A stretch of 64,000 nucleotides of DNA from Bacteroidales bacterium (GTDB lineage: Bacteria > Bacteroidota > Bacteroidia > Bacteroidales > VadinHA17). Positions 1 to 64,000 of the stretch are shown here, piece by piece. The notes under the pieces were generated by a model. It worked only from the letters and a program-made list of their open reading frames with translations. It did not search any database and had not been told where the DNA came from. Within the stretch, counting starts at the first letter, position 1; every line of letters starts with the position of its first letter. The stretch lies in assembly GCA_034679225.1 (NCBI GenBank), contig JAXDBC010000017.1, positions 9,565-73,564 on the forward strand, in the 5' to 3' direction. The translations under genes and the position numbers were made by a program.

Positions 1-1121
1 GGATTGAAGTAAGCATGCACGGCACCGTCGGAGAAGAACTTCGTGGCCATATAATAGAAATGGTCGCTTGCCTGAAGGTATTCCCAGTCTTTTTTTATCT
101 GGACATCATCACACCTGTTTACCTTATCAGTGAGGTTATATAGTTTCTCGAGGGCGGCAACCTGTAGTTCATTACCGTGCCAGGCTGTAATATCACGTTC
201 TTCGTCGGCCCATGAAATAGGTGATGGAACGCTGATAGCCGAGACAGGCTGAAGGCTTTCCGCCACCTCCGTCGGTGTCATGAATTTGAATGGTGTTTTC
301 TTCAGGATTGCCGCGGGCATATGTTCCAGGAACTCGAATATCCCGGTATCCCTATGATTATGCTCCCCGAATGTCTCATAGTCGAGGAAGATATTGACCA
401 GTTCGCTTTTTGGTGCGATTTTGGCGATCCAGGCGGCATACTTGTCGGTTGTCAGCGGCCATTCAGCCCATGCCCTGTTCGAGAACCTGAAGGCAATGTC
501 GTCGCTCAGGACGAAGTTTCTCAGAAGCACTTTCAGCCTCGGGTTGATGGAATTGCAATATAGGAAATTCGGGCTCTTCCATCCGAGAACGTGCTTGGCT
601 CCTTCCGTAAGCATCGATTTGAATCCCATGTCGGCGACCCACGATCCTATCTGGTCGGAATAGATCAGTTCGGTATTTCTGAAAGAAGTGCTTTCATAAC
701 CGATGTGTTCCCTGAGCATTTCCCTGTGAGCGTTGATCTGATGTTCAAATTCGCTTCGCGTTTTGATTGATGCAAGCGAGTGCGATTCGGTTTCAGCCAG
801 GAATTCCACCATTCCCGTTTCAGCCAGCTTCCTGAATGAATCCAGTACTTCCGGGGCATACAGTTGGAACTGCTTTATCACGAGACCTGTAAGTGAAAAC
901 GTCACTTTGAACTTGCCCTTGTTTTTCTGGATCTGGTCGAGGATTATTGCATTGGCCGGCAGATAGCAGTTGTCAGCCACCTTCCTCATGATCGATTCAT
1001 TTGTGAAATCGTCATAGTAATAATGGTCATGCCCCAGGTCAAAGAACCTGTATCTTTTAAGCCTGAAAGGCTGATGCACCTGAAAATAAAAGCATATTGC
1101 TTTTTTGCCTGTTACACTCAT
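1..1121 (-). CDS. Glycoside hydrolase family 57 (alpha-amylase-like); 3' end cut by window edge
   Basis: Absent from the ORF track because it is open to the window edge. Hand translation of the - strand from ATG 1121..1119 is uninterrupted to base 1: MSVTGKKAICFYFQVHQPFRLKRYRFFDLGHDHYYYDDF...VNIFLDYETFGEHNHRDTGIFEFL. The HQP and ETFGEH blocks and the glycogen-gene neighbours fit GH57. Confidence 0.75.
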   Translation of the reverse strand, partial: MSVTGKKAICFYFQVHQPFRLKRYRFFDLGHDHYYYDDFTNESIMRKVADNCYLPANAIILDQIQKNKGKFKVTFSLTGLVIKQFQLYAPEVLDSFRKLAETGMVEFLAETESHSLASIKTRSEFEHQINAHREMLREHIGYESTSFRNTELIYSDQIGSWVADMGFKSMLTEGAKHVLGWKSPNFLYCNSINPRLKVLLRNFVLSDDIAFRFSNRAWAEWPLTTDKYAAWIAKIAPKSELVNIFLDYETFGEHNHRDTGIFEFLEHMPAAILKKTPFKFMTPTEVAESLQPVSAISVPSPISWADEERDITAWHGNELQVAALEKLYNLTDKVNRCDDVQIKKDWEYLQASDHFYYMATKFFSDGAVHAYFN

Positions 1122-1123
1122 AT

Positions 1124-2422
1124 CTAGTTCTTATTTTGCCAAATCACTCTGTAATAAATATCTCTCACGTGTCGTGCCGAATTATCCCATTTAAGTCTTA
1201 CCACTTCTTCTTTTCCGTTCTTGATGAACATTTTTGAAAGAGCGGGATAATTAAGAATTCCGTAGATTGCATCAGCCATCGCGTCGATATCCCAGAAATC
1301 GGTTTTGACGGCGTGAGTCAGTATTTCTGACACCCCCGACTGTTTGCTGATGATAACCGGTACGTTCGACTGCATTGCCTCGAGAGGAGAAATTCCAAAA
1401 GGCTCTGAAACCGACGGCATAATGTAAACATCGCTCATATTGAGCATGGTAAATACATCATTTCCTCTAAGGAAGCCTGTGAAATGGAACCTGTCGGTTA
1501 TTTTCAGAGCAGCGGCTCTTCGCATCATTCTTTCCATCATGTCGCCCGAACCTGCCATTACGAACCTCACGTTGGGCATCACCTTAAGCACCTTGTGCGC
1601 GGCCTCAATAAAGTATTCAGGGCCCTTCTGCAGGGTAATTCTCCCCAGGAAGGTAACCACCTTGTCTTCAAATCCCTTTTTAATGGCAACATCCTGAGAG
1701 ATCTTGACAGGTTCAACTGCATTGTATACCGTTTCAACCTTCTCCGGGTCAATATGATATTTATTGATCACTATATCCCGGGTAAGATTGCTCACCGTTA
1801 TTATTTTGGACGCGGCATCCATCCCGAGTTTTTCAATACGGTACACGTCCGGGTTAACATTGCCTCCGCTCCGGTCAAAATCGGTTGCATGAACGTGAAT
1901 CACGAGGGGTTTACCCGAAACCTCCATTGCGGAAATACCTGCAGGATAGGCAAGCCAGTCGTGTGCATGGATAATGTCGAATTCGTTTTCTTCGGCAATA
2001 ACTGAGGCAACCACCGAATACTTGTATATTTCTTCCATCAGTGTATTGCCGTACTTTCCCGAGAAATCGACTGTACCTTCCTCATTGGTCTGTACCAGCA
2101 TCTTATAGCCTGTTGTTTCGGTATTTACACGTTCCCAGAATTCATCCGGATCAGTGTATGGGACTATCTTTGAGGATATCTCGATCATTTCGAGGGGTCG
2201 TCTGAAGCCCTTGTAATGGATTGTCCTGGATGCCACCGGCACCTTGTTCGCCCCAATGAGTTCCACCCTGGTCTGGTCTTCATCGCCCCATGCCTTTGGT
2301 ACGACAAATATAACCTCGAGGTCCTCAAGTGTCGACATACCTTTTGTCAGGCCGTAACTGGCTGTACCCAGCCCGCCGGAGATGTGAGGCGGAAACTCCC
2401 AACCGAACATTAATACACGCAT
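1124..2422 (-). CDS. Glycosyltransferase family 4, glycogen-synthase-like
   Basis: 432-aa ORF. N-terminal MRVLMFGWEFPPHISGGLGTA and C-terminal SEPFGISPLE (E-x7-E) are GT-B/GT4 signatures. A 2-nt gap separates it from the GH57 gene. Confidence 0.8.
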   Translation of the reverse strand: MRVLMFGWEFPPHISGGLGTASYGLTKGMSTLEDLEVIFVVPKAWGDEDQTRVELIGANKVPVASRTIHYKGFRRPLEMIEISSKIVPYTDPDEFWERVNTETTGYKMLVQTNEEGTVDFSGKYGNTLMEEIYKYSVVASVIAEENEFDIIHAHDWLAYPAGISAMEVSGKPLVIHVHATDFDRSGGNVNPDVYRIEKLGMDAASKIITVSNLTRDIVINKYHIDPEKVETVYNAVEPVKISQDVAIKKGFEDKVVTFLGRITLQKGPEYFIEAAHKVLKVMPNVRFVMAGSGDMMERMMRRAAALKITDRFHFTGFLRGNDVFTMLNMSDVYIMPSVSEPFGISPLEAMQSNVPVIISKQSGVSEILTHAVKTDFWDIDAMADAIYGILNYPALSKMFIKNGKEEVVRLKWDNSARHVRDIYYRVIWQNKN

Positions 2423-2449
2423 ATCACACCTGTTTTATTTTTATTATAA

Positions 2450-4396
2450 TTAATATTTATTCTCAAGCAGATCCATTATTCTCAGGATCTCGCCAACGCT
2501 CCATGCCTGTGAGAAGGTTCCGTTAGGTGCGTGAGGCGGGTCGCCGTCGTGAATCTCGGAGATAGTACTTACCCCGTGTTCACTCATCACCTCTTCGAAT
2601 CCCATTAAAAGCTTCTTTACCCTTGCCACGCCCTGATGGCCGTAGACTTTCAGCCATCCCTCGCAGAAGGGGCCCAGGAGCCACGGCCATACCGTACCGT
2701 TGTGGTAAGCCATATCCCTCACTTCCTGACTTCCGCCGTATGTCCCCTTGTAAAGAGGGTTGCCGGGTGAGAGTGTACGAAGGCCTCTAGGAGTAAGCAG
2801 TTCCTTGTCGGCAATATCCAGTACCCGTTTCATTTGATCCTTGCTGAGCATTGAATATGGAAGAGAAACTGCAATCAGCATGTTTGGTCTCACTGAATAA
2901 TTCTTTCCTTCTTCATCATTTACATAATCTGCAAGGTATCCCTTTGCATGATCACAGAACGTTTCATTAAACGATTGCTTTATGAGTTCGGGAAGCGCTT
3001 CGTATTCCTTCACAAACTTCTTGTCCTTAGCCTTCCGTGCAAGGTCGAGGGTGAAACAAACAGCATTGTACCACAATGCATTTATTTCAACAGCATAACC
3101 GTTTCTCGGTGTAACCGGCACTCCGTTCACAATTGCATCCATCCAGGTAAGTGCTTTTCCGGGGGCATCGGCATAGATCAGGCCATTCTCCCTCATACCG
3201 ATATTGAATCCGGTTCCTGCCCTGTAAGCATTGAGAACCGATTTCATTGCATTCCCGTAATGTTCCCATGCATCGTGGCCTCCATTTTCGAGATACTGCT
3301 GGACAGTCCAGAAAAACCATAGAGGGGCATCAACAGAGTTAAATGCCGGATTATCGGGATTTCCCATGTTGGGGAACAATCCGTCCTTCATGCTGCCTAT
3401 CTGCGTGTCTAAAACATCGCGGTAAAGCTGAAGCTTTTTCTCAGGCCTGGAGGTTGCCAGTCCGGGAAGAGCTATGAAGGTATCCCTGCCCCATGATCCG
3501 AACCAGGGATACCCGGCGATGATAAGGGTCTTGCCCTGCCGGCGCTCCACGAATTGCTGAGCTGCATTCTTGAGACAGTTTGAGAAATTGCTTCTTGGAA
3601 TCTTGCCGCTGACGGTCTTGGTGAATTTTGACTTGAAGCCGCTTGGTTTTTCTTCCCTGGTTGAAGCCGAAAAAACAATCACGTCTCCCTCGCCGGCCTC
3701 CAGTTCGAAGAAACCGGGTGTGAAAAGGTCCTCTGAATAGTCATATCCCCTTTTTTGCTCCTCGATGTACTCTACACCCCGGTACCAGTCGGGAACGTGT
3801 ATAAACTCCGCTTTCCTCGAGAATTGCATGTGCAGATAGGGGAATCCCTCATAGAGCTTCATTTTTATCCCGTTGGGAATAAATTCAACCTTGGTATTGG
3901 CTGAAAGATTTGCATGTGTCAGTTCATGTATGTTCCTGAAGGCAAGAAATGGGCGTATCTGTAGCTTCATCGGTTCCGATGCCTCAAGGATAGTGTACCT
4001 CGACAGGTATTGTTCCTCGTAATGGACAAGAAGCCTTTCATGCTTGAGTTTAACGCCTCCCACCCTGAAAATCCTAGATGGAATTACTTCCATCCCGAGT
4101 TCCTCAATATACTTGTGTCCCTTGGGGCTGTAATAGTCTCCCCTGTATTTTCTTATTCCTATATTGAAGCTCTTGTCCTGATTTACTATAGTGGCGTCAA
4201 TAGAGGAAAGAAGCACATGCCGGTCTCCTCCGAAAGCATCAATCGGGCAAACGAGAAGACCATGATATTTTCTCGTGTTGCATCCGACAATCGTGGTTGC
4301 GGAGTAGGACCCTGCGCGGTTGGCCCTTATCACTTCCCTCGAAAGCGAAAACTCGAGGTTGACAATCTGTGCCTTTTCGAACTTGATATAACTCAT
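2450..4396 (-). CDS. Glycogen debranching enzyme / amylo-alpha-1,6-glucosidase family
   Basis: Blocks GYPWFGSWGRDTFIALPG and AYHNGTVWPWLLGPF are typical of the GDE_C six-hairpin family. I moved the start to Met21 (ATG 4396..4394) because a -7-like box TATCTTTT (4431-4438, - strand) lies inside the longer ORF that begins at 4456. Confidence 0.8.
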   Translation of the reverse strand: MSYIKFEKAQIVNLEFSLSREVIRANRAGSYSATTIVGCNTRKYHGLLVCPIDAFGGDRHVLLSSIDATIVNQDKSFNIGIRKYRGDYYSPKGHKYIEELGMEVIPSRIFRVGGVKLKHERLLVHYEEQYLSRYTILEASEPMKLQIRPFLAFRNIHELTHANLSANTKVEFIPNGIKMKLYEGFPYLHMQFSRKAEFIHVPDWYRGVEYIEEQKRGYDYSEDLFTPGFFELEAGEGDVIVFSASTREEKPSGFKSKFTKTVSGKIPRSNFSNCLKNAAQQFVERRQGKTLIIAGYPWFGSWGRDTFIALPGLATSRPEKKLQLYRDVLDTQIGSMKDGLFPNMGNPDNPAFNSVDAPLWFFWTVQQYLENGGHDAWEHYGNAMKSVLNAYRAGTGFNIGMRENGLIYADAPGKALTWMDAIVNGVPVTPRNGYAVEINALWYNAVCFTLDLARKAKDKKFVKEYEALPELIKQSFNETFCDHAKGYLADYVNDEEGKNYSVRPNMLIAVSLPYSMLSKDQMKRVLDIADKELLTPRGLRTLSPGNPLYKGTYGGSQEVRDMAYHNGTVWPWLLGPFCEGWLKVYGHQGVARVKKLLMGFEEVMSEHGVSTISEIHDGDPPHAPNGTFSQAWSVGEILRIMDLLENKY

Positions 4397-4509
4397 ATGC
4401 AAATCATTTTGATACGTCAATAAAAGTCTTAAAAGATACTTCATTTTATTGAACAATGCAAAGGCAATTCTATAAAATGTTTACAGGGCTCAACCTGAAA
4501 AAAAAAGAA

Positions 4510-4517
4510 TAACTTTG
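4510..4517 (+). promoter_or_regulatory. Bacteroidota -7 promoter box TAACTTTG
   Basis: Exact match to TAnnTTTG, 43 nt upstream of ATG 4560, in an A-rich leader with no Shine-Dalgarno sequence. Confidence 0.45.
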
Positions 4518-4559
4518 CATTTCAATAAAACAAACTAAATAACAAACAACCTTTCCTGC

Positions 4560-5711
4560 ATGAACTTAAAACCTGCCCTCATCCTGTCTGCCATCCTGAT
4601 GCTTACCGCCTGCAAAAATAACAATGTCGAACTGACAGGTATCCTTGAATATCCATTGGCCGGACAATATATTTTCCTGCAGGAACTTAAGACTGATGCG
4701 CTTCTAAATGTGGATTCCGTCATAGTTTCGAATGATGGAAAATTTGAGTTCAAAAGGAAGGTTAAATTCCCGTCATTTTACCTGCTCAAAATTAATCAAA
4801 ATAACTTTCTGACAATGCTTGTTGAGCCCGGAGAGAAAATAAAAATGACATCTCATTTTGATTCGCTTAATTATCCGGTGGTTGTCAGTGGGTCAAAAGG
4901 CACAGGTCTGATAGCTGACTACAACAAGAATCTTCTCAGGACCAGGAACAAGATCAGGGGATTGAACGATCTGTTCAACAACAACAGCGGAAGGGGCGAT
5001 ATGACTGCCTTTATTGATTCGCTCGACAGGCTTGGCGATGCTTACCTTAATGAAATAAACAGCTATGCAAAGGAATTCATCGATAAGAATCTTTCTTCTC
5101 TGGCCACCATTCCGGTTTTATATTCCATGATCACTCCTACACTTTATGTTCTCGATCCTCAGCAAGACCTGCAATATTTTCTGAAGGTCGATTCTTCACT
5201 GTTCAGTCTTTACCCGGAATATGGTCCCGTTATTGATCTTCACAATCAGATAAACGAAATGCGGGCCTATTTCGGAACAAGCGGCACGGGTGAAGAATAC
5301 GCGGAAGCTCCCGAGATAGCGCTGCCTGATCCCGGTGGTGATACTATCAGACTGTCGTCCACAAGGGGCAACTATGTACTTCTTGATTTCTGGGCAGCAT
5401 GGTGTCCTCCATGCCGGGCCGAAAATCCAAACCTTGTCGCGGCATTCAACAAATACAAAAGCAAGGGATTCCGTATTTACCAGGTATCACTCGACAAGAC
5501 ACGCGAGGCATGGCTCAAGGGGATCGAGGATGACAGACTGGGAAGCTGGATCCATGTAAGCGATCTTGGCTACTGGAATTCTTCAGTGGTGCCGCTTTAC
5601 AGACTGGAATCAATTCCGGCAAACTTCCTGCTCGACAGGGAAGGCCGGATAATTGCCTCCAACCTCAGGGGGGATGCATTGCAGAGAAAACTTGAAGAAC
5701 TGTTCAATTAA
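4560..5711 (+). CDS. TlpA/ResA-like thiol:disulfide oxidoreductase lipoprotein (thioredoxin fold, CPPC)
   Basis: Lipoprotein signal MNLKPALILSAILMLTAC. C-terminal thioredoxin fold FWAAWCPPCRAENP, with CPPC at 5403-5414. Confidence 0.8.
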   Translation: MNLKPALILSAILMLTACKNNNVELTGILEYPLAGQYIFLQELKTDALLNVDSVIVSNDGKFEFKRKVKFPSFYLLKINQNNFLTMLVEPGEKIKMTSHFDSLNYPVVVSGSKGTGLIADYNKNLLRTRNKIRGLNDLFNNNSGRGDMTAFIDSLDRLGDAYLNEINSYAKEFIDKNLSSLATIPVLYSMITPTLYVLDPQQDLQYFLKVDSSLFSLYPEYGPVIDLHNQINEMRAYFGTSGTGEEYAEAPEIALPDPGGDTIRLSSTRGNYVLLDFWAAWCPPCRAENPNLVAAFNKYKSKGFRIYQVSLDKTREAWLKGIEDDRLGSWIHVSDLGYWNSSVVPLYRLESIPANFLLDREGRIIASNLRGDALQRKLEELFN

Positions 5712-5747
5712 TTTTAAATCGCTAAATCCTAAAGGAAATTCTGTCCG

Positions 5748-6923
5748 ATGATGAAGAAAATATTAATAATAGTTATCCCGGCTCTTCTCTTTTCCGGATG
5801 CATCAGCAAAGACTCATTCACTGTCACGGGACATATAAGCAATCCCCGGCAACGGAGTGTTGTGCTTAACAAGGTCGATGTTGACAGGCTGATCTTTATT
5901 GATTCGGCAAAGCTTGGATCCGGCGGCAGTTTCAAATTCAGGGTTAAGGCAACAGGTACCGATTTCTACCAGGTAGGATACTCCGATACGGATTTCATTA
6001 CTCTCATTGCCGGACCGGGTGAAAAGATCAGGCTGACTTTCAAAGGCGTGAACACTTCGGGCGATTATGAGGTTTCGGGGTCGAAGGAATCTGAGGATGT
6101 CAGGGTTCTCGACCTCAGGCTTGCTGCCGGAAAGCTAAAACTCGACTCGCTCAGGACAATGTACGCCAATCTTGAGGGAATTGAAGGCTCCGAAGCCGAA
6201 AGAAGCAGGCTCGAGGAAGAATTCACTGCCGTTTTGCAGGATCTTCGCAAAAAAAATATCGAATACATTGTAACCAATCCCTCATCAATGGCATCCCTTA
6301 AGGCCGTTTACCAGAGGATAGATGAAAACACTTATGTATTGTACGATCACCGTGATCTTCAGTATCTTAAGATAGTATCCGATTCGCTCGGACGCCATTA
6401 TCCCCGATCCAGAAACGTCAAAGCCCTGGCTGAAGACCTAAAGAAAGAGATGAATGAGATGGTTGCCAGGCAGATCCGGAATATCGCCAGCAACGCACCC
6501 GAGACCGAACTCAATCCGAACCTTCTCGATGTCAACGGACACAGGATAGCTTTGTCATCACTGAGGGGGAAAATTGTTTTGCTGACCTTCTGGTCGGTTG
6601 ATTCAAGGGAATGTCTGAGCGAGAATATTCAGCTGAAGGAATTTTATAAAAACTACAGGAACAAGGGATTCGAGATATACCAGATCAATATCGACCAGAA
6701 CGAGGAGAGATGGAAGCAGGCTGTGTCCTTCGACGAGCTTCCATGGATAAGCACACGGGAAGACGATCCTCAGGTTCTTGAGAACGTGAGGCTTTTCAAT
6801 GTTCAGGCATTACCCGCGAACTACCTTTTCGGCCGTGACGGTTCCATAATAGCTACCAACCTTCACGGGAGATCTCTTCAGATAAAGCTCAACCAGTTGT
6901 TCAATAATCAGGGCGGCAATTGA
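5748..6923 (+). CDS. TlpA-like thioredoxin-fold lipoprotein paralog with degenerate SREC motif
   Basis: Lipoprotein signal MMKKILIIVIPALLFSGC and the same two-domain layout as the upstream gene. The motif position reads FWSVDSRECLSEN (SREC at 6603-6614), so the first Cys is Ser. Confidence 0.75.
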   Translation: MMKKILIIVIPALLFSGCISKDSFTVTGHISNPRQRSVVLNKVDVDRLIFIDSAKLGSGGSFKFRVKATGTDFYQVGYSDTDFITLIAGPGEKIRLTFKGVNTSGDYEVSGSKESEDVRVLDLRLAAGKLKLDSLRTMYANLEGIEGSEAERSRLEEEFTAVLQDLRKKNIEYIVTNPSSMASLKAVYQRIDENTYVLYDHRDLQYLKIVSDSLGRHYPRSRNVKALAEDLKKEMNEMVARQIRNIASNAPETELNPNLLDVNGHRIALSSLRGKIVLLTFWSVDSRECLSENIQLKEFYKNYRNKGFEIYQINIDQNEERWKQAVSFDELPWISTREDDPQVLENVRLFNVQALPANYLFGRDGSIIATNLHGRSLQIKLNQLFNNQGGN

Positions 6924-7666
6924 AGAAGAACGGGAAAATATTCTTTGCATCCGATTTTCACCTTGGACTGAAGGCCGGAAACGAACCGGACGAGAGGGAG
7001 AGGCTGGCGGTCCGGTGGCTCAATACAATTGCACCTGAGGCAAGAGAGATTTTCCTGCTTGGCGACATCTTTGATTTCTGGTGGGAGTACCGGCTCGTTG
7101 TGCCCCGCGGCTTCACCAGGTTCCTCGGAACCATTTCGTCAATAACCGATTCGGGCACACCTGTCCATTTCTTCACCGGGAACCACGACATGTGGGTCAA
7201 AGACTATTTTTCAACTGAATGCGGGATGATTGTTCACACATCGCCCCATACCTGCACCATCGACGGCAGGAAATTCCATATTGCCCACGGGGAAGGACTT
7301 GGAAGCAAAAACACCGGATACAAGATACTTCTGTGGATATTCAGGAACAAAACCTTGCAGTTTCTATATTCAATGCTTCACCCCAGGATTGGGATCAGCA
7401 TTGGCCGGAACTGGTCGCGGCATTCGAGGTTTGCCAAGGGTATAACCATGGATTTCATGGGGGAGGACAGGGAGGATCTTCTCCGTTACTCACGCGAGGT
7501 GATGAAAAAGGAAAACATGGATTATTTTGTCTTTGGGCACCGGCATATGCCAATGACTTTCAACAACGGGAACAACGGCCGTATAGTTATTCTTGGCGAC
7601 TGGTTCAGGCTTGGAAGTTACGCGGAATGGGATGGCAGCGAGCTATGCCTGAAAAACTTCAGTTGA
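6920..7666 (+). CDS. lpxH: UDP-2,3-diacylglucosamine diphosphatase (calcineurin-like metallophosphoesterase)
   Basis: Motifs FASDFHLG, GDIFDFWWEY, GNHD, HGE and GHRH. It starts on TTG 6920, overlapping the upstream TGA stop (TTGA), with no nearby ATG alternative. Confidence 0.8.
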   Translation: MKKNGKIFFASDFHLGLKAGNEPDERERLAVRWLNTIAPEAREIFLLGDIFDFWWEYRLVVPRGFTRFLGTISSITDSGTPVHFFTGNHDMWVKDYFSTECGMIVHTSPHTCTIDGRKFHIAHGEGLGSKNTGYKILLWIFRNKTLQFLYSMLHPRIGISIGRNWSRHSRFAKGITMDFMGEDREDLLRYSREVMKKENMDYFVFGHRHMPMTFNNGNNGRIVILGDWFRLGSYAEWDGSELCLKNFS

Positions 7667-8779
7667 CGCGTTCGTGTTCTCCACCCTCACCGAAAGAATA
7701 AAGTAGGAATAATCCTCATTGACTTTCCTGAACAGGTATTCGAGTTTGCTGCCCGCCTTTCTGGCCATTGAAATAAGTCCCATATTTCCCGTGCTGTCGC
7801 TTTCAATAGTCTGCGCCGAAAGGGATGCAAAGAAAAGGGTTTTCAGTTCATCGGGACTAAAACTGTTTATATCGTCGATCTTTTGTTTCAGGATGTCCGT
7901 CACTGTTGCCGGAACAAGATTTCCCGTTGTCAGGACAAATTCTCCTTTCGTGAGCCTTACCATTGCAAGAGGCATTCCAAACCTCTGCTCAGCTTCTTTT
8001 CCCGGATTGTATTTCGACACATTCTCCAGAATCTCGACCAGTATATTGAAAACCTTTTTTCTAAGCCTTGCATCGATATCTCCATCAGTAAGCCTGGCTT
8101 CGGTTATTGACAGCACTTCCTCCCCTATTCCGGAATTCACGTGGCCCGACCACATCAGATGAACATTGTTTTCTGCCAGCATTCTCTCGAGTCCGAATAC
8201 CTGCAGGCCACTGAACTTTTCACAGGATTGCCCTTTTCTTGTCCCCATTCCTGTTGAGTCGACGGTTTTACTCAGAACGAAATATGACAATCCTCCTCCG
8301 AGTGGAATAAAATCATAATCAAGCTTATTGCCCGTTTTCATGGCCATTTCCAGGAGTCCCAGTCCGGCTCCTCCCTTTTCACTGAAACCGGGGGTTTCGA
8401 GAATCTGCCTGTACAAAACCTTGATCCCGGCAGCATCTAACGAATTTACCTTCGCCAGCTTGTCAGCCAGCAATTCCGACTGTGCATCGGTTATCAGGTT
8501 CCCGGTTGTAATGGTATAGCCGTCATCGGTTTTTGAATACGAAACCAGGGGCATGACAGGATGATCCATCTGCCCGCCGTGCTTGATAATGTTCTGCAGG
8601 CTTTCGAGAACGTACATGAACAGCCTCTTTCGCCCTAACAGGTTAAAAGAGTCTTCCTTCATTTCATTTTCAAGAAGGGTGAGCAGGGGAAGAGAATTTT
8701 TTTCACTTACTTCTCCCCTGAAAACAAATATAAGGCCTTCCTTCCTGATTGATTCCTGAATGGTACTTGTTAGATTCAT
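7643..8779 (-). CDS. Tandem SiaB-family-like (GHKL / anti-sigma-kinase-like) protein, two domains in one chain
   Basis: Two internal repeats: GLIFVFRGEVS...KRLFMYVLESLQNIIKHG...GGAGLGLLEMA and HLMWSGHVNS...KKVFNILVEILENVSKYN...TGNMGLISMA. The pattern matches my recollection of SiaB-family/DUF6272 proteins and needs HMM confirmation. Start set at Met40 (ATG 8779), since the longer N-terminus looks non-native. Its 3' end overlaps lpxH by 24 nt (convergent). Confidence 0.55.
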   Translation of the reverse strand: MNLTSTIQESIRKEGLIFVFRGEVSEKNSLPLLTLLENEMKEDSFNLLGRKRLFMYVLESLQNIIKHGGQMDHPVMPLVSYSKTDDGYTITTGNLITDAQSELLADKLAKVNSLDAAGIKVLYRQILETPGFSEKGGAGLGLLEMAMKTGNKLDYDFIPLGGGLSYFVLSKTVDSTGMGTRKGQSCEKFSGLQVFGLERMLAENNVHLMWSGHVNSGIGEEVLSITEARLTDGDIDARLRKKVFNILVEILENVSKYNPGKEAEQRFGMPLAMVRLTKGEFVLTTGNLVPATVTDILKQKIDDINSFSPDELKTLFFASLSAQTIESDSTGNMGLISMARKAGSKLEYLFRKVNEDYSYFILSVRVENTNASTEVFQA

Positions 8780-8912
8780 GCTTAAAAATGTCCGTACCAC
8801 TATAACGACAAAACAAGCTGATTCGTCTAAAAAATCTAAAAAAATCAGTCTGTTTCCCATAATCAGGATGATTTCACCCCTGGATTTATAAAACACCCGC
8901 TGCTTGACATAT

Positions 8913-10451
8913 TTATCCTGCCCATCCCTCGCGGTCGAGGTTCCTGTAATTGATCGCTTCGGAAATATGTTCCGCGCTTATGTTCTCTGATTCCGCGAGG
9001 TCGGCGATTGTTCTTGCCAGCTTTAGTATCCTGTCGTAGGCCCTTGCAGACAAACCCCTGATATTCATTGCAGTGCGTAGCAGTTTCCCCCCGGCCTCAT
9101 CGAGCCGGCAATATTTTCTCTGCATTGAAGCTGTCATCTGGGCGTTTGCATATATCCCTTTCACGGAAGCAAAGCGTTTAGCCTGTATCTCCCGTGCTCT
9201 CACAACTCTTTCCCTTACAACAGACGAGTGTTCGGAATTTAAATTATCTGCCAGCTTGTCATATTTTACAGGAACCACTTCGATATGTATATCTATTCTG
9301 TCGAGCAGCGGTCCGGAGATGCGGTTCAGGTATTTCTGCCTCATTCCCGCGTTGCACATGCATTCTCTTTCAGGGTGGTTATAGTAGCCGCAGGGGCACG
9401 GGTTCATGGAAGCAATGAGCATGAAGCTTGCCGGGTAATCGCAGGTCGATCTTGCCCGTGAGATGGTTATTATCCTGTCCTCGAGCGGTTGTCGCATCAC
9501 CTCCAGAACAGTTCGCTTGAATTCAGGCAGTTCATCGAGGAACAGCACCCCGTTATGTCCGAGGGAGATTTCCCCGGGTTGCGGCACCGTCCCACCGCCG
9601 ACCAGGGCCACATTGGATATTGTATGGTGCGGACTTCTGAAAGGTCGCCTGGTCATCAGGGCAGTATGGTCGTCTATCTTGCCTGCAACCGAATGGATTT
9701 TTGTGGTTTCGAGTGCTTCCTCGAGTGTAAGCGGGGGCATTATTGATGCTACTCTCTTGGCCAGCATCGTTTTGCCGGCACCGGGCGGACCAATCATCAG
9801 AAGGTTATGATGCCCTGCAGCGGCAACCTCCAGGGCCCGTTTCACGTTTTCCTGTCCGCGGACATCCGAAAAATCGATGTCGTATCTGTTTGCTTCTTCC
9901 CTGAAAAGGCTGTCAATATCAACCTTTACCGGTTCAAACTGCCTCAATCCGTTGAAAAAATCAATGACATCCCCGAGCTTTTCCATCCCGTAAACATCCA
10001 GTCCCGAGACCACCGCCGCCTCCCGGGCATTTTTCACGGGCACTATTACCCCCTTGAAGCCTTCTTCCCTTGCACTGAGGGCTATTGGAAGAACACCTTT
10101 CACGGGCTGAAGCGTCCCGTCGAGGGAAAGTTCACCCATCATGATGTAGGATTCGATTTCTCCCGGTGCTATCTTTTCATCAGCCGCCAGGATTCCGACT
10201 GCCAGGGGAAGGTCGTACGACGATCCCTCCTTCCTGATATCGGCCGGGGCCATGTTTATAAGCACCTGCTGACCGGGCCACCTGAAGCCCAGGCATCGGA
10301 GCGACGACTCTATCCGCTGCTGGCTCTCTTTCACTGCCACATCGGGAAGACCGACAAGAAAAAAGCGTATCCCCCTGGATACATTGACTTCAATAGTCAC
10401 CGTAACTGCATCAATGCCTGCCACGGCACTGGCGAATGTCCTTACCAACAT
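8913..10451 (-). CDS. comM: YifB/ComM family Mg-chelatase-like AAA+ ATPase
   Basis: 512 aa. Walker A GPPGAGKTMLA and Walker B VLFLDELPEF. The N-terminal Lon-like domain and C-terminal ChlI-like region are typical of YifB/ComM. Confidence 0.9.
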   Translation of the reverse strand: MLVRTFASAVAGIDAVTVTIEVNVSRGIRFFLVGLPDVAVKESQQRIESSLRCLGFRWPGQQVLINMAPADIRKEGSSYDLPLAVGILAADEKIAPGEIESYIMMGELSLDGTLQPVKGVLPIALSAREEGFKGVIVPVKNAREAAVVSGLDVYGMEKLGDVIDFFNGLRQFEPVKVDIDSLFREEANRYDIDFSDVRGQENVKRALEVAAAGHHNLLMIGPPGAGKTMLAKRVASIMPPLTLEEALETTKIHSVAGKIDDHTALMTRRPFRSPHHTISNVALVGGGTVPQPGEISLGHNGVLFLDELPEFKRTVLEVMRQPLEDRIITISRARSTCDYPASFMLIASMNPCPCGYYNHPERECMCNAGMRQKYLNRISGPLLDRIDIHIEVVPVKYDKLADNLNSEHSSVVRERVVRAREIQAKRFASVKGIYANAQMTASMQRKYCRLDEAGGKLLRTAMNIRGLSARAYDRILKLARTIADLAESENISAEHISEAINYRNLDREGWAG

Positions 10452-10567
10452 AATATTATACTTGCACGATTAGCGAAACACGGTATCAAATATAATAAAA
10501 AGATGTAACAAGGACAAAGACCTGCAACTAAAGTTTAACAGACATTTTAAAAACCCTGAAACAACAC

Positions 10568-10586
10568 GTTATAACAATATTATAAC
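10568..10586. promoter_or_regulatory. Pair of GTTATAAC-type palindromes (second copy of the mazE-upstream motif)
   Basis: GTTATAACAATATTATAAC differs at one base from GTTATAACAATGTTATAAC at 59253-59271. It lies in the comM-upstream intergenic region. Confidence 0.3.
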
Positions 10587-10679
10587 ATAGTTTTAAAGCA
10601 CTGTAAACAAGGTATCTCCATTTCAGATATCAAGGAGGATTGTGATGACAGGTATTAAACAGATAGACTAAGAAATTAA

Positions 10680-10770
10680 CCACGGAGAGCACACAGAACA
10701 CAGACAAAACACGGATTGTCTCAAGTAACAAAACCCGTGATATTCTCCGTGAAATCCGTGAAACCCGTGG
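10680..10770. repeat. CACGG/CCGTG word cluster with 9-nt direct repeats and nested inverted repeats
   Basis: CCACGGAGAG (10680-10689) pairs with TCTCCGTG (10744-10751). Direct repeats TCCGTGAAA TCCGTGAAA CCCGTGG lie at 10746-10770 and ACACAGA ACACAGA at 10691-10704. The cluster lies 10 nt past the lytTR stop codon on the - strand. Confidence 0.6.
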
Positions 10771-10780
10771 TAAAAACAAA

Positions 10781-11494
10781 TCACAAAAAATTCCTGCCGA
10801 TGAATTCCTGGAATTTTTCCCTGTATTGTTCACTTACAGGGATGTATGTCTTTCCGAAAACTATCCTGCTCCTTTCTATTATCTCAATCCTTTCGAGGTT
10901 AACAATGAAAGACCTGTGTACCCTCATGAACTTCGCGGGCGGAAGCTTGGCCTCGAGCAGTTTCATAGTAATAAGCGAGAGCACCGGCCTTGATTCACCT
11001 GTTGTGTAAATCTTCACGTAATCCTTGAGGCCTTCGATATAGAGTATATCGTTGAAGTTGATCCTTCTTATCTTGTAATCCGATTTCAGGAACAGGAATT
11101 CGTTGTTCGATTCCACCTTTTCCTGTTCGCCCTGTTCCACCCTGATAAGTCTTGCAGCCTTCCCGACAGCCTTCAGGAATTCCTCATAGCTGAAAGGCTT
11201 CAGGAGATAATCGACAACATCGAGCTTGAATCCGTCGAGAGCGTATTTTTCATAAGCGGTGGTAAAAACCACCCTCGCCCCTCCGGTGAGCGCTCTTGTG
11301 AATTCAATCCCTGTGAGGTCGGGCATTTGGATGTCGATGAAGATCAGATTCACTTTTTCGTTGATAACGAACTCCAGGGCTTCCTGGGGATTGTCAAAAC
11401 TACCCGCCAGTTCCAGCCCCGGAGTTTTTGTGATATACCCCGTTACCAGCTGTAAGGCCAGAGGCTCATCATCCACTGCGATTGTTCTGATCAT
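10781..11494 (-). CDS. LytR/AlgR (LytTR) family response regulator
   Basis: Receiver domain MIRTIAVDDEPLAL...FIDIQMPDLTGIEF and C-terminal LytTR domain FMRVHRSFIVNLERI. Confidence 0.9.
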   Translation of the reverse strand: MIRTIAVDDEPLALQLVTGYITKTPGLELAGSFDNPQEALEFVINEKVNLIFIDIQMPDLTGIEFTRALTGGARVVFTTAYEKYALDGFKLDVVDYLLKPFSYEEFLKAVGKAARLIRVEQGEQEKVESNNEFLFLKSDYKIRRINFNDILYIEGLKDYVKIYTTGESRPVLSLITMKLLEAKLPPAKFMRVHRSFIVNLERIEIIERSRIVFGKTYIPVSEQYREKFQEFIGRNFL

Positions 11495-12636
11495 CAGGCT
11501 GTTGCTATTTTAAGGCTAACATCAAAGCGATTTCCCTCAGTACTTATTTTCAGGTCATGACTACTCGGAAAAAGAAGGCTGAGTCTTTTCTTTACATTTT
11601 CCAGACCAATACCCCCGGGAGAAGGTTCCTGCCCCTTATCCCCTTTACCTTCATGAAGAGAGTTGGAGCAAATGAACACAATGGAACCGGCTTCCGCTTT
11701 CATATCGATACCAATGAACGACTTTTCGCGGTAGCTTATTCCGTGTTTGAATGCATTTTCTATGAAAGGTATAAAAAGCAGAGGTTGTATGTTTCTGTCG
11801 GCATATTCGTCCGGGAAACTCACATTCAGCGTAACCCTATCATTCATCCTGAGCTTCATCAGGTCGATGTAGTTCTTCATGAACTCTATCTCATGGCTCA
11901 GCATGGTATTCCCCTTCTCTGAATCATATATCAGGTATCTCATCAATTTCGACAGTTTCAGAACTGCCTCCTGTGAATCCTTCTGGTTTATTCCGATTAG
12001 GGAATAGATGTTATTCAGCGTGTTGAAGAAGAAGTGCGGGCTTATCTGATTCTTCAGGAAAGCAAGTTCCGAATTGAGCTTTTCCTTTTCGATCTCCTTG
12101 CTGAGTTCCTCTATCTGTGACTGGCGTTCGAGAACCTTCAGACCGAGGGAAAGGAACATCAGGAACATTGCTGTCGGGAAATAATTGAACATATGCACCT
12201 TCCTGAACGGATCCCTTAAAGCTCTCACTGGCGGAGGCGGCCCTCCCCGGGGTCCGGGCGGAGGTGAGTTCATTTCGGCTTGACTGTCCTGAGCTATTTC
12301 CGGTATATTTTTTATCACCAATCTGTTCGAGAAGTCTGAAACAAAGTAAAGACCGATCACCAGTATAACCACGTTGAGGTAATATCTTTTCTTGCTTTCC
12401 CTGAAAAATAGTTTTGGAACGAGGATCAGGTAATTGATATAGAAGATCGAAACCCAGATAAAGGTGTTGATATAGTAAATCCACAGAAGGTCCTTTGCCA
12501 CTGGCAAGTGCGAAATGAAGAAAAGCGGCAATCCTATAAAGATCGCCCACACTATTGCGTGAAGCAACACTTTTATTCCCTTCGTCCTGAAACTTCCCGG
12601 TTTCATTTTGCCGTCATTCATACCTGAGAGCATCAA
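11494..12636 (-). CDS. LytS/YehU-type sensor histidine kinase
   Basis: N-terminal TM helices, H-box FLKNQISPHFFFNTLNNIYSL and a GHKL C-terminus (GGIGLENVKKRL). Its stop overlaps the regulator start (TGATG). The true start may be a downstream Met, for example 12606, which would remove the overlap with the permease gene. Confidence 0.85.
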   Translation of the reverse strand: MMLSGMNDGKMKPGSFRTKGIKVLLHAIVWAIFIGLPLFFISHLPVAKDLLWIYYINTFIWVSIFYINYLILVPKLFFRESKKRYYLNVVILVIGLYFVSDFSNRLVIKNIPEIAQDSQAEMNSPPPGPRGGPPPPVRALRDPFRKVHMFNYFPTAMFLMFLSLGLKVLERQSQIEELSKEIEKEKLNSELAFLKNQISPHFFFNTLNNIYSLIGINQKDSQEAVLKLSKLMRYLIYDSEKGNTMLSHEIEFMKNYIDLMKLRMNDRVTLNVSFPDEYADRNIQPLLFIPFIENAFKHGISYREKSFIGIDMKAEAGSIVFICSNSLHEGKGDKGQEPSPGGIGLENVKKRLSLLFPSSHDLKISTEGNRFDVSLKIATA

Positions 12637-13834
12637 TAGGATTAAGGTTTGCAGCCTTACGAGCGGGGTACCAACCGAAGAACACTCCGATAACGAAACA
12701 AACTGCGAACGCCAGCACCACCGACTTAGTTGTTACAACAACCGGACTGTTCATCAACGTTCCTGCTACGGTTGCTATGAAGTAGCCGAATACCACGCCG
12801 AGAGCTCCTCCCAATATACTCATTATTATCGATTCAACAAGGAATTGCCTGAGGATGTCGCGACTCCTGCCGCCTATTGACATTCTTAACCCGATTTCCC
12901 TGGTTCTCTCGGTAACAGATACAAACATGATATTCATGATCCCTATTCCGCCAACCAGCAGTGATATCCCTGCAATTGCACCAAGAAGGTAAGTCATTAT
13001 GTCGGTTATTGATGAAACCGTCTCAAGGAGTTCCGACTGCGACATAACCCTGAAGTCGTCTTCTTCGGATTCTTTCAGTTTATGGGTCCGCCTGAGTATT
13101 TCCGTCACCTCATCGGCTGCCGCAGTACTCTTCTCCTCGCTGATTGCCGATGCATAGATCCCGTTTATGTAATCGATCGCGGCAAGTCTTCTCTGCACTG
13201 TTGTATAAGGCGCCAGTATAAGATCATCCTGATCTTGCCCCATACCGCTTTCCCCTTTATCCTCAAGCACACCTATAATTTCAAAGGGAAGGTTTTTTAT
13301 CCTTATGGTGACTCCTACCGGATCAGTTCCTTCGCCAAAGAGGTTTTCAACCACAGTTGTACCGAGGATGCAGACTTTAGACATCCCTCTCATCTCGCCG
13401 GAAGTAAATATTCTTCCGCTTCTTATTTTCAGTTTCCTGATGTTGAGGTATTCCTCGCTTACGCCATGTATCGTGGTCTGGGTGTTCTGGTTGCCATAGA
13501 TCACCTGTCCGCTGGCTGAGACCTGGGGCGAAATTTCAGAGAGATACACTGATTCATTCCGGAGTGTTTCCACGTCGCTCATTTTCAAAGCCATTGAACT
13601 GGAGGCACCAAGGCTGACACCTCCCCTCATCTGCATGTTTGGCATTATCATTATTAGGTTTGTACCCATGGAAGACATCTGATCCTGGATATTCTTTTTT
13701 GATCCTTCGCCTATTGCAAGCATGGCGATCACCGAAGCCACTCCAATTATTATCCCAAGCATGGTAAGGATTGCCCTGAGCTTGTTCCGGACCAGTGCCC
13801 GTACAGCTATTTTCAAAAGATTCTTTATATTCAT
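12614..13834 (-). CDS. MacB-like ABC transporter permease (FtsX family with periplasmic domain)
   Basis: 406 aa: an N-terminal TM helix, a large periplasmic domain and a C-terminal FtsX bundle with REIGLRMSIGGRSRDILRQFLVES. Confidence 0.9.
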   Translation of the reverse strand: MNIKNLLKIAVRALVRNKLRAILTMLGIIIGVASVIAMLAIGEGSKKNIQDQMSSMGTNLIMIMPNMQMRGGVSLGASSSMALKMSDVETLRNESVYLSEISPQVSASGQVIYGNQNTQTTIHGVSEEYLNIRKLKIRSGRIFTSGEMRGMSKVCILGTTVVENLFGEGTDPVGVTIRIKNLPFEIIGVLEDKGESGMGQDQDDLILAPYTTVQRRLAAIDYINGIYASAISEEKSTAAADEVTEILRRTHKLKESEEDDFRVMSQSELLETVSSITDIMTYLLGAIAGISLLVGGIGIMNIMFVSVTERTREIGLRMSIGGRSRDILRQFLVESIIMSILGGALGVVFGYFIATVAGTLMNSPVVVTTKSVVLAFAVCFVIGVFFGWYPARKAANLNPIDALRYE

Positions 13835-13849
13835 TGCCTGCTTCTTTTG

Positions 13850-14608
13850 TCAGTTTTCAAACTCCTCAATAGTCTCAACCGGTAGTGTTTTGAGCACGTC
13901 AGTTGCAAAGAGCCGGTCCGTCACCATGTTTTCACGCTGTATCCTTCCGTCTCTGAACACCACGTTCCTGGTTGCAAACCTGGCTATATCGGGTTCATGA
14001 GTTACAAAGACTATTGTTCTTCCCTTCTCGTTGAGAGTCTGAAAAAGTTCCATGATCTCCACCGAAGTCCTGGTATCGAGGTTTCCTGTAGGTTCATCGG
14101 CAAGTATGAGTACCGGGTCGTTCACCAGTGACCGGGCTATTGCAACCCTTTGCTGCTGACCGCCGGAAAGCTGGTTGGGCATATGTCCCATCCTTTCCTT
14201 CAGCCCCACGGCTTCAAGTGCGTTGACCGCCCTTTCGAGGCGTTCCTTCGATTTAATTTTTGGATTGTAGAACAGCGGTAGTTCCACATTCTCGAGGGCG
14301 GTGGTGCGGGGAAGAAGGTTATATGCCTGGAAGACGAATCCCAGTTTCCTGTTCCTCAGCCTGGCCAGTTCGTCCCGGTTCATGGAATTCACATTTGTCC
14401 CATCAAGGAGATAATCACCACCGGTAGGCTGGTCGAGGCAGCCGAGTATGTTGAGCATGGTCGATTTCCCGGATCCGCTCATTCCCATGATGGCCACAAA
14501 TTCACCCTCTCTTATCTGCAGATCGACCCCCCTCAGCGCGTGAACGACGACCTCGCCGACATGATAGTTTTTCCTAAGCTTTTTTATTTCAATTATTACG
14601 TTACCCAT
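13850..14608 (-). CDS. ABC transporter ATP-binding protein (MacB/LolD type)
   Basis: Walker A GMSGSGKST, signature LSGGQQQRVAIARSL and Walker B LILADEPTGNLD. Confidence 0.9.
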   Translation of the reverse strand: MGNVIIEIKKLRKNYHVGEVVVHALRGVDLQIREGEFVAIMGMSGSGKSTMLNILGCLDQPTGGDYLLDGTNVNSMNRDELARLRNRKLGFVFQAYNLLPRTTALENVELPLFYNPKIKSKERLERAVNALEAVGLKERMGHMPNQLSGGQQQRVAIARSLVNDPVLILADEPTGNLDTRTSVEIMELFQTLNEKGRTIVFVTHEPDIARFATRNVVFRDGRIQRENMVTDRLFATDVLKTLPVETIEEFEN

Positions 14609-14645
14609 GACATTCCAATTGTTTGTTTTGCCTCATCCGTCGCGA

Positions 14646-15935
14646 CTAGAATGGCATCGGAGCTCCCGGACCGCCGGTCATTCTGTTGCTTGATTTCTTT
14701 AGCGGATCGGTCATTGCAACAACCACCTCATCACCTTCATTCAATCCAGACAGAACCTCTACACTCGAACCGTTCTGGATACCGAGTTTGATCATCACCG
14801 GTTTCAGGCTGTTATCTGCATTCTTCACCCACACAGTCTTGATTCCTCCGGGAAGCTCCGGGAATGATCCGGACTGAAGCAGGCCTTCCGGCATTGAGCC
14901 TGCGGTCATCCCGACCGAAGGAACTGGCATTTTCATAGCCGAAGGGTCCATTTCTGCAGGCATTCCTTCAGCGGTACCGTTCTTCATGGCTTCCTTCATC
15001 ATTTTCATCAGGTATTCCGAATCGGGAGTAAAACGTACCGCCTTACCTGAAAGGATGAGAGTATTCTGTTTCTCTTCTATGAAAATCGTGGCGCTCGCCG
15101 TCATCCCCGGCATAAGCTTTTTCCCTGGATTGGGAGCGCTGAATATCACTACATAGGTTACAACGTTATTTGTAGTAACAGGCTTCAGTCTTACCTGCGA
15201 CACCGAACCTTCAAACTTTTCATCGGGATAGGAGTCAACCGTAAACTGGACTCTCTGGCCCAGTCTAACCTGCCCTATATCAGCCTCGTCAACGCTTGCC
15301 CGAACTTCCATCTGGGTAAGGTCGTTGGCGATGGTGAACATCTCGGGAGTGTTGAAACTTGCGGCTACAGTCTGACCCTCTTCTATTGCCCTATTCAGCA
15401 CCACACCGTCGATAGGTGAATAGATGGTGGCATAGGCAAGATTGACTCTCGCCCGGTCAAGGGCTGATTTTGCATTGTTAAGTAAGGCCTTTGAATTCTG
15501 GTAATTGTAAACAGCCTGGTCATAGTCGGCCTGGGCGATAAGGTTCTTTTCATAAAGCACCTTCATCCTGTTCCAGGTTGCTTCCTGAAAATCTAGCTGT
15601 GCCTTTGCCTGGTCGACCGATGCCTGGCTTTGTTCAAGTTGCGTCCTCAATGGTGTCTCGTCAAGCCTGGCAAGTACCTGGCCCTGTTTTACATTGTCGT
15701 TGAAATCGACATACACATGTTCAATTATCCCCGAAACCTGAGTGCCTACCTCAACAGTGGTAATGGCTTCTATGGTACCGGTTGAAGTAATCGTGTTTGT
15801 AATATCTCCCTTCACAACCTTCACAGTTTCGAAAGAGTATTCAGTCGTCTTCGCCCTGAATAGCTTCAATACAACCAGGACAATCAGGGCCACCATAATC
15901 AGGCCGATGATTATTAATGCCTTCTTTTTCATCAT
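14646..15935 (-). CDS. Efflux periplasmic adaptor (HlyD/MacA family) with Met-rich insert
   Basis: N-terminal membrane anchor MMKKKALIIIGLIMVALIVLVVL, a coiled-coil hairpin (QLEQSQASVDQAKAQL) and beta-barrel segments. Residues 307-349 are Met-rich: EYLMKMMKEAMKNGTAEGMPAEMDPSAMKMPVPSVGMTAGSMP. Confidence 0.85.
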   Translation of the reverse strand: MMKKKALIIIGLIMVALIVLVVLKLFRAKTTEYSFETVKVVKGDITNTITSTGTIEAITTVEVGTQVSGIIEHVYVDFNDNVKQGQVLARLDETPLRTQLEQSQASVDQAKAQLDFQEATWNRMKVLYEKNLIAQADYDQAVYNYQNSKALLNNAKSALDRARVNLAYATIYSPIDGVVLNRAIEEGQTVAASFNTPEMFTIANDLTQMEVRASVDEADIGQVRLGQRVQFTVDSYPDEKFEGSVSQVRLKPVTTNNVVTYVVIFSAPNPGKKLMPGMTASATIFIEEKQNTLILSGKAVRFTPDSEYLMKMMKEAMKNGTAEGMPAEMDPSAMKMPVPSVGMTAGSMPEGLLQSGSFPELPGGIKTVWVKNADNSLKPVMIKLGIQNGSSVEVLSGLNEGDEVVVAMTDPLKKSSNRMTGGPGAPMPF

Positions 15936-16050
15936 AATATAATTTTGATTTTAAGGTCTGATGCATGCCCCGTTCAGGCGGGGGAACCCACATGGCTGAA
16001 AATTAAATAAATACGTGTTTGTGTATTTGATACATGTGGGTTTCATCATT
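15936..16050 (-). repeat. Structured intergenic element, copy 1 (tolC stop to adaptor start)
   Basis: Aligns with 17377-17495 and 31646-31765. Inner hairpin CCCCG-ttcagg-CGGGG at 15968-15983; outer inverted repeat GAACCCACATG (15984-15994) with CATGTGGGTTTC (16033-16044). Confidence 0.8.
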
Positions 16051-16068
16051 TTCTTTATTATAAGGTTT

Positions 16069-17376
16069 TTATATTGTCAATGGAATGCCCGAATAGAAAT
16101 CGAGAACCTTATAGCTGAATATCAGGTTGTACTTTGACTGCAGCAGGTTGCTTTCAGCAAGAACAAGGTTGGTTTTTGAGACGAGGTAATCGACCGAGTT
16201 TATAATTCCCTGCCTGAACTTCTCATCCGAAAGGGCTGCCGATTCGCTTGCAGCGCTGTAATTCTCGAGGCAGGCCTCATAATCCACCTGGGCTGATATT
16301 ACATCGAGGCAGGCTTGTTCAATGCTCTTCCTCAATTCGTTCCTGGTATTAAGTTCACTCAACTCCGCATCCTGGTAGCTCAGCTGTGCCACTGCCACGC
16401 TGGTTTTAACCTGTTTCCTCTGGTAGATCGGGATGGAAAGCGACAGGCCAAGCGAGGGTGAGATACCGTTGTTAACCTGATCGAAATACGGATCGCTCAT
16501 CATGCTCGAATAGTTTGTTCCGACACCTGCACTTGCCGACAGCGACGGATAATAGGCTGCCTTGGCAATCTTCTCATCAAGGGCTGCTATCTCCTTGTTG
16601 ATTTCAGCATTTTTTATCTGAGGTTTGATTCCCAGGGCTATCTGGTAAATCACAGCGACATCGGGTGTCCGGTTCTGGTTTACAGCTTCGTCAGGATTTG
16701 GATCTACAATTGCAAAACTATCTGTTACAGGAAGCTCCATCAGCTGTTCCAGGTTCACCTTCGCGATGGCGAGCTGGCTTCTGGCATTTGCCAGATTCAG
16801 TTTCTCATTTGCCAGTTGCGACTTTACCTGTGCATAGTCGGCCTGTGAGATGAGCCTTATGGCAAGCCTTTCGGCGGCAAGTTCAAGCTGGCTTCGTGTC
16901 GATTCAATCTGCCTCTCAGTATTCCTGACCTGCTCACCCGCATACAGAACCTGGAGATAAGCGTTAAGAATACTCAGGCTTATTGACTCCTTCATTGACT
17001 CGAGCGAATACTGCCCGGCCTCCATGTCGAGCCCTGCCTGCTTTATCTGATTGGTCAGTCTCGAACCGTTGAATATGGTTACCGACGAGTTCGCTGAGAT
17101 ATTCGATCCGTTCATACCATCGTAACCTGATCCGCCTGTGGCCTTGCTCCAGTTGTAATTCTGGGTAACTGAGGCATTAAGCGACGGGTAACGCTGCGCC
17201 CCTGCCTGGTCGGCATAAACCCGGTATTTCTCGTTCGCAAGCTCTCCCTTCCTGACCTGGATATTGTTTTCCAGGGCATGGTTGATACATTCCTCCAGTG
17301 TCCAGATGCTATCCTGCTGGGCCTTAAGCCCGGATGACATAAGGAAGAATACACCAATAATAATTCCATTTTTCAT
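16069..17376 (-). CDS. TolC family outer membrane efflux protein
   Basis: Signal peptide MKNGIIIGVFFLMSSGLKAQ from Met21 of the ORF (ATG 17376) and a two-repeat OEP architecture. It is the first gene of the tolC-adaptor-ATPase-permease run. Confidence 0.85.
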   Translation of the reverse strand: MKNGIIIGVFFLMSSGLKAQQDSIWTLEECINHALENNIQVRKGELANEKYRVYADQAGAQRYPSLNASVTQNYNWSKATGGSGYDGMNGSNISANSSVTIFNGSRLTNQIKQAGLDMEAGQYSLESMKESISLSILNAYLQVLYAGEQVRNTERQIESTRSQLELAAERLAIRLISQADYAQVKSQLANEKLNLANARSQLAIAKVNLEQLMELPVTDSFAIVDPNPDEAVNQNRTPDVAVIYQIALGIKPQIKNAEINKEIAALDEKIAKAAYYPSLSASAGVGTNYSSMMSDPYFDQVNNGISPSLGLSLSIPIYQRKQVKTSVAVAQLSYQDAELSELNTRNELRKSIEQACLDVISAQVDYEACLENYSAASESAALSDEKFRQGIINSVDYLVSKTNLVLAESNLLQSKYNLIFSYKVLDFYSGIPLTI

Positions 17377-17495
17377 CCGTATATGATTTATTTTAAAGGT
17401 CGGATACTGCCTGTCGGCAGACAGGGAACCACACATGATTTAAAATTATATAAATACGTGTTTATGTATTTGACACATGTGGGTTTCATGATTTT
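17377..17495 (-). repeat. Structured intergenic element, copy 2 (immediately upstream of tolC start)
   Basis: Same architecture as copy 1. The inner hairpin has a different sequence, CCTGTC-ggca-GACAGG (17410-17425). Outer repeat GAACCACACATG (17426-17437) with CATGTGGGTTTC (17476-17487). Confidence 0.8.
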
Positions 17496-18014
17496 TATTC
17501 TTTTGGCGTAAAAATAGCCTTGTAATATCCCCGCGAGAAATCCTTTGGAAGTATCGGGAATATTTCCCGACGAAAAGGAATACTTTCAGGATGAAATCTA
17601 AACATACCATCACTGCTGTCCTGATAAACATGTCGCTCCTGCGGAGCTTAACGACCAGAGGGGTGCCCTGCCTTCGGTTTCACCGGAGGTTATTGAAATC
17701 CTTCTCCTTCAGAGAAGCTACCGGCTGATGAATGCTCCTGCGGAGTATGTCAAGGCCAAGAAGTTTCATGAGGGAATATTATCTCCAACTTCCAAATTAT
17801 CAAATCTGGAAAATGGTTGGGCAAGAAAAAGATTTGCTGAAAGGGCGACATTAACCCGAAGTCAATTACTCACTGAGCCTTACCGGGAACCTGGTATCAT
17901 TATTTTGATATAACCAGGAGCCATGATAAGTACCCGATTCACTAATCCGGGTTCCCTTGCGACTACATTGCAGATTCAATTGTCGTCAGGTTGAAATAAG
18001 CAAGAAGGTGATTT

Positions 18015-18863
18015 TCAGTTTATGTTTGCATTGAAGGTATCGCCCTGATCAAAGTCGCCGGAGGTATAGCCTTTCCGGAACCACTCCTTACGCTGGGCAG
18101 CGGTACCGTGGGTGAAAGCATCAGGAACAACTCTTCCCTGGTATTTCTTCATCAGGACGTCATCTCCTACCGAAGCGGCAGCGTTCATTGCCTCTTCGAT
18201 GTCGCCCGCCTCAAGGGATTTGAACATCTTCTGGTCGTAGTGAGCCCACATCCCTGCCAGGAAATCGGCCTGCAGTTCAAGCCTGACAAGGAGTTTGTTT
18301 GCATTTACCTGGCTCATCCCTGATCTCCGGTTGTTTACATCGCCCAGTATTCCCAGGAGGTTCTGCACATGATGTCCGACCTCATGTGCAATCACGTATG
18401 CTATTGCAAAATCGCCGTTAACCCCGAGATTTGCACTCAGGTCGTCGAAAAATGCAAGGTCGACATATACCTTCTGATCGCCTGGGCAGTAGAACGGCCC
18501 GCTGGCAGCAGTTGCATATCCGCATGCCGACTGTACCTGCTCCCTGAAAAGGACTAACACGGGAGGTTTATAGGTCATGTTCGACTCCTGGAAAATTTTT
18601 CCCCAGACATCTTCCGTTCCGGCGAGAACCACGCTCACAAAGTTTACCATATCCTCCTCTTCGGGAGTTGAGGTAAATTCACCCGATCCTGTTGATACCG
18701 CGGGGGTGTTATCAATTATTGAGGACGGATCGCCGCCCATAAGAAGCACAATCAGCACAATAACAACAGTACCTATGCCTCCTCCCACCGCCATCCTGCC
18801 ACCGGTGCTCATTCCTCTGCGGTCTTCCACATTATCGCTTGTTCGTCTGCCTTCTGTTCTCAT
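18015..18863 (-). CDS. YpfJ-like neutral zinc metallopeptidase
   Basis: N-terminal MRTEGRRTSDNVEDRRG, a Gly-rich TM segment and HEVGHH zinc-binding motif. The length and layout are typical of the YpfJ family. Confidence 0.85.
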   Translation of the reverse strand: MRTEGRRTSDNVEDRRGMSTGGRMAVGGGIGTVVIVLIVLLMGGDPSSIIDNTPAVSTGSGEFTSTPEEEDMVNFVSVVLAGTEDVWGKIFQESNMTYKPPVLVLFREQVQSACGYATAASGPFYCPGDQKVYVDLAFFDDLSANLGVNGDFAIAYVIAHEVGHHVQNLLGILGDVNNRRSGMSQVNANKLLVRLELQADFLAGMWAHYDQKMFKSLEAGDIEEAMNAAASVGDDVLMKKYQGRVVPDAFTHGTAAQRKEWFRKGYTSGDFDQGDTFNANIN

Positions 18864-19000
18864 TTTTTATTCTTTGTTTGGATTACACCCGCGAACTCCG
18901 TCAAATCCCGTACCGGAAATCCGGAATGGAAAAGCGGAATGCCAATAATTGTTAAAAATATAAAAGTTTAGTGAATATCTGATTTATTTAACCTGCATAA

Positions 19001-19897
19001 TTACGGAACCCTCAGCAGTTTATTGGATTCCGGTTTCAGTGAGACTCCTGCCATTACCGGCCAGTGATCGGAAATGTAGATCCCGTGGTCCTTCCGGATG
19101 AAAGTTCTGTGGTCCAGTACTTTCATTCCGTTACGCACAAAGATATAATCGATCCTGCCCGACGATATGCTGTCTGAAAAGCCGTTGAAGGTGTAGGCCG
19201 GTCCGGTTGGTCTTTTTTCCGACACGGCATAAGTATCGGCAAGAATGGGCAGGCTTTCGAACGGACCCGTGAGTATCTCGTATCCCTTTGCCGAGATGCG
19301 CATGTTGAAATCGCCCGTTATCACGAAGGGGAAACCGGCAGTGATGCTGTCGACCTTATTAAGGAGCAGACCCGCGCTCATTATCCTTGCCGAGTCGGAG
19401 TCGTGAGCAAAATGAGTATTAAAGAAAAAGAAATGCTTTGAAGATATTTTCTCCGACAGTTCCACCCATGTTACTATCCTTGGAAGTCCGGCCCCCCAGG
19501 CCTGCGATCCTGCCACCGAAGGAGAATCAGACAGCCAGAAGGTCTTCGAACGTATCAGGTCGAACCTGTCCTTCCTGAAGAACACCGGGTTCATCTCCCC
19601 TTGTTTTACACCGTCGCTTCTTCCCACTCCCACCGAACTGTAATCGGTCAGAACGGAATCAATGTATTCATACTGATGATTCAGTACCTCCTGCATTCCG
19701 ATAAGGTCGGGCATTTCTTCCTCGAGGAAACTGCACAGGAATGCCGCGCGGTTTGGCCACGCGTTGATACTGTCGTGCGGGTTGTCGTACCTGATGTTGA
19801 AAGTCATGACCTTCAGGGTATCCGGATCCTGCTTTCTTTTACAGTTGGGAAGAAGAATGATAAGGAACATGGCTGAAAGAAAACACAATTTCTTCAT
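19001..19897 (-). CDS. Endonuclease/exonuclease/phosphatase (EEP) family lipoprotein
   Basis: Lipoprotein signal MKKLCFLSAMFLIILLPNC from Met34 (ATG 19897). EEP blocks LKVMTFNIRY, GMQEV and SDHWPV. Confidence 0.8.
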   Translation of the reverse strand: MKKLCFLSAMFLIILLPNCKRKQDPDTLKVMTFNIRYDNPHDSINAWPNRAAFLCSFLEEEMPDLIGMQEVLNHQYEYIDSVLTDYSSVGVGRSDGVKQGEMNPVFFRKDRFDLIRSKTFWLSDSPSVAGSQAWGAGLPRIVTWVELSEKISSKHFFFFNTHFAHDSDSARIMSAGLLLNKVDSITAGFPFVITGDFNMRISAKGYEILTGPFESLPILADTYAVSEKRPTGPAYTFNGFSDSISSGRIDYIFVRNGMKVLDHRTFIRKDHGIYISDHWPVMAGVSLKPESNKLLRVP

Positions 19898-20001
19898 AAT
19901 AGAAAGATAATTTGATGAGATACAGGCATCACTGACAAAAATAACACAAGCTGAAAACGATAAAGTGAATTTCCTTGTACAAAAGCAATATTGCAAATAT
20001 A

Positions 20002-20009
20002 CTATATTT
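20002..20009 (+). promoter_or_regulatory. Bacteroidota -7 promoter box TATATTTG
   Basis: Exact TAnnTTTG match 28 nt upstream of the mutL ATG 20037, which supports the internal start. Confidence 0.45.
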
Positions 20010-20036
20010 GCATCAGGTTCAAAACGAGGATGGAAA

Positions 20037-21833
20037 ATGCCCGATGTTATAAAGCTGTTACCCGATTCGGTTGCAAATCAGATAGCTGCAGGGGAAGTGA
20101 TCCAAAGGCCTTCATCGGTGGTGAAGGAATTGATGGAGAATGCGGTCGATGCCGGATCAGAGAAAATAGATGTCGTCATCAGGGATTCCGGAAGGACTCT
20201 CATCCAGGTGATAGATGACGGCACCGGCATGTCGGAGACTGATGCCCGGCTGGCATTTGAAAGGCATGCCACTTCAAAGATTACCACTGCAAACGATCTT
20301 TTCAAAATAAGCACCAAGGGTTTCCGCGGAGAAGCCCTTGCCTCCATCGCTGCCGTTGCCATGGTTGAACTCCGCACCAAAAGAGAAGAGGATGAATCAG
20401 GAACCCTGATTGAGATCATTGCTTCGAAAGTGGAGGTACAGGAGCCCTGCGGCTGCTCCACCGGTACGAATATTTCAGTGAAGAACCTGTTTTTCAACAT
20501 CCCTGCCAGGAGAAAATTCCTCAAATCGGACAATACCGAGATGAGGCATATAATCAATGAATTCCAGAAGATTGTCATAGCCCATCCCGAGATCAGGTTC
20601 ACCCTTATTCACAACGACAGCGAGGTTTACAACCTTCTCAGGGGAAGCACCCGGCAAAGGATAATCTCTGTCTTCGGCAGGCAGATAAACAACGACCTTA
20701 TCAAACTCGACACAAGCACCACCCTCATTGCCATCAGCGGCTTTATAGGAAAGCCTGAAAACGCAAGACGGTCATTCGGCGAGCAGTTCTTTTTCGTGAA
20801 CAACAGGTTCATGAAACATCCCTATTTCCACAAGGCAGTAATTGAAGCCTACCAGAACTTGCTGCCCCCTGAAGCCATACCTTCTTATTTTATATTCATG
20901 GAGGCTGATCCCGCGTCCATCGACATAAATATTCACCCCACCAAGACGGAGATCAAGTTCGAGGACGAAAGAGCTATATGGCAGATACTGATGGCTTCGG
21001 TCAGGGAAGCCCTGGGAAGGTTCAATATCGTGCCATCTCTCGATTTCAAAGGTGAAGGGCTTGTCGATATTCCTGTAATATCCTCATTCCGGGATATCCC
21101 CGAACCGCCACCAATCATTATCAATCCTGACTACGACCCCTTTGCCGGTGATGACAGGCTTTCAACGCAAAGCAGGCTCATCGAAAGGTTTGAAAGGGAA
21201 AATACCGAAGGCTGGGAGCGACTGTACGGAGGTCATGAAAGGGATAAGGAGGATAGCAGCAGGATAGTGGCTGACAGGAAGTTTTTCCAGATGAAGAACA
21301 AGTACATAATCTGTCCCGTTAAGTCGGGACTGATGATCATCGATCAGAAAAGAGCCCACGAAAGGGTACTTTTTGAACAGTTCCTGAAAAATCTGGAGAA
21401 CCGCCTCAGTCTCAGCCAGGCCCAGCTGTTCCCGGTTGAAGTCACCCTCGATCCTTCCGATATACTGATCCTCAGGGAAATAGAAGATGACCTGCGGCTG
21501 TTGGGATTTGCCTTTGAATTACGGGATGGAAATTCAATTTCAATAACCGGGAAACCTTCGGACTTTGGCGCCGACGATCCCGCGATGATGATTGAAATAC
21601 TTCTCGCGGAATTCAAGAGGACAAAGTCAGATCCTGCCGCGGGCATAAGGGAAAAAGTTGCAGCAGCTATGGCAGGCGCATCTGCAATTCCGTATGGCAA
21701 GCCCCTGATGAAAGATGAAATGGAGAAACTGTTCGACGCTCTCTTCCTGTGCAAGGCTCCCAACTATTCACCTACCGGGAAACCCGTGATCAACATCCTT
21801 ACCATGGACGAGATTGACAGGAGGCTGAAGTAA
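20037..21833 (+). CDS. mutL: DNA mismatch repair protein MutL
   Basis: GHKL N-terminus MPDVIKLLPDSVANQIAAGEVIQRPSSVVKELMENAVDAG, followed by a MutL transducer and a C-terminal dimerisation domain. Confidence 0.95.
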   Translation: MPDVIKLLPDSVANQIAAGEVIQRPSSVVKELMENAVDAGSEKIDVVIRDSGRTLIQVIDDGTGMSETDARLAFERHATSKITTANDLFKISTKGFRGEALASIAAVAMVELRTKREEDESGTLIEIIASKVEVQEPCGCSTGTNISVKNLFFNIPARRKFLKSDNTEMRHIINEFQKIVIAHPEIRFTLIHNDSEVYNLLRGSTRQRIISVFGRQINNDLIKLDTSTTLIAISGFIGKPENARRSFGEQFFFVNNRFMKHPYFHKAVIEAYQNLLPPEAIPSYFIFMEADPASIDINIHPTKTEIKFEDERAIWQILMASVREALGRFNIVPSLDFKGEGLVDIPVISSFRDIPEPPPIIINPDYDPFAGDDRLSTQSRLIERFERENTEGWERLYGGHERDKEDSSRIVADRKFFQMKNKYIICPVKSGLMIIDQKRAHERVLFEQFLKNLENRLSLSQAQLFPVEVTLDPSDILILREIEDDLRLLGFAFELRDGNSISITGKPSDFGADDPAMMIEILLAEFKRTKSDPAAGIREKVAAAMAGASAIPYGKPLMKDEMEKLFDALFLCKAPNYSPTGKPVINILTMDEIDRRLK

Positions 21834-21901
21834 ACCTTGCAATTTTTGTGAAGCTCCAGCTGATCCGGAAGTAAGCTCTTTGCCGGATAAATTGATAATA
21901 G

Positions 21902-21909
21902 TATCTTTG
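21902..21909 (+). promoter_or_regulatory. Bacteroidota -7 promoter box TATCTTTG
   Basis: Exact TAnnTTTG match. It favours ATG 21936 over the TTG at 21918 as the rhomboid start. Confidence 0.45.
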
Positions 21910-21935
21910 CCTAATTATTGAATAAAACCCATTTG

Positions 21936-22679
21936 ATGAACGGATACGGAAGAGGGTTCTCTGCATTGCCTCCGGTAGTAAAGAACCTCATTATTATAAA
22001 CATCCTTCTGCTTGTAATAACCTGGACCGCCCGAAGCGTTCTCGGCTATGATCTCACGGCCGTCCTGGGGCTTTACTTCCCCAAATCGGAGATGTTCAGG
22101 CCATTCCAGATTCTTACACACATGTTCATGCATGCCGGCATCTGGCATCTCTTTTTCAATATGTTCGCCCTTTACATGTTCGGCGGCATTCTTGAGACTG
22201 TGTGGGGGCCAAAGCGATTTTTCATTTACTACATGGTCTGCGGGCTTGGGGCTGCACTGGTTCATGAATCGGTTATAGCAATCCAGTACGCGAAGGTAAT
22301 GAAGGCTATCAGGCCCGATCAGCTTCAGCTTGTCCTGGCCGACGGCGCCATGATTCTGAGTGAAGGAAAACAGTATGCCGATGCCACCATGAAAAACCTC
22401 CAGATGATACTTAACATTCCGACGGTAGGTGCATCCGGGGCTGTTTTCGGTATTCTGCTTGCTTTCGGCGTCCTTTTCCCTAACACCCAGCTGCTGCTTT
22501 TATTCCCCCCTATTCCTATAAAGGCGAAATATTTTGTAATCGGCTACGGTGCCATCGAATTATGGCTGGCGGTAACACAGCCCGGAAGCAACATAGCACA
22601 TGCAGCCCATCTCGGAGGAATGCTCTTCGGCTATATACTGATCAGGTACTGGAGGAAAACTTCAAAAACACTTTACTGA
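21936..22679 (+). CDS. Rhomboid family intramembrane serine protease
   Basis: Multi-TM protein with catalytic GASGAVFG (Ser) and AHLGGMLFG (His). Confidence 0.85.
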   Translation: MNGYGRGFSALPPVVKNLIIINILLLVITWTARSVLGYDLTAVLGLYFPKSEMFRPFQILTHMFMHAGIWHLFFNMFALYMFGGILETVWGPKRFFIYYMVCGLGAALVHESVIAIQYAKVMKAIRPDQLQLVLADGAMILSEGKQYADATMKNLQMILNIPTVGASGAVFGILLAFGVLFPNTQLLLLFPPIPIKAKYFVIGYGAIELWLAVTQPGSNIAHAAHLGGMLFGYILIRYWRKTSKTLY

Positions 22680-22683
22680 GAAT

Positions 22684-23574
22684 ATGTCCCTGTGGCACAA
22701 CATAAAAAAGACATTCCGCGCCGCGAATAATCTTAACAGACTGATATACATCAATATCGCGGTTTTTCTTTTTTTGTCGGCCATATCGATCATTACTTAT
22801 CTCTTCGCCAACGAAGCGTTTTCAATGAAGGTGCTCAGGTTCTTCGCGGTTCCTGCATCGCTCAGTGCACTCGCCATGAAGCCATGGACACTGATAACAT
22901 ATATGTTCACGCACAAGGACATTCTGCATATACTTTTCAACATGCTCTGGCTTTACTGGTTCGGGAAGATCTTCCTTGAGTACCTCGACCAGCGGAAACT
23001 AGTAGTCGTGTACATCCTCGGAGGCATAGCCGGGGCAATAGTCTATATCCTGTCGTTCAACATCTTTCCCGTCTTTACCAGTCTTATTCCCGAGTCGGTT
23101 GCAATCGGAGCCTCGGCGTCGGTAATGGCTGTCGTGGTAGCTATCGCGGCTTATGTCCCGAATTATCCGGTTCACCTGTTGCTGATCGGACGGGTAAAGA
23201 TCCTCTGGATCGCGGTAGGTATCTTTGTTTTGACCTCATTCATGGATTTTTCCGTCAATTCGGGCGGAAAGCTTGCACATATGGGGGGTGCCCTGTTCGG
23301 CTACCTTTACATTGTAAACCTGAGGAAGGGTAAGGATCCGGGAAAGACCCTCAACAGGATCATAGATTCAATAGCCTCTCTTTTCAAAGCCCGGAAGGAA
23401 AAAATGAAGGTGAGCTATAGCAGGAAAAAGACCGATTATGATTACAACAAGATAAAAGCCGAGCGTCAGGCAAAGATAGACGGGATACTCGACAAGATAT
23501 CCAAGGGAGGTTACGACAGCCTTACGAAAGAGGAAAAGGATCTTCTCTTCTCGGAAAGTCAGAAGAAAAACTGA
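22684..23574 (+). CDS. Rhomboid family protein with basic C-terminal tail
   Basis: Multi-TM protein with GASASVMA and AHMGGALFG, plus a Lys-rich soluble tail. It lies 4 nt after the first rhomboid gene. Confidence 0.8.
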   Translation: MSLWHNIKKTFRAANNLNRLIYINIAVFLFLSAISIITYLFANEAFSMKVLRFFAVPASLSALAMKPWTLITYMFTHKDILHILFNMLWLYWFGKIFLEYLDQRKLVVVYILGGIAGAIVYILSFNIFPVFTSLIPESVAIGASASVMAVVVAIAAYVPNYPVHLLLIGRVKILWIAVGIFVLTSFMDFSVNSGGKLAHMGGALFGYLYIVNLRKGKDPGKTLNRIIDSIASLFKARKEKMKVSYSRKKTDYDYNKIKAERQAKIDGILDKISKGGYDSLTKEEKDLLFSESQKKN

Positions 23575-23685
23575 TCACTCAGCCGGGAATACTCATAAAT
23601 CAATAATCACTGTGATCAAAAATCATTATTTTTAAGTACCGTTTTTAAAGGAATTCAGGTACATTAGCAGGAAATCCCGGAGGTC

Positions 23686-24768
23686 TTGAAGAAAGCATTT
23701 TACAAAATACTTCTTGGTATCAATGCCCTTTTCGCGTTTGCCCTGGCATTGTCATATCTTTCAGTTCATATCGATCCCGATATTATCGCTTTCCCTGCAC
23801 TCTTCGGCCTTGCCTATCCCTATCTCCTGCTTATCAACATCCTGTTCTTCCTGGTATGGGTGATAAACCTTAAATGGGAGGCTCTGATTTCGTTGTTTGT
23901 CATCCTTGCCGGCTTTACTCATTTTTCAAATTACCTGAAAGTTCAGAAGCCTGAGGGCGACAAGACAGGAACCTTCCAGGTGCAGAGCTATAACGTTAGG
24001 CTTTTCAACTATTACGAAGGGAAAGGAAACAGCAATTCAGAAAAAAAGATACTTGAACTGCTCAGAAATCAGAAAGCAGATGTGATATGCCTTCAGGAGC
24101 TTTTTCTTTCAGGCGATCCGATGCTGAAGCAGCAGGAAATAAAGGCGGCCCTGGGGAAAGGATACAATTCCCACTTCAAGATAATCAGTACAGGGAGAAA
24201 CCGGTCGTACGGGATAGTAACCCTTAGCCGTTACCCTATTGTCGCGAGGAATGATATTGTTCACGAGAAGTCGTCGAGCCTTTCGATTTACACCGATATA
24301 ATTGCAGACGGTGATACCATAAGGATATTCAACAACCATCTCCAGTCGTTCAGGCTTCACAGCAGGGAAAGGACTTTTATCACTGAACTTTTTGAAGGGG
24401 CACAGGAACGTGACACTTTCAATGAGATCGTTAACTTATCATCGAGTCTGCGGGCAGGTTTTATTAAAAGGTCTTCCCAGGCCCAGGCTCTCCGGGAAAT
24501 AATCGGGAAATCTCCCTACCCTGTAATTGTTGCAGGCGATTTCAACGACACTCCCGTGTCATATTCATACCGTAAGATCAGAAAAGGACTTAATGATGCA
24601 TTTGTAAGTGCAGGATACGGGGCCGGATTCACCTACAAGGGCAATTACCCCCCGAACAGGATCGACTATATACTGTTTGACAATTCCTTTGAATGCCGGC
24701 ACTTCGACATTAAAAAAGTGAAGTACTCGGATCACTATCCGATTACGGCTTTTTTCAGGAAGAAATAG
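23686..24768 (+). CDS. EEP-family membrane protein
   Basis: Starts on TTG. N-terminal TM helices are followed by EEP blocks FQVQSYNVRLFN, CLQEL and YSDHYPI. Confidence 0.8.
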   Translation: MKKAFYKILLGINALFAFALALSYLSVHIDPDIIAFPALFGLAYPYLLLINILFFLVWVINLKWEALISLFVILAGFTHFSNYLKVQKPEGDKTGTFQVQSYNVRLFNYYEGKGNSNSEKKILELLRNQKADVICLQELFLSGDPMLKQQEIKAALGKGYNSHFKIISTGRNRSYGIVTLSRYPIVARNDIVHEKSSSLSIYTDIIADGDTIRIFNNHLQSFRLHSRERTFITELFEGAQERDTFNEIVNLSSSLRAGFIKRSSQAQALREIIGKSPYPVIVAGDFNDTPVSYSYRKIRKGLNDAFVSAGYGAGFTYKGNYPPNRIDYILFDNSFECRHFDIKKVKYSDHYPITAFFRKK

Positions 24769-24771
24769 ACT

Positions 24772-24819
24772 GGTTCGGGGTTCGGGGTTTGAGGTTAAGT
24801 GTTAAGGTCAATGTCAGCG
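24772..24819. repeat. Drifting heptamer tract GGTTCGG GGTTCGG GGTTTGA GGTTAAG TGTTAAG...
   Basis: Begins 3 nt after the stop at 24768. Successive 7-mers differ by 1-3 bases. The tract is G-rich on the sense strand of the upstream gene. Confidence 0.7.
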
Positions 24820-24829
24820 TTGGTTGTTT

Positions 24830-24980
24830 ACCCCCTTCCCAACCTTCCCCCAAGTGAAGGAGCAAGAAGATTCTGCTAATATTGGAAAGGAATATAAATT
24901 CTAATATTTGATAAACAAATTGAGCTGTAACTTCCATTTGAAGAAGCTTTTCCCCTTTGGGGGAAACGGGAAAGGGGGTG
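24830..24980. repeat. Imperfect inverted repeat arms flanking an AT-rich core
   Basis: ACCCCCTTCCCAACCTTCCCCCAAGTGAAGG (24830-24860) versus the reverse complement of TTCCCCTTTGGGGGAAACGGGAAAGGGGGTG (24949-24980). The arms are similar but not identical by eye. The core contains CTAATATT twice. Confidence 0.5.
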
Positions 24981-25045
24981 AATGAAAGTAAGAGGCTCAG
25001 TGTTAAGCGCTTAGCGAATTAGCGGCGTTTAGCCTTTAAAGCAGG

Positions 25046-25120
25046 GACCGCAAGACCGCAAGACCTGTGCCCTGTGCCCTGTGCCCCGCGCCCTGAGCCC
25101 TGAGCCCTGTGCCCTGTGCC
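25046..25120. repeat. Tandem repeat: GACCGCAA x2 then CCTGNGC-type heptamer x8
   Basis: Units CCTGTGC x3, CCCGCGC, CCTGAGC x2 and CCTGTGC x2 span 25064-25119. The tract ends 2 nt from the dehydratase stop codon. On the - strand it reads as GGG runs spaced by 3-4 nt. Confidence 0.9.
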
Positions 25121-25122
25121 AT

Positions 25123-26085
25123 TTACACCAGCAATCCCGTCAGATCAACATTTCCTCCCGAAATAATAAGTCCCACCTTTTTTCCCCTGAACAATTCCGG
25201 ATTTTCTCCCACCACTGCAAGCACGGTAGCCGACGAAGGCTCTATGATAATTTTCATTCTCTCCCATACCAGTTTCATCGAGTGTATTATTGACTCTTCG
25301 CTTACTGTAATGATATCATCGACATTTTTGCGGATTATTGAAAAAGTCAGCTCGCTCAATGAAGTTAGAAGTCCGTCGGCTATTGTTAAAGGATTAACAG
25401 AAGGAGTGAGTATTCCCGTGGTGAACGACTTCCATGCATCATTGGCATTCAGCGGTTCAGCTCCGAAAACTTTAATTTCCGGGTTGATCCCCTTCGTGCA
25501 TGTCGAAGTTCCGCTTATGAGTCCTCCGCCACCAACCGGTGCGATTACTGCATCCAGATCATTTATTTCTTCAAGGAGTTCAAGGGAAGCGGTTCCCTGG
25601 CCGCATATCACCATTAAATTATCGTAGGGATGTATGAGTATCGCCCCGGTTGATTCCATAATGGCTTTGCATGTTTCCTCACGTGCCTGTGATGTGGGTT
25701 TGCAGAAGGTTATTTCAGCCCCGTATCCTGCAACAGCGTCTTTCTTGACTGACGGGGCGTTTTCAGGCATCACGATATAGGCCTTTGTTCCGTTCATCCT
25801 TGCAGCAAGGGCCAGGGCGGCGGCATGGTTGCCCGATGAATGTGTCACGACACCCATTTTCCTGTTTTCCGGACCGAGAGAGAGGACTGCATTTGTAGCG
25901 CCTCTGAATTTGAATGCCCCGACTTTCTGAAAGTTTTCACATTTGAAAAAAAGTTCGCAGCCGAAAATATTATTTAGCAGGCCTGAAGTAAGAACAGGTG
26001 TCCGCTTGATAAACGGACTTATCCTAAGGTGAGCCGACTTAATATCTGTCAGTGTTGGGAGTGTCATTCCATGGGTTTTAACCAA
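25123..26085 (-). CDS. PLP-dependent serine/threonine dehydratase family (fold type II)
   Basis: PLP-lysine block FKCENFQKVGAFKFRGA, with SGNHAAALA and GGGGLISG loops. The start could be Met7 (26067). Confidence 0.85.
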   Translation of the reverse strand: MVKTHGMTLPTLTDIKSAHLRISPFIKRTPVLTSGLLNNIFGCELFFKCENFQKVGAFKFRGATNAVLSLGPENRKMGVVTHSSGNHAAALALAARMNGTKAYIVMPENAPSVKKDAVAGYGAEITFCKPTSQAREETCKAIMESTGAILIHPYDNLMVICGQGTASLELLEEINDLDAVIAPVGGGGLISGTSTCTKGINPEIKVFGAEPLNANDAWKSFTTGILTPSVNPLTIADGLLTSLSELTFSIIRKNVDDIITVSEESIIHSMKLVWERMKIIIEPSSATVLAVVGENPELFRGKKVGLIISGGNVDLTGLLV

Positions 26086-26091
26086 AATTAC

Positions 26092-26127
26092 AAAAAAATT
26101 CCCCTCTCCGGGCTTAGGAGAGGGGAA
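26092..26127 (-). terminator. Rho-independent terminator downstream of hppA
   Basis: Perfect 11-bp stem TTCCCCTCTCC/GGAGAGGGGAA (26099-26109 and 26117-26127). On the - strand it is followed by TTTTTTT (26092-26098). Confidence 0.7.
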
Positions 26128-26152
26128 TGAATATTCAATAAATTATGCCGTG

Positions 26153-28444
26153 TTATCCAAGAATGCTCCATGCAACGGTCAGTCCGGCGAGGACAACCGA
26201 AACCATCGACATCAGTTTGATAAGGATATTGAGTGCCGGGCCTGAGGTATCCTTGAAAGGATCTCCTACCGTGTCGCCCACGACGGATGCCTTGTGAGGT
26301 TCGCTTCTTTTGCCGCCGTAGAAGCCGCGTTCGATGTACTTCTTGGCATTGTCCCATGCACCGCCAGAGTTGTTGAGCATGGTAGCAAGGACAAATCCTG
26401 TTGTCATTCCGCCAGCGAGAAGGCCGATCACACCGGGAACGCCGAATAACAGTCCAACCAACATGGGAACAACGATCGCGATCATTGAAGGGACAAGCAT
26501 TTCGCTCTGTGCACCCTTTGTTGAGATCTCAACGCATTTTGCATATTCTGGTTTTGCCGTTCCTTCCATGATGCCGGGGATTTCGCGGAACTGACGACGA
26601 ACCTCGTCCACCATTTTACCTGCGGCGCGACCGACTGCTTTCATGCTCATTGAGCTGAAAAGGAATGCCATCATTCCTCCTATGAAAACACCACCGAGGA
26701 GAATGGGATTAAAAAGTGAAAGATCGTACGCGGCAGCAAAATCCCTGACTGAAGCGCTAGTAATATGAACCGCGGTCTGTCCGTCCTGAACTGCCGGTAC
26801 AGTACTGTTATAGAAGAGAGTATCACCTATCTGCTTGAAGCCTTCAGGTGCCTTGTCGATAAGCCGGCCAAGCCACAGCCTGACTTCTTCCATGTATGCT
26901 GCCATAAGGGCAAGAGCTGTAAGAGCAGCTGAACCGATAGCAAATCCTTTTCCGGTTGCTGCTGTAGTATTGCCAAGTCCGTCGAGTGCATCAGTCCTTT
27001 CCCTGACTTCCTTGGGAAGTTCCGACATCTCGGCGTTTCCGCCCGCGTTATCGGCAATCGGTCCGAATGCATCGGTTGCAAGAGTAATACCAAGGGTTGA
27101 GAGCATACCCACTGCAGCGAATCCAATGCCGTACACTCCCATTGCAAAGTTGGAGAAACCTCCTGCAAAACCGTAAGCAGCTATGATACCGGCAACGATT
27201 GTTACAACCGGGATCCATGTAGAAGACATACCAACTGCCATCCCTTCGATAATTACTGTGGCAGGACCCTGAACGGCCTGTTTTGCAATGCCCTGGGTGG
27301 GCTTGTTACCATCAGAAGTGTAGTATTCGGTCGACTGGCCTATAATCACACCTGCCAGAAGACCTGCAACTGCTGAACCGAATACGCCCCATGTAATCCA
27401 GTCAAATCCTGCCATGACAGCCAGAACAACCAGAATAAGTGCAGAGCTGCCTCCGGTACCAAGAAGAAGGGCTTGAAGAAGAGCTTTTGGTGTTGCTGAT
27501 TCCTTTGTTCTTACAAAATATACACCGGCAATTGAAAGAAGGATACCAATAGCTGACACCAGCATAGGGGCGATTACTGCCTTCATCTGGACATCGCCCG
27601 CTACCGCGGGAAGAGCAGCGCCGAGAGCAGCTGTGGCAAGAATTGATCCTGCATACGATTCATATAGATCAGCGCCCATACCGGCTACATCACCCACGTT
27701 ATCGCCAACGTTGTCGGCAATGGTCGCGGGGTTGCGGGGGTCATCCTCGGGGATGCCTGCTTCAACCTTTCCAACCAGGTCAGCACCCACGTCGGCAGCC
27801 TTTGTAAAGATACCGCCTCCCACGCGTGCAAAGAGAGCCTGTGTCGATGCACCCATTCCGAATGTAAGCATAACAGCCGTGATTTCTATAAGTTTCACAT
27901 GTTCAGTAGTACCAGGATGAACAAATGTAAGACCGAGGAATGTCATTCCATTAGCCATATGCTCGGGTGTAAATACCAGCTCGTTAAGGATCCAGAACCA
28001 GAGAGCTATGTCAAGCAGACCGAAGCCGACAACGACAAGACCCATAACCGCACCGCTCCTGAGAGCAACCTGCAGTCCCTTGTTAAGCGATTTTGAAGCA
28101 GCCCATGCTGTCCTGTTCGATGCATAAGTTGCTGTTTTCATCCCGAGAAAACCGCAGAGGCCCGAGAAGAACCCCCCGGTAAGAAATGCAACAGGAACAA
28201 AAGGATTCTGAATCCCCATATAAGCCAGCAAAGTCAGCAGGATAACAAGTATAACGAACACCTTGAATACGACAGAATACTGACGCTTGAGATATGCCAT
28301 TGCCCCTTCCCTGACATAAGCCGCGATTTCCTTCATCCTGTCGGTGCCTTCTTCCTGAGCTTTCATGCCCCGGTAGAAGATCCATGCAAAAAGCAATGCC
28401 AGGAGTGCAGAAACCGGCACAATCCAAAAAATACTACTAATCAT
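26153..28444 (-). CDS. hppA: Membrane-bound ion-translocating pyrophosphatase (probably K+-dependent subclass)
   Basis: 763-aa polytopic protein with [17 protein letters not shown] and [18 protein letters not shown]. Ala rather than Lys in GNTTAA suggests the K+-dependent type. H+ versus Na+ specificity cannot be told from here. Confidence 0.95.
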
Positions 28445-28849
28445 GATATCAGTTTTTAAATTAGAAAAATTAGGTTCCGGTATGACAAAAATTTTGCCGC
28501 TACAAAACTAATTCAGTTTTTTATTTATGCAAGCGAAAAAAAGCATTCCCGAATCAAATTGCTCTTAAAAAACGTAATTAATGTTTTCAGGTTCTGCCAT
28601 TGTATACTGTGGCGTATTCTCCCCTGGGTATCCCCGGGGCTGCCGCGGGAAATAAACCTTTAATTTTCACTTCGCAGGTATTGCTCAAGGAAATGAGATG
28701 AGAATGCATCAGGCAGGCAACAAAACTGACATTTTATTACATTTACCGGGAATATTTCAAGGGAATCCCGGCAAACTGCCATATGAGTGCTTTTTTTGAA
28801 GACAAGAATGCCGCGAAGCATGGAGGAAGAAGATAATAAATTACATAAG

Positions 28850-29824
28850 ATGGAAAGAATAAGAATCGGAGTATCCGGATACGGAAACCTGGGAAAGGGA
28901 GTCGAACTGGCAGCCGCCCGGAACCCCGACATTGAACTGGTGGCTATCTTCACCAGAAGGGACCCGGGACATGCCGCAACTGGCTCTGCCCTTGTTCATA
29001 TATCCGAATTAAGAAAATACACTGACAAGATAGATGTTCTTATTCTATGTGGCGGCTCAGCTGCCGACCTGCCTCTCCAGGGACCTGAACTGTCGCGGTT
29101 GTTCAATACTGTCGACAGTTTCGACACTCATGCAAAAATTCCCGGATATTTCAGGCAGGTAGATGAATCTTCCCGGGCGGCAGGAAAACTAAGCCTGGTG
29201 TCAGCAGGCTGGGATCCCGGACTGTTTTCACTGGCAAGGCTCCTGGGCCGGTGTGTGCTGCCCTCCGGACACGATTACACATTTTGGGGGAAGGGAGTCA
29301 GCCAGGGGCATTCGGATGCCATCAGGAGAATTGCCGGAGTTAAAAATGCCATTCAATATACCATACCTGTTGAAAGTGCCCTGCAGAGAGTCCGCTCAGG
29401 AGAAAATCCTGAACTCTCAACATCCGAAAAGCACATCAGGGATTGCTACGTGGTGGCGGAAGAGGGAGCCGACCGTGCAGCTATTGAAAAAGCAATAGTT
29501 ACGATGCCGGACTATTTCAGAGACTACAAAACAACTGTGAATTTCATCACTGAGGAAGAACTTAAAACCAGGCATTCAGGAATGCCTCATGGAGGAATTG
29601 TTATACGGACCGGCACAACCGGAAAAGGGATGGGGCAGAGAATGGAGTTCAGCCTTGATCTTGAAAGCAATCCCGAATTCACTGCAAGCGTTATCGTGGC
29701 CTATGCCAGGGCTATAGCAAGGATGGCAAAAGAAGGACAGACAGGCGCAAGGACAGTTTTCGACATTCCTTTTGGCCTTCTTTCACCCGAATCGCCTGAA
29801 GAGCTAAGGAAAAATATACTGTAG
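28850..29824 (+). CDS. ddh: meso-diaminopimelate D-dehydrogenase
   Basis: Start at MERIRIGVSGYGNLGKGVELAAARNPDIELVAIFTRRDP (ATG 28850). The dinucleotide-binding N-terminus and overall layout are typical of Ddh. Confidence 0.85.
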   Translation: MERIRIGVSGYGNLGKGVELAAARNPDIELVAIFTRRDPGHAATGSALVHISELRKYTDKIDVLILCGGSAADLPLQGPELSRLFNTVDSFDTHAKIPGYFRQVDESSRAAGKLSLVSAGWDPGLFSLARLLGRCVLPSGHDYTFWGKGVSQGHSDAIRRIAGVKNAIQYTIPVESALQRVRSGENPELSTSEKHIRDCYVVAEEGADRAAIEKAIVTMPDYFRDYKTTVNFITEEELKTRHSGMPHGGIVIRTGTTGKGMGQRMEFSLDLESNPEFTASVIVAYARAIARMAKEGQTGARTVFDIPFGLLSPESPEELRKNIL

Positions 29825-29843
29825 GATTCGATACATTAAAAAT

Positions 29844-30434
29844 ATGTCCGGCAGAACCAAAACAAACGACTTTGCCGACGACCTGAAAAAGGCTGTTGAG
29901 ATACTTAAGCGGGGGGGAATTATACTGTACCCGAGCGATACCATCTGGGGACTGGGCTGTGATGCAACCAGGCAGGATGCTGTTGAAAGGATCTTCGCAA
30001 TCAAGCAGCGCGACGACGGCAGAAGTCTTATCGTACTGGTGAACGGATTCGGCATGCTTGAACACTATGTCAGGAGCGTGCCGGAAATAGCTTACCATCT
30101 GGCCGAGATTGCCGACAGGCCGCTCACCATAATATATCCCGAAGGGAGGAATCTGGCTCCGGGTGTTCGCGGAAGTGACGGATCGGTAGGTATAAGAATT
30201 TGTTTTGACGGATTCTGCAACGAGCTTGTTACACGCTTCGGAAAACCGATTATATCAACATCAGCCAATATCAGCGACACACCGGCGCCGGCTGTTTTCA
30301 GTGAGATAGACAAAGTGATAGTTGATTCAGCCGACTATGTGGTAAGTTACCTGCAAACGGACCCTACCAGGAATACGCCATCGTCAATCATAAAGGTTGA
30401 ATATAACGGTGTAATAAAAATTATCCGCTTATAG
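29844..30434 (+). CDS. tsaC: L-threonylcarbamoyladenylate synthase (TsaC/YrdC family)
   Basis: 196 aa with YPSDTIWGLGCDA and ISTSANISD blocks of the YrdC fold. Confidence 0.85.
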   Translation: MSGRTKTNDFADDLKKAVEILKRGGIILYPSDTIWGLGCDATRQDAVERIFAIKQRDDGRSLIVLVNGFGMLEHYVRSVPEIAYHLAEIADRPLTIIYPEGRNLAPGVRGSDGSVGIRICFDGFCNELVTRFGKPIISTSANISDTPAPAVFSEIDKVIVDSADYVVSYLQTDPTRNTPSSIIKVEYNGVIKIIRL

Positions 30435-30445
30435 AAATTGCAGAC

Positions 30446-30964
30446 CTAAAGATTGATTTCCAGGAGCCCGTCCGGCAGGTTCATTGTTATTGTCTTGTTC
30501 TTTTTGTTTATGCCGGTGATGAAATCACCGTGAAGCGGCACAAGGATCTCCCTTTTTTCGGGCGATAGTATCCTGAGCAGGTCCTGTCCCGGATTCTGAA
30601 TAATCTCTTCTATGATGCCGACAATGCCGCGATCGCTTAGCAACACGGTGAACCCTTTTATTTCTGAATTGTCGCCGGCTTTGTCCTGAACAGCTGCCGT
30701 GGTCATTCTTACCCGGCAACCGCTGAACATCGAAGCTTTCTCATAAGAGTCGAAGCCTTCAAGTTTCAGTTTGATGGTCTCTCCTCCCTCATCTTGCAGG
30801 GATGTGATAAAAAAAGGAACCGGTTTCCCTTCGTATTCGATGAAAACCGATTCCATGTCAGAAATATCTTCTTCAAAGTCCTTTTCCAGTTTCACTGACA
30901 GTATGCCGTCATAGCCCTGGATCTTCTGTATCCTTCCGATCAATATGCCGGCATTGTACGCCAC
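30446..30964 (-). CDS. rimM: 16S rRNA processing protein RimM
   Basis: 172 aa with IGRIQKIQGYDGIL (RimM N-domain) and a PRC-barrel C-terminus, directly downstream of rpsP. Confidence 0.85.
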   Translation of the reverse strand: MAYNAGILIGRIQKIQGYDGILSVKLEKDFEEDISDMESVFIEYEGKPVPFFITSLQDEGGETIKLKLEGFDSYEKASMFSGCRVRMTTAAVQDKAGDNSEIKGFTVLLSDRGIVGIIEEIIQNPGQDLLRILSPEKREILVPLHGDFITGINKKNKTITMNLPDGLLEINL

Positions 30965-30991
30965 AGGCCAAAGTACCCTGTAATACTTTGA

Positions 30992-31573
30992 TTATTCAGT
31001 TGCAGCTTCTTCAGCTGAAGTTTCAGCAGATGTATCACCAGCAGCCGGGACTTCAGCGGCAGCTTCAGCATGTGCTTCTTCAGAAGCTGCTTCGGCCTGT
31101 TCCTTCGCGGCAAGTTCAGCCTGTTTCTTTGCCAGTCTGGCGGCCCTTTCTTCATTTACTTTCTTCTCAGCAAGAAGGCGTTTGCTTACATCAGCATCTC
31201 TCGATTTCTCGATACCTGATTTTTTGGATTCAATCTTTTCTTCATTCTGCTTCATCCAGGCTTCAAATCTCCTGTCTGCTTCAGCTTCATCAAATGCACC
31301 CTTCTTCACTCCTTCGAGCAAGTGCTTTTTCAACAGGACACCCTTGTATGAAAGGATGGCTCTGCAGGTTTCTGTCGGTAGCGCGCCCTTTTGCAGCCAA
31401 CCCAACGCTTTATCGAAATCCAGCTCGATGGTTGCGGGGTTAGTTCTCGGATTGTAATTTCCGATCCTTTCAATATATCTGCCATCCCGTGGCGACCTGC
31501 TATCAGCTACCACAATGTGGTAGTAGGCTGTTCTCTTACGGCCTTTCCTAGCTAATCTGATTTTAACTGCCAT
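30992..31573 (-). CDS. rpsP: 30S ribosomal protein S16 with Ala/Glu/Lys-rich C-terminal extension
   Basis: [42 protein letters not shown] followed by a roughly 100-aa charged tail, as is common in Bacteroidota. Confidence 0.95.
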
Positions 31574-31645
31574 TTAGTTTTTAACGCTTTTTATTAAACC
31601 TGTTTTTAAAAATGTGGGTGCAAATATATTGAATTTTTTCATCAT
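31574..31645 (-). other. 23-codon upstream ORF abutting the rpsP start (TAAATG)
   Basis: ATGATGAAAAAATTC... encodes MMKKFNIFAPTFLKTGLIKSVKN. Its TAA (31576..31574) is directly followed by the rpsP ATG (31573). The start region is part of element copy 3. Translation is unproven. Confidence 0.25.
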
Positions 31646-31765
31646 AATATAATTTTGATTTTAGCGGTATGATAGCCTGCCCCGCTCAAGCGGGGGAACC
31701 GCACATGATTGAAAATTATATTCATTACGTATTTGTGCTTGAATTCAATCATGTGGGTTTCAAGA
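31646..31765 (-). repeat. Structured intergenic element, copy 3 (upstream of rpsP)
   Basis: Bases 31635-31663 are identical to 15925-15953 of copy 1. Inner hairpin CCCCGC-tcaa-GCGGGG at 31680-31695; outer repeat GAACCGCACATGATT (31696-31710) with AATCATGTGGGTTTC (31747-31761). Confidence 0.8.
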
Positions 31766-31795
31766 AACAACTAAATAAATTGAGTTACAGACTAT

Positions 31796-31815
31796 GGGGC
31801 ACGGGGCGCGGGGTG
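31796..31815. repeat. G-rich heptamer stutter GGGGCAC GGGGCGC GGGGTG
   Basis: Three G4 runs spaced by 3 nt. It is the reverse complement of the word type seen at 25078-25091. Confidence 0.6.
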
Positions 31816-31896
31816 TCATGATAAGTGAATGCCGGGTGATTGTCGGGCGTTGATAACTCGTGGCGGATTTTTGGGATGCCTGTCGGTCTTTTTGGC

Positions 31897-31904
31897 TAAT
31901 TTTG
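31897..31904 (+). promoter_or_regulatory. Bacteroidota -7 promoter box TAATTTTG (dnaE)
   Basis: Exact TAnnTTTG match 31 nt upstream of ATG 31935. A TTTG at 31870-31873 could be the -33 element. Confidence 0.45.
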
Positions 31905-31934
31905 TGTTCCGGCATTAACATAAAAACATAAAAT

Positions 31935-34900
31935 ATGGCCCCTTTCGCGCATTTGCATGTACACACGCAGTATTCAATACTTGACGGAGCCTCTAACATC
32001 CCGAAGCTGATCGACAGGGTTAAGCAGCTTGGGATGGAGGCAGTTGCCATAACCGACCATGGCAACATGTTCGGTGTAAAGGAATTTCATGCCGCGGCGC
32101 TGGAAAAGGGTATCAAACCCATCCTTGGATGTGAATTATATGTAGCCAAACGGCCTGTGGGCGGAACATCGGTAAAGGAGGACAGGTCGGGTGATCACCT
32201 GATTCTTCTGGCAAAGAATCTAAAGGGATACCATAACCTGATAAAACTGGTATCGCTGGCCTGGATAAAGGGTTTTTATTACACTCCCCGCGTCGACAAG
32301 GAAATGCTGGCGCGATACAGGGAGGGACTTATTGCATCGTCGGCATGCCTTGCAGGAGAGATCCCGGATGAGATACTCAATGGATCGATGGCTTCGGCAG
32401 AAAAAGCGTTGAAGGAATACATAGATCTTTTCGGCGAGGACTTCTACCTTGAGATACAGAGGCATGAGACTTATGATCCGGAAGCCGACAGCAGCGTTTT
32501 TCCCAAACAGCAGCTGGTAATAGAGGGCATAAGGAAACTTGCTGATAAACATAGTGTAAAGATCATTGCTACCAACGACGTTCACTTCATCAACGCTGAG
32601 GATGCGGAGGCTCACGACCGTCTTATCTGCATTAACACAGCGAAGGACATTGACGATCCCGACAGGCTAAGGTATTCACGGCAGGAATACCTGAAGAGCG
32701 AGGAAGAGATGAGGGTGATCTTCAGCGATATACCCGAAGCAATAGACAATGTTGCCGGGCTGGTTGAAAAGATCGGGAAATATAATCTCGACCACGATCC
32801 GATCATGCCCGACTTCAAACTGCCCGAAGCCTTCAGCGACGAAAATGAATATCTCAGGTTCCTTACCTACAGTGGTGCGAAGGAGAGATGGGGGACTCTC
32901 ACGGATGAACAAACCGAGCGCCTGGAGTTTGAACTCGACACCATATCGAAGATGGGTTTCCCGGGATACTTCCTCATCGTTCAGGATTTTCTCAGGGCAG
33001 CTCGCGAGATGGGTGTCTCGGTTGGCCCGGGCAGAGGCTCTGCAGCAGGTTCGGCAGTTGCCTGGTGTCTTAGAATAACCGACATAGATCCTATAAAATA
33101 CGGACTGCTGTTTGAACGATTCCTCAATCTCGACCGTATCTCAATGCCCGATATCGATATCGACTTTGATGAGGACGGAAGGGAGGATGTCCTTAAATAT
33201 GTGGTGAACAAGTATGGTCACGACAAGGTTGCCCATATAATCACCTTCGGCACCATGGCTGCAAAGGGAGCCATAAGGGATGTTGCAAGGGTTCAGAAGC
33301 TTCCCCTTCCCGATGCCGACAGGCTGGCCAAGCTGGTTCCCGAAAGACCCGGAATAAAACTCTCGGATGCATATTCCGAAGTTCCGGAACTGGCAAAGGA
33401 AAGAAACTCCGGCAACAAGCTCATTGCCCAGACTCTGAAGTTTGCAGAAGTCCTGGAGGGATCGGTGCGGCAGACCGGCATCCATGCCTGTGGAATAATA
33501 ATCGGGAAAGAATCGCTCGACAACTACGTACCCCTGAGCACGGCAAAGGACGCCGACCTGTATGTAACCCAGTACGATGGTAACCAGGTCGGACAGGTGG
33601 GACTTCTGAAAATGGATTTCCTGGGGCTGAAAACTCTGTCAATAATAAAGGACTGCATTGAGAACATCCGGAGGTCACGAGGAATAGAAATAGATATCGA
33701 CAATCTTCCTTTCGATGACATGAAGACTTTTGAATTATTCAGCAACGGCGAGACGACAGGTATTTTCCAGTTTGAATCAACCGGTATGAAGCGTTACCTG
33801 AGGGAACTGAAGCCGAACCGGTTTGAGGACCTCGTGGCCATGAACGCCCTGTTCCGGCCGGGGCCTATGGATCACATCCCCCAGTATATCAGGAGGAAAC
33901 ACGGTCTTGAACCCATCAATTATATTCTTCCTGTAATGGAAAAGTACCTTACGGATACCTACGGCATAACCGTTTACCAGGAGCAGGTGATGCTTCTTTC
34001 CCAGGAGCTGGCGGGCTTTACCAAGGGCGAGGCCGATAACCTCAGAAAGGCAATGGGAAAGAAGAAGAAATCGATAATGGACGAGATGAACATCAAGTTC
34101 AGGGAAGGGTGCAGGAAAAATGGATACGATGAAGCGATAATAGACAAGATATGGTCTGACTGGGAAGCTTTCGCGCACTATGCTTTCAACAAGTCTCACT
34201 CCACCTGTTACGCCCTGATAGCATTCCAGACCGGCTACCTCAAGGCCAATTACCCTGCCGAGTATATGGCCGCGGTTCTGAGCAGGAACATCAGCGACAT
34301 TAAGAAGATAACAACCTTTATGGATGAGACCCGCAGGATGGGAATGGAAGTACTGGGACCCGATGTAAATGAGAGTAATGTTAAATTCACCGTGAACAAG
34401 GACGGCAACATCAGGTTTGGTCTGGGAGGAATCAAGGGTGTGGGTGAGAGTGCTGTGTTGCAGCTTATAAATGAACGTGAGCAGAACGGGCTTTACAGCA
34501 GCATCTATGATCTCGTCGAAAGAGTGAACCTTAATGCCCTCAACAAGAAAAACCTTGAGGCAATGGCAGTTGCAGGTGCTTTCGACTGTTTCGATTCCAT
34601 CTCCAGGGCCCAGTATTTCGCCACCGATACCAAAGGCTTAACCTTTATAGAGAACCTGATAAGGTATGGCAACAACGTCAAGACGATTAAAAATTCGAGT
34701 CAGCAGACCCTGTTCGGAGGGGCAGCGGGTTTCGACATCCCGAAGCCCGAGCCGCAGGCCTGTGTCGACTGGCCGAAACTTGAAAAGCTGAATCGCGAAA
34801 AGGAGGTCATAGGCATCTATCTGTCGTCTCATCCCCTCGATGATTTCGAACTTGAGATAAACACATTCACGACAGCAACGCTGGCCGGTCTTCAAAACCT

Positions 34901-35420
34901 GAGCGAATACAACGAACGCGACGTTACGGTGGCAGGTATGGTGATCGACACCAGAAGCGGGACAAGCAAGAACGGAAAACCATACGGGTCTTTTACCCTG
35001 CAGGATTATAGCGATTCATTCCGGTTTATCCTCTTCGACAAGGAGTACCTGGAACTCAGTAAATTCTTCACTGTCGGCTATTACCTTCTGGTGAAGGGGA
35101 GGGTTCAGAAAAGAAAATACCGCGCGGATGAGCTTGAATTCCGTATAAAAACAATAAACCTGCTGTCGAGCGTGAAGGATGACCTGATAAAATCAGTGAC
35201 CATCAAGATCAATCCACAGGATATCTCAAGTGAAATGACACACGAACTGATGACTCTGGTGAATGAAAACAAGGGCTCGACCGAACTGAGGTTCCTTTTC
35301 TGGGATTCGGAAGACAAGATCTCACTTTCCATGTTTTCGCGCAGTATAAGGGTAAGGCTTAACAATGAACTGCTCGCGTTTCTCGATGATTTTCCGGGAA
35401 TTGACTACAAGGTAAACTGA
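31935..35420 (+). CDS. dnaE: DNA polymerase III subunit alpha
   Basis: 1161 aa. PHP domain MAPFAHLHVHTQYSILDGA, followed by palm/fingers blocks and a C-terminal OB fold. Confidence 0.95.
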   Translation: MAPFAHLHVHTQYSILDGASNIPKLIDRVKQLGMEAVAITDHGNMFGVKEFHAAALEKGIKPILGCELYVAKRPVGGTSVKEDRSGDHLILLAKNLKGYHNLIKLVSLAWIKGFYYTPRVDKEMLARYREGLIASSACLAGEIPDEILNGSMASAEKALKEYIDLFGEDFYLEIQRHETYDPEADSSVFPKQQLVIEGIRKLADKHSVKIIATNDVHFINAEDAEAHDRLICINTAKDIDDPDRLRYSRQEYLKSEEEMRVIFSDIPEAIDNVAGLVEKIGKYNLDHDPIMPDFKLPEAFSDENEYLRFLTYSGAKERWGTLTDEQTERLEFELDTISKMGFPGYFLIVQDFLRAAREMGVSVGPGRGSAAGSAVAWCLRITDIDPIKYGLLFERFLNLDRISMPDIDIDFDEDGREDVLKYVVNKYGHDKVAHIITFGTMAAKGAIRDVARVQKLPLPDADRLAKLVPERPGIKLSDAYSEVPELAKERNSGNKLIAQTLKFAEVLEGSVRQTGIHACGIIIGKESLDNYVPLSTAKDADLYVTQYDGNQVGQVGLLKMDFLGLKTLSIIKDCIENIRRSRGIEIDIDNLPFDDMKTFELFSNGETTGIFQFESTGMKRYLRELKPNRFEDLVAMNALFRPGPMDHIPQYIRRKHGLEPINYILPVMEKYLTDTYGITVYQEQVMLLSQELAGFTKGEADNLRKAMGKKKKSIMDEMNIKFREGCRKNGYDEAIIDKIWSDWEAFAHYAFNKSHSTCYALIAFQTGYLKANYPAEYMAAVLSRNISDIKKITTFMDETRRMGMEVLGPDVNESNVKFTVNKDGNIRFGLGGIKGVGESAVLQLINEREQNGLYSSIYDLVERVNLNALNKKNLEAMAVAGAFDCFDSISRAQYFATDTKGLTFIENLIRYGNNVKTIKNSSQQTLFGGAAGFDIPKPEPQACVDWPKLEKLNREKEVIGIYLSSHPLDDFELEINTFTTATLAGLQNLSEYNERDVTVAGMVIDTRSGTSKNGKPYGSFTLQDYSDSFRFILFDKEYLELSKFFTVGYYLLVKGRVQKRKYRADELEFRIKTINLLSSVKDDLIKSVTIKINPQDISSEMTHELMTLVNENKGSTELRFLFWDSEDKISLSMFSRSIRVRLNNELLAFLDDFPGIDYKVN

Positions 35421-35499
35421 TGGCGGAGACAGTGAAGGAGTAAGTGAATACTTGTGTACTGGATATCGGGTTTGACCGGCAGCATTAATAAAATATCAA

Positions 35500-35507
35500 T
35501 ATCTTTG
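35500..35507 (+). promoter_or_regulatory. Bacteroidota -7 promoter box TATCTTTG (trxA)
   Basis: Exact TAnnTTTG match 39 nt upstream of ATG 35546. Confidence 0.45.
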
Positions 35508-35545
35508 CAAACTCGGATTTCAACTATATCAAAAATATTAAAGAA

Positions 35546-35866
35546 ATGGCATTAGAGATAAATGACAGCAACTTCGACGAGGTGGTCTTAAAATCGGAGC
35601 TTCCCGTAATGGTCGATTTCTGGGCTGAATGGTGCGGACCCTGCAGAATGATCGCACCCATTATGGAAGATCTTTCAAAGGAATACGAGGGGAGGCTAGT
35701 GGTTACAAAATGTGACATTGACAACAGTCCGGCTGTTGCTGCCAGGTTTGGCATCAGGAATATTCCCACGGTTCTTTTCTTCAGGGATGGAAAGGTTACT
35801 GACAAACAGGTAGGAGCTGTGCCGAAGATGAACTTCGTAAACAAGATAAACTCCCTTCTCCAATAG
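35546..35866 (+). CDS. trxA: Thioredoxin
   Basis: 106 aa with the canonical VDFWAEWCGPCRM active site. Confidence 0.95.
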   Translation: MALEINDSNFDEVVLKSELPVMVDFWAEWCGPCRMIAPIMEDLSKEYEGRLVVTKCDIDNSPAVAARFGIRNIPTVLFFRDGKVTDKQVGAVPKMNFVNKINSLLQ

Positions 35867-35877
35867 CCACTTTTCAG

Positions 35878-36453
35878 ATGACAGTCTGTGTTTTTGCTGC
35901 CTCGAGCAGCCGCATAGACCCCCGATATTTTGAGGCAGCATCCCTGTTAGGCACTCTTTTTGCCCGGTCGGGGATAAATGTAATCTACGGGGGCGGAGGC
36001 ATCGGTCTGATGGGTGCCCTTGCCGACGCTGTGATGGAAAATGGCGGCAGCATCACCGGAGTTATTCCGGCCTTCATGAGAGACGAAGGGTGGGGGCATC
36101 CGAAAGTAAGCGACATGATAGTGACCTCCGACATGGGGGAACGAAAAAGGAAGATGTTAGCAAGGGCAGGAGCCGTTGTTGCCCTTCCCGGAGGTATAGG
36201 GACCCTGGAGGAACTGACCGAAGCCATCACTCTTAAACAACTGGGGCTCTTTCACGGTCCGCTTGTAATGTTGAACACCCTTGGATTTTACGATCCGCTG
36301 ATCGGAGTTCTGGATAAAATGATCCGGGGAAATTTCATGCGAACCGTGCATAAGAATATGTGGACGGTTGCCGGAACTCCCGAAGAAGTTATTTATGCCC
36401 TGAGCGACTACAGGGGATGGACAGACGATCCGAGGAAAATTGCAAGGATTTGA
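35878..36453 (+). CDS. LOG family (TIGR00730-type) nucleotide 5'-monophosphate nucleosidase
   Basis: Contains GGGGIGLMGA and PGGIGTLEEL (the PGGxGTxxE motif). Confidence 0.85.
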   Translation: MTVCVFAASSSRIDPRYFEAASLLGTLFARSGINVIYGGGGIGLMGALADAVMENGGSITGVIPAFMRDEGWGHPKVSDMIVTSDMGERKRKMLARAGAVVALPGGIGTLEELTEAITLKQLGLFHGPLVMLNTLGFYDPLIGVLDKMIRGNFMRTVHKNMWTVAGTPEEVIYALSDYRGWTDDPRKIARI

Positions 36454-36470
36454 TCACCTGTTGTTTTAGG

Positions 36471-37535
36471 CTATTTCTTTCTCTCCTCCCTTATAAATAT
36501 GTCCAGACGGCTGTTGCTGAAAACCTGCTGACTTATCAGCCTCCCCATCACCCCGGGAGCCTTTACACCGCTGCCCAGTACCTGGTATCCCTGGAAAACC
36601 CTGGCCTCGTCCCACAGTCCGAGACTCATGAAATGATTGAGTACCGCCGAACCACCTTCAATTAACAATGACTGTATCCCCCATTTGTGCAGATAATCGA
36701 GTACCTGGATGGCGGAAGGTTCATTTTTATTAAGTTTTACAACCACCGATCGCGGCATGTTCACTTTATCGGGAAAGAATGTGAATATCACCTGGGGTCC
36801 GATCAGATCGTTCATTGCCAGGTTTGAAGGCAGGTTACCCGATCCTGAAAGAATTAGCCTGATGGGACTGTTCCCGGTCCATTCCCGTACATTCAGTTTA
36901 GGATTGTCAGCTCTCACTGTTTCTCCTCCGACAAGGATGGCCTGTTCCGTCACCCTCCATTTATGAACCAGTATCCGTTCGGAATTGCCGGTTATCCATA
37001 AGGGGCCTTCCGTCATTCTCCTCTCCTTGTCACGTCCGATGAATCCGTCGGCACTCTGTGCCCATTTAAGAACTATATAAGGTCTTCTCTTTTCATGAAA
37101 TGTAAGAAACCTGCGGTTGATAAACCGGCACTCCTCGGAGGCAATGTCAGTGATCACCCCGCGGCCTGCTTCCCTGAGCCTTGCAAAACCCTTCCCTGAA
37201 ACTTCGGCACTTGTGTCGGTGGCACCTGAAACAACAACCGGGATGCCTTCAGCAATGATCCGGTCGGCACATGGCGGTGTCTTACCATAATGCGAGCAGG
37301 GCTCCAGATTGACATAGAGTGTAGAAGAGAAAAGAAGTTCCTTGTCTTTCACCGATTCAATTGCAAGCACTTCGGCATGACGGCTACCGGCTTTCACGTG
37401 ATATCCTTCGCCGATAATCGTGCCTTTGTGAACAATTACCGATCCCACAAGAGGATTCGGGTAAGTAAGTCCTTCTGCCTTTGATGCCAGTTCAAGGCAT
37501 CGTTTCATGAATTTAAGATGATCTTCTCCTGCCAT
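36471..37535 (-). CDS. ribD: Bifunctional riboflavin biosynthesis deaminase/reductase RibD
   Basis: Deaminase zinc motifs HAEVLAI and LEPCSHYGKTPPCADRI, with a C-terminal RibD_C reductase domain. Confidence 0.9.
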   Translation of the reverse strand: MAGEDHLKFMKRCLELASKAEGLTYPNPLVGSVIVHKGTIIGEGYHVKAGSRHAEVLAIESVKDKELLFSSTLYVNLEPCSHYGKTPPCADRIIAEGIPVVVSGATDTSAEVSGKGFARLREAGRGVITDIASEECRFINRRFLTFHEKRRPYIVLKWAQSADGFIGRDKERRMTEGPLWITGNSERILVHKWRVTEQAILVGGETVRADNPKLNVREWTGNSPIRLILSGSGNLPSNLAMNDLIGPQVIFTFFPDKVNMPRSVVVKLNKNEPSAIQVLDYLHKWGIQSLLIEGGSAVLNHFMSLGLWDEARVFQGYQVLGSGVKAPGVMGRLISQQVFSNSRLDIFIREERKK

Positions 37536-37561
37536 TAAAGTTAAAGTGCTAATTTTGGGTT

Positions 37562-38434
37562 ATGGCTGTTAAATTACAAACAATAAAAGACATCCGAAAC
37601 TATATTTCCCGGGAACTTTCAGGCCTTTATTCCGGGAGGGAGGCGCTGGCGATTGCCCATCTGGTGACGGAAAAGATGTTCGGAGCCGGCAGGATGGCTT
37701 TGATGCTCAGGGAGAACGAGCCTCTTAAAGGCAATCCGTATCAAAAGAGGGTCATGAGTTACTGCCGCAGGCTCTCTGCAGGTGAGCCGGTCCAATACGT
37801 TCTTGGTGAAACGGAATTTTACAACTGCAGGATCATGGTAAACAGGAATGTACTGATCCCCCGGCCCGAGACAGAGGAACTGGCAGACATAGTCATCAGG
37901 GAGAACAGGGACACCGATGCCCGCATAATTGACTTCGGGACCGGATCAGGCTGTCTGGCAATTGCACTTGCTGTCAACCTCCCATCGGCAAGCCTGACTG
38001 CTGTTGACATTTCAAAGAAAGCCCTGAAAACAGCTGAGCGGAATGCTTCTCTGAACAATGCCGCGGTTGATTTTATAAATGCTGACATTCTCTCAGACGA
38101 ACTGCCCGGACTACTGCCCATGGCAGGAATCTTTACCGGCAATCCTCCCTATGTAAGAGAGTCGGAGAAAAAGTTTATGAGAAATAATGTGCTCGGTTAT
38201 GAACCATGGAAGGCCCTGTTTGTTCCCGACAACGATCCTCTCAGGTTCTACCGTGCAATCCTGGATCTCTCCCGGGAAAAGCTGCTTAAATGTGGAATGG
38301 TTTATTTTGAGATCAATGAACCGATGGGAGATACCATGCGCGAATTATTTGAAAAATATGATTTTTCTGAAATCCGGATAATAAAAGACATCTATGGAAA
38401 AACCCGCTTCGCGGCAGGAAGGAAAAAAGCCTGA
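37562..38434 (+). CDS. prmC: Release factor glutamine N5-methyltransferase PrmC/HemK
   Basis: SAM-binding IIDFGTGSGCLAIAL and catalytic GNPPY (FTGNPPYV). Confidence 0.85.
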   Translation: MAVKLQTIKDIRNYISRELSGLYSGREALAIAHLVTEKMFGAGRMALMLRENEPLKGNPYQKRVMSYCRRLSAGEPVQYVLGETEFYNCRIMVNRNVLIPRPETEELADIVIRENRDTDARIIDFGTGSGCLAIALAVNLPSASLTAVDISKKALKTAERNASLNNAAVDFINADILSDELPGLLPMAGIFTGNPPYVRESEKKFMRNNVLGYEPWKALFVPDNDPLRFYRAILDLSREKLLKCGMVYFEINEPMGDTMRELFEKYDFSEIRIIKDIYGKTRFAAGRKKA

Positions 38435-38891
38435 TAAAAGTCAGGCAGAGAAAGCACTGAACAGGGCGATGAACTTGTGTTCCAAAGCCGAGTACTGCAT
38501 CTCGGACATCAGGCAGAAGCTTGAATCGTGGGGCCTCGGTCAGTCAGAGTCAGAGCAGGTCATAAAGAAACTTATAAAGGAAAACTTTATAAATGAGGAA
38601 AGGTATACCGGTGCTTATGTAAGAGACAAATACCGTTACAACAAATGGGGAAGGGTTAAGATAGCAGCCATGCTGAAGGCAAAGGGAATACCTTCCGGCA
38701 TCATCGATTCCGCGCTGTCCTTCCTGGATGAAGAAGAGTACAGACAGATGGTGAGGGACTTGATTCTTTCCCGCCGCGGATCGGTAAAGGCAAATAACCA
38801 GTACGACCTGAAGGGCAAGCTGTTACGATATGGACTTTCGAAAGGTTTTGAAAGCAGTCTGTTGTATGATATTCTGAATGATCTGGACTAA
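38394..38891 (+). CDS. recX: RecX-like regulatory protein
   Basis: 165 aa, helical-repeat pattern with AEKALNRAMNLCSKAEYCISDIRQKL. It overlaps the prmC 3' end by 41 nt, so the start is uncertain. Confidence 0.7.
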   Translation: MEKPASRQEGKKPDKSQAEKALNRAMNLCSKAEYCISDIRQKLESWGLGQSESEQVIKKLIKENFINEERYTGAYVRDKYRYNKWGRVKIAAMLKAKGIPSGIIDSALSFLDEEEYRQMVRDLILSRRGSVKANNQYDLKGKLLRYGLSKGFESSLLYDILNDLD

Positions 38892-38900
38892 AAAATAAAC

Positions 38901-38920
38901 GGGGTACGCGGCGCGCGGTG
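38901..38920. repeat. G-rich stutter GGGGTAC GCGGCGC GCGGTG between convergent genes
   Basis: Starts 9 nt after the recX stop and has the same 7-nt drifting style as the other gene-end tracts. Confidence 0.5.
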
Positions 38921-38946
38921 TTCTCCTGATGACCGTCATTTTCCGG

Positions 38947-39399
38947 TCACAAAAGCCTGAATATCCATTTTATGAACGGCATGAATGCTATCAGAAAGAT
39001 CGTGGCGGAAGCAAGTACATCGTAGACAATCAGCTGTCTGACTGTTTCGGGATGCCTCAGGTAAAAAACCGAAAACACGATTCGCATAAGCAACTGCGCG
39101 GCAAAGAATATGAAAACCCTCATCGCGTTGCTGTTCCATCTGTAGGCTTCGCTGATCCTTCCCTGCAGGATAAGGGAGAAAGCGTGCGACAATCCACATG
39201 AAGCGCATGGTTCACCGGTTAGCTTTTCATGGATACAGACCACCGGGTAATTATCTTTAACAGGAGAGAAAATAGCGGAATAGAAAAATACGAAAAACAG
39301 AACAACTGTCAGTGCGATATTGACACGCGTGTACGGTTCGGAGATCAGTCTTGGCTTCAGATTCAGGAAGGCATCACTCCTTCGCGTCGAGAGTGTCAT
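38947..39399 (-). CDS. DUF2752-like membrane protein
   Basis: 150 aa with four hydrophobic segments and LTGEPCASCGLSHAF, which resembles the CxxCG motif of DUF2752. Recalled pattern only. Confidence 0.5.
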   Translation of the reverse strand: MTLSTRRSDAFLNLKPRLISEPYTRVNIALTVVLFFVFFYSAIFSPVKDNYPVVCIHEKLTGEPCASCGLSHAFSLILQGRISEAYRWNSNAMRVFIFFAAQLLMRIVFSVFYLRHPETVRQLIVYDVLASATIFLIAFMPFIKWIFRLL

Positions 39400-39922
39400 T
39401 GCTCACGGTATTGCTTTCCTCAAGCTCTTCTAGCTGGCGCCTGCGATCCTCCCTTCCTTCTTTAATCTGTATATTCACTGATTCATCACCGTTCTCCACG
39501 CTGATATCGACATTGGCTTCCTCGAGTTTATCAAGAACATCTTTCCGGACATCCTTTATAACGTTTTCAATATCACCGCCCCATTGTTTGTTGAACCTGT
39601 CGCTTAATCTGCCCACCACCATAATCTGCGACATTGAAATAAGTGTTGCCACAACGCCGAGGATAAGACCGGCAAGAGGGATAGAGCGGGGTGAGTCATC
39701 TCTTGCAGCCTGGCTCAGGCCTACTGAAGCAAGCACTATGGCTATTATACCCGGGATAACCGCGATGAGCCCCACGCACGGGATAACCGCGATGACAAAA
39801 GTCACGATTGCAGTTACAAGCGCAGCTATACCAAGAGTTTGCCCGGACGTTCTTCGTGCCTGTCCCGGATTCTGTCCACCGGGTTGTCCGCTGTTGTTTG
39901 TGAAATCTTCCATGTCTTTCAA
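39374..39922 (-). CDS. Small integral membrane protein (DUF4190-like) with acidic C-terminal tail
   Basis: Gly/Gln-rich N-terminus, hydrophobic hairpin segments GIAALVTAIVTFVIAVIPCVGLIAVIPGIIAIVLASVGL and a charged tail. Preferred over the Ser-rich antisense ORF 39351..39980. Confidence 0.55.
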   Translation of the reverse strand: MKDMEDFTNNSGQPGGQNPGQARRTSGQTLGIAALVTAIVTFVIAVIPCVGLIAVIPGIIAIVLASVGLSQAARDDSPRSIPLAGLILGVVATLISMSQIMVVGRLSDRFNKQWGGDIENVIKDVRKDVLDKLEEANVDISVENGDESVNIQIKEGREDRRRQLEELEESNTVSNDTLDAKE

Positions 39923-39930
39923 TTGTTTTC

Positions 39931-40578
39931 TTAATTCATTCCTGTCAGGATATTCAGCATATCCTGTTCTAAAGACGTAACCGGAGTTTCAATGATGCGT
40001 CCTGCTTCAACTTTATTTTTCAGAAAAATAAAAGTCGGAACCCTTTCAATATTAAAGGTATCATAGCCTCCCACCGGGGCAAGCTTTGTAATGTCGACAC
40101 CCACGAAGGTCATCTTTTCAGCCGGGAAACCTGTTTGTTCAACTATCTTCATAAACCTGGGGACCTCCCTCCTGCTATCGGGACACCAGGTTCCGAGTAC
40201 AATCAGTATTGACAGGTCGCTGCCGATCGCCGGCACAAGTTTTTCAATAACCGCCCTGTCGGGCTTGTATTCTTCCCTGCCACTGATATACCATTCCGAA
40301 TGGGGATTGTTTAAGAACATTCCGGGGTTTATGTATCCGAGAAGCCATGTTGAGGGATCGGCATAATTCACCTGCCTGTTTTCGCTTTGCTGATCAACTG
40401 CCGGACTAATCGATTCCGTATTTCGTGAACTTCTGCAGGAAGATGCAAATAATGCTACAAGCAATATGACTGTTAAGCTTCCTCTCGTAAGGGATGAAAA
40501 TTTAACCCTCCTGCCGGAGCTCCTCTCACCGTGGTGGAAGGCTGGGAAGTGGGTATTAATAATACCTGTATTCATCAT
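39931..40578 (-). CDS. Thioredoxin-fold lipoprotein with CxxS motif (WCPDS)
   Basis: Signal ending LFASSC and LGTWCPDSRREVP at the thioredoxin active-site position. Confidence 0.7.
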   Translation of the reverse strand: MMNTGIINTHFPAFHHGERSSGRRVKFSSLTRGSLTVILLVALFASSCRSSRNTESISPAVDQQSENRQVNYADPSTWLLGYINPGMFLNNPHSEWYISGREEYKPDRAVIEKLVPAIGSDLSILIVLGTWCPDSRREVPRFMKIVEQTGFPAEKMTFVGVDITKLAPVGGYDTFNIERVPTFIFLKNKVEAGRIIETPVTSLEQDMLNILTGMN

Positions 40579-40624
40579 TTGGTAAATGTTTTATTATATC
40601 CGTTCAAAATCCGCACTTTCACTC

Positions 40625-42772
40625 TTATTCGCTCACATGGAGAAGTATGGTAAGTATCTGCTTCGCCGCGACGGCTACTGAAGTACCCGGACCAAAGATA
40701 GCCGCCACTCCTGCATCATACAGGAACTTGTAATCCTGAGGCGGAATAACTCCTCCGGCAATTACTAGAATATCTTCTCTCCCAAGCTTTTTCAGTTCTT
40801 CAATAACCTGTGGAACAAGCGTTTTATGACCTGCAGCCAGACTCGATATTCCAATGACATGGACATCATTTTCAACTGCCTGCCGTGCTGCTTCGGAGGG
40901 AGTCTGGAAAAGTGGTCCGATATCAACATCGAATCCGATGTCGGCATAAGCTGTCGACACCACTTTGGCTCCCCTGTCGTGGCCGTCCTGGCCAATCTTG
41001 GCGACCATAATCCTGGGCTGGCGGCCTTCCATTTCGGCAAATCTGGCAGCCATCGCCCTGGCTTCATTGAATTCATCGCCTGATTTGTATTCCGAGGAAT
41101 AGGCTCCTGAAATTGTGCGTATCACTGCTTTATATCTTCCTGCTATTATTTCACATGCATAACATATTTCTCCGAGGCTTGCTCTTTTCATGGCTGCATT
41201 CACGGATAGTTCCAGAAGGTTTCCCTCTCCGGTTTCAGCGCATTTGGTTATTGCTTCAAGAGCTGCCATGCATTCTTCCTCATTCCTTTCCGCGCGCAGT
41301 TTCTGAAGTCGCTTCACCTGTGCATCCCTGACGGCGCTGTTGTCGACCTCGAGTATTTCAAGCGGTTCCTCCTTGTCAAGCCTGTATCTGTTGGTACCGA
41401 CAATAGTCTGTAATTCTGAGTCTATTCTTGCCTGGGTCCTGGCCGCAGCCTCCTCTATCCTCATCTTCGGAATTCCCGAATCAATGGCTTTGGCCATACC
41501 TCCGAGGCTTTCGATTTCCTCAATAAGTTCCCACGCCCTGTGGGCTATCTCATTTGTAAGGCTTTCGACATAATATGAGCCTGCCCAGGGGTCGACAGCC
41601 CTGCAGATATTTGTTTCCTCCTGCAGGTATTTCTGGGTGTTCCGTGCAATACCTGCCGAGAAGTCGGTCGGGAGAGCAAGGGCTTCATCGAGGGCATTGG
41701 TATGGAGGCTCTGGGTATGTCCAAGGGCGGCGGCAAGCGCTTCGATCGTAGTCCGGCCTATATTATTGAAGGGATCCTGTTCCGTAAGACTCCATCCTGA
41801 TGTCTGGCAGTGGGTTCTCAGCGCCAGCGATTTCTTGTTCTTCGGATTGAATCCGCTCACGATTTTTGCCCAGAGCATCCTCGCGGCCCTCATCTTGGCG
41901 ATTTCCATGAAATGGTTCATTCCAACTGCCCAGAAGAATGATATCCTCGGGGCAAAAGTATCTATGTCGAGGCCTGCATTGATTCCTGTCCTCAGGTACT
42001 CGAGACCGTCGGCAAGGGTATAGGCCAGTTCTATGTCGCATGTAGCCCCTGCCTCCTGCATATGGTAGCCCGATACGCTGATGGAGTTGAACTTAGGCAT
42101 TTTTTGGGATGTAAACTTAAAAATGTCGGCAATGATGCGCATAGAGAATTCAGGCGGATATATATAGGTATTCCTCACCATGAATTCCTTAAGGATGTCA
42201 TTCTGGATAGTTCCGGAAAGCTGTTCATATGAGGCTCCCTGTTCAAGGGCGGCAACTATGTAAAAGGCCAATACCGGAAGAACGGCACCGTTCATGGTCA
42301 TCGACACCGACATCCTGTTCAGTGGTATCTGGTCGAAGAGTATCTTCATATCGAGGATTGAATCGACCGCGACACCGGCTTTCCCCACATCGCCTGCCAC
42401 CCTCTCGTGGTCCGAATCGTAGCCGCGGTGTGTCGGCAGGTCGAAAGCAATTGACAGGCCGGTCTGGCCGCCGGCCAGGTTTCTCCTGTAAAAAGCATTT
42501 GATTCCTCCGCGGTTGAGAAACCGGCATACTGCCTTATAGTCCATGGCTGCATTGCATACATGGCTGAATAGGGACCTCTCAGGAAGGGTGGGATTCCCG
42601 CGGCGTAATTCAGATGTTCCATTCCGGCAAGGTCGTCTCTGCCATAAAATGCCTTTATCTCAATATTTTCAGGGGTGATCCAGGGTCCGCCGCACTCACC
42701 AGCTGCTGCATGAATATCCACAATACCCGCTTTCCTGTTCTTCAGATCGCTTTCTTTATATACTGGTCTCAT
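40625..42772 (-). CDS. mutB: Methylmalonyl-CoA mutase large (catalytic) subunit
   Basis: 715 aa. TIM-barrel CoA-mutase blocks and a C-terminal B12-binding domain with the DxHxxG motif ([12 protein letters not shown]). Confidence 0.95.
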
Positions 42773-42786
42773 GATTTCCTGTTTTT

Positions 42787-44088
42787 TTATCCGTCAATCG
42801 TGTTCTCCATCTTCGATTTCAGGAATCCTGAATTCAGGGCTTCAAGAAATCCTCCTTTATCTTCCAGCTCAAGGAACAGTTTCCAGCTATCCTCAGCAAT
42901 GAGTGATGTAAGCTTCTCAATATAATAAGAACCTGCAGCCGGATCTAGCACCTTACCAAACCACGATTCCTCCTTCAGAATCAGTTGCTGGTTCCTTGCC
43001 ATCCTTTCGGAAAATTCATCGGGCTGACCGGTAGTTATATCGAATGGATTGACGGTCAGTGAATCGGTTCCGCCAATAATGGCCGACATTGCCTCTGTTT
43101 GTGTTCTCAGCATGTTTATATACGGATCTTCCGGCTGATCGTTCCATTTTCTCGTCACGGAGTGGATTTCCATCCTGAAACTGCTTTTGTCAGCCGGAGC
43201 ATAGGAATCTGCAATTACATCCCATATTATCCTGGCTGCCCTCAGTTTTGCTATCTCCATGAAGTAATCGTTCCCGATACCAAAGCTGAACTTCATTGCC
43301 GAAGCTGCATCATCCGGTGAAATTCCCCTGTCGGTAAGTTGTGTCAGGTATTCCACTGCCATCGAGAAGCAGAAAGCCAGTTCCTGAACGGCGCTGCAAC
43401 CCGAATCGGTGAAGCGGGAACCTTTGATCCGTATATTCCTGTACGATTGGAGGGTTTTGGTTTCGCGGGTAAGGGATGCAAGGTAATTGAGGCCGTCCTC
43501 AAGCGGTATGCAAAGACTCCCTTCGGCCATCAGCCGTCCTAACGGATCGGCTTCAGCAGCTCCTCTCAGGGATGAAAGACGAATTTCTTTCCCCTGCATT
43601 ATGGATTTCAGGGCTGCTATTATCTCCCGTGCTTTTCCGTTCGGCAGGAAATTTATCTCTGCTCCGCAAGGATCGATCCCATCGAGCAGAACCGAGATGT
43701 TTTCCTCACTGACCGATCCCGGGTCACTTATGATAAATCCGAGAGAATCAATCCCTTTCATCAGTACATCCAGGGCTTTCAGATTAGCCTCCCTGTAATC
43801 GTTTACCTTTATATCCTGGCGGATCAGCCATTGGGCTGCAGACCTGCCGGAATCTGAATCATTACCTTTGCCCTCTCCTTTCCTGAGCATCAGGGGAAGA
43901 AGCCCCTCGACATGGCTTAGATGCTTCAGATCCTCTTCCCGGTAAAAAGGCATCACCTCGAAACCTTCCCTGGCAAGCCATACGAGCTTTTCCCGGAAGT
44001 CAGCCCCCCGGAGGTCGGCGTTAATCTTTGCCATCCACTCATCGGTGGATACCGGGGGAAAGTTTTCAAATAGTTTCTTATGTTTCAT
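42787..44088 (-). CDS. mutA: Methylmalonyl-CoA mutase small subunit (short form)
   Basis: Start at [22 protein letters not shown] (ATG 44088). It is mutase-barrel-like throughout, but ends at about 433 aa with no DxHxxG or flavodoxin-like domain. Confidence 0.8.
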
Positions 44089-44093
44089 ATATA

Positions 44094-44120
44094 GTCGTGC
44101 GGTCGTGCAGTCGTGCGGTC
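44094..44120. repeat. Octamer tandem repeat GTCGTGCG GTCGTGCA GTCGTGCG GTC
   Basis: Three units between the prfB stop (44150) and the mutA start (44088). Confidence 0.85.
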
Positions 44121-44149
44121 TGTTATTTTTGGTTCTTTGTTTTTTCATT

Positions 44150-45239
44150 TCATTTTCCCGCGAACTCCATCAAAAACGACTTGATAAAGTCGTTCAGGTC
44201 GCCGTCGAGCACCGCCGACACATTTCCGGTTTCATAGTCGGTACGGTGATCCTTTACCAGTTTATATGGATGCAGGGTATAGGACCGTATCTGGGAGCCC
44301 CATTCAATTTTTTTCTTCCCCCCTTCGATCTTAGCCTGTTCCTCATGCAGCTTCCTGAGTTCCAGTTCATAGAGTTGCGATTTCAGAATTCTCATCGCGT
44401 TCTCCTTGTTATTCAGCTGCGAGCGGGTTTCCTGGTTTTCAATCACAATACCTGTCGGGTGATGCCGAAGTCTTACAGCAGTTTCCACCTTGTTCACATT
44501 CTGGCCCCCTGCGCCGCTCGACCTGTATGTTTCCCAGGTGATGTCGGCAGGGCTGACCTCAATCTCGATATTATTATCCACCAGGGGTGTAATAAAAACG
44601 GATGCAAAAGTTGTCTGGCGCTTACCCTGGGCGTTGAAGGGTGAGATCCTGACAAGCCTGTGTACACCGTTCTCGCTTTTGAGGTAGCCGTAAGCCCTTT
44701 CTCCCTCTATTTCGAGGGTAACCGATTTTACACCGACCTCATCGCCGGGCAGAAAATCGAGCTGGCGGACCTTGTATTCGTTTCTTTCAGCCCACCTGAG
44801 GTACATCCTCATCAGCATAGCGGCCCAGTCGTTGCTCTCCGTGCCGCCGGCTCCGGAGTTGATCTTCAGGATTGCCCCAAGCTGATCCTCCTCCTTCTGA
44901 AGCATATTTCTCACTTCAAGTTCCTCAACCAGCGACAGGCTCAGGTCGTACTGCCTGTCAACCTCTTCCTCGGATGCTTCCCCCTCCCTGTAAAAATCAA
45001 AGATCACCTGAAGATCCTCAAACCCCCGGTTCATCTTTTCATAACTTATTGTCCAGCTTTTTATCTGTGAAATTTCCCTCAGAAGTTCCTCCGCGGCCTT
45101 CGGATCGTCCCAGAAACCCGGCCTTTGGGTAATAAGCTCCTTTTCTTTGACCTGACTTATTCTGCCGTCAATGTCAAAGATACCTCCTCAACGCGTCACG
45201 GCGTTCAGATAAATCCTTTATCTGTTCGATAGTTATCAT
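44150..45239 (-). CDS. prfB: Peptide chain release factor 2, expressed via programmed +1 frameshift
   Basis: The ORF track shows only 44150..45034. Upstream, ATG 45239 opens [21 protein letters not shown], which ends at CTT TGA C (45179..45173). Shifting +1 reads [47 protein letters not shown] and joins MNRGFEDL in frame. SPF (RISPFN) and GGQ ([11 protein letters not shown]) motifs are present. Confidence 0.9.
45173..45188 (-). promoter_or_regulatory. RF2 autoregulatory frameshift site AGGAGG-TAT-CTT-TGA-C
   Basis: SD-like AGGAGG (45188..45183) lies 3 nt before the slippery CTT and the in-frame TGA followed by C. This is the classic prfB recoding signal. Confidence 0.85.
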
Positions 45240-45337
45240 AATCGGGTTTTGGGCAAATTTATGATTTTTTAAACAATTAATATCTTTATAATCTCATATG
45301 AAGAAAAACAGGGAATGGACTACCTCATTATCAAACT

Positions 45338-45937
45338 ATGCTGAAATCCTGTCTTTACCGTAATCTCATTGAAGCCGGCTGCGACGAAGCCGGCCGGGGC
45401 TGTCTGGCCGGTCCGGTATTTGCTGCTGCCGTCATTCTTTCCAAGAATTACAGGCACCCGGTACTTAATGATTCCAAGAAGCTGACAGCGAAACAGAGGT
45501 TTAAGCTCAGGGAAGATATTATTAAATCGGCCATTTCATGGAAGGTGGCTTTTGTCGATAACCGTGAGATTGATGAAATAAATATACTGAGGGCCTCAAT
45601 AAAAGCAATGCATCTTGCCATTGAAGGGCTTTCAGAACAGCCCCAGTTCCTGCTGATCGACGGGAACAGTTTCGTTCCGTACAAGGATATCGGCTACAAA
45701 ACCATTATAAAAGGCGACGGACTTTATTACCCGATAGCAGCGGCTTCGGTACTGGCAAAAACATTCCGCGACGAGTATATGGAAAAGATACACATGGAGT
45801 TCCCTGAATACGGATGGAACAGGAACAAGGGCTATCCGACATCTTTCCACAGGGAAGCAATTCTGGCTCACGGCATTTCTCCATACCACCGTAAATCATT
45901 CAGCCTGTTCAACACCCAGCTCAATATAGAATTTTAA
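45338..45937 (+). CDS. rnhB: Ribonuclease HII
   Basis: 199 aa with the EAGCDEAGRGCLAGPV catalytic DEAGRG block. Confidence 0.9.
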   Translation: MLKSCLYRNLIEAGCDEAGRGCLAGPVFAAAVILSKNYRHPVLNDSKKLTAKQRFKLREDIIKSAISWKVAFVDNREIDEINILRASIKAMHLAIEGLSEQPQFLLIDGNSFVPYKDIGYKTIIKGDGLYYPIAAASVLAKTFRDEYMEKIHMEFPEYGWNRNKGYPTSFHREAILAHGISPYHRKSFSLFNTQLNIEF

Positions 45938-45947
45938 ATTTTAGAAT

Positions 45948-45955
45948 TATCTTTG
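45948..45955 (+). promoter_or_regulatory. Bacteroidota -7 promoter box TATCTTTG (S46 peptidase)
   Basis: Exact TAnnTTTG match. It overlaps the TTG start proposed by the ORF track, which favours ATG 45989. Confidence 0.45.
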
Positions 45956-45988
45956 TCACTTAATTTTCAAATCCCAAACGATTTCCAT

Positions 45989-48142
45989 ATGAAGAAATAT
46001 TTATTGCTTCTTATTGCACTTATTGCAGGAGCGGGCACAAAAGCAGTGCCGGATGAAGGTATGTGGGTTCTTCCACTGATTGAGAAGCTCAATATCGGCA
46101 AAATGACCGAACTCGGGCTTAAACTCTCGGCTGAAGACATTTATAGTATAAACAACGCGAGCATCAAGGATGCCATAGTAATTTTTGGTGGCGGCTGCAC
46201 CGGCGAAATAGTCTCATCGCAGGGGCTTCTGCTAACCAACCATCATTGCGGTTACGGGCAGATTCAGGCTCACAGTACTCTTGAGCATGATTATCTTAAA
46301 AACGGGTTTTGGGCGATGACGCGGGAACAGGAGCTTCCCAATCCGAATCTTGCAGTCACTTTCCTGATCAGCATAGAGGATGTAACCGGCCAGGTGCTTG
46401 CCGGCGTAAAGGACGGGATGAGCGAGAGTGAAAGGACTTCCGCGATCAATGAAGCCCGGAAGACCATTGAGAGCAAAGCGGCTGAAGGAACTCATTACAG
46501 GGCCACGGTCTCATCGTTCTACGGCGGCAATTATTTCTATCTTCTTGTATATGAAAGATACAATGACGTAAGGCTGGTAGGTGCTCCCCCGTCGTCGATA
46601 GGCAAGTTTGGATTCGACAGCGACAACTGGGAATGGCCTCGCCAAACTGGTGATTTCAGCGTGTTCAGGGTTTACTCGGGGCCCGACGGCAAACCGGCTT
46701 CCTATTCTGCCGATAACATTCCCCTAAAGCCGAAACACTGGCTCCCTGTATCGCTGAAAGACCTCAATAAAGGCGATTTTGCAATGATACTCGGGTATCC
46801 CGGCAGAACCCAGAGGTATGCAACATCGTGGGAAGTGGATGAACTTCTGAAGATAACTCACCCGAACAGGATCAAGATCCGCGGTACGCGTCAGGAAATA
46901 TTGATGGCTGATATGCAGGCCGACGAAAAAATTAATATTCAGTATGCTTCAAAGTATTCAGGATCCTCAAACTACTGGAAATATTCCATTGGCCAGAAGG
47001 CAGGGCTTGAAAGACTTAATGTGAAGTCAAAGAAAGAGGAGACTGAAAAACAGTTCAACAGTTGGATCTCGGCAAACCCCGACAAAAAAGCTTTATACGG
47101 TGAAGCTCTGAATCTCATCAGAAAGTCGGTTGAAGGCAGGGCAGAGTTCGCCAATGCACAGCAGTATATAAGCGAATGTTTCTACAACGGTTGTGAGATC
47201 CTCGATCTTGACGCGGTGGCCAATGCGATGATAAGCGCACTGAATACCGGTGACAATAACCAGGTTGCCGACCTTAAAAAAAGGATGAACGATTATATCA
47301 GCTCGTTTTTCAAAGACTATAATGCCCCGACCGACAGGAAGGCAATGAAAGCCATGCTGAAGCTTTACAGGGAAGATGTCCCGGCAAAATTCCATCCCGA
47401 TTTCTACACTTCGGTTGTCGACAGGAAATTCAAGGGCAACATCGACAGGTTTGTTGATGATCTTTTCGAAAGGTCGGTATTTGCCAGTGAGCAAAAGCTT
47501 ATGGCATTCCTTGACAAGCCCTCGCTTAAAGTTCTGGAGAATGATCCGGTTCACCTGACCTCAGCCTCTGTTGACAAGCTCAGCCGCCAGATATCCGGCA
47601 GCCTCTCCGAGTTCGACGACGATCTTACCACCGGGCGCAGGCTGTGGATTGCAGCCCTCAGGGATATGGCTCCGGAAAAGACTCTCTATCCGGATGCCAA
47701 TTCAACTATGAGGCTCACATACGGGACAATAGAGGATTATGATCCCAAGGATGCTGTTACCTATAAATATTATACCACTCTGCAGGGTGTCATCGAAAAA
47801 TACAAACCCGGCGACTATGAGTATGATATTCCGCAGAGGCTTATCGATCTTAACAGGAAGCAGGAATTCGGAAGATATGCTTCATCAAAGGGTTATATGC
47901 CTGTTTGTTTTCTCACCACCAATGATATCACCGGAGGTAATTCGGGAAGTCCGGTGCTGAATGCTCATGGAGAACTGATCGGACTCGCTTTCGACGGCAA
48001 CTGGGAAGCGATGAGCGGCGACCTGGCCTATGAAACAGAATTGCAAAGGACCATTGCCGTGGATATAAGATACGTGCTCTGGATAATGGATGTATACGCG
48101 GGGGCGGGTCATTTGGTAAATGAGATGACTATCAGGGAGTGA
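45989..48142 (+). CDS. S46 family dipeptidyl-peptidase (DPP7/DPP11-like)
   Basis: Signal MKKYLLLLIALIAGAGTKA, catalytic His block LLTNHHCG and Ser block TGGNSGSPVLN. Confidence 0.9.
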   Translation: MKKYLLLLIALIAGAGTKAVPDEGMWVLPLIEKLNIGKMTELGLKLSAEDIYSINNASIKDAIVIFGGGCTGEIVSSQGLLLTNHHCGYGQIQAHSTLEHDYLKNGFWAMTREQELPNPNLAVTFLISIEDVTGQVLAGVKDGMSESERTSAINEARKTIESKAAEGTHYRATVSSFYGGNYFYLLVYERYNDVRLVGAPPSSIGKFGFDSDNWEWPRQTGDFSVFRVYSGPDGKPASYSADNIPLKPKHWLPVSLKDLNKGDFAMILGYPGRTQRYATSWEVDELLKITHPNRIKIRGTRQEILMADMQADEKINIQYASKYSGSSNYWKYSIGQKAGLERLNVKSKKEETEKQFNSWISANPDKKALYGEALNLIRKSVEGRAEFANAQQYISECFYNGCEILDLDAVANAMISALNTGDNNQVADLKKRMNDYISSFFKDYNAPTDRKAMKAMLKLYREDVPAKFHPDFYTSVVDRKFKGNIDRFVDDLFERSVFASEQKLMAFLDKPSLKVLENDPVHLTSASVDKLSRQISGSLSEFDDDLTTGRRLWIAALRDMAPEKTLYPDANSTMRLTYGTIEDYDPKDAVTYKYYTTLQGVIEKYKPGDYEYDIPQRLIDLNRKQEFGRYASSKGYMPVCFLTTNDITGGNSGSPVLNAHGELIGLAFDGNWEAMSGDLAYETELQRTIAVDIRYVLWIMDVYAGAGHLVNEMTIRE

Positions 48143-48194
48143 GGTCCGGATATTCAGATTGCACTCCGGTTAAGGAAATTTAAACTATTACAAC

Positions 48195-48779
48195 ATGGGT
48201 TTCGACTTACGGGAAATACTTGCTGCATTTATGGTGCTTTTTGCCATAATAGACATCACGGGATCGATACCGATTATCCTCGATATAAAAGCCCGGGTCG
48301 GTATTGTTCATCCGATGAGGGTTACTATTGTGTCATTCCTGATCTTATGCGCGTTTCTGTTCATCGGAACACCCCTGCTTGGAATTTTCGGTGTTGACAT
48401 CTATTCTTTTGCCATTGCAGGTTCATTTATCATCTTCCTCATAGCCATGGAGATGATACTTGGAATAGAATTATTCAAGCAGGATGCACACGGGAGCGGT
48501 TCGGTGTTCCCGATAGCGTTCCCGCTTATTGCAGGCGCCGGATCAATAACAACGATCCTTTCGATCAAGGCCGAATACAGCACTATAAACATATTCATAG
48601 CATTGGCGCTTAATATGGTAGTCATCTACTTTGTTTTAAGACTTACCTCCTTGTTTGAAAGGATACTGGGCAAGAGCGGGGTTTCGATCCTCAAAAAAGT
48701 GTTTGGAGTAATACTGCTTTCAATAGCGATTAAGCTTTTTCTATCAAACACGGGCATAACGCTGATCAATGACAGGTGA
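48195..48779 (+). CDS. MarC family (UPF0056) integral membrane protein
   Basis: 194 aa with six hydrophobic segments and the typical MarC-length architecture. Confidence 0.8.
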   Translation: MGFDLREILAAFMVLFAIIDITGSIPIILDIKARVGIVHPMRVTIVSFLILCAFLFIGTPLLGIFGVDIYSFAIAGSFIIFLIAMEMILGIELFKQDAHGSGSVFPIAFPLIAGAGSITTILSIKAEYSTINIFIALALNMVVIYFVLRLTSLFERILGKSGVSILKKVFGVILLSIAIKLFLSNTGITLINDR

Positions 48780-49272
48780 GATAACAATCTACACCGACGG
48801 CGCTGCAAGCGGGAACCCCGGACCCGGAGGTTACGGTGTGGTTCTGATTTGCGGCAAACACAGGCTTGAGAAGTCTGAAGGATTCAGGCTGACCACCAAC
48901 AACAGGATGGAATTGATGGCTGTGATCGTGGGACTTGAAGCGCTGAAGATCCCCGGGAGCAGGGTGGTAATTTATACCGACTCGAAGTATGTGGCAGACT
49001 CGGTTGAAAAAGGATGGGTGTTCCGTTGGGAAGCAAATGGTTTCAAAAAGAAGAAAAATCCTGATCTCTGGATCAGGTTCCTGCGTGTCTACAGAAAGCA
49101 TAATGTAAGATTCATCTGGATAAAGGGGCACGCCAGCAATCCTGAGAATGAACTCTGCGACCGGCTTGCCGTGGAGGCAGGGAAGGGGAAGCAGCTGAGT
49201 GAGGACAGCGGTTATAATCCTGAAGAAAACGAAAATGATCTGTTCGGAGCACAAGTGGGTTCACCGGCCTGA
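48769..49272 (+). CDS. rnhA: Ribonuclease HI
   Basis: ITIYTDGAASGNPGPGGYG, NNRMELMA, YTDSKYV and NELCDRLA catalytic blocks. It overlaps marC by 11 nt. Confidence 0.9.
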   Translation: MTGEITIYTDGAASGNPGPGGYGVVLICGKHRLEKSEGFRLTTNNRMELMAVIVGLEALKIPGSRVVIYTDSKYVADSVEKGWVFRWEANGFKKKKNPDLWIRFLRVYRKHNVRFIWIKGHASNPENELCDRLAVEAGKGKQLSEDSGYNPEENENDLFGAQVGSPA

Positions 49273-49302
49273 GAGGGTTACCATTTAGATCAAAATCATA
49301 TT

Positions 49303-49800
49303 ATGAAGAAAGGCCAGAAAGAACTTTATGAAACGCTGGAGAAGCTTGAAATAAGCTTTGATTATCATGAACATCCTCCGCTCAATACCATTGAGGATGC
49401 CATTGTTCACTGGAAGGATTTCAATTCAGGCAGGTGCAAGAATATCTTCTTCAGGAATCACAAGGGCAACAGGCATTATCTTGTTATCCTTGAGCACCTG
49501 CGCCAGCTCAACATACATGATCTTGAGAAGCGTCTCAGGCAGGGAAAGCTGACCTTTGCCTCCGACAAGCGTCTTATGAGGTACCTGGGCGTAGAACCCG
49601 GATCTGTCAGTCCGTTTGGCCTGATCAACGACACTGAAAATCATGTTCATCTTTTCATTGATGAACATCTCGGCGATTATGAAAGGCTGGCTTTTCACCC
49701 GAATGTAAATACAGCTTCACTGGTGATTTCGAAGACTGACTTTATAAGATTCCTCGAATTCACCGGTAACTCTTACGAGTTCATAAAGCTGTACGACTGA
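49303..49800 (+). CDS. YbaK/ProX-type prolyl-tRNA synthetase-associated (aminoacyl-tRNA deacylase) domain protein
   Basis: 165 aa. The CKNIFFRNHKGNRHYLV and GVEPGSVSPFG pattern is typical of the family. Confidence 0.7.
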   Translation: MKKGQKELYETLEKLEISFDYHEHPPLNTIEDAIVHWKDFNSGRCKNIFFRNHKGNRHYLVILEHLRQLNIHDLEKRLRQGKLTFASDKRLMRYLGVEPGSVSPFGLINDTENHVHLFIDEHLGDYERLAFHPNVNTASLVISKTDFIRFLEFTGNSYEFIKLYD

Positions 49801-49810
49801 CAGGCTTGTC

Positions 49811-50617
49811 CTATTTTTTATAAACCGGCTGCTTCCATTCTTCCATGGGCTCATACTTGCTCATGGATGCCCACAGTATCCCCCGTTTCTGGATCTCGAG
49901 AGCCTGAGGCACATTAAAGTCGGATGCAACGTGTCCCAGTGAGGAATAGAAAACCCTTCCCTTTCCATAAACCTTTTTCCAGACTACCGGCACTACGTTC
50001 CCTCCTATCCAGTTGGAGTGCTTGTCGGTGAAGGTAGTGGTTGCAAGCACTTTGACATTTGGATCCACATGAACGTAATACTGTTCCGAGTGCATGTCAA
50101 AATCCTCAAGTCCCTTCGTCACAGGGTCTTCATGGTCGGTAACGTTAACCCGGTAGTCAATCACTCCTCCGGGATGCGCCACCCATTGTCCTCCCACCAT
50201 GAACTGGTATTCGGTGTTGTTCCTGAATGAGTCGCCGGTTCCTCCATGCCACCCGGCAATACCCGTACCTGCCCTGACTGCTTCAAGAAGGGCCCTTTCC
50301 TGGTCGTTTTTGATGGTACCCATGGTCCATGCCTGAACGATAAGGTCAAAATCATTCTTGAGGTCGAACTGGGTATAGGAATCTAGTGTATCCGAAACCA
50401 CTAGCTCCGCTCCTTCCGATTTCATCCATGGGACAAAGATGTCGCGGCATTTGTCGGGTTCATGACCCATCCATCCGCCCCAGACGTAAAGAACCTTCTT
50501 TCCTTTCAATACCGATGCGGGAGGTTCAGGGATATTTCTTCCCATAACTTCGGGAATTATCATTGCTCCGGCTGCCAGAGCCGCGCCTTTTGAAATAAAT
50601 GATCTTCGTGATATCAT
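49811..50617 (-). CDS. ThuA domain protein with Tat-type signal
   Basis: N-terminal MISRRSFISKGAALAAGA, followed by ThuA-like class-I glutamine-amidotransferase-fold blocks (KVLYVWGGWMGHEP). Confidence 0.75.
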   Translation of the reverse strand: MISRRSFISKGAALAAGAMIIPEVMGRNIPEPPASVLKGKKVLYVWGGWMGHEPDKCRDIFVPWMKSEGAELVVSDTLDSYTQFDLKNDFDLIVQAWTMGTIKNDQERALLEAVRAGTGIAGWHGGTGDSFRNNTEYQFMVGGQWVAHPGGVIDYRVNVTDHEDPVTKGLEDFDMHSEQYYVHVDPNVKVLATTTFTDKHSNWIGGNVVPVVWKKVYGKGRVFYSSLGHVASDFNVPQALEIQKRGILWASMSKYEPMEEWKQPVYKK

Positions 50618-50823
50618 AATCTTGTATTTTCATCTAAGATAATAATATTATTCTCCTAATATCTCAATGAATCAATAAAAGCCTGTAAAATCACTATATT
50701 CCGGCATTACGACAGGATTAGCGAAGAGTTTTTCTATTTAAAATCATTCTTGATAACACCAAATCTGAATCAAATGGTTTTTTTCATCGTCTTTAATTCG
50801 GACTATGAAAAGACTATTTACAT

Positions 50824-53478
50824 ATGAGAACCATTTGCCTGTATTTTATAGCTTTGCTGATTATAAGCCCGGTTGTAAGCGGACAGACGACCGGGAAGAA
50901 GCGATACACTGCAACAAGAATTTCATCATCTCTTTCCATCGACGGGATTCTTGACGATGAAGCCTGGAAGGAGGGTGTCTGGAATGACGATTTCACTCAG
51001 TATGAGCCTTATAATGGAGCAAAAGCCTCGCAGCGTACCGAGTTCAAGATCCTGTTTGACGATAACAATATATATGTTGCTTTCAAGGCTCTCGACAGCA
51101 GTCCCGACAGTATTGTCAACCGGCTGACAAGGCGTGATGAAGCAGACGGCGATCTTGTAGCCATTATCTTCGACAGCTTCCATGATCTCCGCACCGGCTT
51201 TCTTTTCGGCATCACGTCGAGCGGTGTGAAATATGACGTGATGTACAGTGACGACGGCAACATGGAGGACTCCTCATGGGATCCGAACTGGTGGGGAAAA
51301 ACTTCGATAAACAGTGAAGGCTGGACGGCAGAGTTGAAAATACCCTTCAGCCAGGTGAGGTTTGAGAAGAACTCAGGTGATATCTGGGGACTGGAGCTAA
51401 CCCGCCTTCTGTACCGGAAGAATGAAATGTCGTTCTGGCAGCATATTCCAAAGGATGCACCCGGACTTGTTCACATGTTCGGAGAGCTTGCCGGGCTGGA
51501 GCAGATAAAACCCAGGAAGATATTCGATATCACCCCTTATGGGGTTACCAGGCTTGAAAGTTTCAAGGCAGAACCGGGCAATCCCTATCGTGATAAAGGC
51601 AGGAGATACGGACTGAACGGAGGTATCGACGCCAAGATCGGGGTGACCAACAATATGACCATGGATCTGACTATCAACCCCGACTTCGGTCAGGTTGAAG
51701 CAGACCCGTCGGAAGTTAACCTTTCCGCCTATGAGACTTTCTTCAGCGAAAGGAGGCCCTTCTTCATCGAGGGAAACAACATAACGACTTTCAGCATAGG
51801 CATCGGCAACGGTGATATCGGAAATGACAATCTCCTCTACACTAGAAGGATAGGTCGCAGACCCCAGGGATATCCTGAGCTGAGCGACGGAAAGTATGCC
51901 GATGTTCCGAATTTCACCACCATCATTGGGGCGGCAAAACTCACCGGAAAGACAAAAGACGGCCTTTCTCTGGGCTTTATCGAAGCAGTCACCAGCGAGG
52001 AAAAGGCTGAGATCGACAACAATGGTGAAAAATCGTACGAGACGGTGGAGCCTCTTACCAACTATATGGTGGGAAGGGTTCAGAAAGACTTCAACGAGGG
52101 AAAAACCATCGTGGGAGCGATTTTCACGGGAACCAGCCGCGACCTGGATGAGAATCTCGATGACTTTATGCATAAGTCAGCTTATTCCGGAGGAATTGAC
52201 TTCACTCAGTACTTCAAGGACAAAAAATGGATGTTCAATGTCAATACGGCACTCAGCAAGGTTAGCGGTACAACTGATGCACTGGAGCGTACGCAGAAAT
52301 CATCGGCCAGGTATTTCCAGAGGCCCGACAAGGATTACGCGGTTTACGATCCGTCCCGCACATCCCTTTCCGGAGCCGGCGGAAGAGTACAGATCGGAAA
52401 ACTTAATGGTCACTTTAATACAATGGCTGTCGTTTTATGGAAAACCCCCGGATTTGAGATCAACGATCTGGGATACCTTCAGCAGGCTGACAGAATTATG
52501 CCCTTGCTATGGGTGGGTTACAGTCAGTGGGAGCCAAAGGGTATCTATCGCAGCTACAATATAAACTCAGATGCCTGGACACTCTATAACTTCGGAGGAG
52601 TGAGAGTGCAGACCGGACTTGAAACAAACGCGAGTATGAACTTCAAAAATTACTGGAATGCCTGGATCTACGGAAGCATCCAGACAAACGCCCGCGACGC
52701 CTCTCTTCTTAGAGGAGGTCCGACAATGATCACTCCCGGACGAATGTCTGTCAACACAGGCTTCTCTACCGACAGCAGGAAAAAACTGCAACTTCAATTT
52801 TACGGGAGTTACAATAAGGGCTTTGAAAACAACCTTGAAAACATGTCGTTCGGCACTGGTCTCTCCTGTAAACCGACAAATTACATCAGTATCTCACTTA
52901 ATCCCGGTTACTCTTCATCTTTTACGGAGCTTCAATATGTAAGCGAAAAAAAGATGGGCAACAAGCCCAGGTACGTTTTCGCGAGCATCGACCGGAAAAC
53001 GATAAATACCTCGCTGAGGGTCAATCTTAACGTGAGCCCTGACCTTACAATCCAGTACTGGGGCCAGCCATTCATTGCATCAGGCAGATACTACGATTAC
53101 AAGTATATTACCGATCCGATGGCCGGCAGATTCAACGACAGGTTCCATACCTACACTGCAGCAGAAATGAACAGGCTGGACAAATCAGTCGAAATTGACG
53201 AAAACCTTGACGGGATTGTCGATTATTCATTTAACGCCGGTGACTTCAACGTTCAGGAATTCCTGTCCAACCTTGTCGTGAGGTGGGAATATTCACCCGG
53301 TTCTTCCCTGTACCTGGTATGGAGCCAGACAAGAAGCGGATTCAATCCTTCAGGACGAATGGATTACCTTGACAACATGGGCAAGCTGTTCGACCGGAAT
53401 CTTTTCCGGGATAATGATGATTACAGTCTTGGAAATATATTCCTGGTAAAACTCAGCTACAGGTTCGGTCTAAACTAA
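50824..53478 (+). CDS. DUF5916 / carbohydrate-binding family 9-like outer membrane protein
   Basis: 884 aa with a signal peptide and a CBM9-like N-domain (SIDGILDDEAWKEG). A long beta-rich C-terminal region ends LSYRFGLN. Confidence 0.7.
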   Translation: MRTICLYFIALLIISPVVSGQTTGKKRYTATRISSSLSIDGILDDEAWKEGVWNDDFTQYEPYNGAKASQRTEFKILFDDNNIYVAFKALDSSPDSIVNRLTRRDEADGDLVAIIFDSFHDLRTGFLFGITSSGVKYDVMYSDDGNMEDSSWDPNWWGKTSINSEGWTAELKIPFSQVRFEKNSGDIWGLELTRLLYRKNEMSFWQHIPKDAPGLVHMFGELAGLEQIKPRKIFDITPYGVTRLESFKAEPGNPYRDKGRRYGLNGGIDAKIGVTNNMTMDLTINPDFGQVEADPSEVNLSAYETFFSERRPFFIEGNNITTFSIGIGNGDIGNDNLLYTRRIGRRPQGYPELSDGKYADVPNFTTIIGAAKLTGKTKDGLSLGFIEAVTSEEKAEIDNNGEKSYETVEPLTNYMVGRVQKDFNEGKTIVGAIFTGTSRDLDENLDDFMHKSAYSGGIDFTQYFKDKKWMFNVNTALSKVSGTTDALERTQKSSARYFQRPDKDYAVYDPSRTSLSGAGGRVQIGKLNGHFNTMAVVLWKTPGFEINDLGYLQQADRIMPLLWVGYSQWEPKGIYRSYNINSDAWTLYNFGGVRVQTGLETNASMNFKNYWNAWIYGSIQTNARDASLLRGGPTMITPGRMSVNTGFSTDSRKKLQLQFYGSYNKGFENNLENMSFGTGLSCKPTNYISISLNPGYSSSFTELQYVSEKKMGNKPRYVFASIDRKTINTSLRVNLNVSPDLTIQYWGQPFIASGRYYDYKYITDPMAGRFNDRFHTYTAAEMNRLDKSVEIDENLDGIVDYSFNAGDFNVQEFLSNLVVRWEYSPGSSLYLVWSQTRSGFNPSGRMDYLDNMGKLFDRNLFRDNDDYSLGNIFLVKLSYRFGLN

Positions 53479-53502
53479 AAACCCGTTCCCGGGAATCTCT
53501 TC

Positions 53503-54642
53503 TTAAATCTTCATTATTCCAAGCCCGGGCTTATCAGGCAGGGCAACTTTACCATCAACAACATTAAGTCCTCCGAAAGGATCATTGCTTATCAGGAGAT
53601 TCCCGTCGAGGTCGCACCAGTCGACCAATGGTGAAAGCTGGGCAGCGGCCGAAATGGCACATGAAGTCTCGGTCATGCATCCTATCATCACCTTCATTCC
53701 AAAGGCCCTTGCTATATTGATCATTTTCATCGCGTTATTCATGCCGCCGCATTTCATCAACTTTATATTGATACCGGAATATACCTCCCGGTTACTAATC
53801 AGCTCGGGGATATTCCTTACTGCCTCATCTCCTATTATCGGGATAGGACTCTCTCTGCTAAGCCAGGCATTGTCGTCCTTCATTTCCTTCGGCAAGGGCT
53901 GTTCGAGGAAGACCACTCCTTTTTCCTTCAGCCACCATGCCATTTCCAGAGCATGATTTCTATCCTTCCATCCCTGGTTTACATCGGCACAAAGAGGCTT
54001 GTCGGTCAAAGACCTTATTACCTCAATCATCTCCCTGTCATTATCCCTTCCAAGCTTGACCTTTAGCAGCTTATACGGCTCTGCTTCAAGCACTTTCTGT
54101 CTGATCACCTCAGGAGTGTCCAGTCCGATGGTAAAGCTGGTCAGGGGAGCCCTGGCCGGATTCAGTCCGAACAGCCTGTAAAAAGGTTCCCCCACCAGTT
54201 TTCCAATCAGGTCGTGAAGTGCAATGTCGACCGATGCCTTGGCGGCAGGATTCCCGGGCATCAGGTTTTCAACATATTCAAGTATGTCAACCAGCATAAA
54301 GGGATCACTGAACTGAGCGAGGTCGAGACGTGAAAGAAAGGCGGAAACCGACTCATGGCTCTCCCCGAGGTATGGAGGCATGGAGGCTTCTCCGTATCCC
54401 GTCACTCCATCATATTCAATTTCAGTGAGTACTACCGGGGTTGTTGTCCTGGAACTTGTCGCCAAAGTGAAAACATGTTTTAGCTGAAGTGTGTAGGGAG
54501 TGAACCTGAGTGTAAGCCTCCCGCTTCTTTTTCTTTTTCCCCTGCCGGTGGTAAATAAAGGCATAGCAGCTTCTGCCTGAGTGCCTATCATTGTACCCCC
54601 GATCAGGCAGGTACTGTATTTTAAGAATTCTCTTTTGTTCAT
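53503..54642 (-). CDS. Dipeptide (L-Ala-D/L-Glu-type) epimerase, enolase superfamily, with export signal
   Basis: MLE/epimerase subgroup features: KVKLG, metal-ligand D/E/D positions (CADVNQGW, FLEQP, GDEAV) and KLMKCGG. The N-terminus MNKREFLKYSTCLIGGTMIGTQAEA looks Tat- or Sec-like. Confidence 0.8.
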   Translation of the reverse strand: MNKREFLKYSTCLIGGTMIGTQAEAAMPLFTTGRGKRKRSGRLTLRFTPYTLQLKHVFTLATSSRTTTPVVLTEIEYDGVTGYGEASMPPYLGESHESVSAFLSRLDLAQFSDPFMLVDILEYVENLMPGNPAAKASVDIALHDLIGKLVGEPFYRLFGLNPARAPLTSFTIGLDTPEVIRQKVLEAEPYKLLKVKLGRDNDREMIEVIRSLTDKPLCADVNQGWKDRNHALEMAWWLKEKGVVFLEQPLPKEMKDDNAWLSRESPIPIIGDEAVRNIPELISNREVYSGINIKLMKCGGMNNAMKMINIARAFGMKVMIGCMTETSCAISAAAQLSPLVDWCDLDGNLLISNDPFGGLNVVDGKVALPDKPGLGIMKI

Positions 54643-54660
54643 TTTATGATTTCATAAAAG

Positions 54661-55866
54661 CTAAAAATACCAATCGTGTTGGAGCAGGGGCATGGCTCCC
54701 TTCCCGGCGGGTGTTCCAATCATCCTTCTGGCACCCAGGTAGGAATCCCGTCGCGGCCTGCTGTAATTAAGCTTCGTGGAGTCGAGGCTGTTGACTTTGA
54801 CCATTCCTGCACAATGAATGAATTCCCCGTTGCCGATGTACATCCCGACATGGCTTGCCCTTGGGCGTCCGCGCCGTGATGAACCGAAGAACATCAGATC
54901 GCCTGCCATCAGCGAATCGGGGAATGACTCCCTTCGGGCCCTTATCCTTAATCCGTTCTGAAACTGCTGTGATGCATCGCGGTCGAGTATCAACCCGTTG
55001 AGGAAATAAACCGTTTTGACAAAGCCGCTGCAGTCAAAGCCCTTCGCGGATGTTCCTCCCCACAGGTAGGGGATTCCCATGAACGACTCAGCCGACGAAA
55101 CAAGATTTTCCGGTGTCAGCAGATCTCCGGCTGACAGTTTATCAAGAGGGACGGCCGCATCTGCCGGGATAAATCCCGTCCGGCCGTCGGGGAGCCTGAC
55201 ATCAAAGCCTCCGCTTCCCCTTCCGGTTATCTCCAGAATACATCCTGCCACAAAATCGGAAACCGGTTTTTCCTTCGCGCGGCCTGACCAGATATCACCG
55301 GTTTTAGCCGTGCAGCTTAGCCTTTCGGATGATTTCCACAAATTGTGTTCATCTATGGTTAAAACCGTTATTGCATCACTATCAACCCATCCGAGGTACA
55401 TATCGGGCGTCTGAACAAGCAGCCATCCGCCTTTTTGTTTAAATATCTTCACGGGAGTGCCCATCAGGGCCTGGCTTACCATTTCAGCATCATAGGAGGA
55501 GATAAACCTGATATTGCACACGCTGACCTTAACCAGCCCCCAGGGATTTGCCTGCAATCCGGGCTCCGGAAGTACTGAAAGGCTGTCGAGAAAAACAACT
55601 CCCTTTTGTCTGAGAATACCGCTTATTACCTCTTTCGCTTCGGGAACCGTCGTTTCGCCCTTAAGTACTGATCCCGACTCAGATGACGTGAAGCGGACAT
55701 CGAAAATCCCTTCCCTGAGATCAGGCACCCAGACTATTCCCACAGAATCGATAAGGTGGTTAATATCAGCAACCGCGCTTTCCTCGCGGGCGCACCCTGT
55801 TGTTATAAAAATAACAATGAATATGAATAAAGCACCTGACCAGGTTTTATGCTGTGTTTGTCTCAT
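54661..55866 (-). CDS. C40 (NlpC/P60) peptidase lipoprotein with SH3-like domains
   Basis: Lipobox FITTGC, catalytic GFDCSGFVKTVY and SHVGMYIGNGEFIH. The N-terminal two thirds are SH3b-like. Confidence 0.85.
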   Translation of the reverse strand: MRQTQHKTWSGALFIFIVIFITTGCAREESAVADINHLIDSVGIVWVPDLREGIFDVRFTSSESGSVLKGETTVPEAKEVISGILRQKGVVFLDSLSVLPEPGLQANPWGLVKVSVCNIRFISSYDAEMVSQALMGTPVKIFKQKGGWLLVQTPDMYLGWVDSDAITVLTIDEHNLWKSSERLSCTAKTGDIWSGRAKEKPVSDFVAGCILEITGRGSGGFDVRLPDGRTGFIPADAAVPLDKLSAGDLLTPENLVSSAESFMGIPYLWGGTSAKGFDCSGFVKTVYFLNGLILDRDASQQFQNGLRIRARRESFPDSLMAGDLMFFGSSRRGRPRASHVGMYIGNGEFIHCAGMVKVNSLDSTKLNYSRPRRDSYLGARRMIGTPAGKGAMPLLQHDWYF

Positions 55867-57227
55867 TTATCGTGAATAATTTCCATTTCGTAATCCCACT
55901 TGTCAAAATAAAGGTTCCCTCCCTTCCATTCCACCTCTCCTCTCTGAAAATCGTAAGGTTCGCTTCTGAAAAAAGTTTTTTCGGGCCATAGCCTGCCTGC
56001 CACTCCATTGTTGATAATCAGCCTGTATGAATCGATCCCCGAGATGTAGAACTCCCTCAGCTTCCTGTCTTCCGAGTATTGCAGCCCGTATGAAATATCG
56101 ACAGGTATCCATCCGGCGCCTTCAATATATACTTCACACCAGTCGTGAAGATTTTTTCCGCCGGGTGGCACCTTCCAGCCGCTCTGCCATCTTACAGGTA
56201 TCCCCTTATACCGCAGCATCGACATCAGCAGAAAGGTTTGCATCCCGCAGTCGCCTCTCCGGTTCTGAATTACATATTCCGGAATAGTTGTTTGTATCGA
56301 GTATTCCTGTGCACCTGCCCAGGGTATATTGTTTGAGAACCAGAGGTAAAATTTCCGGCAGGTCTCTACCGGATTCTCTCCATCCCCTGCTATTGAATCG
56401 GCCAGCTTCCTGACGTTATCCGTGAAACAGATGTGCGGGAGCTGTTCGGAAGTATGTTTCTTGTATAAGGCCGAACTTGTGTCGTATGGCTGGAAGGTTA
56501 GTCTTTCAGGATCAAAATACTGCCCCCTTGTCTCAAGGCTGAAGGATGCTTTGAACACTACCGGTTTACCCTTTTCAGCCTTTGCCTCCAGATAGACTGT
56601 CCTGTGAACAGCCGAATCAGGTGAGATATAATAATCTCCCGGAGAAGCTGAAATGAATTTCACATTGCCCTGCCTGGGATGATCTTCTCTTGGATATGGC
56701 AGCCAGCATCTGACAGTTTCACCGGGAGGAACGGCATCAGGAAGAACCGTAAGAGTGTAATTAATAGTCATGCTGACAGGAAGGACCGGCAGAGCCTCTG
56801 TTTTCGAAGCATTCATAATCAATCTGGTATGGCCTTTCCTGTGAATAATCTCCGGATTGGAGGCTTCCATGCTGTCGCTTGCTGCCCGGTTGAAGTGAAA
56901 GTCCCTGATTAGCTGAAGGTTCCGCGCAGCCCTGCTGAAATATCTCTTTTCGCCATTTATAATCTTGTATTCCAGCCAGTTTCTTCTCTCCATTTCAGCC
57001 TTTTCCTCAGCAGAAAGCCTCCCTATCCTTTTTTTGAGTTGCCTGTCGATCTGCTCTTCGGTATAAGGAAAGTCAAGGGCTGTTCTTTCTTCGATCAGAG
57101 CCAGCGTATCAAAGGGATTGGAAAGGATTGCAATTTTTTCCGATGGCCGCTTACATCCGGTGGCGGTTGCCATCAGGAGCGCTAAGCTTAAATAAAACGG
57201 GTTGATCTTCATGATGAGATTTCTCAA
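55863..57227 (-). CDS. Transglutaminase-like cysteine-protease-fold lipoprotein
   Basis: Lipobox MATATGC and core RRGDCGMQTFLLMSMLRYKGIPVRW...HDWCEVY. It overlaps the C40 gene by 4 nt. Confidence 0.75.
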   Translation of the reverse strand: MRNLIMKINPFYLSLALLMATATGCKRPSEKIAILSNPFDTLALIEERTALDFPYTEEQIDRQLKKRIGRLSAEEKAEMERRNWLEYKIINGEKRYFSRAARNLQLIRDFHFNRAASDSMEASNPEIIHRKGHTRLIMNASKTEALPVLPVSMTINYTLTVLPDAVPPGETVRCWLPYPREDHPRQGNVKFISASPGDYYISPDSAVHRTVYLEAKAEKGKPVVFKASFSLETRGQYFDPERLTFQPYDTSSALYKKHTSEQLPHICFTDNVRKLADSIAGDGENPVETCRKFYLWFSNNIPWAGAQEYSIQTTIPEYVIQNRRGDCGMQTFLLMSMLRYKGIPVRWQSGWKVPPGGKNLHDWCEVYIEGAGWIPVDISYGLQYSEDRKLREFYISGIDSYRLIINNGVAGRLWPEKTFFRSEPYDFQRGEVEWKGGNLYFDKWDYEMEIIHDK

Positions 57228-57301
57228 ACGTAAATTTATAAAAATAGGAAAACATTAATATATCCCATCCCTTGCCGTGATTCAAACATAGCCGAAAGCT
57301 T

Positions 57302-57574
57302 CTAATACCTGACGGTGAAATCTATGTAATCCATGGGCGGATAAACATCAACTGTAACCGATTCGACATATCCGGGCCCCTTCCTGCACCAGTCGGTGAA
57401 ATCCCGCAACTGTTTCCTTGTTCCCTCAGCCTCGATAAATACACTTCCGTCGGGCATATTCTTCACATAACCCTTTATCCCGCGGCTTGCAGCTTGCCTC
57501 AGTGTCCGCCACCGGAATCCCACACCCTGGACATAACCCTTGACACGTATCTTGTAAAGGAGTTTTTCTTCCAT
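57302..57574 (-). CDS. acyP: Acylphosphatase
   Basis: Start at MEEKLLYKIRVKGYVQGVGFRW (ATG 57574), about 90 aa, with the classic VxGxVQGVGFR motif. Confidence 0.85.
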   Translation of the reverse strand: MEEKLLYKIRVKGYVQGVGFRWRTLRQAASRGIKGYVKNMPDGSVFIEAEGTRKQLRDFTDWCRKGPGYVESVTVDVYPPMDYIDFTVRY

Positions 57575-57968
57575 AAGTCCGGATTGATATACCTGATGAA
57601 TCCGGTTAAAATTAAGGATAAAATCCTTAACAGAGAACAAGGGATTTACCCGAAAGATTGGTTCCGGGGGCCAAATGCCGCTAACCACGGGCAAAACTCC
57701 TTATCCGGCTATTGTATGTTTTCAAAATCCATTACCTTATCTCCTATAAAACTCTCCGGATTTTTATTCGTTTTTGTGTCAATCGGGATTTTTCATGTAC
57801 ATTTATATGAGTTAATTTAACAGACCGGCATGACCTGAACAAGCAGGCCATTTGTAATTCTGTTACTGACTGTAAGTTATGTCGTGACGGGCAGGAAAGG
57901 ACTCAGTTCCGGTTTTTACGATGCCATCCTGCTTAAGGCAGATATTCAATAAATTAATACCATACACT

Positions 57969-58940
57969 ATGAAATACAGGACATTCGGACGAACAAACTG
58001 GAAAGTAAGCGAAATCGGCTACGGCATGTGGGGCATGGCAGGGTGGAGCGGTTCAGATGATGAAGAATCTCTTCAGTCGCTTCAGCTTTCTGTCGATCTC
58101 GGCTGCACATTTTTCGACACTGCATGGGGATACGGTGCTGGGAAGAGCGAAGGGCTCCTCGGACAAATTATAAGGGCAAACCCCGGTAAAAAGCTATACA
58201 CTGCAACCAAGATGCCGCCAAAGAACTTCAAATGGCCGGCGAGAAGGGAATACACTCTCGACGACTGCTTCCCTCCCGACCATATTGAGGAATATGTAAA
58301 CAGGAGTCTTAAAAATGCAGGGCTTGAAGCTTTCGACCTGATGCAGTTTCATACCTGGGAAGACAAGTGGCTGGAGGATGACCGCGGTATCAGGAAGATG
58401 ATCGAATTGAAAGAACAGGGATTGTTCCATGCCATTGGGATCAGCCTTAACCGCTGGGAGCCATGGAACGGGGTTAAAGCCGTAAAAAGCGGACTGATAG
58501 ACTCCGTTCAGGTGATTTACAATATTTTCGACCAGAATCCAAAAGATGAGCTGTTCCCGGCCTGTCGTGAAATGAATGTGGCCGTGATCGCGCGTGTTCC
58601 CTTCGATGAGGGAACTCTCACCGGCACCCTGACTAAAGAGTCAAAATGGCCTGCAGGTGACTGGAGGAATACCTATTTTGTTCCCGAGAATCTCAATGCC
58701 AGTGTTGACAGAGCTGAAGCGCTCAGGGCTATTTTACCTGAAGGGATGACCATGCCGGAGATGGCGTTGCGTTTTATCCTCAGTGAACCCACTGTCAGTA
58801 CCATAATACCCGGTATGAGAAAGCCGTCACATGCCAGGAGCAACCTGGCTGCAAGCAATGCCGGGCCACTGTCACCGGAACTTCTTAAGGAACTCGAAAA
58901 ACATCGCTGGGACAGAAAACCCACGTCCTGGTCGCAATAG
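57969..58940 (+). CDS. Aldo/keto reductase
   Basis: Start at MKYRTFGRTNWKVSEIGYGMWG. AKR blocks FFDTAWGYG and IPGMRKPSHARSN. Confidence 0.9.
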   Translation: MKYRTFGRTNWKVSEIGYGMWGMAGWSGSDDEESLQSLQLSVDLGCTFFDTAWGYGAGKSEGLLGQIIRANPGKKLYTATKMPPKNFKWPARREYTLDDCFPPDHIEEYVNRSLKNAGLEAFDLMQFHTWEDKWLEDDRGIRKMIELKEQGLFHAIGISLNRWEPWNGVKAVKSGLIDSVQVIYNIFDQNPKDELFPACREMNVAVIARVPFDEGTLTGTLTKESKWPAGDWRNTYFVPENLNASVDRAEALRAILPEGMTMPEMALRFILSEPTVSTIIPGMRKPSHARSNLAASNAGPLSPELLKELEKHRWDRKPTSWSQ

Positions 58941-58984
58941 ATCATTTACCGGAGCTTCGCCATCCTGTTCACTCAGGCAGAAAG

Positions 58985-59026
58985 GGTACGCGGTACGCAA
59001 TATGCGATTCGGGGTTCAAGGTTCGA
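58985..59026. repeat. Duplicated heptamers GGTACGC GGTACGC and GGTTCAA GGTTCGA
   Basis: Located at 58985-58998 and 59013-59026, with the same word type as 24772-24800. Confidence 0.6.
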
Positions 59027-59077
59027 GAGTAGCACAGCTAGCGGCGTACAGGCTGCACAGGTCTGCTCTATATGAAT

Positions 59078-59117
59078 CCCCTCCGCCGGAGGGCCTGCCC
59101 CGCCCTAAGCGGGGGGC
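59078..59117. repeat. Two adjacent GC hairpins; the second is a solo copy of the element inner-hairpin module
   Basis: CCCTCCG/CGGAGGG lies within 59079-59093. CCTGCCCCGC-cctaa-GCGGGGGG (59094-59116) resembles CCTGCCCCGC-tcaa-GCGGGGG of copy 3 (31676-31696). Confidence 0.6.
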
Positions 59118-59252
59118 TAGGGGTGGGTTCTTACTTGGTATGCGGGAAGAATGGCATGCCGTTCTTACGACCCGTGCCCTGAGTCTTGTGCCATATTATT
59201 ACAAAAACGCCGGGAATATTATTTTGATATGAAAAATATAATGAATTACTTT

Positions 59253-59271
59253 GTTATAACAATGTTATAAC
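59253..59271 (+). promoter_or_regulatory. Candidate MazE operator: twin GTTATAAC palindromes
   Basis: GTTATAAC-AAT-GTTATAAC with an 11-bp centre-to-centre spacing, 13 nt upstream of the mazE ATG. AbrB-type antitoxins typically autoregulate through such sites. Confidence 0.45.
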
Positions 59272-59283
59272 ATCGTGTAAGCA

Positions 59284-59493
59284 ATGGAAAGTCAGGTAAT
59301 TCAGATCGGGAACTCAAAAGGGATCATACTCAGCAGGGCAATCCTTGAAAGGTACGACATCCGGAACAAGGTAGATCTTGAACTGAGGAAGAATCACATC
59401 AAAATCTCAGCCCAGAGACAGTCGCGAGATGGATGGGGCAAGGCCTTGAATGAGATGAATTCAAGGGGAGAGGACATCCTTCTTCTTAAGTAA
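59284..59493 (+). CDS. mazE: AbrB/MazE/SpoVT-family antitoxin
   Basis: 69 aa. MESQVIQIGNSKGIILSRAILERY matches the swapped-hairpin DNA-binding motif (GNSxGxxIP-like). Confidence 0.8.
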   Translation: MESQVIQIGNSKGIILSRAILERYDIRNKVDLELRKNHIKISAQRQSRDGWGKALNEMNSRGEDILLLK

Positions 59494-59519
59494 TCAATCT
59501 TATTTAAATCCACAATCCT

Positions 59520-59843
59520 ATGGAAGTAAACCAGTACAGCATAGTGCTCGCGGGTCAGGATACGTCGTCCGGCAATGAAGCCGGCAATGGCGTTCAATGC
59601 GTTGTAATCTCTCCCGCTGAGATGAACAACGCTCTCCGGACCATCACGCTGGCTCCCCTGTGTCCGGATACCGGGGACTACCCGACAAGGGTGAGAATAA
59701 AATCCGGAACAAAACAGGTCAGGATCGCGCTCGATCAGATCATGACCATAGAAAAGAAAAGGATTCTGAAAGTTATCGGCGACTTAAGTCCTGCAGAGAT
59801 AAAGAAGGTCAAGTCAGTGCTGAAGGAGATTTTTATCGATTAG
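59520..59843 (+). CDS. mazF: PemK/MazF-family toxin homolog (divergent N-terminal patch)
   Basis: 107 aa. CVVISPAEMN and ALDQIMTIEKKRILKVIGDLSPAEIKKV match MazF blocks. The usual ...KxRP preceding CVVIS reads GNGVQ here. Confidence 0.75.
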   Translation: MEVNQYSIVLAGQDTSSGNEAGNGVQCVVISPAEMNNALRTITLAPLCPDTGDYPTRVRIKSGTKQVRIALDQIMTIEKKRILKVIGDLSPAEIKKVKSVLKEIFID

Positions 59844-59884
59844 CACAAGCTTTTGAATTTTATCCATGTTTTATCTTTAATATC

Positions 59885-60979
59885 ATGCTCAACATCTATG
59901 ATATAAGATTTTGGCTTTTGTCTCTTATTATTCTGATCACGTCTGATCTCGGGCAGAATCCGGCGCGGAAAGATCCGGCAAAACTGCTTAAGCACTTTAC
60001 AAATCCGATTTTTGATGGCGCTGATCCGTGGATGATACAAAAGGGCAAATATTATTATTATTGCTTTTCTTCAGGCAATGGTATTTATGTTTCAAGATCT
60101 GAATTTATAACCCGTAGAGGAGAGCCGGTCAGGGTGTGGCAGGCTCCCCGATCAGGATGGAACAGGTCATGTGTGTGGGCTCCTGAGCTTCATTATATTG
60201 ATAATCGCTGGTATATTTATTTTGCTGCCGGGGAATCGGGTCCTCCCTATGTGCATCAGAAGACAGGAGTGCTGCAATCATTGAATGATGATGCTCTTGG
60301 CGGCTATAAAGATCTGGGAACGGTATACACGGGCGACAATCCTGATCTTAAAAGCAATAATATCTGGGCAATCGACATGACTGTTTTCAGGCATCGGGAG
60401 AAGCTATATGCAGTATGGTCAGGCTGGGAAAAACCGGCAGAAACCGACAAGACCCCCCAGCATCTTTATATTGCTGAAATGGAAAATCCGTTTACGGTCA
60501 GAAGCCCGAGAATAAAAATCTCATCTCCCTCGGAGCCATGGGAAAACGGCGGCCCCCTTGACCTTCAGGAAGGTCCGCAGGTACTGAAAAAAGGTGATAA
60601 TCTTTTTATAGTCTATTCATGCCGTGAATCATGGACAGTAGATTACAGGCTTGGAATTCTTAAACTTAAGAACCCCGGTTCAGATCCTTTGTCACCTGAA
60701 TCGTGGGAAAAAACCGGACCTGTTTTCAGCGGCCCTTTCGGAACCGGCCACTGTTCATTTGTAAAATCGCCTGACGGACTTGAAGACTGGATAATATATC
60801 ATTCCAAGAAGAGCGTTAAAGAAGGCTGGCAGAGGGATATAAGAGCCCAACGCTTCGGATGGGATCCAAAAGGATATCCTGTTTTCGGGGAAGCGGTTAA
60901 GGCGGGAGCAAGTATTGCAAGACCATCCGGGGAATACCGGCTTGAAAAGAAATTGAGAAAAACCGGAACTGCTTTTTAA
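59885..60979 (+). CDS. Glycoside hydrolase family 43
   Basis: Start at MLNIYDIRFWLLSLIILI (ATG 59885). Five-bladed-propeller blocks NPIFDGADPWMIQ, VWAPELHYIDNRWYIYFA and QEGPQVLKKGDNLFIVYS. Confidence 0.85.
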   Translation: MLNIYDIRFWLLSLIILITSDLGQNPARKDPAKLLKHFTNPIFDGADPWMIQKGKYYYYCFSSGNGIYVSRSEFITRRGEPVRVWQAPRSGWNRSCVWAPELHYIDNRWYIYFAAGESGPPYVHQKTGVLQSLNDDALGGYKDLGTVYTGDNPDLKSNNIWAIDMTVFRHREKLYAVWSGWEKPAETDKTPQHLYIAEMENPFTVRSPRIKISSPSEPWENGGPLDLQEGPQVLKKGDNLFIVYSCRESWTVDYRLGILKLKNPGSDPLSPESWEKTGPVFSGPFGTGHCSFVKSPDGLEDWIIYHSKKSVKEGWQRDIRAQRFGWDPKGYPVFGEAVKAGASIARPSGEYRLEKKLRKTGTAF

Positions 60980-60985
60980 GCCCAA

Positions 60986-61168
60986 TTATTTCTTCCTGTA
61001 AGAGTAGGCATCCCTGTAAACCCGGTTAATCCCGTCAGCGCGGTAAGCCTTACTCTGGAACACAGACGATTTCACATTATTTGCAGCATCACTGTATGCA
61101 GGGCACACTTCCTTGTTGCATGAGGCAAGCAGGATCAATGCCGGAATTAAAAACAAGAGCTTCTTCAT
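60986..61168 (-). CDS. Small lipoprotein, unknown function
   Basis: MKKLLFLIPALILLASC lipobox from Met7. About 60 aa with a basic C-terminus. Confidence 0.5.
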   Translation of the reverse strand: MKKLLFLIPALILLASCNKEVCPAYSDAANNVKSSVFQSKAYRADGINRVYRDAYSYRKK

Positions 61169-61499
61169 AGGGCTAAAGATAGTCATTAAATCCCGGAATT
61201 CCCGGGAAGCAATGGTTCTTTATCAAAAGAACTCCGGAATGGCATTGCATGGCATCAAATAGCAAGTCTTTTTCTCTCCGAATCTACCGTGGACGAAAAA
61301 GAAGAGCTTAAGTTCCTGATGTGACTAACAACTGATTTTTGTTGATGAAAGCACGGTATTCTTTGACTAACGAGATTGACTTGAGGGTGGTAATTGATGT
61401 AATTTGCATGTTCAAATCAGCGTGCAGCAATGCTGCCCGCGCAGCGCACTGATGGTTTCAGCGGGGCACAATATTAAATGAACAAGCTTAATTCGGATA

Positions 61500-61751
61500 A
61501 TGTCATTCAAATCTGATATATATCAAAAAGACTACCTGTTTTGGATAACTCCTTTTATCATACTTTTTCTGATTTTTTTTGTGATAAAAAGGGACAATAA
61601 GGCCAGGGATGAAGCGATACTGCATTACGATACTCACCGCTCCGACAGCACTCTTACATTAAAAACCAGAAAGGTCGAAGGAACCGGTAAAGTTAAAATT
61701 ACTGACAGCACATTCATATATTTCGCTGGAACAAGGGCTAACAATCCATAA
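61500..61751 (+). CDS. Hypothetical small membrane protein
   Basis: 83 aa with one TM segment (LFWITPFIILFLIFFVI). A canonical terminator follows 49 nt downstream. No family recognised. Confidence 0.4.
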   Translation: MSFKSDIYQKDYLFWITPFIILFLIFFVIKRDNKARDEAILHYDTHRSDSTLTLKTRKVEGTGKVKITDSTFIYFAGTRANNP

Positions 61752-61799
61752 TTTACAAAGTATCCGGGATAAAAATCAATAAGCCTTTTCATAAGAGAT

Positions 61800-61833
61800 A
61801 AACCCTGCAAACCCATCATTTGCAGGGTTTTTA
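61800..61833 (+). terminator. Rho-independent terminator (possibly bidirectional)
   Basis: Stem AACCCTGCAA/TTGCAGGGTT (61801-61810 and 61820-61829) followed by TTT. It lies between convergent genes. Confidence 0.65.
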
Positions 61834-61931
61834 GTTGGCGAATCCTTATCTCCTTCCCTTGCCTGGGTCACTTTTTCTCATTTCTGCACCAGGCATTGCA
61901 GCTCCTCCTCTTCCGGCTACCCTGTCTTCTG

Positions 61932-62933
61932 CTATTTGAATCTTTTAATGCCAACATAATACAGGTCAAAGCCACCTGTTCCGCCGGGACGATCAGATGA
62001 AAATATCATAAGGTCATTCATGAAGAAGCCCTCCTCTGCCGGAACAATCACGGGCCGGAATTCATCATACTCCGAGTTGATCTCATCGCCAAAGTTGACC
62101 GGGTCCGACCAGTTCTGCCCGTCAAACAATGAATACCACAGATCGAAACCTCCATGGCCTCCCTCCCTGTTGGAAGCAAATACCATAATATTGCCGTTCA
62201 CGAACGGACATTTTTCATCGGATTCTCCGCTTAGCCGGGTTACTTTGTTTACTTCAGCAGATGCAGACTCACTGATCAGTTTCCCTTCCTCGCTCACTGC
62301 CCTCCAGATATCCCAGGTGCCGTCGCGGTCAGAGCAGAAATAAGCAAGCTCATTCCCTGTATCCTCTCCATTGTGAATAGTAATATAAGCTTCATTGTAC
62401 CCGGTATTTATTGAAGAAAGCGGACTTGCATCACCAGCCGAAATGAAATCGCGATCCTCATCAAGGCTGTAATACATGCAGTAAATATCCTGGTCACCAG
62501 CTATATCCGAAGTATAGAAAAACCGTTGAGTTTCGCCAATATTCCATGACCCGTAGGGATTAAGGTTAGGATCGGCAGTAAAGTACGGTCCGAATTCATT
62601 TCCATTTGAATTAATAGCATCCAGAACTTCAAAATCAAAAGTTCTGGCCGACATAAGGAAATCGCCGGTTCTCAGATCGAAGAAAATGTCTCCCCGGTAG
62701 CCGACAAAGTCGAAGTCCTGACCCCTGCTGTTGCGCGATGAGGAAAAGATCAGTGAATACTCCTGACTTGCCCATGTGACCTCCAGATCCGAATTATAGT
62801 CGTCATAGACTGAATTTACTGCACTGAAATTTACAGCTACAGGTGGGATGATTCCCTTATCGAAATTAAGCCTGGGGTCATCGCATGAGACCAGGATCAG
62901 GATAAGAAGTGATATAATGGTTCCGGTTCTCAT
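61932..62933 (-). CDS. PD40 / TolB-like beta-propeller repeat lipoprotein
   Basis: Lipobox LILVSC and repeated FSS(D/N)R..G.GG.D(L/I)(W/Y) units: FSSSRNSRGQDFD, FCSDRDGTWDIW, FASNREGGHGGFDLWY, FSSDRPGGTGGFDLYY. Confidence 0.75.
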   Translation of the reverse strand: MRTGTIISLLILILVSCDDPRLNFDKGIIPPVAVNFSAVNSVYDDYNSDLEVTWASQEYSLIFSSSRNSRGQDFDFVGYRGDIFFDLRTGDFLMSARTFDFEVLDAINSNGNEFGPYFTADPNLNPYGSWNIGETQRFFYTSDIAGDQDIYCMYYSLDEDRDFISAGDASPLSSINTGYNEAYITIHNGEDTGNELAYFCSDRDGTWDIWRAVSEEGKLISESASAEVNKVTRLSGESDEKCPFVNGNIMVFASNREGGHGGFDLWYSLFDGQNWSDPVNFGDEINSEYDEFRPVIVPAEEGFFMNDLMIFSSDRPGGTGGFDLYYVGIKRFK

Positions 62934-63625
62934 TCTGTAATTTTTCCAAGGTTCATAATAAATCCGACATTTATATTCTGGTACCTTACCGGAAGATAGA
63001 AATAAGCATTGATGCCGGTATCGTCCTTAATTGAAGGTCTTGTGGCATTCAGGCTGTAGCCGGCGCTGAAGCCGTATCGTTCTGTAAGCCAGTGAATGAT
63101 TTTGACTGCAGCGTTGCTTGCCACAGCAAAGTCAGCATCTTTTTTCACCGAGTTGATCACTCCGAAATAGCTGTTTGTAGCTGTAATATCGGGATGGACT
63201 GTCAGGGCGGCTCCCAGATTCAACATCAGAAGGATATCCGTGTTGCTGAACTCCGGCACCTTGAATATCAGTCCAGCCATACCACTCATTATTTGATAGT
63301 TGCCGGCCGTGACCTGATTAGTTCCGTTCCCATTCATTACACGGTTATATTCAGCTTCAAACTTCCTTTCGCTTATTAAAATGTTTGAATATCCGATTGT
63401 GGCTGAAAGTCCGAAAAAACGTCCGGTATATCGTATCAGTGAAGTCTCGGTATTGAATCCTGCCGATGCAAAACCGGAGTTGACCGTCAGGCTTTTTGAC
63501 GCGAATTCCGCGTAGGGCAGTGACAAACCAGCGCCGGCCCCGAAGATTGTCTTTTTTATTTTCTGCGAATAGCAGTCGATTGCAAGCACTGACAACAAGG
63601 TCAGTATAAAAATAATCTTTTTCAT
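62930..63625 (-). CDS. Outer membrane beta-barrel (porin-like) protein
   Basis: Signal MKKIIFILTLLSVLAIDCYSQ and an alternating-hydrophobicity beta-strand pattern. Its stop overlaps the PD40 gene start by 4 nt. Confidence 0.65.
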   Translation of the reverse strand: MKKIIFILTLLSVLAIDCYSQKIKKTIFGAGAGLSLPYAEFASKSLTVNSGFASAGFNTETSLIRYTGRFFGLSATIGYSNILISERKFEAEYNRVMNGNGTNQVTAGNYQIMSGMAGLIFKVPEFSNTDILLMLNLGAALTVHPDITATNSYFGVINSVKKDADFAVASNAAVKIIHWLTERYGFSAGYSLNATRPSIKDDTGINAYFYLPVRYQNINVGFIMNLGKITE

Positions 63626-63725
63626 TTATGGCAGCTTATAGGGATCCGGGTAATCGTCAGTATTCAGGATTCCGCTACAAAAATCGCGCCATGCATACCC
63701 TCTCCCGGGGATTTTATCTTGTCAA

Positions 63726-64000
63726 TTATTTAACAGCGATCTGAAGCTGGGTAATTGAATGCGCCGGAAAAGTGTAACGAATTGTGTTGCCCTTGAACTT
63801 AATATCCTTTGTAACTATTTTAACATCTTCCTTCGTTTTTGTATTTGTCGAATTAACAGTTTCCCCGTTTACTTCGTTCACTTTGGCGTTTCCTGCATAA
63901 TCGCCCGATTGTAACAGGATATCAGTTGCGATAACTGATGTTTCATGCTTGTTTATTTCATTCACAACCAACTCCTTTGCAGATTCGTTAAAGGATGCTG
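63726..64000 (-). CDS. C-terminal end of a larger protein (glycoside-hydrolase-like beta-sandwich tail); 5' part outside the window
   Basis: The frame stays open upstream of the track start to base 64000 (...ASFNESAKELVVNEINKHE...). The ending RYTFPAHSITQLQIAVK resembles GH C-terminal domains. Weak assignment. Confidence 0.35.
   Translation of the reverse strand, partial: ASFNESAKELVVNEINKHETSVIATDILLQSGDYAGNAKVNEVNGETVNSTNTKTKEDVKIVTKDIKFKGNTIRYTFPAHSITQLQIAVK

Follow-up and report, generated by a model that had tools for sequence, protein, structure and literature searches.

A previously undescribed small, probably mobile DNA repeat at ATGAA(A) start codons in uncultured Bacteroidales

The sequence described here is a small mobile DNA repeat, previously undescribed, that is widespread in uncultured Bacteroidales and related Bacteroidia. 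It is a non-coding unit of 95-140 bp that inserts in a single orientation at 5'-ATGAA(A)-3', the most frequent Met-Lys gene start in these genomes, and the presence of ATGAA(A) at both of its ends marks a target-specific insertion that regenerates the start codon. It is probable, at roughly 0.78, that the copies make up a family of non-autonomous, structure-dependent mobile elements that target ATGAA(A) and are moved in trans by an enzyme encoded elsewhere.

Copies in the analysed window

The window, which is the whole 64,000-nt stretch of a Bacteroidales contig that was analysed, carries three full-length copies and a truncated relic (Table 1). The three copies had been recognised in a first-pass annotation, and they do align over their whole length (76% mean column identity), each with the outer inverted repeat noted at that time; the arm sequence GAAACCCACATG, at one mismatch or fewer, occurs four times in the window, a number reached by no shuffle, against 0.43 expected. 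The limits first assigned to the unit were about right in position, but the true units are slightly longer and run from the dinucleotide before GAAAC to the 3' ATGAAA, as delimited with nhmmer. The ATGAA(A) at both ends, the covarying stem ATCNN/NNGAT and the internal location of the right arm were absent from the annotation.

Table 1. Coordinates of the repeat copies, their parts and the adjoining genes in the window
Feature	Position	Strand	Evidence or remark
Copy 1, full unit	15927..16046	-	nhmmer E=6.6e-22, HMM positions 1-101
Copy 1 left arm GAAACCCACATG, 5' arm of stem 1	16033..16044	-	
Copy 1 right arm CATGTGGGTTCC, 3' arm of stem 1; internal, non-terminal	15983..15994	-	
Copy 1 optional GC hairpin module, CCCCG-loop-CGGGG	15968..15983	-	
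Copy 2, full unit, directly upstream of tolC	17371..17489	-	nhmmer E=4.7e-20
Copy 2 left arm GAAACCCACATG	17476..17487	-	
Copy 2 right arm CATGTG-T-GGTTCC, T bulged	17425..17437	-	
Copy 2 GC hairpin module, second variant, CCTGTC-GGCA-GACAGG (plus strand)	17410..17425	-	
Copy 3, full unit, dnaE-rpsP divergent intergenic region	31637..31763	-	nhmmer E=4.2e-21
Copy 3 left arm GAAACCCACATG	31750..31761	-	
Copy 3 right arm CATGTG-C-GGTTCC, C bulged	31695..31707	-	
Copy 3 GC hairpin module, CCCCGC-TCAA-GCGGGG (plus strand)	31680..31695	-	
23-codon ORF (MMKKFNIFAPTFLKTGLIKSVKN) opened by the terminal ATG of copy 3	31574..31645	-	TAA stop abuts rpsP ATG (31573)
Relic, 5'-truncated: right arm, GC-module-like hairpin, tail	49250..49310	+	nhmmer on window alone E=0.018, HMM positions 51-100
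tolC-type outer-membrane efflux gene between copies 1 and 2; 435 aa when read from the rebuilt start	16069..17376	-	Pfam OEP 1.1e-57
HlyD-type membrane-fusion adaptor gene, start rebuilt by copy 1	14646..15935	-	Pfam HlyD_D23 2e-24

Copy 1, which reads ATGAAA-CCCACATG...GATG-ATGAAA, has the tolC stop (16069) on one side and the adaptor start on the other. Its old ATGAAA lies within the left arm and the AT that precedes it (16046-16045), and the adaptor start is rebuilt at 15932-15930, with an additional in-frame ATG at 15935-15933. In copy 2 the rebuilt tolC start ATGAAA occupies 17376-17371 and the old one 17489-17484. The initial statement that every copy ends at a start codon is borne out by copies 1 and 2, which stand at real gene starts as judged from Pfam matches, but the ATG at the end of copy 3 opens only a short ORF of 23 codons, probably a by-product of insertion. 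That copy lies 70 nt upstream of rpsP, with its right ATGAAA at 31642-31637 and TTGAAA instead of ATGAAA at its left junction. The relic ends at ATGAAG, the start of a 165-aa ORF at 49303.

Target site and empty sites

The flanking direct repeat ATGAA(A) is a fixed sequence, and the orientation of the unit relative to it is constant in all copies. On the left flank A is found at -2 in 94% of copies and T at -1 in 99%. Of 108 copies, 101 have ATG as the left triplet and 97 have ATGAAA as the right hexamer. In 83/108 copies the right ATG opens an ORF that either spans at least 60 codons or continues past the edge of the locus, against a background in which 27 of the 101 ATGAAA sites of the window open at least 60 codons and six of the 101 resemble gene starts. 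Purifying selection alone could produce this enrichment at gene starts, rather than recognition of anything beyond the hexamer. The ATGAA(A) repeat itself may represent a genuine duplication of the target, a core for recombination, or a target accompanied by an element-borne copy.

Empty sites among TolC orthologues identify the element as an insertion whose 3' end restores the host start codon. At two orthologous loci, L117 (TolC 84% identical) and L118 (83%), a single ATGAxx stands where the window has ATGAAA-[element]-ATGAAA. The empty site at the adaptor start of L118, the counterpart of copy 1, reads ...aaaacaATGAAGAAGAAGACATTG, and that at the tolC start of L117, the counterpart of copy 2, reads ...caaaagtgtatcaaccATGAGAAATGGAATT. 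The adaptor N-terminus is (M)MKKKALII in the window and MKKKTLII in L118, and the TolC N-terminus read from the rebuilt start aligns with its orthologues. Both junctions are without the element at about 40 further TolC loci, while at L124-L126 the same tolC start is occupied by another subfamily, which points to an independent hit. For copy 3 no within-species presence/absence polymorphism was found, as all contigs with an identical S16 protein carry the copy. For copies 1 and 2, look-ups by exact protein reach element-bearing alleles alone.

Distribution of the family

Exact-pattern and profile searches recovered more than 200 further copies beyond the window, in at least 61 Bacteroidales/Bacteroidia MAG species, the loci being drawn from 61 distinct species-representative assemblies. 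The exact-pattern search gave at least 116 genomic stretches, and the flanking DNA collected, 1.1 Mb in all, contains 124 exact copies as well as 216 arm pairs and 206 nhmmer matches. Density reaches three copies per 64 kb in the window and at least 6-11 loci per MAG elsewhere. Ten adjacent pairs occur among the 145 full-length matches; in these head-to-tail arrays neighbouring copies share one ATGAAA, may belong to different subfamilies (L038, L081, L110) and abut directly, with no ORF in between. The element is chromosomal, since a plasmid collection searched with blastn in distant mode gave no match and viral contigs just two. Eleven loci lie on the closed 3.36-Mb contig JAXGLU010000001.1, and in this small sample the orientations are interleaved (for example, the 984-992 kb block reads + and the 1,000-1,008 kb block -), a poor fit, on 11 loci only, to a strict lagging-strand bias.

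The earlier failure to place the repeat in any known RNA family agrees with Rfam 15, which at gathering thresholds returned nothing for the whole window and, for copy 3 at E <= 10, noise only (E >= 0.3, plant miRNA models). Literature searches on the arm sequence, on MITEs of Bacteroidales or Bacteroidetes and on start-codon-regenerating repeats found nothing relevant.

Architecture and folding of the unit

Read from its left end, the unit consists of (A)T and, across the junction, the left arm GAAACCCACATG, a loop of 30-52 nt, the right arm CATGTG(N)GGTTCC, an optional 20-nt GC hairpin, and an AT-rich segment bounded by ATCNN and NNGAT, with GAAA across the right junction; from ATG to ATG it measures 87-126 nt. 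The segment beyond the right arm (ATCNN...NNGATGAAA), a tail of 35-60 nt, is conserved in all copies and missing from empty sites, and is therefore part of the insertion. Because the tail belongs to the insertion, the true termini of the unit share no inverted repeat: the ends GAAACCC... and ...NNGAT have no such relation to each other.

Stem 1, formed by the two arms, is prolonged into the loop by 2.3 bp on average (0.44 bp in shuffled loops), through pairings that vary in sequence (ATTGA/TCAAT, TTTT/AAAA). At position 4 it holds an A.C mismatch that is replaced by a Watson-Crick pair in 0/215 arm pairs and that on the antisense strand, and only there, is a G.U wobble (G.T as DNA). In stem 2 (ATCNN/NNGAT) the pair counts are AU 74, CG 15 and UA 5, and GC 51 and UA 39. 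The GC hairpin is an optional module, carried by 16 of 117 distinct copies. All three copies of the window have it at the places first described, with its stem differences fully compensated, and three of its five pairs show double changes (CG/UA, CG/GC and GC/UA) among 12 module-bearing copies from several species. Stem 2 and the GC module covary, with an observed score attained by none of 500 shuffles, which upholds the original proposal of selection on structure. Gene-sense RNA folding beats that of shuffled sequences (z -2.4 to -3.9), and folding of the antisense strand equals or exceeds it. A hammerhead-like arrangement, CUGAUGA...GAAA, was suggested by ...CTGATGAAAC... and was rejected, as the CTG varies and covaries with ATCAG and GAAA is absent after stem 1.

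Mobilisation

Orphan arms, copies with no tail nearby and tails up to several kilobases away were sought in the 1.1 Mb of flanks, none of them convincing, and neither an autonomous partner nor a transposase was found there; we therefore infer mobility from the comparative data. All-against-all blastp of the 1,009 ORFs at 116 element loci likewise found no recurrent gene family. On insertion the upstream motif, the old start codon, comes to lie in the 5' strand of a stem of 12-14 bp, and the downstream ATGAA(A), behind about 30 nt of AT-rich element sequence, becomes the working start of an intact gene. Rebuilding of the start codon explains both the exact gene-start positions and the tolerance of an insertion inside the tolC-adaptor operon junction, and the head-to-tail arrays are explained by an element whose own 3' end is a target.

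Mobilisation would appear to need a folded single strand. The stems covary, yet one A.C mismatch and one bulged base are retained, and imperfect hairpins are typical of substrates read by single-strand-specific recombinases or transposases. Both ends (NNGAT and GAAACC) have their complement in the internal GGTTCC-ATCNN, which would juxtapose them on a coaxial stem. The enzyme presumably acts in trans, with HUH/IS200-IS605-like enzymes, IS110-like DEDD enzymes and tyrosine recombinases as candidates. For the host the effect is probably near neutral, amounting to a longer, hairpin-containing leader with a rebuilt start and possibly an internal outward promoter. A more particular version of this account, put forward tentatively, is that the element homes to translation starts by an undescribed mechanism, the GGTTCC-ATCNN splint aligning the ends and the ATGAA core for a hairpin-reading enzyme encoded elsewhere, and that it has evolved a replacement leader and start codon harmless to translation.

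Alternative explanations

The alternative that survives best, although we think it unlikely, is a portable promoter, in which the loop between the arms would carry an outward promoter (TTG...TATAATTTTCA) and selection would keep the element for the transcription start that it gives the downstream gene. The gene-sense TAATTTT[C/A] recorded earlier is indeed seen in all three copies of the window, and across the family the loop has retained a conserved TATAAT/TAATTTT box, placed some 5-12 nt ahead of the right arm (TATAAT in 72/117 copies, TAnnTTTn in 62/117). The combination TTG-N17-23-TAnnTTT occurs in 24 of 117 copies, compared with 0.18 in shuffled loops and 1/117 on the antisense strand, and an added promoter could act at the operon junction that contains copy 1. 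The Bacteroidota -7 box, however, is TAnnTTTG, and this box, with its G, is present in only three of 117 copies. Sigma-A promoters of Bacteroidota have a -33 TTTG 19-21 nt upstream of the -7 box, and the modal spacing of 22 nt from TTG to TAAT lies beyond that usual range. A sigma-70-type promoter scan of 15800-17700 left the loops of copies 1 and 2 unflagged, and an intrinsic terminator scan of the same interval found nothing in the element loops. Directly upstream of the tolC insertion there is, moreover, a conserved native promoter-like box, so that the element need not supply a promoter. The promoter reading is compatible with a mobile element and does not exclude one.

It is improbable that the copies are not a transposing unit at all and are instead REP/BIME-like palindromes maintained by a RAYT-type enzyme, or folded recombination sites of the attC or Xer kind. 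Like such sequences they are imperfect palindromes that keep a mismatch and a bulged base and vary in the loop, and they form head-to-tail arrays; their arms hold ...AAC and GTT..., which read directly resemble integron R boxes. REPs, however, are 20-40 nt long, have a GTAG-like 5' tetranucleotide and lie mostly at gene 3' ends, unlike these far longer units at start codons. The attC boxes RYYYAAC/GTTRRRY are unmatched by ATGAAAC/GTTCCAT, arrayed copies have no cassette ORFs between them, and neither a RAYT nor an integrase recurs in the flanks.

A cis-regulatory RNA leader (a riboswitch, thermosensor, leader peptide or translational coupling device), with copies related by function and not by transposition, is slightly less probable again. 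In its favour are the gene-sense folding and covarying stems described above, a uORF that runs from the old ATG to a TGA overlapping the new ATG (UGAUG) in 37/108 copies, as in translational coupling, and a prediction that in 89 of 97 copies the interval -15 to +15 is more open at the new ATG than at the old one. The uORF halts after four codons in the CATGATTGA subfamily, copy 3 included, and the read-through form is therefore not family-wide; coupling throughout the family was rejected on finding it confined to the 95-nt subfamily. The new AUG itself is predicted to be largely base-paired (its unpaired probability is 0.16), and the idea that a hairpin may hide the old start and expose the new one is weakly supported by these predictions. 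The antisense strand folds as well or better and alone converts the fixed A.C into a wobble, tandem arrays occur, and Rfam offers no match. The gene-specific cis-regulatory leader first considered fails because the downstream genes are unrelated and because at least 40 TolC orthologues do without the element; insertion at ATGAA(A) with a rebuilt start argues against it as well.

Least probable of all is a classical TIR-MITE, an internally deleted DDE insertion sequence with GAAACCCACATG/CATGTGGGTTCC as terminal inverted repeats and a short target duplication, for although the element is small, non-coding and multi-copy, with a 12-bp inverted repeat and an AT on either side of stem 1 (AT before GAAACC..., AT after ...GGTTCC) readable as a 2-bp duplication, the repeat arms are not at both termini (the conserved tail after the right arm belongs to the insertion), the direct repeat is fixed rather than variable in sequence, and no related insertion sequence with the same ends was found in the 1.1 Mb of flanks. 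The first impression of a MITE-like repeat is thus apt in the broad sense, given more than 200 copies, at least 61 species, arrays and empty sites, but not in the classical one.

Relation to known mobile elements

As a non-autonomous element targeting ATGAA(A), the family has parallels with several known systems. Like PATEs derived from IS200/IS605 and other HUH derivatives, it lacks inverted repeats at both termini and a variable target duplication, inserts in one orientation beside a fixed motif of 4-6 nt, and has conserved imperfect hairpins near its ends, with internal bases able to pair with the cleavage or junction region. It differs from IS200/IS605 in that its two hairpins are dissimilar in sequence and size, unlike the left and right ends of the insertion sequences, that its target hexamer is repeated at both ends, and that no clear replication-strand bias is apparent (11 loci, one closed contig). 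No Y1 transposase recurred in the 8-kb flanks, and the family is no more than a candidate member of the IS200/IS605-type (HUH) group.

Insertions of IS900 lie between RBS and start codon of the target genes, always in the same orientation. It belongs to the IS110/IS1111 family and is without terminal repeats or flanking direct repeats (PMC8141618), and in this family bridge or seeker RNAs direct the choice of target (PMC11187229). Sequence- and orientation-specific insertion at translation-start signals, the lack of terminal inverted repeats and a short core common to donor junction and target are shared with the element. IS110/IS1111 members, however, are autonomous units of 1.2-1.5 kb with a DEDD transposase and a guide RNA of about 150-200 nt, whereas the element, at about 100 nt, is non-coding and too short for such a guide, and its apparent target is 5-6 nt only. 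A DEDD transposase gene was not found in the element flanks.

Correia elements have 26-bp terminal inverted repeats and a TA duplication. Together with NEMIS of Neisseria, and like other bacterial MITEs reviewed in PMC3184786, they resemble the element as gene-adjacent, co-transcribed repeats of 100-150 bp, with hundreds per genome, and in their hairpins, possible promoter-like boxes, assembly breaks and confused start-codon calls. The element departs from Correia in its internal right arm, its ATGAA(A) repeat and the rebuilt start codon.

The MIRUs of Mycobacterium are reportedly intergenic operon repeats with small ORFs that overlap the flanking stop and start codons. Position at an operon junction, gene orientation and, in one subfamily (37/108), a through-running small ORF whose TGA overlaps the next ATG are similar, but MIRUs are minisatellite units in tandem that lack the two-stem architecture, and the ORF of the element is not family-wide. 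Putative mobile promoters are a further class for comparison; near-identical upstream sequences before unrelated genes are common to both, but that class is defined by upstream reuse alone, whereas the element has defined boundaries, a target and a structure, and its promoter activity is putative.

Significance

The repeat has immediate consequences for the annotation and assembly of Bacteroidales genomes. Gene callers misplace ORF starts into the element: the public TolC call is 455 aa and wrongly starts at an ATG inside the right arm of copy 2, the 435-aa form was absent from the protein collection searched, and spurious small ORFs are called across the element. Of eight same-species contigs, six terminate in or at copy 3, and the TolC contigs stop within copy 1, so the family fragments Bacteroidales MAGs.

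Insertion at a start codon with rebuilding of that codon shows how a gene can survive a mobile element lodged at its most sensitive position, and no description of a start-codon-rebuilding repeat in Bacteroidota was found in the literature. With its fixed hexamer, covarying stems and conserved mismatch, the family is a clean substrate for finding the enzyme responsible. If the leader or the promoter-like box works, the element would offer a ready-made expression module for poorly tractable anaerobes, and if it does home to translation starts, it would represent a new strategy of target selection and supply Bacteroidales genes with a natural, portable 5' leader.

Copies in the window and family distribution

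The first-pass annotation had pointed to three look-alike intergenic segments, which are all present where it placed them; these align from end to end on the minus strand with a mean column identity of 76% (alignment A1), their similarity running on through the start codon to a shared 3' end, ...GATGAAAAA. The sequence GAAACCCACATG (at most one mismatch) occurs 4 times in the window against 0.43 expected, and no shuffle reached 4. Copies 1 and 2 flank a TolC-type gene (Pfam OEP), which is followed by genes for an HlyD-type adaptor, an ABC ATPase and a MacB-type permease, whereas copy 3 occupies the region between dnaE and rpsP-rimM, which are divergent. The earlier statement that each copy ends at a start codon is accurate for copies 1 and 2, which end exactly at real gene starts, but the terminal ATG of copy 3 opens just 23 codons. 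The TAA of this ORF directly adjoins the rpsP ATG (TAAATG), and the ORF may be a mere by-product of insertion or may provide translational coupling into rpsP. Between copy 3 and dnaE (31790-31860, plus-strand coordinates) there is a G-rich stretch, ggggcacggggcgcggggtg, with a short hairpin, gccgggtgattgtcgggc, nearby. A 5'-truncated relic elsewhere in the window is composed of a right arm (CAAGTGGGTTCA), a GC-module-like segment (CCGGCCTGAGAGGG) and a tail, and its 3' end is the ATGAAG start of another gene, a 165-aa ORF. Upstream, an RNase H-like ORF (48769-49272) extends into the relic with its final codons.

Features of the element and its sites (window positions, or positions in L-numbered loci from other MAGs and contigs; brackets enclose the inserted unit)
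Feature	Position	Strand	Remarks
Copy 1, full unit	15927-16046	minus	profile, E = 7e-22 to 5e-20 (copies 1-3)
Copy 2, full unit	17371-17489	minus	as copy 1
Copy 3, full unit	31637-31763	minus	as copy 1
GC hairpin, copy 1	15968-15983
GC hairpin, copy 2	17410-17425
GC hairpin, copy 3	31680-31695
5'-truncated relic	49250-49310	plus	profile, weak, E = 0.018
23-codon ORF	31574-31645	minus	MMKKFNIFAPTFLKTGLIKSVKN; starts at terminal ATG of copy 3
-7-like motif	17490-17530	minus	c(T)ATTTTTAyg then caaaa; resembles Bacteroidota -7 box
Extra loop hairpin	copy at L090 2390-2500	minus
Extra loop hairpin	copy at L093 1-150	plus
Extra loop hairpin	copy at L094 3794-3914	minus
Divergent subfamily	L125/L126 2399-2500
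Divergent subfamily	L012 about 3540-3660	minus
Upstream of tolC, filled	window		...caaaagaataaaaatcATGAAA[CCCACATG...cggATGAAA]AATGGAATT
Upstream of tolC, empty	L117 (84% identical TolC)		...caaaagtgtatcaaccATGAGAAATGGAATT
tolC-adaptor junction, filled	window		...aaaatgATGAAA[CCC...tatgATGAAA]AAGAAGGCATTAATA
tolC-adaptor junction, empty	L118 (83%)		...aaaacaATGAAGAAGAAGACATTGATA

A scan of a species-representative genome collection with the exact pattern GAAACCCACATG-N30-52-CATGTG-N0-1-GGTTCC returned at least 116 stretches. The matches listed came from at least 61 different assemblies, with up to 11 loci in a single MAG, and were labelled Bacteroidales, Rikenellaceae, Paludibacteraceae, Lentimicrobiaceae, Prolixibacteraceae or Bacteroidia/Bacteroidota MAGs, the exceptions being one Chitinophaga and one Peptococcaceae. 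The 1.1 Mb of DNA around the matches held 124 exact copies and 216 arm pairs (at most two mismatches per arm), and nhmmer found 206 matches in 1.1 Mb around element loci, 145 of them near full length. Only two matches were present among 2.9 million viral contigs, and none in the plasmid collection. The impression that the element fits no familiar RNA family was confirmed, Rfam being empty for the window at gathering thresholds and for copy 3 at relaxed thresholds, and literature searches yielded no relevant account of the arm sequence or related descriptions.

Anatomy and covariation

Read in gene sense, the unit defined by 101 distinct copies (alignment A2) follows (A)T and comprises GAAACCCACATG, a loop of 30-52 nt and CATGTG(N)GGTTCC, then an optional GC hairpin of ~20 nt and ATCNN ACC(A/T)TTAAAAT(C)AAAATTATAT NNGAT, with GAAA beyond. 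The arms of stem 1, left at the 5' end and right internal, were dictated by the search pattern and are near-invariant even in the relaxed set. Position 4 of this stem is always an A.C mismatch (Watson-Crick in 0 of 215 arm pairs), which reads as a G.T wobble on the antisense strand, and in about half of the copies the right arm has one more base, a bulged C or T. Inward, the stem gains 2.3 bp from the loop on average, as against 0.44 bp in shuffled loops, with a sequence that differs by subfamily (ATTGA/TCAAT, TTTT/AAAA or T/A). Stem 2 (ATCNN/NNGAT) covaries strongly, with AU 74, CG 15 and UA 5 at one pair and GC 51 and UA 39 at the next.

The GC hairpin to which attention had been drawn is an optional module within this larger unit, present in 16 of 117 distinct copies, all three window copies among them. 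Its two variants, CCCGC...GCGGG and CTGTC...GACAG, differ by fully compensated changes, with three of five pairs doubly changed. The claims of compensatory change in this hairpin and of selection on structure are both upheld, because stem 2 and the GC module covary and the whole-structure covariation score was reached by 0 of 500 shuffles; slid controls collapse. Both strands fold better than shuffles, and folding energy therefore cannot tell which strand is functional. Some copies have a further small GC-rich hairpin within the stem 1 loop (e.g. CCGAGCTTGCGAGCTCGACGAAG, CCCGACTTAGCGGGAG); the occurrence of both these and the optional module suggests that such hairpins come and go as modules.

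Insertion at start codons

With a probability of about 0.8, the element is a mobile repeat that targets ATGAA(A). Insertion at ATGAA(A) is in fixed orientation and leaves the motif at both ends, and the 3' end of the element restores the host gene start behind an AT-rich leader of ~30 nt. Scanning metagenomes with the TolC protein yielded 48 orthologous tolC loci, and in ~40 of these an arm is near neither end of tolC. The empty sites in orthologues L117 and L118 show that the element at the tolC sites was inserted: each filled site exceeds its empty counterpart by the bracketed unit and a single hexamer copy, and the host reading frame resumes exactly. At the tolC-adaptor junction L117 has a decayed copy whose loop subfamily is that of the window copy, so this may be an old insertion or a site struck twice. 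Loci L124-L126 (68% TolC) have another subfamily at the tolC start, the site of window copy 2, and this difference indicates an independent strike on the same site. This subfamily, which also occurs in L012, is divergent, with TGAAATCCACATG as its left arm and a tail of its own, ATGAGAATCACTTAATCTTCAGTAGTGTATAAATTTATTTTCAC-ATGAAA. Head-to-tail units in L038, L081 and L110 have one ATGAAA in common (...CTGAT directly followed by GAAACCCACATG...), and 10 adjacent head-to-tail pairs were counted among the 145 full-length matches. Because neighbouring units can come from different subfamilies, arrays arose by separate insertion at the 3' end of a copy already in place and not by local duplication; the element's own 3' end is a good target.

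In the left flank, 94% of copies have A at -2 and 99% have T at -1, the left triplet being ATG in 101 of 108. As their right hexamer, 97 of 108 copies have ATGAAA and the others ATGAAT, ATGAAG, ATGAAC or ATGACG, a variation which suggests that ATGAA is the core and that the sixth base is supplied by the target. An ORF of at least 60 codons, or one running off the locus, is opened by the right ATG in 83 of 108 copies, and many of the remaining copies head a tandem array. By comparison, at least 60 codons are opened by 27 of the 101 ATGAAA sites that the window contains, and only 6 of the 101 are gene-start-like. The genes downstream are unrelated, and an all-against-all comparison of 1,009 flanking ORFs revealed no recurrent family and no transposase-like multi-copy ORF. 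Copies would survive mainly where start restoration matters, at gene starts and operon junctions; insertion at internal ATGAAA sites would break genes.

Possible mechanism of mobilisation

Mobilisation may proceed via a folded single strand, in which the internal GGTTCC-ATCNN would pair with the 5' end GAAACC on one side and the 3' end NNGAT on the other, and the termini would be brought side by side on a coaxial stem whose junction would hold the ATGAA core. The stems of this putative fold are upheld by covariation, with one mismatch and one bulge retained; conserved imperfections are typical of hairpins that are read by single-strand-specific enzymes, for example HUH transposases and integron or Xer recombinases. 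Such a hairpin-guided, single-strand mechanism is a tentative proposal. The 1.1 Mb around element loci yielded neither an autonomous version nor an orphan end or distant tail. Copies on the closed 3.36-Mb contig JAXGLU010000001.1 lie intermixed at short range in both orientations, which does not favour a strict lagging-strand rule, the 11 loci being too few to decide. Beside an enzyme of the single-strand-specific type, an IS110-type enzyme is the other candidate. The insertion point of IS900 is between the RBS and the ATG of target genes. Members of the IS110 family, e.g. IS900, are without terminal repeats or flanking direct repeats (PMC8141618), and target choice in the family is via a guide RNA (PMC11187229).

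Consequences for expression, annotation and assembly

All effects of the element on expression are ones that we infer. It is possible that the loop carries a promoter: a TATAAT/TAATTTT box is conserved in 72 of 117 copies and TTG-N17-23-TAnnTTT is present in 24 of 117 as against 0.18 in shuffles, whereas only 3 of 117 have the canonical Bacteroidota -7 G, spacing is most often 22 nt and a sigma-70-type promoter scan did not flag the loops of copies 1 and 2. A promoter-like box (cTATTTTTAcg) directly upstream of the old tolC ATG, the host start upstream of the insertion, has been kept in the window despite copy 2. This -7-like motif, ~15-20 nt upstream of the tolC start, is conserved in the closest TolC orthologues (L117, L119, L120 and L148), has looser variants in more distant ones, and is probably the native tolC promoter; since it remains upstream of the old ATG, the element is expected to be transcribed within the tolC leader. 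In 37 of 108 copies a uORF runs from the old ATG to a TGA overlapping the new ATG, the start rebuilt at the element 3' end; in another subfamily the uORF ends after four codons, which rules it out as a family-wide property. Predicted RNA accessibility (-15 to +15) is greater at the new than at the old start in 89 of 97 copies, and the new AUG is mostly paired in stem 2 (predicted probability of being unpaired 0.16; old AUG, 0.33).

In public gene calls TolC has 455 aa, its start being placed at an ATG within the right arm of copy 2 (window 16069-17436, minus; L175-L178), and the 435-aa TolC from the rebuilt start is not on record; the 455-aa call is a start-codon annotation artefact due to the repeat. 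A 50-aa ORF has also been called across copy 3 on the antisense strand. The repeat breaks short-read assemblies of the same species (L169-L178), as is evident because contigs end in or at copies 1 and 3: of the eight that carry the identical S16 gene, six stop within copy 3 or at its edge, and the TolC contigs terminate ~50 nt beyond the tolC stop, inside copy 1. One contig, L172, has ACTGAT in place of TATGAT in the tail at the copy 3 site, which may be strain variation or a repeat-induced chimera.

Relation to known kinds of element

The suggestion of a MITE-like repeat holds in a loose sense, but the element lacks two features that define MITEs, inverted repeats at both termini and a variable-sequence target duplication. 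The alternative of a regulatory leader is not supported, the downstream genes being unrelated and ~40 of the 48 tolC orthologue loci being without the arms. The element is neither a REP element nor an attC site, and it belongs to no Rfam family. It works most like the target-specific, TIR-less IS200/IS605 derivatives and IS110-family elements, a matter of likeness and not of membership; it recalls Correia elements in its size, its abundance and the nuisance it causes, and one subfamily is like MIRUs in having a read-through ORF. What is unusual in the element is its start-codon target together with an insertion that is self-repairing.
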